Of a stretch of 45,916 bases of DNA, positions 1-45,916 are shown piece after piece. Position 1 is the first letter of the stretch. Every line of letters begins with the position of its first letter. Both the position numbers and the translations under genes were made by a program. Below the pieces are notes generated by a model. The model made no database searches. It saw only the letters and a program-made list of their open reading frames with translations, and was not told where the DNA came from. Source of the stretch: a virus (Duplodnaviria; Caudoviricetes); IMG/VR virus record IMGVR_UViG_3300036786_000080, positions 1 to 45,916 of that record; one strand, given 5' to 3'.

Positions 1-1669
1 GGTCGCTGTGGCCATCCAGGATACGATGAACGGCAAGATCAATGGGCTGCAGACGGCGGCGCGGAATCTGGCGCTGACGTTCGGCAACCAATTCAATCCG
101 CAGATTCGGCAGGCGGTCGACTGGATGACAAGGCTCACCGAGAAGCTGAACCAGATGACGCCGGCGCAGGTCAGCATGGTGACGAGGTTGGCGGCGATGG
201 CCGCTGCGCTCGGTCCCGTCCTGCTAGGTTTGGGCATGGTTACGAAGCTGCTCGGTTTCCTTACCAGCCCGCTCGGCCTCGTTGTTCTGGCGATCGGCGC
301 TCTCGCGCTTGCCTGGGTAACCAACTTCGGCGATATCCAGGGCAAAACGCGCGCGTTCGTCGAGTGGATCAAGCCCTACCTGAAGCAGGCGTGGGACTTC
401 GTGAAGGGCGACTTCCAAAACGCGTGGGACAAGATCAAGAGCTTCTTCCAGGAAATCTGGCCGAAAGTCCAGGTGCTCATGGAGCGGTTTCAGGCGTTCT
501 GGGATAAGCATCATCAGGAGATCATCGGGATTCTGAAAGCAGCCTGGGATGTGATCAAGGGCATCGTGCAGACAGCCTGGGCGATCATCTCGGGTGTCAT
601 CAATGTGGGCCTGGACATTCTGAACGGCGACTGGACGAAGGCGTGGGAGGACACGAAAGCCACATTCAAAGGTGTCTGGGACGGCATGGTCAACATCGTC
701 GGAGGGGCATTCGTCGCGCTGGGCCTGGCGATCGGCGTCGGGTTGGCGGGTGTCGGCGACATCCTGTGGAAGATATTCAAGAGCTGGATCGATATGTGGG
801 CCGACTGGGGCTTTAAGCTCGCGCTTGCAGCCACTAACGCCGCCACGCAGATGGGCCTCGGATTCACGAACGGCATCACCGACATGGTTACGCAGGCCGT
901 GGCCGCCGTGGTTGGCCTGGCCACGAACGTGATTAACGCGCTGCGAGGCGTGCTGGGGATACATTCGCCTTCTGCAGTGATGTATGACATCGGCGTGAAT
1001 ATCGGGCAGGGGCTTGCGAACGGGATCGCGAGCACTCAGAGCATGGTTCAGAGCGCCTGGACGAAGATCGCGACGCTGCCGACCAAGATGGGCGCGGTGA
1101 CAGGCGGCGGAAGCGGTCAGGATGCGAACGGGAATGTGCCGGGCCAGGCGAAGGCGATCAACAGCGGCTCCAGTACTGGCAGCGGGCATTTCCTGGGAAG
1201 CTCTTACTCCGAGGGCTGGCAGTGGACCAATCCAATCAGCGGCGTGCTGGACCCGGCCTTCCAGGCGATCACCGGCGCGATGACCAACGCCCAGGCGAAG
1301 CAGCAGTCGGCGAACTTCGCATGGGCGGCGGATGTGGTTGCGGCGGCGAAGGACCTGCAGGCGAAGTTCAACGTGCAGGCCGGCCTGAGCCCTCTGGCGG
1401 GCGATAATAGCCCGCTGGAGCTGGGCGAGCTCGAGGCGCTGCGCAAGCAGGCCGCCAGTGGCCAGTACAGCAGCATCACGGTCGGGGATAAGACGCTGAC
1501 CAGGCCCGGAAGCACTCCGGCGGCCGGTGCAGGGCAGGCACAAGGCGCTGCCCCTACGGTCGCGCAGACGGTGAATGTCTATGGCGGGATCAATAACGCC
1601 GGCGACTTGCAGACGCTGACGACGCAGATCGTGGATAAGGCGGCCCGGGCGCTGAGGTTCGGAACGTAG
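1..1669 (+). CDS. tape measure protein, C-terminal part (5'-truncated by window edge)
   Basis: Frame open from nt 2; amphipathic Trp/Phe-periodic helical repeats, 'LGIHSPS' motif; upstream of Dit-like gene; N-terminal part at 43831-45916. Confidence 0.9.
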   Translation, partial: VAVAIQDTMNGKINGLQTAARNLALTFGNQFNPQIRQAVDWMTRLTEKLNQMTPAQVSMVTRLAAMAAALGPVLLGLGMVTKLLGFLTSPLGLVVLAIGALALAWVTNFGDIQGKTRAFVEWIKPYLKQAWDFVKGDFQNAWDKIKSFFQEIWPKVQVLMERFQAFWDKHHQEIIGILKAAWDVIKGIVQTAWAIISGVINVGLDILNGDWTKAWEDTKATFKGVWDGMVNIVGGAFVALGLAIGVGLAGVGDILWKIFKSWIDMWADWGFKLALAATNAATQMGLGFTNGITDMVTQAVAAVVGLATNVINALRGVLGIHSPSAVMYDIGVNIGQGLANGIASTQSMVQSAWTKIATLPTKMGAVTGGGSGQDANGNVPGQAKAINSGSSTGSGHFLGSSYSEGWQWTNPISGVLDPAFQAITGAMTNAQAKQQSANFAWAADVVAAAKDLQAKFNVQAGLSPLAGDNSPLELGELEALRKQAASGQYSSITVGDKTLTRPGSTPAAGAGQAQGAAPTVAQTVNVYGGINNAGDLQTLTTQIVDKAARALRFGT

Positions 1670-1676
1670 GGACTCT

Positions 1677-1800
1677 ATCCGCAGATTACGCAGATGGGCG
1701 CAGATTGGAAAAGTCTCGCGCAAAAAGCGCAAAAGCGCAAAGGTTTGCTCGGGCGGAGCCTCGCGCTCCCATCTGTATTCATCTGCGTCATCTGCGGATA
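1677..1800. repeat. composite repeat element: inverted 9-mer arrays enclosing an 8-mer array and a REP-like hairpin
   Basis: ATCCGCAGATTACGCAGAT.. 1677-1705; inverted ATCTGCGTCATCTGCGGAT to 1800; CGCAAAAG-type array 1714-1742; GCTCGGGCGGAGCCTCGCGCTCCC 1747-1770. Confidence 0.85.
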
Positions 1801-1818
1801 AGGCTTTTGAGGCTCTAA

Positions 1819-2562
1819 ATGACTAACTTTGCGCCGGTGTTTGGGGCTTATGATTATCAGGCGGTCGGCGGGGTGTATGTTCAGGAAGTGGACGATCCTG
1901 TTGCTGTGAAGCAGCGGACGGCCGATACGCCTGGGGCCGATGGCGCATTTACTGCCGGGGGATTGCTGGATAAGAAGGTCGTTACGCTCTCGGGGATGAT
2001 CGCTAAGGCGGACGGGACGCTGCGCGATGCGTGGGAAGCGTTCCGGGCGGCCCATGCTCCGGGTCTGCCGCAGGCGCTCTACCTGTACTCCGATCGGTAT
2101 ATGTTTGCCGAGGTGACGGGGATCACGAATTCGAAGTTCAACGCGCTTGCCAACCTGCAGATTGAGTTTGAGGTTCAGTTCACGGGCTGCGATCCGTTTA
2201 CCTATGATACCTCTGTGACAACGACCTCCGGGCTGGATGCCGGCGGGACTGTTACTGCCGTTGGGACTGCGCCGGGCGCGCCAATCTGGACGCTGGTGAT
2301 CGATGATATCGGGACGAATGGCTCCGTGACGGTTACCAATACGACGACTGGCCAGGCCTTCACGTTGAAGCCGGCGGCGACGGGGACCTATTTGATTGAC
2401 TCGAGGCTGCAGACGGTGACGCTCTCCGGAGTGGATGTGAGCGACCAGTTCTCGGGTGTATTTCCGCTGATCGCGGTCGGAGACAATACGATCACGGTGG
2501 CGACGACGCTCAGTCTTTCGGTGGCGAGTCTGGTGTGTGCGGCGCCGGGGCGGTATTGGTAG
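1819..2562 (+). CDS. distal tail (Dit)-like protein
   Basis: Directly after TMP; 'DPFTY' and C-terminal 'FPLIAVGDNTI...RYW' typical of siphovirus Dit. Confidence 0.8.
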   Translation: MTNFAPVFGAYDYQAVGGVYVQEVDDPVAVKQRTADTPGADGAFTAGGLLDKKVVTLSGMIAKADGTLRDAWEAFRAAHAPGLPQALYLYSDRYMFAEVTGITNSKFNALANLQIEFEVQFTGCDPFTYDTSVTTTSGLDAGGTVTAVGTAPGAPIWTLVIDDIGTNGSVTVTNTTTGQAFTLKPAATGTYLIDSRLQTVTLSGVDVSDQFSGVFPLIAVGDNTITVATTLSLSVASLVCAAPGRYW

Positions 2563-2638
2563 GCACTTGGCATTTGGCATTTGGCGTTTGGCATTGGGAT
2601 TGCATTTCACAATTGCCTAATGCCTGCTGCCAAATGCC
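2562..2638. repeat. 7-mer GGCATTT tandem array with inverted partner
   Basis: GGCACTT GGCATTT GGCATTT GGCGTTT GGCATTG ... GCCTAATGCCTGCTGCCAAATGCC. Confidence 0.85.
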
Positions 2639-2667
2639 GTTTTCCCTCGGTTTTACGGAGCTAGAAT

Positions 2668-5600
2668 TTGGCGACTTATGTTTATACGCTCTCTAGCTTT
2701 GGTGCGTGGACGCTTACCGACTTTGCTTCGCTGAGCGGCGGGCTGCGTATCGAGGGGATCATCCATCCCGATACGCCGGTCGGGTGCAACGTTTGGGATG
2801 CCTCGCAGCAGACTTCGATGAGCTGGGAGGATATGGGGGTCCCGCACGGTGAGACTGTAACACAGGTCGTTGCGGTGGCTTCGTGCCGGTTTCAGGACCC
2901 GCTGCCTGACTTCACGGATCTCGATTCCGGCGGCAGTCCGCGGGCCTCTATTTCGGGCTGCAACCTGTGGCTGATGGATCCGGCGTTCGGATATGCCGAC
3001 CACAGTGCGATCAGCGACACGCTCCAGCAGTTCAACTTCGGCAATTTCGGCGACGGCTCGACTTTTGGCAGCTATGACAGCGGCGTGGTTACACGGTCCG
3101 CGACGATCGCGCCTTTCGGCGGCCTTGCCTCGAGCTATGCGTTCGGGATGCTGCTGCAGTCGGGCTTTGTCGAGAAGAACGGCTTCCTGGTCATCTCGCA
3201 GATCGAGTTTACGATCACGACGGCCGGGGGCGGCGGAGGCGGGAATCCGGCGCAGACGATCACGCCGACGAGCGCGCGGATCCATCCTGGCCAGACGGTA
3301 CATTTCTCGACAAATAATCCGGCGAACTTTGGGATCGTGGGCGCGACCGGGAACAACACCGGGAATGTCGACGGCACGGGTGGAGGCAGCGGGCGGCCGG
3401 CGGATGGGAGCATTCCTACTCCGGGCCTCGTGTGGCCGGACGGGGGTGTCGACAGCAACGATCCGAGCACCGGAGTCACTTATCAGGCTCCTGCCGGCGT
3501 CGGCACCTATACCGTCACGGCGGTGGATGCGACCGACGACAGCAACACGGCGACCGCTGAGATCACGGTTGCGCTGGCGACGGTGGACGTCAATGCGCTC
3601 TCCAGTGGGTTTAGCGCGCTTCTGTTCAGCGGCCTGGGCGCGCATAAGCCTCTGCCGGCTTCGAGGCTGACTTCGGCCACGTGGACCGACGAGCGGTATG
3701 GCGGCTGGACCGGGTTCACGGTTGAGATCGGGATTTCGCTGGGCGAGGCGATTCCGGCGGCTCAGGGCGATATCTTCGAGTTCTACTGGAAGGGCGAGCG
3801 CCGGTATCGCGGGTTTGTCAGCGACATTATTGTCGAGGAATTGGATCCGCCGAAGCTGACGATCGCGGGTTACGGGATCGCGTTTCAGGCCGGGAAGCCG
3901 GTCCTCAATCATGCGCTGGTCTATGCTTCCGCGACCGATATCGCGCGAGTCTTTGCGGACATCTGCAAGGAGTTCGTATCGCCCAACTTCGTGGGCCTGG
4001 TGATCGACGCGCAGCCGGTCGGGGCTTCGGTGCAGCTGATCGAGAGCACGTATCAGCAGGTCGCCGATGTCGTGCAGGACCTGTGCGAGAACCAGGCGGA
4101 GAATCTGGCGCTCTGGGGCGGCGACGCGGATGAGAATGGCAACAACCGGGTCTATATCAAGCCGTTCTCGAGTGAGATCGATTGGGGCGTACTGGTCCCG
4201 GGTCCGAACACGACGGCGGGCAAGAGCGAGTCGCAGGCCGGGGATATTGTCAATCGGCTGACGATTCTGGGCGGGAATCCGCGCTATCCCAATCTCGTTT
4301 ACAATTCGTCGTTTGAGCGGCCGCGGTTCACGGGTGAGAGCGAGGGGAATGTCCTGCTCGATCCTGACTTCGAGGCGGGCACCGATTGGAGCGGGAGCGG
4401 CTCTCGGATCACGGCGAGCAGCTCCGAAGGCTCGGCTTATACCGGCTCGCACATGTGGCAGACGGAAGCCTCGCCTAAGAACGGGACGCAGGCGCAGAAC
4501 CCTTCGGCGGTCGCGATCGTGCCGGGCTGGGACTATGTGATCGGTGTCAACTGCCGGGCGGAGACGCTGCTGACCACCGCGGCGGGCCTGGTCACCGTCG
4601 TTTGGAAAGACAGCAGCGGCTCGACGCTGCAGACGGATACGCTGGCGGTTCCGGCGATTGGAGACCCACAAGGGGTCACCCTACAGTGGCAGACCTTTCA
4701 GACAGTCGTGAGAGCGCCCGCGGGAGCGACCGGCTACTCGTTCGAGGTGAAGACGGCATCCGGAGGCGCGACCGGCGCAGGCCTCCACTGGGACGCGTGC
4801 GAGCTCGCGCCGGCGTCGGTGATCTACCAGGACAAATGGGAGATCGATCTGCTGGGTTCGGCCGCGATCAATCGGCTGAACTGGGCTTATCGGGACGGAA
4901 TCGACGGCGGGTATTGTTTGCTCGCGGACCTCTCGGCAAGCGACAGCGATGCGAATTACGGCGCGTTGCAGCCATTGGGATCGGAGCATTTCGAGGTCCA
5001 GGGCGGGACGACGTATGTTGTCAGCGCCTACTTTAAGTCGCCTCCTGGAGTGACCTCGAACGGCAAGCTGAGACTCGAGGTTCAGGAGTTCAACGCGGCC
5101 GGCGCCGAGACGATCGTCACGCATGTGAACATCGCGGCGGGATCCGGATGGACCGATTGGACGCAGGAGTTCGGTTCGGTCACGATGGACCCGGCGACGA
5201 CTCATGCGATGGTCCGGATCATCTGGCGCGGCGATTCGGCTGTGCTGATCGATGGAATTTGCTTTCGGGACAGCAGCGCGGGGCACGAATTCATTCGCGA
5301 CGGCCAATTTACCATCCGATTGCAGGCGACCGATACGCGGATGGCGCTCTCGACGGCCGCGCAGGAGAGCACGGCGACCTACGGCGTCCTGGAGGCGACG
5401 GAGACGGTCGAGAGCATCTCGTCGTTGGCCGATGCACTGGTCTTTGGCGAGGCGTACTTCAATCTGCACGCGGTGCCGATCATTTTGCCGACTGTGGATG
5501 TCGTCAACGATGACAGGTTTTTCCGGCCGGGGCAGCTGGTGCGGCTAATCGGTCCGGACGCGGGCGTAATCGGGCACCCACAAGGGGAGCCCCTACCGAT

Positions 5601-6009
5601 TGTGAAGATCGATTGGAGCTGGGACGGTCTGCTGCACGCGTCGCTGGAGATGCAGAAAGAGCAGCCGGATCTTGCTTCGCTGATTAAAGGCAGAAGTCAG
5701 AAGGATGATGTAGGAAGCTCGTCGTTTACTTCCACGAGCGGGGGAGCTGCGCCGCCACCTTCCTCGACGCCCTCCGGAAGCATTTCCGCGACCGCTCCGA
5801 TTGTCGCGGCTCCGGACCCGATCACGGGCGCGGGGACGATCAGCCATGCCGACAGCGGGGTCGCTCCGGGCACTTACAGCGGCGTTACGATCACGGTGGA
5901 TGCGACGGGGCACATCACGGCGATCATGGCTTCTCACCTTGAGCCGATCATTTTGGATGGCGAGATCGTGCTGCTCGACGGCGATATCGTGCTGCTGGAA
6001 GGGGTTTAG
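2668..6009 (+). CDS. large tail-tip (Tal/hub-like) protein with carbohydrate-binding-type modules
   Basis: 1113 aa after Dit; two 'N(L/V)xxxxxFE' starts of CBM4/9-like domains; 'YGVLE...ESI' and 'PGQLV' hub-like motifs; start (TTG) uncertain. Confidence 0.7.
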   Translation: MATYVYTLSSFGAWTLTDFASLSGGLRIEGIIHPDTPVGCNVWDASQQTSMSWEDMGVPHGETVTQVVAVASCRFQDPLPDFTDLDSGGSPRASISGCNLWLMDPAFGYADHSAISDTLQQFNFGNFGDGSTFGSYDSGVVTRSATIAPFGGLASSYAFGMLLQSGFVEKNGFLVISQIEFTITTAGGGGGGNPAQTITPTSARIHPGQTVHFSTNNPANFGIVGATGNNTGNVDGTGGGSGRPADGSIPTPGLVWPDGGVDSNDPSTGVTYQAPAGVGTYTVTAVDATDDSNTATAEITVALATVDVNALSSGFSALLFSGLGAHKPLPASRLTSATWTDERYGGWTGFTVEIGISLGEAIPAAQGDIFEFYWKGERRYRGFVSDIIVEELDPPKLTIAGYGIAFQAGKPVLNHALVYASATDIARVFADICKEFVSPNFVGLVIDAQPVGASVQLIESTYQQVADVVQDLCENQAENLALWGGDADENGNNRVYIKPFSSEIDWGVLVPGPNTTAGKSESQAGDIVNRLTILGGNPRYPNLVYNSSFERPRFTGESEGNVLLDPDFEAGTDWSGSGSRITASSSEGSAYTGSHMWQTEASPKNGTQAQNPSAVAIVPGWDYVIGVNCRAETLLTTAAGLVTVVWKDSSGSTLQTDTLAVPAIGDPQGVTLQWQTFQTVVRAPAGATGYSFEVKTASGGATGAGLHWDACELAPASVIYQDKWEIDLLGSAAINRLNWAYRDGIDGGYCLLADLSASDSDANYGALQPLGSEHFEVQGGTTYVVSAYFKSPPGVTSNGKLRLEVQEFNAAGAETIVTHVNIAAGSGWTDWTQEFGSVTMDPATTHAMVRIIWRGDSAVLIDGICFRDSSAGHEFIRDGQFTIRLQATDTRMALSTAAQESTATYGVLEATETVESISSLADALVFGEAYFNLHAVPIILPTVDVVNDDRFFRPGQLVRLIGPDAGVIGHPQGEPLPIVKIDWSWDGLLHASLEMQKEQPDLASLIKGRSQKDDVGSSSFTSTSGGAAPPPSSTPSGSISATAPIVAAPDPITGAGTISHADSGVAPGTYSGVTITVDATGHITAIMASHLEPIILDGEIVLLDGDIVLLEGV

Positions 6010-6012
6010 TGG

Positions 6013-6993
6013 ATGGCACTCTGGAGCGCGGGGGTCGGGCGCGGCCTGCACGCCGACCGTCCATCGGCCGGACCGGCGGGAAATACGGGCCGGCTTTATT
6101 ACGAGACCGATACTCAGGCATGGTTCCAGGATGACGGCGCCGCGTGGCAGACGGCGGATCCGAATGTCGGAGCGCTTGGCGCTCTGCTTGCTGCCAATAA
6201 TCTGTCGGACGTCGCGAATGCCGGCACTGCTCGATCGAACCTTGGATTGGCGATCGGCACGAATGTGCAGGCCTTCGATTCGGAGCTGGCTGCCATTGCC
6301 GGGCTGACTTCGGCTGCAGACAAACTGCCTTACTTCACGGGAAGCGGCACCGCCTCTCTGACGGACCTGACCGCCGCAGGGCGCGCTTTGATCGACGATG
6401 CGAATGCGGCAGCGCAGCGGACGACGCTTGGGCTGGGCACGGTCTCAACGGCCGATATCGACACCGATACGAGCCTGTCGGCGAACTCAGATACGCGTGT
6501 TCCCTCTCAGAAGGCGATCAAATCCTTTATCGCCACAGCGCTCATTGGTGAAGTGGTCTACCAGGGCGTCTGGAATGCGAATACGAACTCGCCGACCCTG
6601 GCCAGCGGGACCGGGACGAATGGGCAGTACTACCGAGTTGGAACGGCCGGCACCACGACGATCGACGGTGTGTCTGTCTGGAGCGTCGGCGATTTCATTC
6701 TGTTCAACGGCACGATCTGGGAAAAGGTTGACAATACCGAAGACGACGCGAGCAGCTCGGTCAAGGGCGTGGTCCAGCTCACAAACGATCTTGGCGGGAC
6801 AGCGGCGCTGCCAACCGTGCCGGAAGTGAGGACGGCGCGCGACAGCAGCCGCTACGGTGTTTTCGCTTCGCTGGACGCCCGGCTGGAGGCGATCGAGGCT
6901 GCGATGGCCGCTGCGGGCGTCTTCGTGGTTCCGGCCTCAGGTCCGAGCTTCGACTTCAGCCAACCGACCAACAGTCAGTATCTAGGCGCTTAA
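6013..6993 (+). CDS. tail fibre-like protein
   Basis: 'NNLSDVANAGTARSNLGL', 'AADKLPYFTGSGTA', 'YQGVWNANTNSPTL' motifs common in tail fibres. Confidence 0.75.
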   Translation: MALWSAGVGRGLHADRPSAGPAGNTGRLYYETDTQAWFQDDGAAWQTADPNVGALGALLAANNLSDVANAGTARSNLGLAIGTNVQAFDSELAAIAGLTSAADKLPYFTGSGTASLTDLTAAGRALIDDANAAAQRTTLGLGTVSTADIDTDTSLSANSDTRVPSQKAIKSFIATALIGEVVYQGVWNANTNSPTLASGTGTNGQYYRVGTAGTTTIDGVSVWSVGDFILFNGTIWEKVDNTEDDASSSVKGVVQLTNDLGGTAALPTVPEVRTARDSSRYGVFASLDARLEAIEAAMAAAGVFVVPASGPSFDFSQPTNSQYLGA

Positions 6994-7009
6994 TCGCGAG
7001 GGGGATAGT

Positions 7010-7450
7010 GTGGCAGACAACATCAGTGTAAAAGATGGCGCAAATGCGAGCGTGACGATCGTCACCAAGGACACCGGCGGCGGCGTGCAGATGTATAAGC
7101 ATGCGGTTGCAGATGCCAGCACGCCGGCGAACACGCTCGGGATCGATAGCAGCAATCGCGCTGCGACCTATGTCAAGGCGATGCAGGGCGCAGCAAATAT
7201 CGCTGTTTCCCAGGTCGCGACATCTACCACGGCTGCGACGCTGGCCATTGCCAGGGCTACCCGGCGGTCGCTCACGATCAAGAATATGGATGCGGCGATC
7301 ACGGTCTACGTCGGGCCCGCGACGGTGAGCAGCAGCGTCGGTATGCCCCTCAAGGCCGGTGAGAGTATCACAGTCACCTGGGTGGGGCTTGTGCAGGTGA
7401 TTTCCGCAAGCGGAACGCCCACTGTGGCGATCTCGGATGAGTACGACTAA
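7010..7450 (+). CDS. putative virion structural protein
   Basis: Beta-rich, Ala/Thr-rich, RBS-like GAGGGG, coupled to next gene. Confidence 0.6.
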   Translation: MADNISVKDGANASVTIVTKDTGGGVQMYKHAVADASTPANTLGIDSSNRAATYVKAMQGAANIAVSQVATSTTAATLAIARATRRSLTIKNMDAAITVYVGPATVSSSVGMPLKAGESITVTWVGLVQVISASGTPTVAISDEYD

Positions 7451-8211
7451 TGGCACCGATCCCTAGCATCCCGAGTTTGCCGTCTGTTGCCTACGCGAGC
7501 CATATTCCGGCGGGCGGGTTTGGGCAGGGGCTGCCTGGCGGAGCGGTTTCCATCACGACGCCTACCTCGTTTTGGCGACTTGAAGAGGCCAGCGGCACGC
7601 GGGTAGACAGTGGCGCGGGTGGCAACGATCTCAATCTCAATAATGGCACGCCGGGGAACGCGGCGGGGCTAAACGGGAATGCCCTATCTCTGGTGGCTGC
7701 GAGTTCGCAGTATGTGGGGATTGCCGACAATGCGTCTCTCTCGATGGGTACCGGCGTGGCGTTTTCCTTCTCAGGATGGGTAAAGCTTAACGCGCTCGGG
7801 ACATTGACGGCGATTTTTGCGAAGGGTTCGACCACCGAGTATGGTTTATTCTATATCAACGGAAGCAACGTTCTTCAGTTCTATGTTACGGATGGTTCAG
7901 GGACATCACATACCCTGAATTCGTCAAATACTGTTTCTTCAGGGGTTTGGATATTTTTCGCCGTCACTTGTGATGGAAACACAAGTGGCACGGTGACGGT
8001 TAATACAACAACCGCAACGACTGCGAGTTTTGCGGAGGCCCGTGACCTCGCTGGTCAGTTCGATATTGGTTCTCGTCTTGGCTCGTTCCCGGTAGATGGA
8101 CTGATTGACAGCGTAGGGTTCTGGAAGGGGCATGTTCTGACGGCGCCGGAAATAACCGCTCTCTACAATGCCGGGGCGGGAACTGAATACTATTCAGGGG
8201 CATGGCACTAG
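7450..8211 (+). CDS. LamG/concanavalin-A-like lectin domain protein (candidate receptor binding)
   Basis: 'FWRLEEASGTRVDS', 'FSFSGWVK', 'W.FFAVT', 'DGLIDSVGFW...LTAPEITALYN'. Confidence 0.85.
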   Translation: MAPIPSIPSLPSVAYASHIPAGGFGQGLPGGAVSITTPTSFWRLEEASGTRVDSGAGGNDLNLNNGTPGNAAGLNGNALSLVAASSQYVGIADNASLSMGTGVAFSFSGWVKLNALGTLTAIFAKGSTTEYGLFYINGSNVLQFYVTDGSGTSHTLNSSNTVSSGVWIFFAVTCDGNTSGTVTVNTTTATTASFAEARDLAGQFDIGSRLGSFPVDGLIDSVGFWKGHVLTAPEITALYNAGAGTEYYSGAWH

Positions 8212-8254
8212 GAGTGTGCGTGCGATCGGACAAGTGGGACGCGCGAGGAAAAAA

Positions 8255-8292
8255 GTTCCGAGTTGATGACCCGGAACCCGGAACAAGGAACT
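8255..8292. repeat. 7-mer TTCCGAG/CCGGAAC array (inverted arrangement)
   Basis: GTTCCGAGTT ... CCCGGAACCCGGAACAAGGAAC. Confidence 0.6.
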
Positions 8293-8351
8293 GTCTTGAT
8301 TAGTATATGCCGCTCGCCTGCCGAGTGTGCAGAGAAAATTGAGCAAATCTT

Positions 8352-8380
8352 GAGAGCCGGCCGAAAGGCGGCTCTTTTTT
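8352..8380 (+). terminator. intrinsic terminator
   Basis: GAGAGCCGGCC-GAAA-GGCGGCTC followed by T6. Confidence 0.75.
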
Positions 8381-8394
8381 GTTGGGAGTTGGCG

Positions 8395-8661
8395 ATGTCT
8401 GTTGAGAGTGGGCGATCGGAGCGGGCGGCATTGTTCGGCGGCTGGGTCCAAGTGGCTGCGCTGGTGGTGACGCTCATCATTGCGATTGGTGGGGCGATCG
8501 TGTTTTCGGAGTCGCGGGCTGCGCGGTCGGATTCGGCGGCGACGGTCGCGGAGAAGCAGGCGGCGGACCACGAGACTCGGCTTCGGCGACTCGAGGAGAG
8601 CTGGCTGCGGATGGAAGGCAAGATCGATCGGATCGCGGACCGGGTGGGCGCGCGTCGGTAG
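8395..8661 (+). CDS. single-TM membrane protein with coiled coil (holin/anti-holin-like)
   Basis: One hydrophobic helix, C-terminal 'HETRLRRLEE...KIDRI'; lysis-module position. Confidence 0.55.
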   Translation: MSVESGRSERAALFGGWVQVAALVVTLIIAIGGAIVFSESRAARSDSAATVAEKQAADHETRLRRLEESWLRMEGKIDRIADRVGARR

Positions 8662-8668
8662 AGGCTTT

Positions 8669-8737
8669 ATCCGCAGATTACGCAGATGGTCGCAGAGAAG
8701 GCATTGCATCTGAATTCATCTGCGTAATCTGCGGATA
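8669..8737. repeat. inverted 9-mer CGCAGATTA arrays
   Basis: ATCCGCAGATTACGCAGAT 8669.. and ATCTGCGTAATCTGCGGATA ..8737. Confidence 0.85.
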
Positions 8738-8761
8738 GGTTTTTGAGTGGAAAGGCAAACC

Positions 8762-8950
8762 ATGTTTCAGAGCATCTTTGATTGGATATTTCACAGGGCT
8801 TTGCGGATATCTTCGGCTTCGGTGAAGAAGATCGCTTCGATGACCGGGCAGGACCCGGCGAAGGTCGTCGCGGTGAATGACGCGGTCGCCGGGATTGTGG
8901 CAGACCAGGCGGTCCAGGCGGCTCAGAAGGCCGCTGGTGTGCAGCAGTGA
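8762..8950 (+). CDS. hypothetical protein
   Basis: ORF in lysis operon, GTGA overlap with next gene. Confidence 0.55.
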   Translation: MFQSIFDWIFHRALRISSASVKKIASMTGQDPAKVVAVNDAVAGIVADQAVQAAQKAAGVQQ

Positions 8951-9159
8951 AGCCGCTGGAGATCTGGGAGCAGTGGCGGCGCGTTGGCAGTGAGGCCCTG
9001 CTTCTGTGCGGGTCCGCGCTGATGTTGATCGCTGCGAATCAGGCCGATATCGCGGCGATGTTCCCTTCGAAGAAGGTAGGCGCGTTCCTGCTGGTCTGCG
9101 GGTTTCTGGACCGGCTGTATGTGAAGTGGCGCGAAATGAAGAAGGACGGCACGCTGTGA
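8947..9159 (+). CDS. putative holin
   Basis: 70 aa, two hydrophobic segments, basic C-terminus, GTGA overlap with endolysin. Confidence 0.6.
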   Translation: MKPLEIWEQWRRVGSEALLLCGSALMLIAANQADIAAMFPSKKVGAFLLVCGFLDRLYVKWREMKKDGTL

Positions 9160-9707
9160 AGATTGACCTGAAGCGGATCTTCGCGCTGGCGGTGGTGATC
9201 GCGGCGGAATACTGCGCGGCCGGGATCCACGAGGTTGGCGGGAATAATCATGGCGACCAGGTGGAGTTCTACCTGGTCGCGGCGGGATCGGAGCCTGGGC
9301 AGCCCTGGTGCTGCGCGTTTGTGTTTACCTGCCTGCTGAAGGCGTGGGCGCGGCTGTCCGGGATCGATGAGAGCCGGGATTCGCTGCTGGCGAATGTCGG
9401 GCGGTTTTGCCGGGAGACGGGCATCCCTCGGACGGCGAGCTGCGCGGCGATGTGGGCTGCTTTCGAGCACATGGGGCTGACGCGGGATCTGAATGCGACC
9501 TGTCCTGCCGGGTCGCTGGTGTTCTTTCATTTTCATGGGGAGCTGGCGCCTCATCATATCGGGTTTGTGCGGACGAGCTCGTTTCGGGACCGGATCGTGG
9601 GGACGATCGAGGGGAACACCGGGGCCGTGAGCCAGGCTGATGGCGACGGCGTGCTGATGAAGATGCGGAATCGTTCGATTGTGTTTGGGTTTGCGGTGGC
9701 GGCTTAG
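9156..9707 (+). CDS. CHAP-domain endolysin
   Basis: 'EVGGNNHG', 'PWCCAFV' (Cys), 'HHIGFV' (His), 'TIEGNT'. Confidence 0.88.
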   Translation: MKIDLKRIFALAVVIAAEYCAAGIHEVGGNNHGDQVEFYLVAAGSEPGQPWCCAFVFTCLLKAWARLSGIDESRDSLLANVGRFCRETGIPRTASCAAMWAAFEHMGLTRDLNATCPAGSLVFFHFHGELAPHHIGFVRTSSFRDRIVGTIEGNTGAVSQADGDGVLMKMRNRSIVFGFAVAA

Positions 9708-9771
9708 GGGATTGTCTCGCGCGAAAACGCAAAAGCGCAAAGGGTATGATGTTGGTAAGGAGGGCGAAGCA

Positions 9772-10143
9772 ATGCCAGTAAAGCAAAACGTGTATGCGAA
9801 CGTGAGGCTGGAAGATTCTGATCTGGATTACCTCTGGGTTCGGGCGTGGAACAGCGGAGGGAAGATCAACGGCATGGTCGACCTGGGCGACATGGCCGGG
9901 AAGCACAATTTCAGCGGGATCCCGACGAAGGTGACGATCGCTCCGGACGGCAGCACTGGCCAGGTCGAGGCGGTGGGCGTTTACGTGGCGGACGCTCCGC
10001 ATGGCGGCGTTCCGGTCGCTGCGACCGTGCTCCTGAATCTCCAGGCGGGCAGTCAGCTCTCGTTTGAGGTGCAGAAGCTCGGGCTGGATGTGTGGCAGGA
10101 GTCGAATGTGGCTTATCCTGCTGGGAGCGTGCTTTTCTATTAG
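9772..10143 (+). CDS. hypothetical protein
   Basis: AAGGAGG RBS upstream; last gene before terminator. Confidence 0.55.
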   Translation: MPVKQNVYANVRLEDSDLDYLWVRAWNSGGKINGMVDLGDMAGKHNFSGIPTKVTIAPDGSTGQVEAVGVYVADAPHGGVPVAATVLLNLQAGSQLSFEVQKLGLDVWQESNVAYPAGSVLFY

Positions 10144-10182
10144 TTTGAATGGGATTCATGGGAATCATGTGAATTATGGTCA

Positions 10183-10217
10183 GGACCGGAGGGGCGACTC
10201 TCTGGTCCGGGCTTTTT
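10183..10217 (+). terminator. intrinsic terminator ending late/lysis transcription
   Basis: GGACCGGAGGG-GCGA-CTCTCTGGTCC then T5, between convergent operons. Confidence 0.7.
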
Positions 10218-10229
10218 GTTGTTTGGGGT

Positions 10230-10583
10230 TTACCCGAGGCGCGATCTATGGAGGCGCGCCATTGACTCCAGCACTTTTGCATATTCTCGGCAGCGGGTTC
10301 CGACACGGCCCATGAAGAGCGGCAGAACTTCCAGCGCCGCTCTCGCGATATTGCGCCAATCCTCCCTGCCCTCGTCGCTCAGAGACCTCCATGGCGCCTG
10401 CGATCTGAAAGCCGACCTCTCGTACAGATTCTGCGCGATCCACTCGATATCGCTCTGTTCACTATTGCCCTCCAGCGTGCCGGCAAGGTTGAAGATTTTG
10501 CAATAGAGAGAGCCGGCAACCATGGCCGCTGCGTCCTGACCGACAGACTCAAGCGCTTTATCCAGCATCGATTCTTGGCTCAC
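10230..10583 (-). CDS. hypothetical protein
   Basis: End of leftward operon, GGAGG RBS. Confidence 0.55.
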   Translation of the reverse strand: MSQESMLDKALESVGQDAAAMVAGSLYCKIFNLAGTLEGNSEQSDIEWIAQNLYERSAFRSQAPWRSLSDEGREDWRNIARAALEVLPLFMGRVGTRCREYAKVLESMARLHRSRLG

Positions 10584-10725
10584 GATCCTCCCTCTCTTTC
10601 CTTTCCTTCAGAAACTCGCGCTCGATTTCAGCCAGATCCTTGCGAGCGGCTTCGCATTTCTCGCACTTTCCCAGCCCAAGTTTGACCTTGCAGGCACTGC
10701 ATAGTCCGGCCCGGTAGAAAAGCAT
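10558..10725 (-). CDS. small CxxC...CxxC protein
   Basis: MLFYRAGLCSACKVKLGLGKCEKC; TGATG coupling to upstream gene. Confidence 0.5.
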   Translation of the reverse strand: MLFYRAGLCSACKVKLGLGKCEKCEAARKDLAEIEREFLKERKEREDREPRIDAG

Positions 10726-10955
10726 CAGCCTACTTCCTTTCGCAACTCGACGGCGATCGCCGTGAGAAAATCGGCGACGATGTTTGTGTCCAAGTCCTCT
10801 AGCAGGCAGACCATGGGCTGACCGGCATTGATGCCCGTCTGAGTTACGGCGACGAGGCAGATCGGGGCTGCGCCGGCGTCGAGGCAGCGCTTCTTCCATC
10901 GTTTGACGAGCCGATCTTCTACGGCTTCGGCAACTTGTTGCTTTGTCATTGGCAT
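10725..10955 (-). CDS. hypothetical protein
   Basis: TAATG coupling to upstream gene. Confidence 0.55.
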   Translation of the reverse strand: MPMTKQQVAEAVEDRLVKRWKKRCLDAGAAPICLVAVTQTGINAGQPMVCLLEDLDTNIVADFLTAIAVELRKEVG

Positions 10956-11434
10956 TAGGGTTCGATGCTCCTTTGGGGGCACGGCAGTAGGGCGGGCATT
11001 TTGCCGCTTTGATACATCTCTCGGATTTGCGGCGCCGCCCATTCGCCGACTGTGGTTCCGTCCGTCATCACTGTGTGAGCGAGGAACTCTTGCTCGACGG
11101 TGCTAATGCCGGCGGCGACGGCTTCGAGTTTTGCTTTGATGACCAGGCCCAGGGCGCGCCAGGATTGGCGGAGAGCCTGGTCGTAGGCCGCTTGCGCCTG
11201 GAGGTCTGTGCGCTGCTTGCCTGTGTCGGTCAGGACGAAGCGATCATCGGCTCGGTCCGGCAGCAGCATCTCGATCCGGACCAGCAGGCCTTCGATGCGG
11301 AAGCCGATGGTGGCTTTGCGCTGGGTCCATCCGGAGTAGAACTGGTCGGCGCCGTATCGGGCGAGCGTTTCCTCGATCTCGGCTTTACTGCGAGAGACCG
11401 GCACTTCGGTTTGTGCGGCATATCTACCGGCCAT
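10955..11434 (-). CDS. conserved phage hypothetical protein
   Basis: 'TEVPVSRSKAEIEETLARYGA...WRALGLVIKAKLEAV...EFLAH' resembles a recurrent phage family. Confidence 0.7.
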   Translation of the reverse strand: MAGRYAAQTEVPVSRSKAEIEETLARYGADQFYSGWTQRKATIGFRIEGLLVRIEMLLPDRADDRFVLTDTGKQRTDLQAQAAYDQALRQSWRALGLVIKAKLEAVAAGISTVEQEFLAHTVMTDGTTVGEWAAPQIREMYQSGKMPALLPCPQRSIEP

Positions 11435-11882
11435 CGTCACCTGCTTTCTTGGGAAATGGATTGGCCAGTTCCTTGTTGAGCCAGGCGACGCGTTGGCCTA
11501 TGCCGAGGCCTGCCATGGGTACGAGGATGTGGCCTTCGCGCTGCTCTACTTCCCAGACTGCGGAGAAGTAGAGACCGCCGGCGAGCACTACGAAGCAGGT
11601 CGGCTCTTCTGCCTGGAGGCGCTTTAGCACGGGCCGGCAGCGGGCGCGCCATTCCGCCATCTGCTTGGCGTTGAAGTCTCGGAGGCTGAGGTTGTAGGGC
11701 TGGATCACGTCGGTTGGGTAAAGCACGCCATAAAAGGCCGAGAGAATGATCCAGTTCGTACAGAAACGCTCCGCGTACCGATGTGACAGGTGAAACAGAT
11801 CGCTGAAGTAAAGAAATTGCGCCTGCCCTTCCGGATAGGATAGTTTGCCTTTCGAGCAGCCGACGACGGCGATGGTCCTCAT
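11424..11882 (-). CDS. DUF6884-like protein
   Basis: 'VVGCSKGK...LYFSDLF...ILSAFYGVL...IQPYNLSL...GLGIGQR'. Confidence 0.7.
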   Translation of the reverse strand: MRTIAVVGCSKGKLSYPEGQAQFLYFSDLFHLSHRYAERFCTNWIILSAFYGVLYPTDVIQPYNLSLRDFNAKQMAEWRARCRPVLKRLQAEEPTCFVVLAGGLYFSAVWEVEQREGHILVPMAGLGIGQRVAWLNKELANPFPKKAGDDGR

Positions 11883-13693
11883 GCTGGCACCGCTTCTTTC
11901 GGGACCTCGTGCTGTTCCGCAATAACTTGCCTGTAACAATCGTCGCCGCCACAACACCAATACCAGCCCTCCGGTACAGCATCGCTGTCGTATTTGAGGA
12001 GCATTTCGCCGCGACAGTCGGGGCACACCTTTTCGGGGGCGGTGGTTTTGGTCGGATCGGATGGATCGGACAGATCGGACGAGTGGGACGCGTCGGACGA
12101 GCCGCGGATTATTTCCATGTGCCCGCACCCGCATGCGTAGATCGGAACGTTAGATGGATTCAGCTTGATTCGCATGAGGCCCTTGCACTTCGGGCAATCG
12201 CGATACGGTTCGGGGGTGGGTGCGGGAGGGGACGCGGTCCGCTGCAGGAATTCTTCGATCGATGGGGCGGTTTTCGCCGCGGCGTTGCGAAGATCGTGGA
12301 CCAGGCGCTCGATACCTTTCGGTTCGCCCCAGCTCCTTGCCGACTCCGCTTCGCTAAGGAGTTTGCATCCAGTGGCGAGTTTGAGCAGATCATGGAAAGA
12401 TAGGCGGCGCCGGTAACTTGGCGGACCATCTCCTGTGCCGATCATCTCCTTCACATCCGGACCGGCGCCTTGCTTCTTCGCGGAGATGTGAAGAGTCTCT
12501 GACACGGTTTTGACTGTCTTCTGGTTAACGGTGTAGTTGAACATATCATCGGTGACGTAGCCGACCAGTGCGGATTCTGTAGCTGCGGCGGGCAGGGTTT
12601 GCAGCAGCGAGACGGCTTCATCATAGAGCGCCTGGACTCTTGCTCCGCGTGCTTTCTCCTCAGCCCTGCGCACAGCGGAACACAGATCTGAATACCGCTT
12701 AGGATCCAAACAGATGCTAACAACGCGGCCATCATGCTCCTTGCCGACCGAGCGGCAACTGCAGGCATCCGAGCAGCCTTCTACCGCCTTTCTGTCGATC
12801 CTGGTGAAGGTGTCGTGTTTCATCGCTGAGAGCTGAAGCACCGCTTTCGGATCCGCTTTCGCCGCGGCAATCGCTTCGGCCGCGGCAGCCTTCTTTGCTT
12901 TCCTGGCTTCCTTCGTCAGTTGATCGTAATGGTCAGGTTTTAGGCAGTATTCGTAGTAATCGGCTTTGACGTAGGCCTTGAATGGGCACGCCTTACACAC
13001 GGACTGATCGAAGTCCGCGTCCCAACTCTTCAGCCTGACGGCGGCTTTCGCTTTGACCGCAACGTCGCCGATTTGATAGGCCAGCACCCTCTCGAGATCG
13101 TGCGTGGTGATCTTACGTTCGGTTACGTACGGGATGATTGCCTCAAGGAAGGCTGGGAAGGCGGAGTACTTGATGAGCGCCCGGGCGTGGGTGGCGCCGA
13201 GTTCGCCGCGCTGGACGACGGCGCGGACGGTCTCCGGCAGCTCGAGGAGGCGCATGGCGTTTGCGATCGAGGGCTGGGAGAGGTTGACCTTCTGGGCGAT
13301 CTGGGAGTAGGAGTAGCCCATTTTGCTCAGCTGAGCGTAGCCCATGGCCTGCTCGATGGCGTCGATATCGCGTCGGTGCAGGTTCTCGATGAGGGCTAGC
13401 TCGAGGTGCTGGGAGTCGGTGACGACGTCGGAGCGGATGATCGCTGGGATGGTCGTGAGGCCTGCGAGCTTGCAGGCCCGGTACCGGCGCTCGCCCATGA
13501 TGATTTCGTAGGAGTCGTCGGCGCCTTTGGCCCGGACGACGATGGGCTGCTGGAGTCCGTGCTCTTTGATGGAGTCGGCGAGCTCCTGGAGGGGCTCTTC
13601 GGCGAAGACTTTGCGGGGATTGAGCGGGGAGGCTGCGACCTGGTCGATTGGCAGGGCCTTGAACTCGCTCGTTTGTTGGGTAACATCACTCAT
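11879..13693 (-). CDS. ParB/RepB/Spo0J-family protein with long Cys-rich C-terminus
   Basis: 'NPRKVF', 'GLQQPIVVR', 'GERRYRA', 'LIENLHRRD', HTH. Confidence 0.9.
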   Translation of the reverse strand: MSDVTQQTSEFKALPIDQVAASPLNPRKVFAEEPLQELADSIKEHGLQQPIVVRAKGADDSYEIIMGERRYRACKLAGLTTIPAIIRSDVVTDSQHLELALIENLHRRDIDAIEQAMGYAQLSKMGYSYSQIAQKVNLSQPSIANAMRLLELPETVRAVVQRGELGATHARALIKYSAFPAFLEAIIPYVTERKITTHDLERVLAYQIGDVAVKAKAAVRLKSWDADFDQSVCKACPFKAYVKADYYEYCLKPDHYDQLTKEARKAKKAAAAEAIAAAKADPKAVLQLSAMKHDTFTRIDRKAVEGCSDACSCRSVGKEHDGRVVSICLDPKRYSDLCSAVRRAEEKARGARVQALYDEAVSLLQTLPAAATESALVGYVTDDMFNYTVNQKTVKTVSETLHISAKKQGAGPDVKEMIGTGDGPPSYRRRLSFHDLLKLATGCKLLSEAESARSWGEPKGIERLVHDLRNAAAKTAPSIEEFLQRTASPPAPTPEPYRDCPKCKGLMRIKLNPSNVPIYACGCGHMEIIRGSSDASHSSDLSDPSDPTKTTAPEKVCPDCRGEMLLKYDSDAVPEGWYWCCGGDDCYRQVIAEQHEVPKEAVPA

Positions 13694-13822
13694 GATCTGA
13701 CACTCCTTTCCAGTGTTGGATCGTGGCCGCCGCGCAAACGGCGGCCGGACTCTATCCGCAGATTACGCAGATTTGCGCAGACTAGGAGACAGTGGTCTCC
13801 TGGTTGGCTTCCTCACTCCTCT

Positions 13823-14272
13823 TCACAGTTCTTCCGCGCCCCTTTCCGATTCGTGTTGCAACCACTCCGACAGGTAGTAGAGGTCGCGCAGCACGGACAG
13901 GAATTCCACCGACGTGACGCTGCGGACCGTGCAGGCTGCGCGCATGGTGGCGGCTGTGTCGTACATTTTGCCGCGGAGCTGCCATTCGGCGGGCAGTTTG
14001 CCGTTGGCGTGGGATTCGAAGAGAGCGCTGTATCTGGCTCGCATGGCGGCAACAGACGGAGGCGAACCGATGTAGGCCTCGCGGCAGCGCTCTCGGCAAT
14101 CCCAGCATAGGCGGGCGCTGTCCGCGAGGTCCGCAGGATTGATGATGGACCAGCAGCGGAGGCAGGTTGCCGGCGGCTCTAATGCCTGGGAATCGTGGGA
14201 TTCGTGGGAGGTATGGGATTCTGGTTGGATCTGCCGAGAATCTTGTGTGACAGGCGCTGTTTCGGCGCTCAT
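13823..14272 (-). CDS. hypothetical protein with CxxC pairs
   Basis: AGGAG RBS; CLRC...CWDC. Confidence 0.55.
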   Translation of the reverse strand: MSAETAPVTQDSRQIQPESHTSHESHDSQALEPPATCLRCWSIINPADLADSARLCWDCRERCREAYIGSPPSVAAMRARYSALFESHANGKLPAEWQLRGKMYDTAATMRAACTVRSVTSVEFLSVLRDLYYLSEWLQHESERGAEEL

Positions 14273-14356
14273 TTTTGGCTCCTGCAGCCGGCTCTGATTG
14301 CGGCTGAAATGGGCATATGAAATATTTCCTACATATATAGGCTGAGAAACCTGCCC

Positions 14357-14727
14357 AAACTGACCATTTGGACCTTTGGGGCCGGTTTTGATCTCAGCGA
14401 CGTGTACTTTTAGTGCCTGAATTTGGTCAGTTCAGGCGTGAATTGCCAAATAAACTGACCACGTAAACTGACCATTTGCCGATTCGCGGCGATTCTGAGC
14501 GAATAATTCAGTGTGACCGGTCGGACAGGTTGGACCTTTCGGACGGGTTTATCGGCGCGCGATTCCGCGTGATTCCGCGCTTTTCGCGATGGCTAAATGG
14601 TCAGTTCATGTTTTTACCAAACTGACCATTTGGAAAGATAAACTGACCATTTTTGAGCGAGCGAGCAATAACTGTTTGAGATCAAAAACAGGGTCATAAA
14701 AGGGTAAATGGTTGGTTTGGTCAGTTT
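14357..14727. promoter_or_regulatory. putative replication origin with iteron-like repeats
   Basis: AAACTGACCA at 14357, 14452, 14465, 14619, 14640; reverse TGGTCAGTT at 14424, 14598, 14718; AT-richer non-coding gap next to primase-helicase. Confidence 0.75.
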
Positions 14728-14851
14728 GGACAGTAAACTCTAATATAGACCCCCTATATTTTTTTCATCCTCCAAATGCGCGGGCGCGCACGTAAGAGAT
14801 TGCGTACAGAAATAGGTGACCGATCGCCCGAAAATCGCCGCAGCCGGGCGC

Positions 14852-17533
14852 CTAGATGAGCTTCTCCCGGAAGAACCATAGAACTTCGGACCGCTGGCCG
14901 GCCAGCACTTTACGAACGGTGGTTGTGCCACGCACCGGATCGGTTGCGACCAGAACTCCGGCCTCTTTGCACCGCTTCCATAGAACCCGAGGGGTGAGCA
15001 TGACTCCTTCACCGCCCGCCTGCCCTATTCGGATTGCGACGTTGTACGCAGGGTCGGGGAGGATATAGACATACTCCTCTGTGATCCAGCCGAGCCGGTC
15101 GCCATCGGACACCCAGATGTAATCGCCCGACCTGTCCTGCCGCTTTTGCCACCCGCAGGCCATGGCCACTTCGGGATCTAAGGGCTGCACGCCGGTCTCG
15201 TCGACGAGATGAGCTTTGCCACTCAGGAGCGCAGTACGGAGCAGCTCAACAAAGCGATTGGCCGGCTCCTGATCATTTAAGAATTGCTGCTGTTCCATAC
15301 CCGCCCTCCACAACGAGTTCCAACTCCGCTCTTCGATCTGCATCCGCTCCTGACCGGTGAGCGCGCCGGCGTCGTGCGCGAATTGGTAGAACATCTCGCT
15401 GGCTGCGATGAGCTGCGAGATGATATCGGGCATGCGGGCGAGGTCGCCGGTACCGTTCTGTTTGAGGATGAGCGCCGCGCGTTCTTTGAAGGCCTGTCGT
15501 TTTGCGGGCAGATCGGAGGCGAGCCAGGCGAGGTAGGCGGTCATTGCTGTTGCATAGAGACCGTCCGCGGCGTGCTTCTGACAGACGCAGAGTCGATCGA
15601 TATCGACGTCGCCCTTCACCATCTCCAGGATGACCATGCGGGCTCTCAGCGATTCGCCGGGCGGGAGATCTTCGGCGGTGGCGACGATGAGACCGCGCGG
15701 CGGATGTTCGTTGCGGAGGCCTCCCTCGGCTCGCATCCTCCCCCTTCCCGCCCCATTCCCCTGCGCACGCAATACGGTCTCCGCTTTTTCCTGGAGTTTG
15801 AGGGCTTCCAGCGGCGTTTTCGCCACGTAGTCGTCGAGAACGACCAGCGCGTCCTTTGCCTGGAAGGCGGTCTCCATGAGGGCGTTGCCGGTGGATTTCC
15901 ATGCGCCGGGCAGCCGGCGGTTGTTCCATTCGGATCCGAAGTGCGCTTGAGCGAGCGCGGCCAGGCTGGATTTGCCGGACTGCGTGCGGCCGGCGATCCA
16001 GATTGCGAAATCCGAGACATCGAGGATGGAGCGCCAGATGGAAGCATAGAGAGGAAACATGAGGAGCGGCTTCTCGGAGACTTCGATCAGATCGAGGGAG
16101 GCGCGGACTGCTTTGATGACCTCTTCCGGATCCTGGGAAGGCGCCGGCAGCTTGTAGTTCACGAGGCTGCCATCGAGCTTGACACTGACGTCCTGCTCCA
16201 GATCCGCGCCGACTGCGCCGTCGCAGTGGAGGTAGACCCACTTGTCGCCGACCTCTCGCCAGCCGGTGTGACCGTAAATGTATTTCAGGGGCGCGCGGCC
16301 GCTGAGAACCTGGATGGCGTGGCGGGTGCGGTCCTTGATCGAGCTGCCGGGCTGCATCCACGCGCTGCTGTCGATCTCGTCGAGGACCCAGTCCATCTGG
16401 GTAAAGGCTTTGCCCTCGAGGGCGAATTGGTATGTCTGTTTGTTGAAGGTTGCCTTGAGAGCGAGGGTCTTCTTGACGTCGGCGCCATTGTCCTCGATGG
16501 TCTGTGCGACGATGCGCGCGGTGAAGTTGGCGAGATGCTGCCGGACCTGACCGTCGCGCGCCTGGCGGTTCCACCAGAGCCAGCCCTCGTGCTCGAAGTA
16601 GATTTCAGTCTTTTCCAGGTCCAGCTCGAGGGTTGCTTGTTCCGAGTTCTGGGTTCCGAGTTCCGGGTCGGACGGATCTGGAGGTTCCCACTCTGGCGCG
16701 GCTTCTGCGAGCTGCATGAGCTGCTCCGCGGTACAGCCGGCGTCTAGCCAGTCGGAGACATCGCCGTGATCCGGCAGATTTGGCAGGTTTATGACACACA
16801 CTTTGGCCACAATGCCCATCAGCTCTTCGCCGACGAGATCGCGGTGCTTTCGGCCTGGTTCGTCGTTGTCCGGGATGAGGTAGACATGCGCGCCTCTGAG
16901 CTGGTGGGTATATTCGGGATCCCACTTGTTGGCGCCCATGGGGTTGCAAGTGGCGGCCAGGCCGAGCGCCTGGAGGCGATGGACGTCCTTCTCGCCTTCG
17001 CACAGGAAGATGCGCTCTCGAGCCTCGATGGCTCGGATGAGCGCGGGGAGCTGGTAGAGGACGCGGCGGACGCCCTTGAGAGTCCAGACCCAACCGCCGG
17101 CGCCGTCCGGCTGGCGCTGGCGGAAGTCCTTGGGTTCGAAGCGGAGGCACTGGTAGAGGAGCTTGCCATCTTCGTCAGTGTAGTTGTAGGTGGCGACGAT
17201 CTGGCCGAGCTCGCGCTTTGGGGCGGTGAATTTGGGGACGGTTTCAGAGTTCCGCGTTCTGGGTTCCAAGTTCCGTGTTGCAGGGGACGTGCCCTGCTGG
17301 TCTTTGGGAGGAAAGAGGTCGGCGGGCGTTAGCTGGATGGCGCTGCAGATGGCTTCCAGCGCGCAGCCGGCGAAGCAGTGGAGGAGCACTGCGCTGTTGT
17401 CACCGATGCCGATGCTGAGCGATTCTTTACGAGCTTCGTGGGCCGGGCATTGGGCTTCATATTTGTCTGTGCCGGTCGGTCGGACCTTGTCGAGACGTTC
17501 CAGGACGCGGAGTAGATAGTCGGGTGTGTTCAT
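14852..17533 (-). CDS. DNA primase-helicase (Zn-finger, TOPRIM, DUF927-like P-loop domain)
   Basis: 'CPAH...HCFAGC', 'CEGEKD', 'PDNDEPG', Walker A 'GRTQSGKS', Walker B 'VVLDD'. Confidence 0.9.
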   Translation of the reverse strand: MNTPDYLLRVLERLDKVRPTGTDKYEAQCPAHEARKESLSIGIGDNSAVLLHCFAGCALEAICSAIQLTPADLFPPKDQQGTSPATRNLEPRTRNSETVPKFTAPKRELGQIVATYNYTDEDGKLLYQCLRFEPKDFRQRQPDGAGGWVWTLKGVRRVLYQLPALIRAIEARERIFLCEGEKDVHRLQALGLAATCNPMGANKWDPEYTHQLRGAHVYLIPDNDEPGRKHRDLVGEELMGIVAKVCVINLPNLPDHGDVSDWLDAGCTAEQLMQLAEAAPEWEPPDPSDPELGTQNSEQATLELDLEKTEIYFEHEGWLWWNRQARDGQVRQHLANFTARIVAQTIEDNGADVKKTLALKATFNKQTYQFALEGKAFTQMDWVLDEIDSSAWMQPGSSIKDRTRHAIQVLSGRAPLKYIYGHTGWREVGDKWVYLHCDGAVGADLEQDVSVKLDGSLVNYKLPAPSQDPEEVIKAVRASLDLIEVSEKPLLMFPLYASIWRSILDVSDFAIWIAGRTQSGKSSLAALAQAHFGSEWNNRRLPGAWKSTGNALMETAFQAKDALVVLDDYVAKTPLEALKLQEKAETVLRAQGNGAGRGRMRAEGGLRNEHPPRGLIVATAEDLPPGESLRARMVILEMVKGDVDIDRLCVCQKHAADGLYATAMTAYLAWLASDLPAKRQAFKERAALILKQNGTGDLARMPDIISQLIAASEMFYQFAHDAGALTGQERMQIEERSWNSLWRAGMEQQQFLNDQEPANRFVELLRTALLSGKAHLVDETGVQPLDPEVAMACGWQKRQDRSGDYIWVSDGDRLGWITEEYVYILPDPAYNVAIRIGQAGGEGVMLTPRVLWKRCKEAGVLVATDPVRGTTTVRKVLAGQRSEVLWFFREKLI

Positions 17534-17663
17534 CGGTTGTCTTCTCCGCTGTGGCTCATTGCCTTGTACTCCTTGTCGATTGGGTGTTGAAAGTCCGGGC
17601 CAGTAGTGGGCCCGGACGGGATGGGAATGATGGGACGAGCACGGGAAGGGACAAGCCCCTGCC

Positions 17664-17969
17664 CTACGGTTGTTCGGTCGGCGTGCCCAGCGCTACGTTC
17701 AGGCCGGTTTCTGCTCCCGCGATGATGGTTACGTCGACCACGGCCGTGTCGACTGTATCCGACACGGTGACCTGGGCATTGCCGAGCGGTCCGACCGCGG
17801 CCGCGGTTGCCGTGCCATCGCCGTTATCTGTGACGGCGAGCAGGCTGGTGTCACTGGAAGCGAAGGAGACCGGCCCGGCCAGGGGCGTGGGGTTTCCTCG
17901 CTTATCGGCGCCGGTGACTGGCCCGAGGCTGAACTGCTGTGAATCTGAGATGGTGATTGTCTGTCCCAT
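17664..17969 (-). CDS. Ig-like (Big_2-type) domain protein; start may be upstream (to 18152)
   Basis: 'DKRGNP...VSFASSDTSLLAV...TATAAAVGPLGNAQVTV'. Confidence 0.6.
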   Translation of the reverse strand: MGQTITISDSQQFSLGPVTGADKRGNPTPLAGPVSFASSDTSLLAVTDNGDGTATAAAVGPLGNAQVTVSDTVDTAVVDVTIIAGAETGLNVALGTPTEQP

Positions 17970-18444
17970 GGGAAGAGATGCTCCTTCTTGTTCGCGGAAT
18001 GGTCCCAGGGGGACCTGAAGACGTTTGCGTTTACGGCGATGCTTGAATTCGATGCGGACCTCTATGCCTGCGATCACCTCCTGCTCCTCTCTCGGAGTGT
18101 CCTGAAAATTCCGATCGGACGGATTCGGCATACCGTCCGATCGGGTGCCCACGGAGGGCTATCTCACGCCACGAAGGAGGGGGTTGAGTGCCCTCCGTGA
18201 AACCGACACCTCACCCCCGGCCCCTCTCCTGCGAGGAGAGGGGTGACTAGGAACAAACCTCTGTCCTCCCGCGGGAAGGATGGTACGATATCGGCTTCAC
18301 GGAAGGGCCGGGGCGCTCTCTCTGCGCTCTCCAACACGGAGAGGGGGCGACCCAGCAGCTTCCCTTCGCGCGGTTCGCGGCCGCACGGCCTTACAGATGG
18401 AATGGAAAATATGGGAATCATGGGAATCATGATTCCCATGGCGC

Positions 18445-18699
18445 TTACTTGTGGACCATGATGACGATGGCGGCGGCCAGGGCGAGCATGGCGATGCCGC
18501 AGAAGACGACCGCCCGGCTCCATTTGCCGGCGGCGTCGAAGCCGTGCTGCCAGCCTGTATCGTAGTCGCCGTTTTCGGCGTCGGCGAGGGTGCCGAGCTG
18601 GGCGGGCGGCGTGTGAATGATGGGAGTAAGTTTCGTATGGCCGCGCTCGTTTGGCGTGGCCTGGATGCGGTATTTGGTCTTTGGAGTTTCGGATTGCAT
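18445..18699 (-). CDS. hypothetical protein with C-terminal TM helix
   Basis: GGAGG RBS; hydrophobic C-terminus. Confidence 0.55.
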   Translation of the reverse strand: MQSETPKTKYRIQATPNERGHTKLTPIIHTPPAQLGTLADAENGDYDTGWQHGFDAAGKWSRAVVFCGIAMLALAAAIVIMVHK

Positions 18700-18730
18700 G
18701 TGCTTGTCCTCCGGAGGCTGACGGCCTCCA

Positions 18731-19030
18731 CTATTTGCCCTGTAGGGCTTTGATCTGCCTTGCGATTGCGAAACTGATAGCGCGGGCATCGCGCTGGAGC
18801 GAGACGATCTCCGGGTCGGTCGATTGGATCTTGAGCAGCGCTCGCGAGAGATCGTAGAGCGCTGCTCGCTGGGTATCGAGAGCCGCGTTGCCGATGGCTT
18901 CTCGGGCGTGCGGCCCGGTGAGCCAGTGTGTGGCAAGCGCGCCGCCGGTTGGATTCGCCGCCGTCTTGATGAGTATGGTTTTGCCGTCCGGAGCGCGGAC
19001 TGCGGTGAGATCGCCGCGTGTGAATGCCAT
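18731..19030 (-). CDS. hypothetical protein
   Basis: Packed in leftward operon. Confidence 0.55.
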   Translation of the reverse strand: MAFTRGDLTAVRAPDGKTILIKTAANPTGGALATHWLTGPHAREAIGNAALDTQRAALYDLSRALLKIQSTDPEIVSLQRDARAISFAIARQIKALQGK

Positions 19031-19032
19031 GG

Positions 19033-19377
19033 CTACTCATTTCCCAGGAAATCATCGATGGACATTTGGCGAATACCCCCCCCTTGTGCTCGCTCGGCGG
19101 GCGTGAGACGTCGTACGAATTGCAGTGCATACCAGTTTCCCTCGAGGATGCGGGCTTCGAGCTCCGGCCGCTTGTGCGCCGGGCAGATGGCTCGGCAGGC
19201 GTCGAGGTAGGGCTTGAGCATGGCCTTCAGTTCAGCGCCACTGATGTAGCCGCGTCCATCGCGCGACCGCATTCTTTCCCACAGGCATTCAGGGCAGGGT
19301 TGGCCAGGTGCTACGAGATCGTGACTGCAGCAGGACAGGCCGGGAGCCATGGGAAGGGTGGGAGACATAGGAATCAT
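19033..19377 (-). CDS. hypothetical protein
   Basis: ATGA overlap with upstream gene. Confidence 0.5.
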   Translation of the reverse strand: MIPMSPTLPMAPGLSCCSHDLVAPGQPCPECLWERMRSRDGRGYISGAELKAMLKPYLDACRAICPAHKRPELEARILEGNWYALQFVRRLTPAERAQGGGIRQMSIDDFLGNE

Positions 19378-19826
19378 GCGGTGTCTCCATCGGTCCGGAT
19401 GAAGTTGTTGCCGATGGGATCCCAGTCGATGAATGTGCATTTGGCGTCGAGGAGCTGGGCGCCGAACGGGACGGCGAACAGCCCGGGTATCAGATCGTAG
19501 TGGGCCGCGCGCAGCCATCGGATGACGTGGATGAGGTACTCCATGCTGAGGTCCTCGATCTCCTGGGCCATGATGGTTGTGATGGGCAGGAGCGGGATTC
19601 GGCAATAGTGGAGAACTCCGTCCGCGGCTCGCTGCTGGACGGTGATGGTCCAGGCTTCGATCTCGCTGCCGTTCTCGGCGACCAGACGCGGTTCGGGCTG
19701 CATGTAGATGTAGGCGAGTCCGAGGGGAGTGGCGGCTCGCGCCCATTCGATCAGATCGCCGTATCCTACGAGGCCTGTGATGCGTGGGGGTTGCTTGATA
19801 GGTACCGGTTGGGGTACAGTTTGCAT
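19374..19826 (-). CDS. hypothetical protein
   Basis: AAGGAG RBS. Confidence 0.6.
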   Translation of the reverse strand: MQTVPQPVPIKQPPRITGLVGYGDLIEWARAATPLGLAYIYMQPEPRLVAENGSEIEAWTITVQQRAADGVLHYCRIPLLPITTIMAQEIEDLSMEYLIHVIRWLRAAHYDLIPGLFAVPFGAQLLDAKCTFIDWDPIGNNFIRTDGDTA

Positions 19827-19881
19827 GCGACGACTCCTTATGTGGCTCGGGGATGTGTAACGGCATTCCCGAGCCGTTGTG

Positions 19882-20073
19882 TTACCTGGGACTGCAGTGC
19901 GGGCAGTCGACGATTTCCTGCGCTCCGTTGATGCCGGTGGGGTTGGCGAGGACGGCGCCGGTATTGCCGCACACCTCGCAACGACGTCGCACAGGTCTAG
20001 CTTCATGGGTGTTTCGCCTGGCCGGCGCAGATTTGGCCAGCGCTCGCGCGTCCTCTCGATCGATCACGATCAT
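19882..20073 (-). CDS. small Zn-finger-like protein
   Basis: CEVC..G..CPHC; ATGA overlap. Confidence 0.5.
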   Translation of the reverse strand: MIVIDREDARALAKSAPARRNTHEARPVRRRCEVCGNTGAVLANPTGINGAQEIVDCPHCSPR

Positions 20074-20276
20074 CTCTTGCCTCCGGTCGCTTTGTGGCGT
20101 CCGATTCTTTCGCCCATTTCGATCAGCTCGACGGCGGTCACGTCCTGTGTTCCGCGCAGCTTCGGGCTAATGGTCGCGCGGTGGCGATCGACGAGCGTGG
20201 CGACTTGCTCGACGGTCACACCGGTCGCGCGCAGCCAGCCTTGCACTTCCATCGCCTGATCGCTAGGTATTCGCAC
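20070..20276 (-). CDS. hypothetical protein
   Basis: AAGGAG RBS; follows cro-like gene. Confidence 0.55.
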   Translation of the reverse strand: MRIPSDQAMEVQGWLRATGVTVEQVATLVDRHRATISPKLRGTQDVTAVELIEMGERIGRHKATGGKR

Positions 20277-20490
20277 CTGCTTCGGCTCCTTTCTCCGCCC
20301 GGAATCGCACGATCCATCCGTAGACCGTGGAGGACGATATGGTTTCTCCGAGCTTTTCCGAAAGCTCGTCGGCCAGATCGCTGACGCGTGCGCCTGAATC
20401 GATCCGACCGAGCAGGTAAGGTGCGAGGCCGCCGTGCTTGCTGTAGATCTTGTTCAAGGCGAGCACTCGCCTGGGCGCGTCGCGCAGCAT
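20263..20490 (-). CDS. Cro-like HTH regulator
   Basis: 'VSDLADELSEKLGETISSSTVYGW' HTH; first gene divergent from repressor; GGAGG RBS. Confidence 0.65.
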   Translation of the reverse strand: MLRDAPRRVLALNKIYSKHGGLAPYLLGRIDSGARVSDLADELSEKLGETISSSTVYGWIVRFRAEKGAEAGANT

Positions 20491-20537
20491 TTGCACCTCC
20501 ATGGATGGTGTAGGACACCCTGCCACCACTGCAATTC

Positions 20538-20566
20538 ATTGTAATAGCTGGCCGGGTTTCTGTCAA
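20538..20566 (-). promoter_or_regulatory. sigma70-type lytic promoter
   Basis: TTGACA-N17-TACAAT on minus strand. Confidence 0.85.
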
Positions 20567-20641
20567 CAGTTTTTTACAGTTTTTTCCAAATAATTCCAGA
20601 AATTTACAATTCTAGCCGTGCGGACATTGCATAATTGCGCT

Positions 20642-21310
20642 ATGGTTGGAGCGTACAACAACGCATTTGGCGAATGGCTGCGCGAGCTGATGGCTGCCCG
20701 GGGAATTACGTCCTCGAGGCAGATGAGAATCAAGACCGGACTGTCACACACGACGATCGACGACATCATCCACGGCGCCAGGCCGGCGGTCGGCACGGCG
20801 ATCATTATCGCGAGCAAGTTCCACGAGCCGATCACGGACGCGCTGCGGCTGGCCGGCTATGACGACATCGCGGCGCAGATCGAGGCGGGCAACACGCAGT
20901 CGGTGAAAGAAGCCGGGCAGGCCTATGAGATTGAGTCTGGCAGGGACAATTTGCGCCGGCGCACGCAGATTGGGCAGAGGATTCTGTCACGACTGCTCGA
21001 GCTGGAGATGACGCAGACGGAGCTTGGTAGGGCGATCGGGAAGTCGCAGCCCAATATTTCGGGCTACATCGATGGCCGAATCGCGCTGGATGCCGTGGAC
21101 CTGGAGCGAATCGCGAAGGCGCTGCAGATTTCGGTCGCAGACCTCTATGGGGTGGATCCGAGCGACCCGGAGGATGGCAACACGCCGCGGCTGATGGCGT
21201 TGTATCGCGAGCTGCCGGATGACGCGCAGCAGGAGCTGATCGACATCGCAGAGGCGATCTGGAAACGCCGGCGCCGGAGGGAAAAAGTTCACGGTCGCAA
21301 GGCGGTATGA
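20642..21310 (+). CDS. CI-like repressor with two XRE-type HTH domains
   Basis: HTH1 'SSRQMRIKTGLSHTTIDDI', HTH2 'MTQTELGRAIGKSQPNISGY'; no S24 peptidase. Confidence 0.85.
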   Translation: MVGAYNNAFGEWLRELMAARGITSSRQMRIKTGLSHTTIDDIIHGARPAVGTAIIIASKFHEPITDALRLAGYDDIAAQIEAGNTQSVKEAGQAYEIESGRDNLRRRTQIGQRILSRLLELEMTQTELGRAIGKSQPNISGYIDGRIALDAVDLERIAKALQISVADLYGVDPSDPEDGNTPRLMALYRELPDDAQQELIDIAEAIWKRRRRREKVHGRKAV

Positions 21311-21386
21311 AAAGCTGGTAATTGTCGGGACGCTCGCAACCCTTTGAATGCTGTACGATTATCAGCAACATTCAAAGGAGGCGACC

Positions 21387-21770
21387 ATGGGACGAAATTG
21401 GCGGCGTGAAGTTGCGAGGCTGTGCGTGGGCTTACTGCGTTCGGCGAATTACGGCCGGCTGCCGGGCGTGTGTGTTGCGGACTGGCGGGAGATCGCGCGG
21501 CGCTTCGGGGTGGCGCTGCACGTGACGACGCGGCCCGGGCCGCCTGGCGCGGTGATTCTGGACGATGTGATTGTGGTGCGGTCGCGGTCCACGGACCGGC
21601 AGACTTGCGCGGCGATCGCGCATGAGCTCACCGAGCTGCTGCTCACGACGGAGGTGGAGGCGCCTTACTGTCATCCCGTGTCGTGGTGTGTTTCGCAGAG
21701 TGAGGAGAGGCATCTGGTGGCGCGGGAGGTGGAGTCGCAGTTGGGCCTGCGTCGCGGTTTTGCTCATTGA
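21387..21770 (+). CDS. ImmA/IrrE-like metallopeptidase-fold protein (variant motif)
   Basis: Between repressor and attP; 'IARRFGV', 'AIAHELTELL'; AAGGAGG RBS. Confidence 0.6.
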   Translation: MGRNWRREVARLCVGLLRSANYGRLPGVCVADWREIARRFGVALHVTTRPGPPGAVILDDVIVVRSRSTDRQTCAAIAHELTELLLTTEVEAPYCHPVSWCVSQSEERHLVAREVESQLGLRRGFAH

Positions 21771-21813
21771 GTTCAGCGCGACTGCGTTTGCATTTTGGGC
21801 TTACGGCGTGCTA

Positions 21814-21938
21814 TTTTGAGATCGAGACCCGCTGAAACGTAGATGCGCTATCTCTTAATCAGCGGGCCGCAGGTTCAAGTCCTGCACGACCCATCATTTG
21901 GGCGAATTGATCTCAAAACGGCGGCTGTGATCTCAAAA
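21814..21938. promoter_or_regulatory. putative integrase arm-type sites
   Basis: GATCTCAAAA at 21909 and 21929, inverted copy at 21814, flanking the att core. Confidence 0.6.
21852..21896 (+). other. attP core: 3' half of tRNA-Lys(CUU)
   Basis: CTCTTAATCAGCGGGCCGCAGGTTCAAGTCCTGCACGACCCA: anticodon loop, T-arm and 3' acceptor strand of tRNA-Lys; no 5' half; adjacent to integrase. Confidence 0.9.
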
Positions 21939-22073
21939 ACAGGTCACAGCCTTTTGTAAAAAACTGAATATTTATGTAATAAATTGTAAAATGTGCATCT
22001 CGCATACACGGGCACAGCGCTACCGCGTTACCGGTGCGCATGGGCTATTCTGAGGTAAAAGGAGGGTCGTCGC

Positions 22074-23105
22074 ATGGAACAGATCGATTGGGCGGATGCT
22101 GTCGAAGACCTGCTAATGTCTAAGTCTGGGAAGGCGCCTAGAACACGTCGGTATTACGAATGTCAACTAACGCAGCTGGTAGTCTGGTCGGATGTACAGC
22201 AGATCGCGCTGCAGGACTTCACGCCGCGGCACTTTCGCGCGTATATGGCGAAGCGCGCCGATGAGGTGAAGGCGTCGACGCTTTACCACGATGCTGTCTG
22301 CGCGAAGGTGTTTTTCCGATTTTGTCGGAAGAACAAATACACCGCAAAAGATCCGTTGGCTGACTTTGAGTTCCCAAAGCCCAAGAAGCCAAACATTCCC
22401 CTACCCTCGGTAAAGCAGATCCAGGACTTGCTCGCTGCCATCGATCGCAAGTGGGATATCCGGCGTAATCCTGAGATCCGTTGGCAGGATAAGGAGTTCA
22501 GGGGATTCTTTCGCGACCGAGACTACGCGATCGCATGTTTGCTGGTTGAGATCGGCTGCCGAATCGACGAGGGTCTCCGGATCAAGCTCGCGGATGTTGT
22601 GATCGAGGGTGAATCAGGAACGATCACTTTGCGGGACACAAAGGGCGGAAACGACCGGCAGGTCCCGATTGGACCGACGTTTATCGCTGCATCCGCGCCT
22701 TGGATGAAAACGCGCGTCCGGTTGGAGAAGGCGAGCCAGGCCAGAGTCGCGCGCGGCGAGTCACCCACGGTCGGCGACTCGCTTTTTCTCACTCGGTATG
22801 GTGACGTGATGTCGCCGTCGAGTTTCGCAAAATCCTGGAGGTTGTATCTAAAGTGGGCGGGAATCGAAAGATTCACCAGGCACCAGGTGCGACACTTTAC
22901 GCTCACGCAGGTCGTGAGGAAGAATCCACGGTCGGCGCAGCTGCTGGCCGGCCATGCGGATATTTCGACCACCATCAAGAACTACGACCATACGCATTTA
23001 GATGATGTGCGAGCGGATCACACGGTCGTAAACCCGCTGGGGGCGCTGCTGATTAACAAGCGGTCGGCGGCCGCAAAGAAGCCGCGGCTGGATCTGAAGG
23101 GGTAG
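22074..23105 (+). CDS. int: tyrosine integrase/recombinase
   Basis: Catalytic set GCRIDE, TKGG, HQVR, AGHAD, NY; AAGGAGG RBS. Confidence 0.93.
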   Translation: MEQIDWADAVEDLLMSKSGKAPRTRRYYECQLTQLVVWSDVQQIALQDFTPRHFRAYMAKRADEVKASTLYHDAVCAKVFFRFCRKNKYTAKDPLADFEFPKPKKPNIPLPSVKQIQDLLAAIDRKWDIRRNPEIRWQDKEFRGFFRDRDYAIACLLVEIGCRIDEGLRIKLADVVIEGESGTITLRDTKGGNDRQVPIGPTFIAASAPWMKTRVRLEKASQARVARGESPTVGDSLFLTRYGDVMSPSSFAKSWRLYLKWAGIERFTRHQVRHFTLTQVVRKNPRSAQLLAGHADISTTIKNYDHTHLDDVRADHTVVNPLGALLINKRSAAAKKPRLDLKG

Positions 23106-23118
23106 GAGCTTAGTTCGC

Positions 23119-23187
23119 GCCCCTGCCAGTGGACCTGGGCCCTGATTTCGAAGTCCGGGAGCGTCAGTTCAATTCTGACCGGGGGCG
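23119..23187 (+). ncRNA. tRNA-like RNA, copy 1 (non-canonical)
   Basis: 7-bp acceptor GCCCCTG/CGGGGGC; D-like CCAG-TGGAC-CTGG; 20-nt third arm; T-arm GTCAG-TTCAATT-CTGAC. Confidence 0.65.
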
Positions 23188-23203
23188 AACTAAATAGGCA
23201 CGC

Positions 23204-23273
23204 GCCCCCGCCAGTGGACCTGGCCCCGAGAGTCGCATTTTGGGAAGCGTCAGTTCAATTCTGACCGGGGGCG
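23204..23273 (+). ncRNA. tRNA-like RNA, copy 2 (non-canonical)
   Basis: Acceptor GCCCCCG/CGGGGGC; identical D-like and T arms; diverged but still pairing third arm. Confidence 0.65.
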
Positions 23274-23352
23274 AACCTATCCTGTTATACCATTCGAGAG
23301 GTAGGAACTGTGCCGAAAATTGTAAGAAACTGTAAATTATTGGAAAGTATGT

Positions 23353-23388
23353 GCCAAACGACATTGAAGGCTCTCAATGTCGTTTGGC
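23353..23388. terminator. perfect 15-bp hairpin between convergent units
   Basis: GCCAAACGACATTGA-AGGCTC-TCAATGTCGTTTGGC; no clear U-tract. Confidence 0.55.
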
Positions 23389-23422
23389 TGGCAGGCACAT
23401 CCTTTCCCTGCGCCTACGGTGG

Positions 23423-23791
23423 TTACTGGACCGGGCCGGCCGGCCACTCGGCGCGCATAATGCCTCCGCCGAGCGATATCCGCGCCTGGACGCCTTCGGG
23501 CAGCGGGCCGGGAAGATCGACGTCGTACGCGATGGCCTGCAGGATCTGCATGGCGATGTGCGCTTCGATATAGCCGTGGAGGGCCGCGATGCTTTTGTCG
23601 TAGGCTCTCTCGGCGGCTTCCGTGTATCGAGCGCGGCGCGCTAAGGGCAGGTTGAGGTCTTCCGCTCCCCAACCGAACTCGTGGCTGCTCTGCTCGACTC
23701 CGTTGAGGAGGGCAGTGAAGGTCTCATCTTCCGCGAGCGTACTGATTTTGGTCACTCGGAACATGGCGGGTTCGATGCGTTTGCGTCGCAT
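23423..23791 (-). CDS. hypothetical protein
   Basis: AGGAG RBS. Confidence 0.6.
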   Translation of the reverse strand: MRRKRIEPAMFRVTKISTLAEDETFTALLNGVEQSSHEFGWGAEDLNLPLARRARYTEAAERAYDKSIAALHGYIEAHIAMQILQAIAYDVDLPGPLPEGVQARISLGGGIMRAEWPAGPVQ

Positions 23792-23875
23792 GGGTTTCTC
23801 CTGGCTTGAATGGGAGTTGATGGGAATCATGGGAATGATGGGCGCCTGGTGGTGGCCGGGCGCCCTGTTCTTGTG

Positions 23876-24403
23876 TCAGGCGGCCGCCTCTGCTAGCGGG
23901 CAGCGATCGCCGTGGCGCTTGCCCGCGGGCGCATGGCAGTCCGGGCAGGTTTCGCCGCTTGTGTTGATTACAGCGGCGGGCGCTCTTGTGGACCGGGTGG
24001 ACGCTGTGGACCTTGTGGACTGGGTGGACCGCGCTGCAGCCGGGCGCTCCTGCTGCTCATCGTCGCCGGGCAACTCCTCGAATGCCGCCATGCCGATGTT
24101 TACGGCGTCTCGCATGGCTCTTGCTTTGGCTCGAGTCTCGGCCATTCGGAGCAGACAGGTTTGCATTGCGGGCGCTACGTTGTTCGGCGCCGCATCGCCG
24201 ATGCCTGTGAAAGTGCGCTGTACGCCATCTCGTTCGATTGTGACCTTCGCTCCGCAGATGGCGGTGTAGCTGTTATCCGGACCTGGTATCTGGACAATCT
24301 CAGTCGCGATCGACTTCAAGCCCTGCTGTGTGGCGAGGTCCAGCAGGCCGGCATAGAGGCAGAAGGTTCGGCCCTGGCGCTCGACTAGGAATTCTTTTCT
24401 CAT
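23876..24403 (-). CDS. putative single-strand annealing (Rad52/Sak-like) recombination protein
   Basis: 'FTGIGDA...MAETRAKARAMRDAVNIG' resembles Rad52-type SSAP helix; disordered tail. Confidence 0.5.
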   Translation of the reverse strand: MRKEFLVERQGRTFCLYAGLLDLATQQGLKSIATEIVQIPGPDNSYTAICGAKVTIERDGVQRTFTGIGDAAPNNVAPAMQTCLLRMAETRAKARAMRDAVNIGMAAFEELPGDDEQQERPAAARSTQSTRSTASTRSTRAPAAVINTSGETCPDCHAPAGKRHGDRCPLAEAAA

Positions 24404-24449
24404 GGTGGTCTCCAGATTCTTATCCGCAGATTTCGCAGATGGACACAGA

Positions 24450-24704
24450 TTAAAGCATTGGCTCGTTGAGGCGATAGCGGATGTCGTCGATTTCCTTTGC
24501 CCGCTTTGCGATGAGATCGTCATGTCTCTTTACATCCGCCTCGACCGAATCGAGGCGGTCTTGCAGGCTCGTAAGGAGTCGGTCGACGCCCTCCACGGCG
24601 TTGAGCAGCTCTGCGCGGCAATCGTCTTGTAGGCAGCCAGACTTCGTATTCTCGAAGGTATTCTCCAGGATCTCGTAGAGGTATTGGCATTCTGAATTAT
24701 TCAT
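24450..24704 (-). CDS. coiled-coil hypothetical protein
   Basis: GAGGAG RBS. Confidence 0.55.
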   Translation of the reverse strand: MNNSECQYLYEILENTFENTKSGCLQDDCRAELLNAVEGVDRLLTSLQDRLDSVEADVKRHDDLIAKRAKEIDDIRYRLNEPML

Positions 24705-24762
24705 AGCTCAAACTCCTCGGAATGGGAATGATTGGAAATATGGGAATCATGGGACGCTGGAT

Positions 24763-25284
24763 TTAATCTCTGCTCCGGGCGTCTTCGGCGGTCTGGAGAT
24801 CGTCGGTTTGCTGCTGGTAGAGAGCGGATGCCAGCTCATCTTCGGCGCCGGTGCAGCTCGTCCGGGCTTCTGCGATCCGGAGGGCGAATACCGCTTCGTC
24901 GCAGTCCGTGCAGAGGCAGGTGGTTTTCGTCACTTCGCCGAAACGGTTGCGGATTTTCCCGATGTGCGCTCCGGTTTCGGCGGTCAGCTCGCGGCGGCAG
25001 CGATCGCACATCGGCGTCCAGTGGCAGGGCCGCAGGGCGCGGACCGTGTACAGGTCGGAGGTGGCGGCCAGGTTCGACAGGTCGGGCCGGAATGAAACTC
25101 CAAGCGGCGCGATGACGCGCCCGGATCGGTCGAGGATGCAGCTGCTCTTGCAGCGCCGGGCGGCGGTGGCGGCTTCGATCATTTCGTGTGCCTCGGTGAG
25201 TGTGGCGATTTCGCGCCGGGTTGTCTCGCCCCTGGACAGGATGGAGACTGTGTAGGGAGCGGCGGTGTCGATGTTGGTGGTCAT
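24763..25284 (-). CDS. hypothetical protein with Cys pairs
   Basis: ATGA overlap with upstream gene. Confidence 0.55.
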   Translation of the reverse strand: MTTNIDTAAPYTVSILSRGETTRREIATLTEAHEMIEAATAARRCKSSCILDRSGRVIAPLGVSFRPDLSNLAATSDLYTVRALRPCHWTPMCDRCRRELTAETGAHIGKIRNRFGEVTKTTCLCTDCDEAVFALRIAEARTSCTGAEDELASALYQQQTDDLQTAEDARSRD

Positions 25285-25646
25285 TCTGCTACCTCGCGAG
25301 CGAGTTCGGTGAGATAGAGGTCTTCGATGGCGCAGGATTCGTGGCAGTGGCCGCCACCGGAGAAGCGGACGAGGTCGCCGACTTCCGCGCCCTGGTCGCA
25401 GAACGCGCAGATCGGAGGGGCTTCGAGGGTTTCGATCGGCGGCGCTGGCTTGTGGGTCAGATGATTAGCGATGCACTTCTGTTGCCAATCGATGCGGTCT
25501 TGCGCGGCGCCCTGGAGGCGGAGGGTGACCATGTATTGCTGCATGGACTGGAGGTTCTCTTCCCAGGTGGCCTCTCGGACGGTGCCGCGATGATGGCCGC
25601 GATAGTCGTGGGATCGATAACGGCGGGTTGAAATTGTTTGTGGCAT
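25281..25646 (-). CDS. hypothetical protein (CxxC...HCHxxC)
   Basis: AGGAG RBS, first gene after strong promoter. Confidence 0.6.
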   Translation of the reverse strand: MPQTISTRRYRSHDYRGHHRGTVREATWEENLQSMQQYMVTLRLQGAAQDRIDWQQKCIANHLTHKPAPPIETLEAPPICAFCDQGAEVGDLVRFSGGGHCHESCAIEDLYLTELAREVAE

Positions 25647-25682
25647 TGCGTGTCTCCTATATTAGTATTCACTCGATACTTA

Positions 25683-25711
25683 ATTCTATCATAGAGTTAG
25701 TATCTTGTCAA
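25683..25711 (-). promoter_or_regulatory. sigma70-type promoter
   Basis: TTGACA-N17-TAGAAT on minus strand. Confidence 0.85.
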
Positions 25712-25734
25712 TACCAATTAGGAAATATTTTGTA

Positions 25735-25763
25735 TTGACGCGGGACTTTTTTTGAGATATACT
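25735..25763 (+). promoter_or_regulatory. sigma70-type promoter
   Basis: TTGACG-N17-TATACT. Confidence 0.85.
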
Positions 25764-25769
25764 TCAGCC

Positions 25770-26000
25770 ATGGAAAAAGGCGCATTCGAAGACCAGGATT
25801 TGATCACCGTACGTGAGGCTGCCAGCGAAGCGAGCGTGTCAACAGATGCCATTCGAAAGGCGATCTATCGTAAACAACTGCCTTCGCTACAAATTTATGG
25901 TCGGCTTCTCATAAAGCGTGAGGACTTCCATGCTTGGATGAACGATGAGAACTTGCGGAAGAAAGGGCCGAAGGGACCGCGCAAGGTGACGGCTGCGTAA
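25770..26000 (+). CDS. excisionase-family / MerR-like HTH protein
   Basis: 'LITVREAASEASVSTDAIRKAIYRKQLPS..GRLLIKREDF'. Confidence 0.8.
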   Translation: MEKGAFEDQDLITVREAASEASVSTDAIRKAIYRKQLPSLQIYGRLLIKREDFHAWMNDENLRKKGPKGPRKVTAA

Positions 26001-26083
26001 TCTTAAGCAAATCTTAAGCGACCAGGCTAGGAACGGTACGCGCATTGCAGAATCTCTCTCAATCAACTGTGGAGGATTTGCAG

Positions 26084-26935
26084 ATGCGCTATTTTATTGC
26101 CTTGCTTTTCGCGCTTGCTTGGTTGCCGGTGATGGCACAGACTCCAGTGATCGACGACCATCCGAGCGTAATTCTCGGCACGATCGATGAGTTTGATATT
26201 TTTCACCGCAATCCTGACCTCGGCCCGCTTGATCCCGTTGATTCGCAAACGGATGAGGTTGCGCCTCAACCAGGCACCGCTCATTACTACAATGTCGATG
26301 GCAGCGTCAATGGCTGGACAGATACTTCAGGTGCGCTTGCGGATACACACACCCAGCGGTGGTTAACCGAGAATCTGGTAGGATACGAACCGCTGACTTG
26401 GGTCGATGTGATCGGTCAGGATGTTTACTTCTCGCGAGCAGGTGACGACCAGCGCGCGCATTTGGCGTGGATCCAAGCGCCATCCACTGTTGAACCTGTG
26501 TACCGTATGGTCAATGGTTCATGGGTGGACCACGATTACAAATCAGTCGGTCCGTCGATCGCCACATCTCTGACGCGTTCTGTTCCGGTTGGTGATGTGA
26601 GCGGGTGGCATTCATTATCCGGCCGCGCCTTTATATGGACAGAGCATGGAGGCTACGGACCAGGGCCGGCCGATACGCGCAGAACTTACGATTACGCCAG
26701 GCCGGCAGGGGCGCCCAACGATCCGCACCTCTCAACTGGTTGGCTTGGACCAAAGGGCACAAGAGACATCCACGTACAGGACTACAACCGACGCACTCCA
26801 AGTGGGGAGTTAATACACGTTCACGGTCACTATCGAAGCGAGCATGACTCGAAAAAATCAAGCGGGAAGAGCAGCTCAGGCAAGCGCTCCTCATCGAGCC
26901 ACCGCTCTGGTAAGCCGGGTGGCAGAAGGAAATGA
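26084..26935 (+). CDS. secreted moron protein
   Basis: Signal peptide MRYFIALLFALAWLPVMA-Q; C-terminal 'YNRRTPSGELIHVHGHYRS' and Ser/Lys tail. Confidence 0.7.
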   Translation: MRYFIALLFALAWLPVMAQTPVIDDHPSVILGTIDEFDIFHRNPDLGPLDPVDSQTDEVAPQPGTAHYYNVDGSVNGWTDTSGALADTHTQRWLTENLVGYEPLTWVDVIGQDVYFSRAGDDQRAHLAWIQAPSTVEPVYRMVNGSWVDHDYKSVGPSIATSLTRSVPVGDVSGWHSLSGRAFIWTEHGGYGPGPADTRRTYDYARPAGAPNDPHLSTGWLGPKGTRDIHVQDYNRRTPSGELIHVHGHYRSEHDSKKSSGKSSSGKRSSSSHRSGKPGGRRK

Positions 26936-26945
26936 ATAACGCGCG

Positions 26946-26979
26946 AAAGCCCGGACCAGAGCGATCTGGTCCGGGCTTT
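26946..26979. terminator. bidirectional terminator
   Basis: AAAGCCCGGACCAGA-GCGA-TCTGGTCCGGGCTTT between convergent genes. Confidence 0.8.
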
Positions 26980-27040
26980 GCTTTGGGTGGCTGGTTTATA
27001 GGACGGATAGGACGGATAGGACCGATAGGACGGATAGGAC

Positions 27041-27577
27041 CTATATCTGCGGATTGGCGAGGAGGCGGATGTACTCTTCCTGCTTCTGGAGATCACTGGC
27101 CCAATGGTCTTGGCCGGAGATGCCAAGATAGCTTGCGACGCAGCGCCAGGCATCCACGGCGCCGGGGCAGAAGTAGACGCGCCAGCCGGCCTGCACCAAT
27201 CGCGCCGCCCATTCCTTCTGCTCCTTGGATGGCCGCCAGTCCTTCAGCTTCTTGACCTCGATGGCGAGGCCGCAGGCGTGAGTTCCGTCGCGATCGCGCC
27301 GGCCGATGGGTAGAAACACGTCGAAAACACCTCGAATCAAGCCTGCATCCTTCGCGCGGTCCAGCAGTGCCGGCGGAATGTAGATGCCGTTGAGCGTGCT
27401 GAACATCCAGCGTAGATCCGGATATTTTTCGAGAAATTGCAGGCGTCGATCGAACAACAACACCTGGTGGCGGTGTTCTTCGTCGAAGCGCTGCTTCCTC
27501 GGTGTGACTTCATCGGCTCCGCCCTCGAGGTTGAGCTGGTAGGCGCGCGCCTGGCGGCGGCTGGCTTTGAGGGGCAT
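27041..27577 (-). CDS. VRR-NUC nuclease
   Basis: 'GLIRGVFDVFL...IEVK...PSKEQKEW...L...GW'. Confidence 0.85.
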   Translation of the reverse strand: MPLKASRRQARAYQLNLEGGADEVTPRKQRFDEEHRHQVLLFDRRLQFLEKYPDLRWMFSTLNGIYIPPALLDRAKDAGLIRGVFDVFLPIGRRDRDGTHACGLAIEVKKLKDWRPSKEQKEWAARLVQAGWRVYFCPGAVDAWRCVASYLGISGQDHWASDLQKQEEYIRLLANPQI

Positions 27578-27885
27578 CAGGCGGCTGCGCGTCTTTCTGC
27601 CGATTTGGATCGATAGTGTCGCAGGTCGGCGAACTTCTCCCTCTGCCAATCGGAAGCCTCTATCACATCTTTCCTCTTTGCGAATTGGGCGCGCAGTCCT
27701 TCGTCCGGACGGCTTGTGCAGCTGATCAGAAACCGTGTTACTCCGACCTTCATGTAGTAATTACGAACAGCTTTCGGGCTAGGAAGGTCCGGCTCCCGGT
27801 CATAGAACGAGTCGACGGTGGAGATGCGGCGGCTGCGTGCGAGCGCTCTGCGGCGCTTCGCGAGGGTGCGGAATTGTGTGTTCAT
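27577..27885 (-). CDS. hypothetical protein
   Basis: AAAGGA RBS; TGATG coupling to VRR-NUC. Confidence 0.55.
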   Translation of the reverse strand: MNTQFRTLAKRRRALARSRRISTVDSFYDREPDLPSPKAVRNYYMKVGVTRFLISCTSRPDEGLRAQFAKRKDVIEASDWQREKFADLRHYRSKSAERRAAA

Positions 27886-27895
27886 GGAAATCCTT

Positions 27896-28633
27896 TCAGG
27901 CGGCCCGTCTGGTGGACGGAGTGGACGATGTGGACGGAATGGACCTTGTGGACAGGCGGCGCATGGGCTTGACGCCCGATTCCGATAGGAGGCTTCCGGG
28001 TAGGGGTTGGCGCTTGAGCTGGAGCGAGTTCGGCGGGTGGCTGTGCCTCCAGGAGGGCAGGACGCCGACCGGCTTGTGGTAGACGGGGACGCGGCGGCAG
28101 TAGTCGAAGTCGCTGGTGAGGAATGTGTGATAGTCGCCGATTGGCACTTTTGCCCGCAGCGTGTGGAAGGCGGCGTTCATGCGGGCGCTCACGGTGTGCC
28201 GGTGCAGGTTATAGTCGGCGGCAATCTGCTTGATGTTGTTGCCGTCGAGCCACGACCAGACGAGATAGCGCTGCGAGCTGGGGAGCTGCCTGATGGCATC
28301 GTTGGCTACGTATCGCGGTCTCACGGTGGGAGGCGGCGCGGGCAGCTCGGCGGCGGCTTCGATGGGAACGGTCTCGACGGTGCGCTGCGCTCGCTCGTGC
28401 TCGCGCATGATGACGATCGTGAGGATGCGTGTGAGCCAGGCGCGCAGGCCTTCGGCGCCGGTCTCGGGGTTGAATTGTGGGAGGATGAGCAGGGCGAGGC
28501 GGACGGCTTCGCCGACCAGATCTTCGGCGTCGGCGAGCTGGCAGCCGGCCTTGGCGCGTGCCGTTGTGATCAGCTGCTGATAGATCGGAATGAGGGCTGC
28601 GGCGAAATCGCCGGGCGAATAGGACGAGAGCAT
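27896..28633 (-). CDS. ECF-type sigma-70 family factor
   Basis: Region 2 'DAEDLVGEA...LRAWLTRI', region 4 'LPSSQR...DGNNIKQIA..YNLHRHTVSARM'. Confidence 0.8.
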   Translation of the reverse strand: MLSSYSPGDFAAALIPIYQQLITTARAKAGCQLADAEDLVGEAVRLALLILPQFNPETGAEGLRAWLTRILTIVIMREHERAQRTVETVPIEAAAELPAPPPTVRPRYVANDAIRQLPSSQRYLVWSWLDGNNIKQIAADYNLHRHTVSARMNAAFHTLRAKVPIGDYHTFLTSDFDYCRRVPVYHKPVGVLPSWRHSHPPNSLQLKRQPLPGSLLSESGVKPMRRLSTRSIPSTSSTPSTRRAA

Positions 28634-28779
28634 TCGGGCGAGGTCCTTTCGTGAGGAGCCTCGCCCGATTCCGGGTCCAGACGCTCTGCAGAGCGAGTAC
28701 ACAACAGCGCCACGACTGCCGATTCCGGCCCATCGCTCGCTGATCCTAACTACTGTATTCTACAACTTTAGTTTACCGG

Positions 28780-28983
28780 TTACTTGACCGTGAGAGTATC
28801 GGCCCAGTCGTATTTCACGGCTTTGGCGGCCATGAAGGTGATTTTGAGGCTGCCATATTGGGGATTGTGAAGCCGCAAGATCGCGATGATGCAGCGCATC
28901 ATGTAATGCTCCTCATCGCTGAGGTCTGATAACGTGAGATGCCCGCTGCAAATGATGTCCCGTAGTTCTGGATGGGCCTTCAA
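28780..28983 (-). CDS. small protein, possibly YezD/DUF2292-like
   Basis: 'YGSLKITF...AVKYD' pattern. Confidence 0.35.
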   Translation of the reverse strand: MKAHPELRDIICSGHLTLSDLSDEEHYMMRCIIAILRLHNPQYGSLKITFMAAKAVKYDWADTLTVK

Positions 28984-29265
28984 CGGCGCCTGCCTCTCTC
29001 TTTTGCGCGCGCCCTGGTAATGATTGGCGGTCTGCGGTGCAGTTACATTATACGCGACGATTAGTACCGATTATTTGAGAAAAGAGGGATCGAAAATCCC
29101 TGTGCGGTTGACCGGTCATATGGGGGACGAAATTATTTTCGGCGGTTGTTATCCAAAAGCCTGAGAATATCGGATTAGTAGTTAGACGATGAATTATTCG
29201 GAGCGTGTCACGCCTCGCCATTTCGTGGGAAATGGGCGGGGCTATTTGTTTGCCTGGAGGCAACC

Positions 29266-29523
29266 ATGCGAGTGATGGCCATGCGCGACTTTACGGCGAG
29301 CTTGCCGCCTGATGCCGCTGCGATCCTGTTGCGAGGCGGCCGCCCGCGTGTTAGGCTGACGCCGATCGCTTATGGCAAGGGCAGGTTTCTGACCTCCGCG
29401 GAAGAGATCGTAAAGACATCATCGGCCTGGGGGCGCAACTATGTGACACCACGCCAGGCCCGGCGCCGGGCGATCAGGAATGAGATGGCGGCGATGTCGC
29501 GTGAGAGGAACCGCAAGCGATGA
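29266..29523 (+). CDS. basic hypothetical protein
   Basis: GGAGG RBS; Arg-rich C-terminus. Confidence 0.55.
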   Translation: MRVMAMRDFTASLPPDAAAILLRGGRPRVRLTPIAYGKGRFLTSAEEIVKTSSAWGRNYVTPRQARRRAIRNEMAAMSRERNRKR

Positions 29524-29602
29524 GGGGCGCGGATTTCCTGTGCCACGCGCTGATCCTGGCGCGGTTCGTGCTGTTCTTTGTGCTGCTTGAGATCGATGAG
29601 AG

Positions 29603-30271
29603 GTGCAATCGATGATGGCTGCCGCGGCTCGGAATTCTGCGGTCGACCAGCTGATTATGCAGTACCGCGGCCTGCCGCGCAGTACGGCTCTCGCGCTCAA
29701 TGTGCACTTGCCAGGGCTTGACCTGGAAGACTTGATTGCCGCCGGGAATATCGGGCTATGCAAGGCAGCCAATTCTTACGATCCGGCGAGGCCAACCTCT
29801 TTCAAGACGTGGGCCATTACGCTGATCCGTGGGGAGATCCGCGAGATGCTACGCGGTTGGAATTTCCTTCCGCGCAGCGTGGTGGACAAGATCAGGCTGC
29901 AGAAGCAGAAGAGTGACACTGGCAGCCAAAACGACATTGTGCCCGACCTTGGTATTTCGCTCGATGCTTATCAATCCGCCCTCGGCAATGATACCAGTTT
30001 CACTCTCAGGGACGTGCTGAGCGACGGGGCGACGGCTCCAGAGGCGCTCGCAATTGCGGACGAGACGCGGAGGGTCATTGCTGCTGCCATCGATCGATTG
30101 CCGGACCGAGAGCGGGAATTAGTTCACCTTTACTATTTTGAGCGACTGACATTCAAGGCGATTGGCGCCAAATTCGGCATTTCGGAGAGCCGAGCGTATC
30201 AGCTTCATGCGCAGGCCATTAAGCGGCTGCAGCAGGATGGCGCGCTGGGCGAGTTGTTCTGCCAGGATTAG
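29603..30271 (+). CDS. FliA/WhiG (sigma-28)-like sigma factor
   Basis: 'EDLIAAGNIGL.KA...YDP.R..SFKTWA..IRGEI...LR..NFLPRS', 'LPDRERELVHLYY.E.LTFK.IG..FGISESR..QLH'. Confidence 0.9.
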   Translation: MQSMMAAAARNSAVDQLIMQYRGLPRSTALALNVHLPGLDLEDLIAAGNIGLCKAANSYDPARPTSFKTWAITLIRGEIREMLRGWNFLPRSVVDKIRLQKQKSDTGSQNDIVPDLGISLDAYQSALGNDTSFTLRDVLSDGATAPEALAIADETRRVIAAAIDRLPDRERELVHLYYFERLTFKAIGAKFGISESRAYQLHAQAIKRLQQDGALGELFCQD

Positions 30272-30312
30272 CGTTCCGAGTTCCGACTTTCTGGTTTCCG
30301 AAAAGGTTTCAG

Positions 30313-30981
30313 ATGACGGACGCTGAGCTGCATGCGGACCTGGCAGAGGGGCTCTCTTCCTCTCAGATAGCTTCGCGGCGGTCCATTTCCGTACAGGCGG
30401 TCAACAAGCGGCGGAAACGGCTGAGGTTTCAGGAGACGGCGGTCGCGGTTGTTTCGCAACCTGAATCGGCTCGGTTGGTTTCAGCGCAGTTGGATGCACT
30501 CGAGGAGATCGCGCATAGTTTCAGCCGGATCCGGCTCCTGATGGACGCCTGCGATCGCTGGCTGCGCGATGCTGAGGACCCAACGATTTACGACATCGGT
30601 CCGCGGTCCGAAGAGGTGATGGTCACCTATTGGGATAGCGACGATGAGGGCAATCCGACGCGCGCGAAAGCGAAGCTCTCCGAGCTGCTGCGCAAGGTCG
30701 ACAATGGCGGCGTTCTGACGATCGGATCGGTAGAGCGGTACGCAGATCCGCGCGGGCTGATCATTTCGACGACCCGTGAGGCGCGCGCCGCGGTGGCACA
30801 GTGTATCGAGCTGGCGCAGAAATTGGCGGATGCGAGGGCGATGCAGACGCTACGCGAAAAGGTGCTCGATGAGATTTCAAAAGTGAGTCCTGAGATTGCC
30901 GAGCGTATCGCCTGCGCGGTTCGACGCGTCCTTGTTCTCCACGACGCTGCAGGAGGATCTGGCGCCCTTCCTTCCGGATGA
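30313..30981 (+). CDS. terminase small subunit (putative)
   Basis: N-terminal HTH; overlaps TerL. Confidence 0.6.
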   Translation: MTDAELHADLAEGLSSSQIASRRSISVQAVNKRRKRLRFQETAVAVVSQPESARLVSAQLDALEEIAHSFSRIRLLMDACDRWLRDAEDPTIYDIGPRSEEVMVTYWDSDDEGNPTRAKAKLSELLRKVDNGGVLTIGSVERYADPRGLIISTTREARAAVAQCIELAQKLADARAMQTLREKVLDEISKVSPEIAERIACAVRRVLVLHDAAGGSGALPSG

Positions 30982-32437
30982 CGAGGATATCGATTCGGAT
31001 GCCTGGAGAGCGCGCCGGAGCCTGGCTGAGTTTGTAAGGCAGGGTTGGGAGATCGTCGAGCCAGGGGCGCCGCTGCTGTGGTCGTGGCACATCGATGTGA
31101 TCTGCCAGCACCTCGAGGCGGTCAGCGACGGGCGCATTAAGCGGCTGATCATCAATGTGCCGCCTGGTCATATGAAATCGCTGCTGGTCTCGGTGTTCTG
31201 GCCGGCGTGGGAGTGGATCGATCGACCGGAGACGCGGACGCTCTTCTCGAGCTATGCGATGGACCTGGCGCTGCGCGACAGCGTGCGCTGCCGGGACATC
31301 GTCACCTCGGACTGGTACCGCAACCTGTTTCGGCCGAAGTGGAAAATCAAGAGCGACCAGAACGCGAAGGGCTACTTTGAGACCTCGCGTAAGGGTTTCC
31401 GCTTCTCGATGTCTGTCGGCGGCCGCGCGACCGGCTTTCGTGGGAATAAGATCGTCGTCGATGACCCGCTGAACGCGAAAGAGGCGCCCAGCGACGCTGC
31501 TCGAGCGGAATGCATCTTCTGGTGGGACAAGGTTATGCCGACCCGCCTGAACGATCCGCGGACCGGCGCCAAGGTGATCATTATGCAGCGACTGCATGAG
31601 GATGACCTGACCGGGCATCTGGTGGCGCGCGGCGGCTATGACCATTTGTGTTTGCCGACCGAGTTCGAAGAGGACAGGCGCAGCTCCACTTCCATCGGCT
31701 GGACGGATCCGCGCAAGGAAGAGGGCGAGCTGCTCTTCCCGGAGATGTTCACTCCGGAAGTGCTTCTCGACCTGCAGAAGGAGCTCGGGAGCGACGGGTA
31801 CGCCGGGCAGCATCAGCAGCGGCCTTCGCCGGCAGCCGGCAACATCTTCAAGAAGGCGTGGTTTCAGCGGACGTACAAGAGCCTCGACGACCTGGTCGAG
31901 GTGTGGACCTGCTGGGACACCGCCCTCAAGGAGAAGGAAGTCAACGATCAGTCGGCGTTCACGGTCTTTGGGCTGCTGAAGAACGGCGACATTCCGATCC
32001 TGCGCGCCGGCAGCGGCCACTGGGACACTCCGGACGTCGAGGAGTTCCTTTGTGAGAATGCGGACTGGCTGCGCGGCGTCTACGGCGACAAGTATCGCGG
32101 CGACTACATCGAGGACAAGGTCAGTGGAACGACGCTCATGCGCTACATCCGGCGCAACCGGCGCGATCTGGCGCTGATCCCGGTCCAGGCCGAGACGGAC
32201 AAGGTCGCCCGGGCGAAGGGCGTCACCCCGATTTGTGAGGCCGGCCGCGTGGTATTGCCGGACCCGACGATCTATCCGGAGACCCGTGACTGGGTGCTCG
32301 ACCTGGTCAACCAGGTGACGATGTTCCCGAATGGCAAGTTCAAGGATTTGACGGACACGTTTGTTTACGGGCTGATGCGGGTGATGGGAACGCTCAACCG
32401 CAAGGGCGCCAAGCGAGGGAAGAGTGCAGCAATCTGA
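30896..32437 (+). CDS. terL: terminase large subunit
   Basis: 'INVPPGHMKS', 'IVVDDP', 'MQRLHEDDL', 'WDTA', 'FPNGKFKDLTD'; start uncertain. Confidence 0.95.
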   Translation: MPSVSPARFDASLFSTTLQEDLAPFLPDDEDIDSDAWRARRSLAEFVRQGWEIVEPGAPLLWSWHIDVICQHLEAVSDGRIKRLIINVPPGHMKSLLVSVFWPAWEWIDRPETRTLFSSYAMDLALRDSVRCRDIVTSDWYRNLFRPKWKIKSDQNAKGYFETSRKGFRFSMSVGGRATGFRGNKIVVDDPLNAKEAPSDAARAECIFWWDKVMPTRLNDPRTGAKVIIMQRLHEDDLTGHLVARGGYDHLCLPTEFEEDRRSSTSIGWTDPRKEEGELLFPEMFTPEVLLDLQKELGSDGYAGQHQQRPSPAAGNIFKKAWFQRTYKSLDDLVEVWTCWDTALKEKEVNDQSAFTVFGLLKNGDIPILRAGSGHWDTPDVEEFLCENADWLRGVYGDKYRGDYIEDKVSGTTLMRYIRRNRRDLALIPVQAETDKVARAKGVTPICEAGRVVLPDPTIYPETRDWVLDLVNQVTMFPNGKFKDLTDTFVYGLMRVMGTLNRKGAKRGKSAAI

Positions 32438-33941
32438 CGCGCAGCTCGCCGCCGGGCTGATCAATACGAAGACGCTGCCTCCAGGGCTGATGTCGATTCA
32501 GAAGCTCGCAGCGCAGGCTCGGGCATACGACAAGCTGCTGCCGTATCCGCTCTTCTGGTTCAAGAACTGGAAAGAGGAGGATCGAGGGCCTTTGCCGCGC
32601 TGCATGCCGATCGCGAAGGCGATTGTGCGCCGCGGCGCTCGCTGGCTGTTTGGGAAGCCGCTGGAGATCACCTTTCCCGGGAACGAAACGCTCGAGCAGC
32701 AGGTGAAGAGCATCTGGACCAAAAACCGGATGCCCTCGCGACTGACTGCGATCGCGCGAAAGGGCGCCCTTGAGGGCGGAATTGTCTTCAAATTTGCGTA
32801 CGATGAAACCGCGGACCCGCAAATCTCCATTCAATCGTTGTCACTCATGGATCAGGTCCGGCTCTATTATCATCCGCACAACCGAGAGCGGCTGCTGATG
32901 GCGCGCGTGCAATACCCCTATTACGACGCGGAAGAGGGGTGCACGTACTGGTATCGCGAGGAGTGGACGGACGCGGCGGAGGTGCATTTCTATCCGGTCA
33001 AGGATGAATCTCTCAGCAAGAGCGATCCGGACACCTATGAGGGCTGGAAGATCGATGAGGCGTCGTCTCGGCCGAACCCGTTCGGGCTGATCCCTCTGCA
33101 TCGGATCAAGAACCTTGAGACCGATGACGTGTGGGGATCCGGCGACCTGTGGGACATCGAGGATGAGCCGGAGGGCGGCCTGTTTCGCGTGCTGGACCGG
33201 ATCCATCTCTCGTATCATCTGATGGACCGATCCAACCAGTTCGACAGCGCAATCAATCCGATCTACCTGGACGTGGACGTGGACCAGGACGACCTCGACA
33301 AGCCGACGCAGCCGGGCGAGGGGAAGTCCTTCGAATCGACGAACGAAACGGGGCATCCGGGCCGGGTTGTTTTCCCGCCGACCGGCAACGCGCTGCGGCC
33401 GGCGATGATGGAGTACGCGAAGGATCTGCGCAAGCAGTATATGGACGCGGCCTCTTCGGTGTTTATCGACCAGGCGGAGTTTTCCAATAAGGGCAACCTG
33501 ACGAACGCGGTTCTGGCGCAGCTCTACCTGCCTCAGATCGAGATCACGGAAGACAAGCGGAAGACTTACGGCGATGATGGACTGGTACCCTTTCTGGCTC
33601 GGATGGCTCGAGGTCTTCAGCGCGCCGGCGTGGACCTGGGAGTCCGCGAAGCCGACGACAAAACGTACACCGCGGAACTTAAATGGAGTGCGTATTTCGA
33701 ACTCTCTGAGGACGAAAAGACCGCGAAAGTGCTCCGGACGCAGGAAGAGGAGATCGGTGGCTACGTGCCTCACGAGCGCGCCATTGAGGAGATCTCGATG
33801 ATGGACGGCCGGACCGACATCGTGGATATCAAGAAGCAGCTCGAGTCGCAGTCGCCGCCTCCCGTGCAGCAGGCTCAGATCGATCAGAATGCAAAGTCGC
33901 TCGGAAGCGTGCGGCGGGTCGGAGGCCCGAACGCTCTATGA
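32424..33941 (+). CDS. portal protein (SPP1 gp6-like)
   Basis: 505 aa after TerL; 'WLFGKP', 'NPFGLIP'. Confidence 0.85.
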   Translation: MQQSDAQLAAGLINTKTLPPGLMSIQKLAAQARAYDKLLPYPLFWFKNWKEEDRGPLPRCMPIAKAIVRRGARWLFGKPLEITFPGNETLEQQVKSIWTKNRMPSRLTAIARKGALEGGIVFKFAYDETADPQISIQSLSLMDQVRLYYHPHNRERLLMARVQYPYYDAEEGCTYWYREEWTDAAEVHFYPVKDESLSKSDPDTYEGWKIDEASSRPNPFGLIPLHRIKNLETDDVWGSGDLWDIEDEPEGGLFRVLDRIHLSYHLMDRSNQFDSAINPIYLDVDVDQDDLDKPTQPGEGKSFESTNETGHPGRVVFPPTGNALRPAMMEYAKDLRKQYMDAASSVFIDQAEFSNKGNLTNAVLAQLYLPQIEITEDKRKTYGDDGLVPFLARMARGLQRAGVDLGVREADDKTYTAELKWSAYFELSEDEKTAKVLRTQEEEIGGYVPHERAIEEISMMDGRTDIVDIKKQLESQSPPPVQQAQIDQNAKSLGSVRRVGGPNAL

Positions 33942-34123
33942 AAATCATCAAGCCTGGCTTTCCGCCGAAAGAGAAGATAGTGCGTCTGCAATGCGGCGAT
34001 TGCGGCTGCGAGTTTGAGGCGAAAGCGGGAGAGATCGAGCGCGTTCCCGACCAACGCGACGGCGATTTCTGGCGGTGCAAATGTCCCCAGGCCGGCTGCG
34101 GAAAGCAAGTCACCTCCTATTGA
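33938..34123 (+). CDS. small Zn-ribbon protein
   Basis: CGDCGC...CPQAGC; ATGA overlap. Confidence 0.6.
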   Translation: MKIIKPGFPPKEKIVRLQCGDCGCEFEAKAGEIERVPDQRDGDFWRCKCPQAGCGKQVTSY

Positions 34124-34263
34124 AGCCACAGGGCCGCAAGGAAGTCGCGGAAGCCGTTGTGATTGCCGCGCTCTCTTCGCTGGCCACGGGGCTGATGCAC
34201 CTGGGCTTTCGAAGAGGCGAAGTACAGGGTGTGGCTGGTCCGCAAGAAGCGAAAGAAGGCCAA

Positions 34264-34479
34264 ATGAAGCATACGCAGGTTGAGAGCAGCAATGTTCACT
34301 CGATTGGGCATGACCCGGAGAAGATGCTGATGGAGGTGACCTTCAAGAATGGGGGCACTTACGTCTACAGCGATGTTTCGGTCGCTGCTTTCGCCGGGCT
34401 GCTGCTGGCGCCGTCTGTCGGAAGCCATTTGCATCAGCACTTCAAGGGTAAGCATCGAGAGTTCAGGAAGGTGGAGTAG
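34264..34479 (+). CDS. KTSC domain protein
   Basis: 'VESSNVHSIGHD...VTFKNGGTYVYSDV...APSVGS'. Confidence 0.9.
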   Translation: MKHTQVESSNVHSIGHDPEKMLMEVTFKNGGTYVYSDVSVAAFAGLLLAPSVGSHLHQHFKGKHREFRKVE

Positions 34480-34482
34480 CGA

Positions 34483-34701
34483 TTGAAACACCCTTTTGAT
34501 TATCATCGGCCCAGCCCGGCGCAGGTGGACCAGATTTCACGGAACCGAGACGCCTGCAAGGCGCTTCATTCGGTGATTCTCGAATTGCCCGCAAGCCGAG
34601 AGCGATCGGTGGCAATCACGAAGCTGGAAGAGGTTTCGATGTGGGCGAATAAGGCGATCATCCTGGCGGATGAAGGCCCGGTGGCGATCTCGCCCGAGTA
34701 G
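34483..34701 (+). CDS. Acb2/Tad1-like hairpin protein (candidate nucleotide-signal sponge)
   Basis: 'FDYHRP...PASRERSVAITKLEEVSMWANKAI'. Confidence 0.65.
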   Translation: MKHPFDYHRPSPAQVDQISRNRDACKALHSVILELPASRERSVAITKLEEVSMWANKAIILADEGPVAISPE

Positions 34702-34959
34702 TTATTTTTCGAGAAATGTCGTGTCTGAGAGGATCGGCCCGCGGACTGAAATCAAATCGTCATCGCTCATCTCTATAGGCAAATCAAAGAGCACAAGCAG
34801 ATCGACGCCATATTCGCGCGCCCATTTATTGTACAGTTTCGCCGGAACTCGGATCGCTTCCGGCCAGCCGTAATGTAGGCGCCGCCAAGTCATAATGCGA
34901 TCGCGAATTAGATCGCTCAGATGCGGATCGATTAGCTCGTGCAGTTCATTCTTCGCCAT
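34702..34959 (-). CDS. antisense-oriented moron, hypothetical protein
   Basis: 85-aa ORF, TATACT -10 just upstream, stop abuts convergent gene. Confidence 0.55.
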   Translation of the reverse strand: MAKNELHELIDPHLSDLIRDRIMTWRRLHYGWPEAIRVPAKLYNKWAREYGVDLLVLFDLPIEMSDDDLISVRGPILSDTTFLEK

Positions 34960-34974
34960 ATCGCGAGTATACCC

Positions 34975-35005
34975 GGCCTGCTCTCTTCGGAGGGTGGGCC
35001 TTTTT
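34975..35005 (+). terminator. intrinsic terminator
   Basis: GGCCTGCTCTC-TTCG-GAGGGTGGGCC + T5. Confidence 0.7.
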
Positions 35006-35065
35006 ATAACCACCTGCGCGGCACAGTGTAAGAGCCGAGACCCTGTTTTCAGGAGATAAAAACCC

Positions 35066-35632
35066 ATGCCAGATCCAGATCCGAATGTGCCACCGGCTAT
35101 CGTGCCGCCAACGACACCGCCTGCTGCTGATCCGCCGGCTCCGGACCCGAAAGCGGGCCAGGGCGGCAATGATGAAGCGAAGTTCCGGCGACTGTTTGAA
35201 GCGGAGCAGGCGAAGTCGCGTGCGTCAGAGCAACGCCTGGCGGAGCTCGATGCTGCGGAAACGAAGCGGCGCGAGTCGGAGATGACCGAGCTGCAGAAGG
35301 TCCAGGCCAGGGCGGAAGAGGCGGAGAAGCGCGCTACGAAAATGGAGCATGAGAATCTGCGGCGGCAGGTCGCTGCAGAGGCTCAGCTCACACCGGAAGC
35401 GCTCGAGTTCTTGCAAGGCGAGGATGAGGCGGCTCTGCGTGCTTCGGCGGCCAAGCTGGCGACACTGGTGACGAAAGCGCCGGTGCAGCTCGGGTCGCAT
35501 ACTCAGCCGGGCGGAAGCCAGAAGCCGACCGTCGAGGATCAGATTGCCGCAGCTCAGAAGGCTGGCAACTGGCAGGAATCCATGCGATTGAAGCGGGAAG
35601 CGGCCGGTTTCGGCGTCAAGCCCGCTCAATAA
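35066..35632 (+). CDS. capsid scaffolding protein
   Basis: Pro-rich N-terminus, coiled coil 'EMTELQK', upstream of MCP. Confidence 0.85.
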   Translation: MPDPDPNVPPAIVPPTTPPAADPPAPDPKAGQGGNDEAKFRRLFEAEQAKSRASEQRLAELDAAETKRRESEMTELQKVQARAEEAEKRATKMEHENLRRQVAAEAQLTPEALEFLQGEDEAALRASAAKLATLVTKAPVQLGSHTQPGGSQKPTVEDQIAAAQKAGNWQESMRLKREAAGFGVKPAQ

Positions 35633-35699
35633 TCATCGCTCTCCGGCAGGCAAGGGACAAGCCCTTACCCTACGGTCCGGGGGCACAAAGGAAAACTAG

Positions 35700-36683
35700 A
35701 TGTCCACCGGACAAGTAACCATTAACAACGCCGTGAACTATCTTGGCGAGCTGTTCCACAGTGGCAAGCGGCCTAACACGCTGCTCAAGCTTCTTGGCGG
35801 CATCCAGGGCGGCATTATCGAGACCTCCGCCAAGGAGTTCCCGATCGGAGTGTTCTTCGATCTGCGCTCGCCCTCGCAGCCGGCCATCCTGGAGGGCGCC
35901 GCTGCGCCGGCGGCACAGTATCGCGCGCTGACGCAGACGACCAACGTCGTGCAGATCTTCCACGAGAAGGTCTCACTCAGCTACCTGTCCCAGTCGGACA
36001 AGGCGGTGAGCGGCGTGGTTCCGATTCCGCAGGCGAATGCGCAGGGAATGGTGCAGAATCCTCGCTCCGAGGCATTCCAGGTGATGGCGTCTCTCGGCAC
36101 GATCGCGCAGGACCTCAACTACTCGCTGCTGCGCGGAACGTATGTCAATCCTGCCGACCCTGCCAGCACGGCGCTCAAGACTCGCGGCATCATCACGGCG
36201 ATCAGCACCAATCTGATCGACCATTCCGGCGGTTCGGTGACCACCGCGGCGGCCTATAAGGCGGAGATCGAAGCCGCAATGGCAGCGCTGATCGCGACGA
36301 CCGGCTACAATCCGGATGACACCTGGACGATCATGGCGGACACCGTGCAGTTCGGCAATATCCAGGCAGCGTATGCCTCCGCGACCACGCCTCCGTACGA
36401 CCGGGAGGTTGCGGGCCTCAAGCTGCGCCAGATCTACACCCGGTACGGCATCCTGAACCTCGCTCTCGAGCCAGACATGGCCGCGGACGAGTTCGCGATC
36501 CTGAACCTGGGCGTAGCGGGCATCGTGGGTCTGCCGGTCCCTGGCAAGGGCATCCTGTTCGAAGAGCCGCTCTACAAGCAGGGTTCCAGCGACGAGACGC
36601 AGCTCTATGGCCAGCTTGGCATCGCGCACGGTCCCGAGTTCATGCACGCTCGCGTCAAGCTGAACACCGGCATCGCGCTCTAA
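35700..36683 (+). CDS. major capsid protein
   Basis: 'NYLGELF', 'TNVVQIF', 'LFEEPLYKQGSSDETQLYGQLGIAHG'; after scaffold. Confidence 0.88.
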   Translation: MSTGQVTINNAVNYLGELFHSGKRPNTLLKLLGGIQGGIIETSAKEFPIGVFFDLRSPSQPAILEGAAAPAAQYRALTQTTNVVQIFHEKVSLSYLSQSDKAVSGVVPIPQANAQGMVQNPRSEAFQVMASLGTIAQDLNYSLLRGTYVNPADPASTALKTRGIITAISTNLIDHSGGSVTTAAAYKAEIEAAMAALIATTGYNPDDTWTIMADTVQFGNIQAAYASATTPPYDREVAGLKLRQIYTRYGILNLALEPDMAADEFAILNLGVAGIVGLPVPGKGILFEEPLYKQGSSDETQLYGQLGIAHGPEFMHARVKLNTGIAL

Positions 36684-36684
36684 C

Positions 36685-36767
36685 AGGCAATAGGCATTGG
36701 GCATTTGGTATTAGGTAACAGGCTGGTCGGCGTTCTCCAAATGCCAAATGCCTGTTGCCTAATGCCT
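36685..36767. repeat. 7-mer GGCATT(T/A) arrays in inverted arrangement
   Basis: AGGCAATAGGCATTGGGCATTTGGTATTAGG ... CCAAATGCCAAATGCCTGTTGCCTAATGCCT. Confidence 0.8.
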
Positions 36768-36792
36768 CTCTGACTGCCTGGAGATAACGAAC

Positions 36793-37245
36793 ATGATTGA
36801 GATTGAGAATGATGGCGTCAGTGATGCGATCTACAAGGAGGGCGACCTCTCGCGGTATGGCAGTGGGTATCGCCATGTGACGATCGCGAGAGTGGCGCTC
36901 GGCCATGCGGACACAGGCGGCGGCGTGTTTGCGTGGCAGAACCCGGAGTCTGTGTCGATTGTCATCAGCAAGGTGATCGTCGATGTGACCACCGTTGCTA
37001 CCGGCGCCTGCACCGTGGATGTCGGGGCGCAGGCGACGGGTGCGACGACCTCCTCAGATAACCTGATCGATGGTATCGATGTGCATACCGCTACCGGACT
37101 GCTCGGCCAGGCGGATGGCGACGGCACAACCAATTCCAAGCTGCAGCAGAAGCTCGCAGCGGGCAAATGGGTGACAGGATCGAAGGCCTCGGGCGCAGCG
37201 GCCGGGCTGGCCGGCTTCGCTTACATCCATTACCATCCGATCTAA
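36793..37245 (+). CDS. putative capsid decoration protein
   Basis: Beta-rich, directly after MCP. Confidence 0.55.
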   Translation: MIEIENDGVSDAIYKEGDLSRYGSGYRHVTIARVALGHADTGGGVFAWQNPESVSIVISKVIVDVTTVATGACTVDVGAQATGATTSSDNLIDGIDVHTATGLLGQADGDGTTNSKLQQKLAAGKWVTGSKASGAAAGLAGFAYIHYHPI

Positions 37246-37302
37246 GGCCACCTCACCCCAACCCCTCTCCGAGGCGGAGAGGGGCTATTGACTGGAGCGA
37301 TT

Positions 37303-37611
37303 ATGCCCAGAGTTGTGACGCGAGTCCATTCGACCTTCTATGATATGAAGCGGAAGGTGCAGTTTAGCCCGGTCCTCGATCAGAGGACCGGGTGTTTTGT
37401 TGGCGTGGCTCAGGTGAGCGACGAGCACGCGGCCGAGTTTGCGGAGCATGAGCATTTCGAGGTTGTTTCCGATGAGGATTACCTCGAAATGGTGACCGTT
37501 CCGAGCGCACCGGAGCCGACTGAGCCTGGCACAGGCGATCCGCTCTCGGATGCTGCAGGTAAGAGCGTGATCGGTGCGCGGAAGCCGCCGAGAGTGCCGA
37601 AGAGCAAGTAG
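37303..37611 (+). CDS. hypothetical virion-module protein
   Basis: GGAG RBS; head-neck position. Confidence 0.55.
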   Translation: MPRVVTRVHSTFYDMKRKVQFSPVLDQRTGCFVGVAQVSDEHAAEFAEHEHFEVVSDEDYLEMVTVPSAPEPTEPGTGDPLSDAAGKSVIGARKPPRVPKSK

Positions 37612-37665
37612 GGAACCTCACCCCAACCCCTCTCCTCACAGGAGAGGGGCTTTTTCGCGGAGCGA

Positions 37666-38367
37666 GTGATGGCTGACTATTCGGATTGGCCGGTAGAGGC
37701 GGATGGACAGCTGCTGCTTGATTCCTGCGCGGTGACCACTCGCTTAACCACGGATGATTTCACGGCCCGGTTTGGCCGGCTGCGTGCGGCTGTCGCTGCG
37801 AGGATCTTCAGGAGGACGCATCGGCAGTTTGTTGCCGGCGCGACCGACGAAGAGCGTTTCTACGACGGTACCGGCGCCGCCGAGCAAGAAGTGGACGAGA
37901 TGGTCTCGCTCACTTCGGTGCAGGTGATCGGGCTGCAGTCGGATCCTGGCTACACGCTCGACAATACGCTGCTGGTCCAGGAGCAGGCGCTTCCGAGGAC
38001 GCGGATCATCGTCGCTCAGGGGTCGCTGCCGGCATACGCTACGAACGCGGCTTTCCTGCCGTATCGGACGATCTTTCCGGTTGGGCGGCAGAACATCAAG
38101 GTCACGGGGCAGTTTGGCTTTGCGGCGACGATCCCCGAGGACCTGTGGGAAGGCTGCTGCGGCGAGATCATGTATCTGATGTCGCAGGAAGTGTTGTTTC
38201 GGCCCATTGGACGGGTGCAGACCCTTAAGACCGGCGACAATTCGACGACTTACCACCTCGACAGCGCGGCGATCACTCGCTGGCATGATGGGTTTGTGCA
38301 GGCTTTGAAAGACTATCGGCGGCCGCCAGGGCGTCGGCTGCGCGCGATGGCGCCGAGGATGATCTGA
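37666..38367 (+). CDS. head-tail adaptor
   Basis: 'ERFYDG', 'GRQNIKVTGQFGF..IPEDL'. Confidence 0.75.
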   Translation: MMADYSDWPVEADGQLLLDSCAVTTRLTTDDFTARFGRLRAAVAARIFRRTHRQFVAGATDEERFYDGTGAAEQEVDEMVSLTSVQVIGLQSDPGYTLDNTLLVQEQALPRTRIIVAQGSLPAYATNAAFLPYRTIFPVGRQNIKVTGQFGFAATIPEDLWEGCCGEIMYLMSQEVLFRPIGRVQTLKTGDNSTTYHLDSAAITRWHDGFVQALKDYRRPPGRRLRAMAPRMI

Positions 38368-38368
38368 A

Positions 38369-38767
38369 ATGCCTGATCCGCTTGATCCGCCTGCGAATGG
38401 AAGTGGGAATGACCCACTGGACCCGCTTGGCGGCGGCGGGCTGCTGGCTGCTTTGCTGCCGGATCTGTGCGACATCGACCGCGACACGCTGGCCGATGAT
38501 GGCCAGGGGACAGACGCTAAGACGCCGGTTTCGGTTGCTATGGGCGTTCACTGCAGCCTGGTGAAGGCACGGCTGCAGAAGGACGCGGTCCTGGGCGGCG
38601 CGCTGCTGGCGCTCACGACGTGGACCCTGCAGGTTCCGCTGGGTACGGATCTCAAGCCTTCAGACCGGGTGATCAAAGACGGGCTGACCTACAATGTGAT
38701 CGACACGGACAAGGGTCTGACCAATCCGATCTTTCTTACGGCGACAGTGGAGAGAGCTTCGAAATGA
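38369..38767 (+). CDS. head-closure (stopper) protein
   Basis: 'VPLGTDLKPSDRV..DG.TYNV'. Confidence 0.7.
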   Translation: MPDPLDPPANGSGNDPLDPLGGGGLLAALLPDLCDIDRDTLADDGQGTDAKTPVSVAMGVHCSLVKARLQKDAVLGGALLALTTWTLQVPLGTDLKPSDRVIKDGLTYNVIDTDKGLTNPIFLTATVERASK

Positions 38768-39177
38768 GCGCGAATGTTGTGATCGTCGATCGTAGCGCGG
38801 AAGTGCTGGCGGCGCTGGAATTGGCCGTGGGCGGAGCTGTGAAGCAGACCGGAGACGAGATGGCGGCCGGGATGCGAGCCGAGATGCTGGCTGCCAAGAG
38901 CGGCGCGATGTATGGCTCGCATCAGGCTTCGGCGCCGGGCGAGGCGCCCGCCAATTGGCACGGGAAACTGCTCGAGACGATTCAGAACGAAGTACTTGGA
39001 CCGGCTGAGGTTTCCGTGAACGTCGGCTCGCATGAGACGCAGTACTTTGTCGATTACCTCGAGTTTGGTTCTGCCGGCGGGAAGATCGCTGCGCGGCCAA
39101 TGGTGCAGCCCGCTGCGGAGGCGATCAAGCCCGTGTTGGTTGAGAATATCACGAAGGCTGTGCAGGCGGTGAAGTAG
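38764..39177 (+). CDS. HK97 gp10-like tail-completion protein
   Basis: 'SAPGEAPA..GKL', 'YLEFG....ARP...PA'. Confidence 0.8.
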   Translation: MSANVVIVDRSAEVLAALELAVGGAVKQTGDEMAAGMRAEMLAAKSGAMYGSHQASAPGEAPANWHGKLLETIQNEVLGPAEVSVNVGSHETQYFVDYLEFGSAGGKIAARPMVQPAAEAIKPVLVENITKAVQAVK

Positions 39178-39178
39178 G

Positions 39179-39634
39179 ATGCCGGATCAGACAAACCTGC
39201 TGGCGGTCGCGAATACGTTTCTGGCTTCGTATCTTGGCGCGGATTCGGCGCTCGTGGCCCTGGTCTCGACGCGGTTCAAGGCTGATTTCATCTTGCCGGC
39301 GGGAACAACGACGTTCGATCCGCTGGTTTCGTTCAACTTCATGGCTGGCTCGAACATCCTGATGCTTGGCGGGCGCCGGATCTATACGAACTGCGTGTAC
39401 CAGGTGATGGGACATGCGCCCGGCGGCTATGGGGTGGTCGGACCGATCGCGGACCGGATTGTGGCCGTGCTGGGCAATGTCTCGGGCGCGCTGGTGAGCT
39501 ATGGCGGGACGGATTACCAGGTCGATTGTTTTGCGATCGGCGAGATTCAGCTGAGGCCCGAGGTGATCCAGGGCGGCCAGGTGATCTACGCGCGGGGTTC
39601 GAAGGTTCGGATTTATATTGGGGTTCCGGGCTAA
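39179..39634 (+). CDS. tail terminator protein
   Basis: Position before tail tube; 'L.ADSALVALV' start. Confidence 0.65.
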   Translation: MPDQTNLLAVANTFLASYLGADSALVALVSTRFKADFILPAGTTTFDPLVSFNFMAGSNILMLGGRRIYTNCVYQVMGHAPGGYGVVGPIADRIVAVLGNVSGALVSYGGTDYQVDCFAIGEIQLRPEVIQGGQVIYARGSKVRIYIGVPG

Positions 39635-39686
39635 CCTCACCCCAACCCCTCTCCTGGGAGGAGAGGGGCTTTTCAATGCTGTGTGT

Positions 39687-39716
39687 GCCGCTTCTCGATC
39701 TGAGGGCGGCTTTTTT
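39687..39716 (+). terminator. intrinsic terminator
   Basis: GCCGCTTCTC-GATCT-GAGGGCGGC + T6. Confidence 0.6.
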
Positions 39717-39746
39717 GTGCGACCCTCAGAGAAGGATGATTGAGAT

Positions 39747-41084
39747 ATGACTCTTCCCACTTATCAGCCAGAAGTAAGGCAGATTACGCAGTTTGGAGTT
39801 GAAGCTACTCCTGGCACGCTGGTGGCAGCTGCGAAGCAGTTCCACTCGGCGAAATTCGATCTGGACCCGAAGAAGCCCACGTCCAAAGTGATGCAGGCTG
39901 GGAACCTCTTCCCGGTGGACAGCTCGCCGGGCAAGGGACACACCGAGATCGGCGTCAAGGGCGATCTTTCGGTCGTGGATGCGATCTACCTGCTGGCGAC
40001 GCAGCTCAAGGCGCCGGTGTTCAGCACTCCCGTGGGAGGGACGCTTTCGCGCCTGGCGACCTTCACGCTCGACAGCTTCAACGCGAACGCGAAGAAGACG
40101 CTCTCGATCCAGAAGGGCGGGCCTGGCAGCGGAAATGCCAAGAAGGTCGCCTATTGCCAGATGGTGGACTTCGCCTGCGATTTCACGCCGGACAAGCCGG
40201 TGAGCTTTACGGCGAAGATGTTCGGGCGAAATCGCAGCAGCGGGCAGACGTTGACCACTGTCAACGAGGTCCAGACGCTGACGATCGGCGGCACGGGCCT
40301 GGGCGGAACGTTCACGCTCACCATTCTGGGCGTTGAGACGGCCGATATCACCTGGTCCGGGACGAACGCGACGCTGCTTGCCAACATCAACGCGCAGCTC
40401 GACCTCAACCCTTATCTTGGCGCCGGCGGCGCGGTGGCGACGGCGGGAACGCTCGCCTCGGGTATCGGAACGGTCCTGATCACTTTCAGCGGGACGACCG
40501 TCGCCAATAAGAGCATCGGGACGATCACGGCGGACGGCACCAATCTGACCGGCTCCACTCCGACTGTCGCGATGACGCGGACCACGCCGGGCGGGATTGC
40601 GACGCTGACGCCTTCGATCCTGTTCGGAACGAGCATCGATGTCTACATTGCGGCGACGGAGGCCGGGCTGGCCGCCGGGCAGGTTTATCCGCTGACCTGC
40701 AAGTTCAACCTCTCGAAGTTCCTCGGCGATGTCTACTCGCTCAACTCGGCGACCTCTTCGTTCGACGCCATGGTGGAGGTTGCGCCGGGCGCGGAGTTCG
40801 ACCTGACCCTGCCGGATGACAGCACCGGGGAGGCGTTCGTCGATTCTATCGATACTTCGACTCGCTACTTCATCGAGATCATTGCGAAAGGCGCGCTCAT
40901 CGAGGGCAGTTTGTACAATCAGATGCGCGTGCGGGCTCCTATCCGCTTTAGCGATCCTTCCGAGGGCACAGCGCAGGACGTGCATACGATCGGGCTGAAG
41001 GCTGCGATCAACCACGACGACGCGTTCAATGAGATCGGCGGCGCGCTGCTGGTAGAATGCCAGAGCACGCTTACCGCACTTTAA
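39747..41084 (+). CDS. major tail (tube) protein with internal extra domain
   Basis: 'QFGVEATPGT' N-terminus; position; insert starting 'NEVQTLTIGG..GGTFTLT'. Confidence 0.8.
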   Translation: MTLPTYQPEVRQITQFGVEATPGTLVAAAKQFHSAKFDLDPKKPTSKVMQAGNLFPVDSSPGKGHTEIGVKGDLSVVDAIYLLATQLKAPVFSTPVGGTLSRLATFTLDSFNANAKKTLSIQKGGPGSGNAKKVAYCQMVDFACDFTPDKPVSFTAKMFGRNRSSGQTLTTVNEVQTLTIGGTGLGGTFTLTILGVETADITWSGTNATLLANINAQLDLNPYLGAGGAVATAGTLASGIGTVLITFSGTTVANKSIGTITADGTNLTGSTPTVAMTRTTPGGIATLTPSILFGTSIDVYIAATEAGLAAGQVYPLTCKFNLSKFLGDVYSLNSATSSFDAMVEVAPGAEFDLTLPDDSTGEAFVDSIDTSTRYFIEIIAKGALIEGSLYNQMRVRAPIRFSDPSEGTAQDVHTIGLKAAINHDDAFNEIGGALLVECQSTLTAL

Positions 41085-41093
41085 GGCCGAACA

Positions 41094-41432
41094 ATGGAAC
41101 TAAATAAGGTCCGTACGATCTACAGGCGCATCGCTGTTCCGATGGGCGGGGACTCGATCACTCTGGAATGTGACTTCGGGATTCTGACGCCCGATTTCAT
41201 TGAGAAGTTTTGTTCGAGCGCGAACCAGTGGGATGCGACCATAGACCTCTTCCTGAGAGTCGTGAAGGGCTGGGACGTGACAGACGCTGGGCGCCCGTGC
41301 AAGATGACGCGAGAGATCCTTTCATCGCTGCCGTCTGTGACGATTACCACGATCCTCTCGGCGATCCTTCGAGACTATACCGAGCAAGCCACCGGCGTAC
41401 CGGCCTCGATGCGCTCGTTTCTCGAAGACTGA
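41094..41432 (+). CDS. tail assembly chaperone-like protein (paralog 1)
   Basis: 'VVKGWDVTDAGRP' motif; after tail tube. Confidence 0.65.
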   Translation: MELNKVRTIYRRIAVPMGGDSITLECDFGILTPDFIEKFCSSANQWDATIDLFLRVVKGWDVTDAGRPCKMTREILSSLPSVTITTILSAILRDYTEQATGVPASMRSFLED

Positions 41433-41531
41433 GATAACGCTGTTCGGCGGCTGTTTTGGCGCTGGGCTGGTTACCTCGCGATGTGGACGCACAAACAGGG
41501 CAGTTGTCGGATCGAACCCCTTCCCATTTGG

Positions 41532-43005
41532 CTTATCTTGTCCCGTAAAGGAGTGGGGTTGGGATTTTATTTGCCATACTTTGCGTTATATGTTTATCAC
41601 GAGTTACGCGGCGAAAGGAGAGCCGCCATGCAAAACGATTGGGCCTACAATGAAATTGCTCGCGTCCCGATCTGGGATCCGCGCTGCCGTCGCACTCTGG
41701 TCGCTGCCTGTGAAGTGCTCGCAGAAAACGCCCAGCTGTCCTTCTCGCAGGCGCTTGGAAGCCGACGAAAGGCGGTTTCGCGTATATTGCATCACCAAGA
41801 CACCACACAACAGGATCTCTTGAGCGGGCATATCCGTGCGACGCAATTGCGCTGCCAGCAGGAAGAACTCATCCTCATCGCGAGCGACACCAGCACTTTC
41901 GATTTCAGCTCTCACAAAGCAACCCAAGGTCTGGGACCCATCAGTGATAAAGCGCATCCCCTGGGCTTCTTTGTCCATTCCGCGCTTGCCATGACCCAGC
42001 AAGGCGTTCCGCTGGGTTTACTGGATCAGAGCAGTTGGGCGCGCGATCCTAATGAGGTCGGCATCGCCAAGCAGCGACGTCAACGTGCCTACGCCGACAA
42101 AGAGAGCCACAAATGGCTGCAAGCCATGCGTGCCGTCGAGAAGAGGCTCTCTCCCACGCAAAAAGCCGTTCTGATCCAAGACCGAGAAGCCGATGTCTTT
42201 GAGTTCTTTTCGGCGCCTCGATACGAGGGACTGGACCTGATCATTCGCGCCACTCAGCCTCGTCGTATCGATACGCGCGGGGAGGTCGGTCCCACCACTC
42301 TGTTTGCGGCGATGGCTCATTCTGGCGTAATAGCGACTAAAACCATTCATGTGGCTGCTGGGCCAAAGCGCGTAGAGCGAGATGCTGTTCTGACCGTGCG
42401 GGCAGCCACGGTTTTTATTCGTCCTCCGATGCATGGTTCTGATCCTAACGGTCCGGCAATCCGTTTATCGGTGGTACGAGCGTCCGAAGAGAACCCTCCC
42501 GAAGGAGTGAAAGAGCCTCTGGAATGGGTGCTTTTGACCACGCTTGCTGTGGAGGGTGCCGAGGATGCCTTACATGTCCTCGACTACTACACGTTTCGCT
42601 GGCGCATCGAACGGTTCCATTTCGTTCTGAAGTCTGGCTGTGGCTACGAGAAACTTCAGTTGGACCGTCTGGACACCTTGGAGAAAGCGTTAAGCCTCTA
42701 CAGCATTGTCGCCTGGCGTTTGTTGTACTTGACCTATCTGGCCCGCGATGTGCCTGATGCTCCCTGTCAAGAGGCGCTCTCAGTATTCGAAAAGGACGTC
42801 TTGGAACTCTACAACCGCAAACCGATCAAGACCGTCAGAGATGCAGTCATGGCTGTTGCCAAGTTAGCTGGCTTCGTTTGCGTGCCCTCCGCACCCAATC
42901 CAGGTGTCAAAACACTCTGGCAAGGCTTACGCAAGCTACAAGACATGACCGCAGGCTATCTATTAGCCCGCCAACCCCCCCTCCTGACCTACGGGACAAG
43001 ATAAG
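41532..43005 (+). mobile_element. complete IS4-family (IS50-like) insertion sequence, 1474 bp
   Basis: Perfect 16-bp TIR CTTATCTTGTCCCGTA (41532-41547, 42990-43005); 9-bp TSD CCCATTTGG (41523-41531, 43006-43014). Confidence 0.95.
41628..43004 (+). CDS. IS4-family DDE transposase
   Basis: 'SDTS', 'KESHKW', 'DREAD', YREK-type 'Y.FRWRIERFHFVLKSG', 'PGVKTLWQG'. Confidence 0.95.
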   Translation: MQNDWAYNEIARVPIWDPRCRRTLVAACEVLAENAQLSFSQALGSRRKAVSRILHHQDTTQQDLLSGHIRATQLRCQQEELILIASDTSTFDFSSHKATQGLGPISDKAHPLGFFVHSALAMTQQGVPLGLLDQSSWARDPNEVGIAKQRRQRAYADKESHKWLQAMRAVEKRLSPTQKAVLIQDREADVFEFFSAPRYEGLDLIIRATQPRRIDTRGEVGPTTLFAAMAHSGVIATKTIHVAAGPKRVERDAVLTVRAATVFIRPPMHGSDPNGPAIRLSVVRASEENPPEGVKEPLEWVLLTTLAVEGAEDALHVLDYYTFRWRIERFHFVLKSGCGYEKLQLDRLDTLEKALSLYSIVAWRLLYLTYLARDVPDAPCQEALSVFEKDVLELYNRKPIKTVRDAVMAVAKLAGFVCVPSAPNPGVKTLWQGLRKLQDMTAGYLLARQPPLLTYGTR

Positions 43006-43101
43006 CCCATTTGGGAGGGGGTTCATTTTTTCACGATGTTCGGCGCGGAGGATTTCCTCCGGTCTTTCGCGCCGGGCAAACTCATCGGAGGACGATTTCA
43101 C

Positions 43102-43431
43102 ATGGCATTTGATCTTGGGAAGTACAAGGATAAGACTCGGCCTGTTGTGGTGGAGATGGATGGCGACCCGCTGAAGGTGAGCTATCGGCCGGCGGCGTTT
43201 ACGCCTAATCTGCGCAAGGAGATTTCGGCCCTGGGTGAGGACGAGGTGGATGCTCTGGCGCGCTACCTGAAGCCATTGCTAGCCTCGTGGGATGCGACGG
43301 ACAAGGGCAAGCCAGTACCGATCGAAGTCGAGGTTTTAAACGATTTGGGATACGAGCTGCTTAATGCGATCTTCTCGTCGATTGTGGCGGATGTGAATCC
43401 GGCTTCTGACCCAAACGCGAAGAGGGCTTAA
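43102..43431 (+). CDS. tail assembly chaperone (G-like)
   Basis: 'LLASWDATDKGKP'; GGAGG RBS; in-frame slippery C CCA AAC near the 3' end. Confidence 0.8.
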   Translation: MAFDLGKYKDKTRPVVVEMDGDPLKVSYRPAAFTPNLRKEISALGEDEVDALARYLKPLLASWDATDKGKPVPIEVEVLNDLGYELLNAIFSSIVADVNPASDPNAKRA

Positions 43432-43679
43432 GGAAAGCCCTTACCTATCTGATTCGAGGGTATGGCCGCCGATCGTGGGAACCGTATCTCTCGCGCGAGA
43501 TGCTCGAGGATTTCAACGAGTATCTGACGGCGCGGTATCTGAAACTGCGCCCGATCCTACAGCCGTGGGAAGTGGGCGAACTGCCCGAGTACTGGCTTAA
43601 TCGGCAGAGGCTGTTCGATAGTGTGTTTGCCGATCTGGAGAAGGGCGCGGGCGAGGATCCGAGCGCCGATGAAGAGTAG
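43410..43679 (+). CDS. -1 frameshift extension (GT-like chaperone)
   Basis: -1 frame open from slippery site 43410-43416 to TAG 43677-43679: ...REEGLRKALTYL...QPWEVGELPEYWL... Confidence 0.75.
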   Translation, partial: PKREEGLRKALTYLIRGYGRRSWEPYLSREMLEDFNEYLTARYLKLRPILQPWEVGELPEYWLNRQRLFDSVFADLEKGAGEDPSADEE

Positions 43680-43716
43680 CGCGCGGGCGAGGATCCGAGC
43701 GCCGATGAAGAGTAGC
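43645..43716 (+). repeat. exact 36-bp tandem duplication
   Basis: GCGCGGGCGAGGATCCGAGCGCCGATGAAGAGTAGC twice. Confidence 0.95.
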
Positions 43717-43830
43717 GCGGTTTGAATGGGACGGATAGGACCTATGGGACAGATAGGACTTATACCGCTGACCCTCACCCCTACCCCTCTCCCAGAAAAC
43801 GGGAGAGGGGCTATTTGTTTGGAGTGATTG

Positions 43831-45916
43831 ATGCCTGAGATTGCGAGTTTAAGCGTTGGCCTCTACGGGAACCCTTCGCCTTTAGCGGCTACGCTTGCCT
43901 CGCTGGATGTGATGTTTCAGGGGATCGTGAAGTCGGCGCAGGGAGCTGGGGCGGCGATCGATGCTGCTTTCGCGGGTGAGACCGGGCGGCAGACTAAGCT
44001 GCAGGCTGCTTTTGCGAAGACTACCGGAACTGTGAGCGACCTGGGGTTGGCGGCTCAGATCTCCGGTGGGAATATGCAGGCCGCCTTTTCTTCGCAGGCA
44101 ACACAGATGCAAGCGATCGGAGCGAGTGCTTCGGCCGCGGCCCTGCAGATCGAGGCGATGCGCGGGGCGGCGGGGGCTGGGGTTCCGAGTTCCGGGTTCG
44201 GAGTTCCGGGTGCTCCGGTGGTGACGACGAGTGGCGGCGGTGGATCGAGTGTTTCGGCGGCGGGGGCGAATGAGGCGAACGCTGCTTTCACGGCGCTGGG
44301 ATCCACGCTGCGCTCTGTTGGCACGATGCTTTCCTTATATGTGACAGCTCCGATCGCGCTGCTGGGCGGGATCGCGTTCAAGCAGGCGGCGGATTTCGAG
44401 CAGGCGATGGCTCGGATCCAGGGCACGTTCAATCTGCCGAAGACAGCGATCAGCGAGCTTTCGGCGCTGGCGGTGAAGCTCGGTGCGGATATCTCGCTGC
44501 CCAATACTTCCGCGGTGGATGCGGCCCAGGCGCTGCAGCAACTCATGGCGTCTGGTTTGTCGATGAAGGATGCGATGGCCGCGGCTCGGACCGTGCTGCA
44601 GCTCTCCGCGGTCGCGATGATCGATAACAAGACGGCCGCGATGATCACGGCCCAGGCGCTCAATGCTTACGGCCTGGCCGGCACGCAGGCCTCGATGGTG
44701 ACCGATCTGCTGGTCAACGGGATGCGAGCGACGGGCACTTCGGCCGAATCGTTCTCCAAGGGACTGACGACGGTCGCGCCGGCGGCGCAGCTGGCCAACC
44801 AGGGCATCCAGGACATGGCGACCGGAGTTGCCATGCTGGTCCGCGCGGGAATGACGGCCGGCTCGGCCGGTACCGCGCTGTCGACCATGCTCATGCGGCT
44901 TGCCAATCCGACCGCGGCGGCCAAGTCGTTGATGAGCGAGTTTAACATCCAGGTGCGCAATCTGGACGGCACGATGAAGCCTCTGCCGGCCATTTTTGAG
45001 GAGTTCAAGAATAAGCTCGGTCCGGCTGCCACGGTGACGAAGGCGTTCGGCGGCGACATCGATGAGATGGACAAGAAGCTGAAGGCTGCCGAGGCGACCT
45101 TCAAGACCGCTCAGAAGACGATGGCGGATCTGCCGCCGGTAATCGCTCAGCAGAATGCGCGGCTCTCGGATCTGCGCCGGAGTCTGGCCGATGTGGATGA
45201 GCCGGCTCGCAAGCTGACTTCCACGATCGCCGATGAGAAGCAGAAGCTCGCGCTGCTCACGGAAGAGATGAACCGGCACAACACGGAGGGCCTGGCCAAG
45301 ATGGCTCGGGCCAACGTGGATGCGAAGGGCAGGATCGCTGAGACCAGTTTGGAGATCGGCGTCCAGCGAAACAACCTGGCGAAGCTGCGCCAGGAGCTCG
45401 CGCAGATGCAGGAGGCTGACATCGAGGCGGGCGGTACCGGGCGCTCTCCGGCGATCATGGAGAAGCAGCTCGAGATCGTGCGGCTTTCCAACTCCATCCG
45501 GACCAATCGCGAGGACATCGTCGATTGGAAAAAGCAGATTGCCGACAACGATCAGCAGATGCGGACCGGCCTGGAGGCTACGAAGGAGAAGAAGCTCCGG
45601 ATCGATGAGCTCTCAGGCTCTTTGAAAGAAAACGAGAAGAAGCTCGACGACTGGAATTCCGCCGGCAAGGCGGCCAAGACCGCCGATCTGAACGCTTCGA
45701 TCGGAGAGCTGAACCACCAGCTGGCTGACAATAAGGCGAAATTGGTGGATGCCGCGAAGGCGCAGGATGCTCTGAATGTGGCGCGGCAGAACGCGCAGCG
45801 GGTGACTGTCGCGATGACGCAGGCCGATCGAGATAAGATCGTCGGAGACATCTTCGGGCAGCGGGGCTTCAAGCCGATCGAGATCGCGATGAAGTTCAAC
45901 CCCTCTGGCTATGAGG
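43831..45916 (+). CDS. tape measure protein, N-terminal part (3'-truncated by window edge)
   Basis: ATG after GGAG; 'LYVTAPIALLGG..FKQAADFEQAM', 'AGTALSTML.RL..PT' TP901-type core; no stop to window end. Confidence 0.9.
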   Translation, partial: MPEIASLSVGLYGNPSPLAATLASLDVMFQGIVKSAQGAGAAIDAAFAGETGRQTKLQAAFAKTTGTVSDLGLAAQISGGNMQAAFSSQATQMQAIGASASAAALQIEAMRGAAGAGVPSSGFGVPGAPVVTTSGGGGSSVSAAGANEANAAFTALGSTLRSVGTMLSLYVTAPIALLGGIAFKQAADFEQAMARIQGTFNLPKTAISELSALAVKLGADISLPNTSAVDAAQALQQLMASGLSMKDAMAAARTVLQLSAVAMIDNKTAAMITAQALNAYGLAGTQASMVTDLLVNGMRATGTSAESFSKGLTTVAPAAQLANQGIQDMATGVAMLVRAGMTAGSAGTALSTMLMRLANPTAAAKSLMSEFNIQVRNLDGTMKPLPAIFEEFKNKLGPAATVTKAFGGDIDEMDKKLKAAEATFKTAQKTMADLPPVIAQQNARLSDLRRSLADVDEPARKLTSTIADEKQKLALLTEEMNRHNTEGLAKMARANVDAKGRIAETSLEIGVQRNNLAKLRQELAQMQEADIEAGGTGRSPAIMEKQLEIVRLSNSIRTNREDIVDWKKQIADNDQQMRTGLEATKEKKLRIDELSGSLKENEKKLDDWNSAGKAAKTADLNASIGELNHQLADNKAKLVDAAKAQDALNVARQNAQRVTVAMTQADRDKIVGDIFGQRGFKPIEIAMKFNPSGYE

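What the first reader, a model, noticed from the sequence alone, without database searches (positions are those of the whole stretch)
23111..23280. Tandem pair of non-canonical tRNA-mimic RNAs directly downstream of the integrase
Seen: two ~70-nt units (23119-23187, 23204-23273). Each has a 7-bp acceptor-like stem, an identical D-like hairpin (CCAG-TGGAC-CTGG) and a textbook T-arm (GTCAG-TTCAATT-CTGAC). The third arm differs in sequence but keeps the same geometry: 20 nt, ~7-bp stem, 6-nt loop NTCGNA (TTCGAA vs GTCGCA). G-U pairs favour the + strand. There is no acceptor/D linker, no 7-nt anticodon loop and no encoded CCA. The flanks extend the acceptor helix (TAGTTC/GAACTA; ATAGG/CCTAT). Established: small D-loop, long anticodon stem and short variable loop recall tRNA-Pyl geometry, but these cannot decode normally. 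Inference: a possibly undescribed phage ncRNA class expressed in lysogens with int. It could act as a decoy for tRNA-targeting defence nucleases, an RNase P/Z processing signal controlling int mRNA, or a tRNA-elbow mimic.
Basis: partly seen in the sequence, partly recalled or inferred. Interest (0 to 1): 0.9.

Follow-up and report, generated by a model that had tools for sequence, protein, structure and literature searches.

The report
Twin mimics of compact arginine tRNA
Two tandem tRNA-shaped sequences just behind a soil phage's integrase gene match a compact, often unannotated type of arginine tRNA found in many phage tRNA clusters, but their predicted decoding loop is one base short, so they likely act as RNA-processing signals rather than as decoders.

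Summary
The two units are real (23119-23187, 23204-23273), 13 nt behind the integrase of a temperate siphophage whose host is likely Armatimonadota. They are not a class from nowhere. They match a compact tRNA-Arg fold with no acceptor/D linker: 42 distinct genes in viral, metagenome and bacterial loci, all with 7-nt loops and Arg anticodons, strongly covarying, 25 missed by ARAGORN. A model built without the window scores the units 62 and 58 bits (ordinary host tRNAs at most 45.5). So the missing linker does not itself rule out decoding. What sets the pair apart: 6-nt loops, A74 instead of C74, and leader-trailer helices. The copies differ at 9 of 20 arm positions but 2 of 49 elsewhere. Best reading (0.4): non-decoding elbow/acceptor mimics in the int 3' UTR, likely cut by RNase P. 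Rivals: relic (0.25), trans decoy (0.2), odd decoder (0.12). No second locus with such a pair and no RNA data were found. I did not find the fold described in ten literature searches. The scan noted a similar idea in another phage (e1-173175, unchecked).

The parts
21852..21893 (+). attP-like 3' half of tRNA-Lys(CUU), upstream of int; separate from the two units
   Evidence: Sequence; related Armatimonadota integrases sit behind tRNA-Lys(CUU) or its half in several loci; contigs of the holding run break at 21852-21881 with other sequence joined before 21852
21923..21951 (+). Terminator-like hairpin with T tail after the tRNA-Lys half
   Evidence: 3 such sites found, 2.0 expected in shuffles, so weak by itself
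22074..23105 (+). Tyrosine integrase, 343 aa; stop codon 13 nt before unit 1
   Evidence: Pfam PF00589, phrog_1; relatives at 30-40% identity in Armatimonadota genomes
23110..23116 (+). Leader of unit 1; pairs with 23187-23193 (7 bp), leaving a 2-nt bulge at the predicted RNase P site
   Evidence: (I21)
23119..23187 (+). Unit 1: zero-linker tRNA-Arg(UCG)-like RNA whose loop lacks position 32 (6-nt loop at 23147-23152)
   Evidence: 62.0 bits with model R1, aligned with a gap at position 32; register energies
23194..23198 (+). Leader of unit 2; pairs with 23276-23280 (5 bp) in the same register as unit 1, with two double changes
   Evidence: and the sequence
23204..23273 (+). Unit 2: same body (1 change in the acceptor), different arm (23225-23244), 6-nt loop at 23232-23237
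   Evidence: 57.9 bits with R1; 7 of 7 arm pairs in the 6-nt register
23353..23388 (.). Perfect 15-bp inverted repeat between the cassette and a convergent ORF; likely end of the transcript
   Evidence: I4; not called as a terminator by the consensus scan

Best explanation
The two units match compact, linker-less tRNA-Arg genes in body but are predicted to fold a 6-nt anticodon loop, so they likely no longer decode and likely serve as tRNA-shaped processing signals in the 3' untranslated end of the integrase message. Shown: family match, loop size in the energy model, frozen acceptor/D/T arms beside a changed third arm, closing flank helices, position 13 nt after the int stop. Inferred: co-transcription with int up to the hairpin at 23353-23388; recognition of the D/T elbow and the acceptor-T helix by host RNase P (established knowledge: it does not read the anticodon arm); a cut at the bulge before G1 that trims the int mRNA, changes its lifetime and frees two ~70-nt RNAs. 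The direction of the effect on Int level is not known.
For: Family match 62.0 and 57.9 bits, next hit in the window 12.7; ordinary tRNAs of five Armatimonadota genomes at most 45.5. All 23 training members prefer a 7-nt loop; both units prefer a 6-nt loop, by 2.8 and 5.9 kcal/mol. Between copies 9 of 20 arm positions differ against 2 of 49 elsewhere (Fisher p = 1e-4, chosen after seeing the data): what RNase P reads is frozen, what the ribosome and anticodon nucleases read is free. Unit 2 lacks U33 and purine 37 if UCG is the anticodon. 39 of 42 family genes have C74, none A74; both units have A74. Leader-trailer helices of 7 and 5 bp; 1 of 42 family genes reaches 5, none 6.
Against: Only two copies in one genome: no unit in 30 integrase loci, 35 terminase-related loci or 5 whole related records, so the integrase family does not need it. 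That the arm stays paired is weak evidence: chance 0.016 in one direction, 0.16 in the other. Near-identity of the stems at sequence level exceeds what a structure-reading enzyme needs (family stems covary freely) and fits gene conversion or recent duplication as well. A paired leader and trailer could block RNase P instead. Both loops keep UCG, and A20 and G73 are kept, which a pure processing signal does not require.
Confidence: 0.4

Rival explanations
1. Relic: a captured zero-linker tRNA-Arg(UCG) lost a loop base, was duplicated, and the copies are kept alike by recent duplication or gene conversion; no present function.
For: Singleton in all searches; unit 1 equals the family loop CTTCGAA minus one base; loss of C74; att regions collect stray DNA (general knowledge).
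Against: Changes cluster in the arm (9 of 20 against 2 of 49) yet leave it paired; two unrelated flank sequences each close a helix in the same register; no broken pair in acceptor, D or T stems in either copy.
Confidence: 0.25
2. Trans-acting decoys: the units are released, get CCA, may be charged by ArgRS, and in the lysogen soak up or resist a tRNA-targeting toxin or defence enzyme that reads the acceptor end or elbow.
For: A20, UCG in the loop and G73 are the bacterial ArgRS identity set (PMC9976931, passages). Irregular tRNAs that are charged but do not decode occur near toxin-antitoxin genes (PMC5389517, results). Phage tRNAs counter tRNA-targeting defence (PMC10264068, passages). The units lie on the repressor-int strand.
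Against: The published cases I saw work by replacing the cut tRNA with a decoding one (PMC12445682, abstract). An anticodon-nuclease decoy should conserve the loop, which differs between copies. No defence or toxin family among 28 unassigned ORFs, apart from one HTH hit.
Confidence: 0.2
3. Odd decoders: the arm slips into the family register and shows 7-nt loops with U33 and A37 (anticodons CGA and CGC), putting Arg at Ser or Ala codons; or the open 8-nt loop acts as a frameshift suppressor.
For: The D-to-T distances (24 and 25 nt) are the two family lengths; R1 aligns unit 2 with a 7-nt loop; tRNA0 of Mukai et al. shows one body with varied anticodon arms (supplement rows) and allo-tRNAs mistranslate in E. 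coli.
Against: That register costs 2.8 and 5.9 kcal/mol and leaves 2 and 1 mismatches; it puts G at 35 where ArgRS wants C; GCG is 564 of 10,508 codons in 35 phage ORFs, so misreading would hurt the phage.
Confidence: 0.12
4. Antisense or guide RNA with a constant scaffold and a variable arm, or an att-site relic.
For: Constant body with variable insert; close to an integrase.
Against: Longest match of either arm elsewhere in the phage is 10 nt, same strand; the att core is a separate tRNA-Lys half upstream of int; no Rfam family such as C4 or Y RNA matches.
Confidence: 0.03

Closest known systems
Mycobacteriophage Myrna gene 170, annotated tRNA-Arg(CCG), and its homologue in cluster C1 phages
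   Same: Same zero-linker body, 4-bp D stem, 5-nt loop with G18 G19 A20, long anticodon stem; Myrna scores 75 bits on R1 without being in training. 193 of 204 matching phage records cover at least 80% of it; the two opened are labelled tRNA-Gly (Yucca) and a 116-nt tRNA-Arg (Phox) for the same sequence.
   Different: They have a 7-nt loop with an Arg anticodon, C74, and lie in tRNA arrays; the window's units have 6-nt loops, A74, closing flank helices and sit alone behind int.
tRNA-Pyl, above all of Methanomethylophilus alvus
   Same: No base between acceptor and D stem, 4-5 nt D-loop, extended anticodon stem (PMC7609411, passages).
   Different: M. barkeri tRNA-Pyl lacks G18G19 and the T-loop UUC (same passages) and tRNA-Pyl reads UAG; the units keep both motifs and carry Arg determinants.
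Allo-tRNAs and polycistronic irregular tRNAs (tRNA0/1/2) of Mukai et al. 2017
   Same: Irregular tRNAs in tandem on soil mobile DNA; one body with varied anticodon arms (tRNA0); some charged but not decoding.
   Different: Allo-tRNAs are 8/4 or 9/3 with a long variable arm; the tRNA0 rows seen have a normal linker; the units are 7/5 with a short variable loop and no toxin-antitoxin neighbour was found.
tRNA-like RNase P processing elements (mascRNA of MALAT1; recalled, not looked up) and lambda sib retroregulation of int (recalled)
   Same: A tRNA-shaped or nuclease-cut element at an RNA 3' end that sets its end or lifetime.
   Different: Here a full-size tRNA body in two copies; att lies upstream of int, so integration would not remove the element as it removes sib.

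Membership tests
Canonical tRNA | Found by ARAGORN or Rfam tRNA model; 2-nt acceptor/D linker | tested here: not met
Canonical tRNA | 7-nt anticodon loop with U33 and purine 37 | tested here: not met
   6-nt loop preferred in both units; a 7-nt register exists at +2.8 and +5.9 kcal/mol
Zero-linker tRNA-Arg (defined here) | 7-bp acceptor joined directly to a 4-bp D stem with G18 G19 A20, 5-bp T stem; model score above ordinary tRNAs | tested here: met
   62.0 and 57.9 bits against at most 45.5
Zero-linker tRNA-Arg (defined here) | 7-nt loop with an Arg anticodon (42 of 42) | tested here: not met
   UCG is kept inside a 6-nt loop
Zero-linker tRNA-Arg (defined here) | C74 (39 of 42) and another tRNA gene nearby (41 of 42) | tested here: not met
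   A74 in both units; no other full tRNA in the window
Arginine-accepting tRNA | A20, C35, U/G36, A/G73 present | tested here: inconclusive
   A20 and G73 present, UCG present but loop geometry altered; identity set from PMC9976931 passages
Arginine-accepting tRNA | CCA addition and charging by ArgRS | not testable with these tools
   needs bench assay
tRNA-Pyl | CUA anticodon; D-loop without G18G19 and T-loop without UUC | tested here: not met
   sequence against PMC7609411 passages
Allo-tRNA | 8/4 or 9/3 acceptor branch and long variable arm | tested here: not met
   7/5 branch, 3-4 nt variable loop; definition from PMC5389517
Rfam families (C4, Y RNA, tmRNA and others) | Match at gathering score | tested here: not met
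RNase P processing element | Cut by RNase P before G1 in a transcript | not testable with these tools
   no RNA holder listed; contigs cannot show RNA ends
att-site tRNA relic | Copy of part of the host target tRNA at the att core | tested here: not met
   the att-like core is a tRNA-Lys half at 21852-21893, upstream of int

The most novel reading that the evidence does not exclude
A widespread, undescribed compact tRNA-Arg fold (no positions 8 and 9, extended anticodon stem) decodes in phage arrays and in at least one bacterial chromosome, and this temperate phage has recycled it into a purpose-built pair of non-decoding RNAs: constant elbow and acceptor, exchangeable arm, each held in a closing helix until RNase P releases it to act as a charged decoy or switchable mis-decoder in the lysogen.
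Probability: 0.25. Interest if true: 0.85.

Novelty: new variant of a known kind. Interest (0 to 1): 0.56.

Why it matters
Two things. First, the parent fold: natural bacterial-type tRNAs without a linker between acceptor and D stem were, in what I could read, known from one tRNA-Pyl. Here 42 distinct Arg genes have it, 25 of them missed by ARAGORN at default settings, and a homologue sits in about 190 cultured mycobacteriophage records, often unlabelled or mislabelled. That affects phage tRNA counts and offers a cultured system to ask whether the fold evades tRNA-targeting enzymes. Second, the pair would be an example of a tRNA gene turned into a non-decoding mRNA-end module or decoy in a prophage. 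That part rests on one genome.

Tried and rejected
ARAGORN and Rfam: nothing. blastn of the cassette against 50,697 phage records: 3 chance hits. Exact T-arm pattern in viral contigs: 0. Integrase relatives in viral contigs: 0 with the protein, 0 with a 4-sequence alignment. The three closest integrases (47-72%) have no DNA I could fetch, so their downstream regions are unchecked. No RNA holder listed; this says nothing on expression. Pattern scan of 401 Armatimonadota genomes: 40 with a match; I read only the printed strings and saw none like the units, and the 30 loci fetched gave no hit in the structural scan. Model search of 151 Armatimonadota genomes: 1 match, but only 33 candidates a genome were scored. 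One search's viral pattern (120 loci) added only two loci with R1 hits near or above 50 bits. Guide or antisense target in the phage: longest match 10 nt. Neighbouring toxin or defence gene: none in PADLOC, NCBIfam, Pfam or the Atlas. Promoter scan: 2 sites against 1.1 expected, both on the - strand; no support either way. An 8/5 tRNA-Sec-like reading (C-1:G73) was dropped because family genes with encoded CCA also have C-1 and G73. Pope et al. 2014 on cluster M phage tRNAs is not held and was not read. Scan look-ups by sequence and place returned nothing.

Full report
Setting. The window is one 45.9-kb contig of a temperate siphophage: tail, head, terminase, primase, repressor and a tyrosine integrase at 22074-23105. 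Integrase relatives at 30-40% identity lie in Armatimonadota genomes: 10 of 11 loci are titled as this phylum's members, and 24 of 401 genomes of the phylum match. Upstream of int is the 3' half of a tRNA-Lys(CUU), 21852-21893. Several related integrases follow the same tRNA, and contigs of the holding run break there. This is the att-like core, and it is separate from the finding.

Both units are at the stated coordinates with the stated arms. They fold as cloverleaves on the + strand (z = -1.8 and -3.9). A scan for the zero-linker geometry found 0 hits in 100 resamples of the window. ARAGORN and Rfam see nothing. The shared 31-mer has about the summed depth of two copies.

The parent family. 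A pattern made of the D hairpin plus a T-loop hit 6 viral loci; 2 were tRNA-array genes with the same D arm, no linker and an Arg(UCG) loop. The metagenome scan gave 53 loci, of which 22 had intact acceptor and T stems, all with Arg anticodons; one more was cut by a contig end and 30 were chance matches. Over all 509 sequences held, the scan found 53 distinct hits: the 2 units, 42 Arg genes, 1 ordinary tRNA-Arg read in a shifted register (dropped), and 8 non-Arg hits that I did not verify, some of them ordinary tRNAs in a shifted register. Caveat: my patterns asked for GGAC in the D-loop, and A20 is an Arg determinant, so 'all Arg' is partly built in. On 23 aligned members 97.2% of cells pair and 21 of 22 pairs show changes on both sides, including all six of the anticodon stem; slid controls reach at most 46.8%. 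The structure was chosen from these sequences, which favours it.

The family looks like working tRNA. All 42 have 7-nt loops, 41 with U33; 40 have A20, 39 C74, 20 encode CCA, 41 have another tRNA gene in the locus, and ARAGORN. In 10 virus records searched whole (5 at least 90% complete), 15 of 16 zero-linker genes had no second pattern match with the same anticodon. One Armatimonadota genome, G152, has a zero-linker Arg(UCU) behind tRNA-Gly(UCC), where G001-G004 have an ordinary one, and it is the only Arg(UCU) the pattern found there; completeness is not given and a possible mobile ORF follows it. Myrna gene 170 is a member, and 193 phage records cover at least 80% of it; of two opened, one is labelled tRNA-Gly. 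M. alvus tRNA-Pyl shows that a tRNA can work without a linker (PMC7609411, passages). Decoding by this family is inferred, not shown.

The units belong to it in body only. Model R1, built without the window, scores them 62.0 and 57.9 bits; ordinary tRNAs in five host-phylum genomes reach 45.5. It aligns unit 1 as tRNA-Arg(UCG) without base 32. Three things differ. (1) Both prefer a 6-nt loop, by 2.8 and 5.9 kcal/mol, while 23 of 23 members prefer 7. (2) Both have A74. Missing CCA alone means little, as only 22 of 98 ordinary tRNAs in host-phylum loci encode it. (3) Leader and trailer pair over 7 and 5 bp in one register, with two double changes between copies; 1 of 42 members reaches 5 (null 0.002 and 0.049). 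Between the copies 9 of 20 arm positions differ against 2 of 49 elsewhere (p = 1e-4, post hoc). The arm stays paired, but the chance of that is 0.016 or 0.16 depending on direction, so this is weak.

Mechanism. The frozen parts are the elbow and acceptor-T helix, which RNase P reads (established knowledge, recalled); the free part is what the ribosome and anticodon nucleases read. With the cassette 13 nt after the int stop and a strong hairpin at 23353-23388, I think it most likely (0.4) that the pair is a processing signal at the end of the int message that yields two small RNAs. A relic kept alike by conversion is the main rival (0.25): sequence identity of the stems is more than a structure-reading enzyme needs, and the pair is a singleton. 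A trans decoy (0.2) fits the retained ArgRS set A20, C35-G36, G73 (PMC9976931, passages) and the charged but non-decoding tRNA1 of Mukai et al., but no partner gene was found. A slipped 7-nt register with U33 and A37 would give anticodons CGA and CGC (0.12); it costs energy and loses C35.

Against generality. No unit above 30.8 bits in 30 integrase loci or 35 terminase-related loci, none in 5 whole related records. The nearest integrases could not be checked. No RNA data.

Literature. Ten full-text searches of the held open library showed no description of a zero-linker tRNA-Arg or of such a pair; subscription journals are mostly not held. Seen: PMC5389517, parts 2-3 of 5 and supplement search hits, not its figures (S2, S6 could bear on novelty); PMC7609411, abstract and passages; PMC8421152, PMC9976931, PMC10264068, PMC13692257, passages; PMC12445682, abstract; others as listings only. 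Pope et al. 2014 was not available. mascRNA, sib and RNase P recognition are recalled.

Verdict. Real feature; a new variant of a known kind. The unexpected yield is the parent tRNA-Arg fold, well supported by covariation and testable in cultured phages. The function of this pair remains an inference from one genome. Interest 0.56.

Noticed in passing
L310:2500-2569 (phage Myrna); L507/L508:599-668 (phages Yucca, Phox): The zero-linker tRNA-Arg(CCG) of cluster C mycobacteriophages is labelled tRNA-Arg, tRNA-Gly(tcc), a 116-nt tRNA-Arg, or nothing, depending on the record.
   Followed up: partly
L324:1501-1570 (- strand), genome G152: An Armatimonadota chromosome has a zero-linker tRNA-Arg(UCU) in the Gly(UCC)-Arg(UCU) slot, followed on the other strand by a 286-aa Cys/His-rich ORF that looks like an HNH nuclease by eye.
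   Followed up: partly
L004:3239-3305; L288:4198-4263; L106:512-578; L496:37-176: Compact tRNA-like genes with non-Arg anticodons (Gln, Val, Thr) that may also lack the linker; one has an apparent 8-nt loop.
   Followed up: no
L115:290-360; L276:340-411 and 517-588; L106:136-207: tRNA-Arg genes with a one-base linker or a longer D stem: possible intermediates between the ordinary and the zero-linker fold.
   Followed up: no
window 41481-43004: An IS4/Tn5-like transposase lies inside the tail region, between two short ORFs upstream of the tape measure gene.
   Followed up: no
window 43800-45916 and 1-1669: The tape measure gene runs off the right end (696 codons open) and a tape measure ORF starts at the left end, so the contig looks circularly permuted, but there is no exact terminal repeat of 10 nt or more.
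   Followed up: partly
window 23098-23108 and 23276-23283: In the predicted fold the last codons and stop of int can pair with the trailer of unit 2 and enclose both units, as an alternative to unit 2's own leader helix.
   Followed up: no
window 23282-23292 (- strand): A TG-n-TATAAC extended -10-like motif, seen by eye and not called by the scan, could drive an RNA antisense to the units and int.
   Followed up: no
window 21348-21770: ORF between repressor and att with a weak IrrE/ImmA-type peptidase hit (E = 0.12): a likely anti-repressor protease.
   Followed up: partly
window 29603-30271 and 34075-34479: The phage encodes its own sigma-70-type factor and a KTSC-domain protein.
   Followed up: no
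L128:7130-7369: A CRISPR-like repeat array starts just downstream of a related integrase in an Armatimonadales genome.
   Followed up: no
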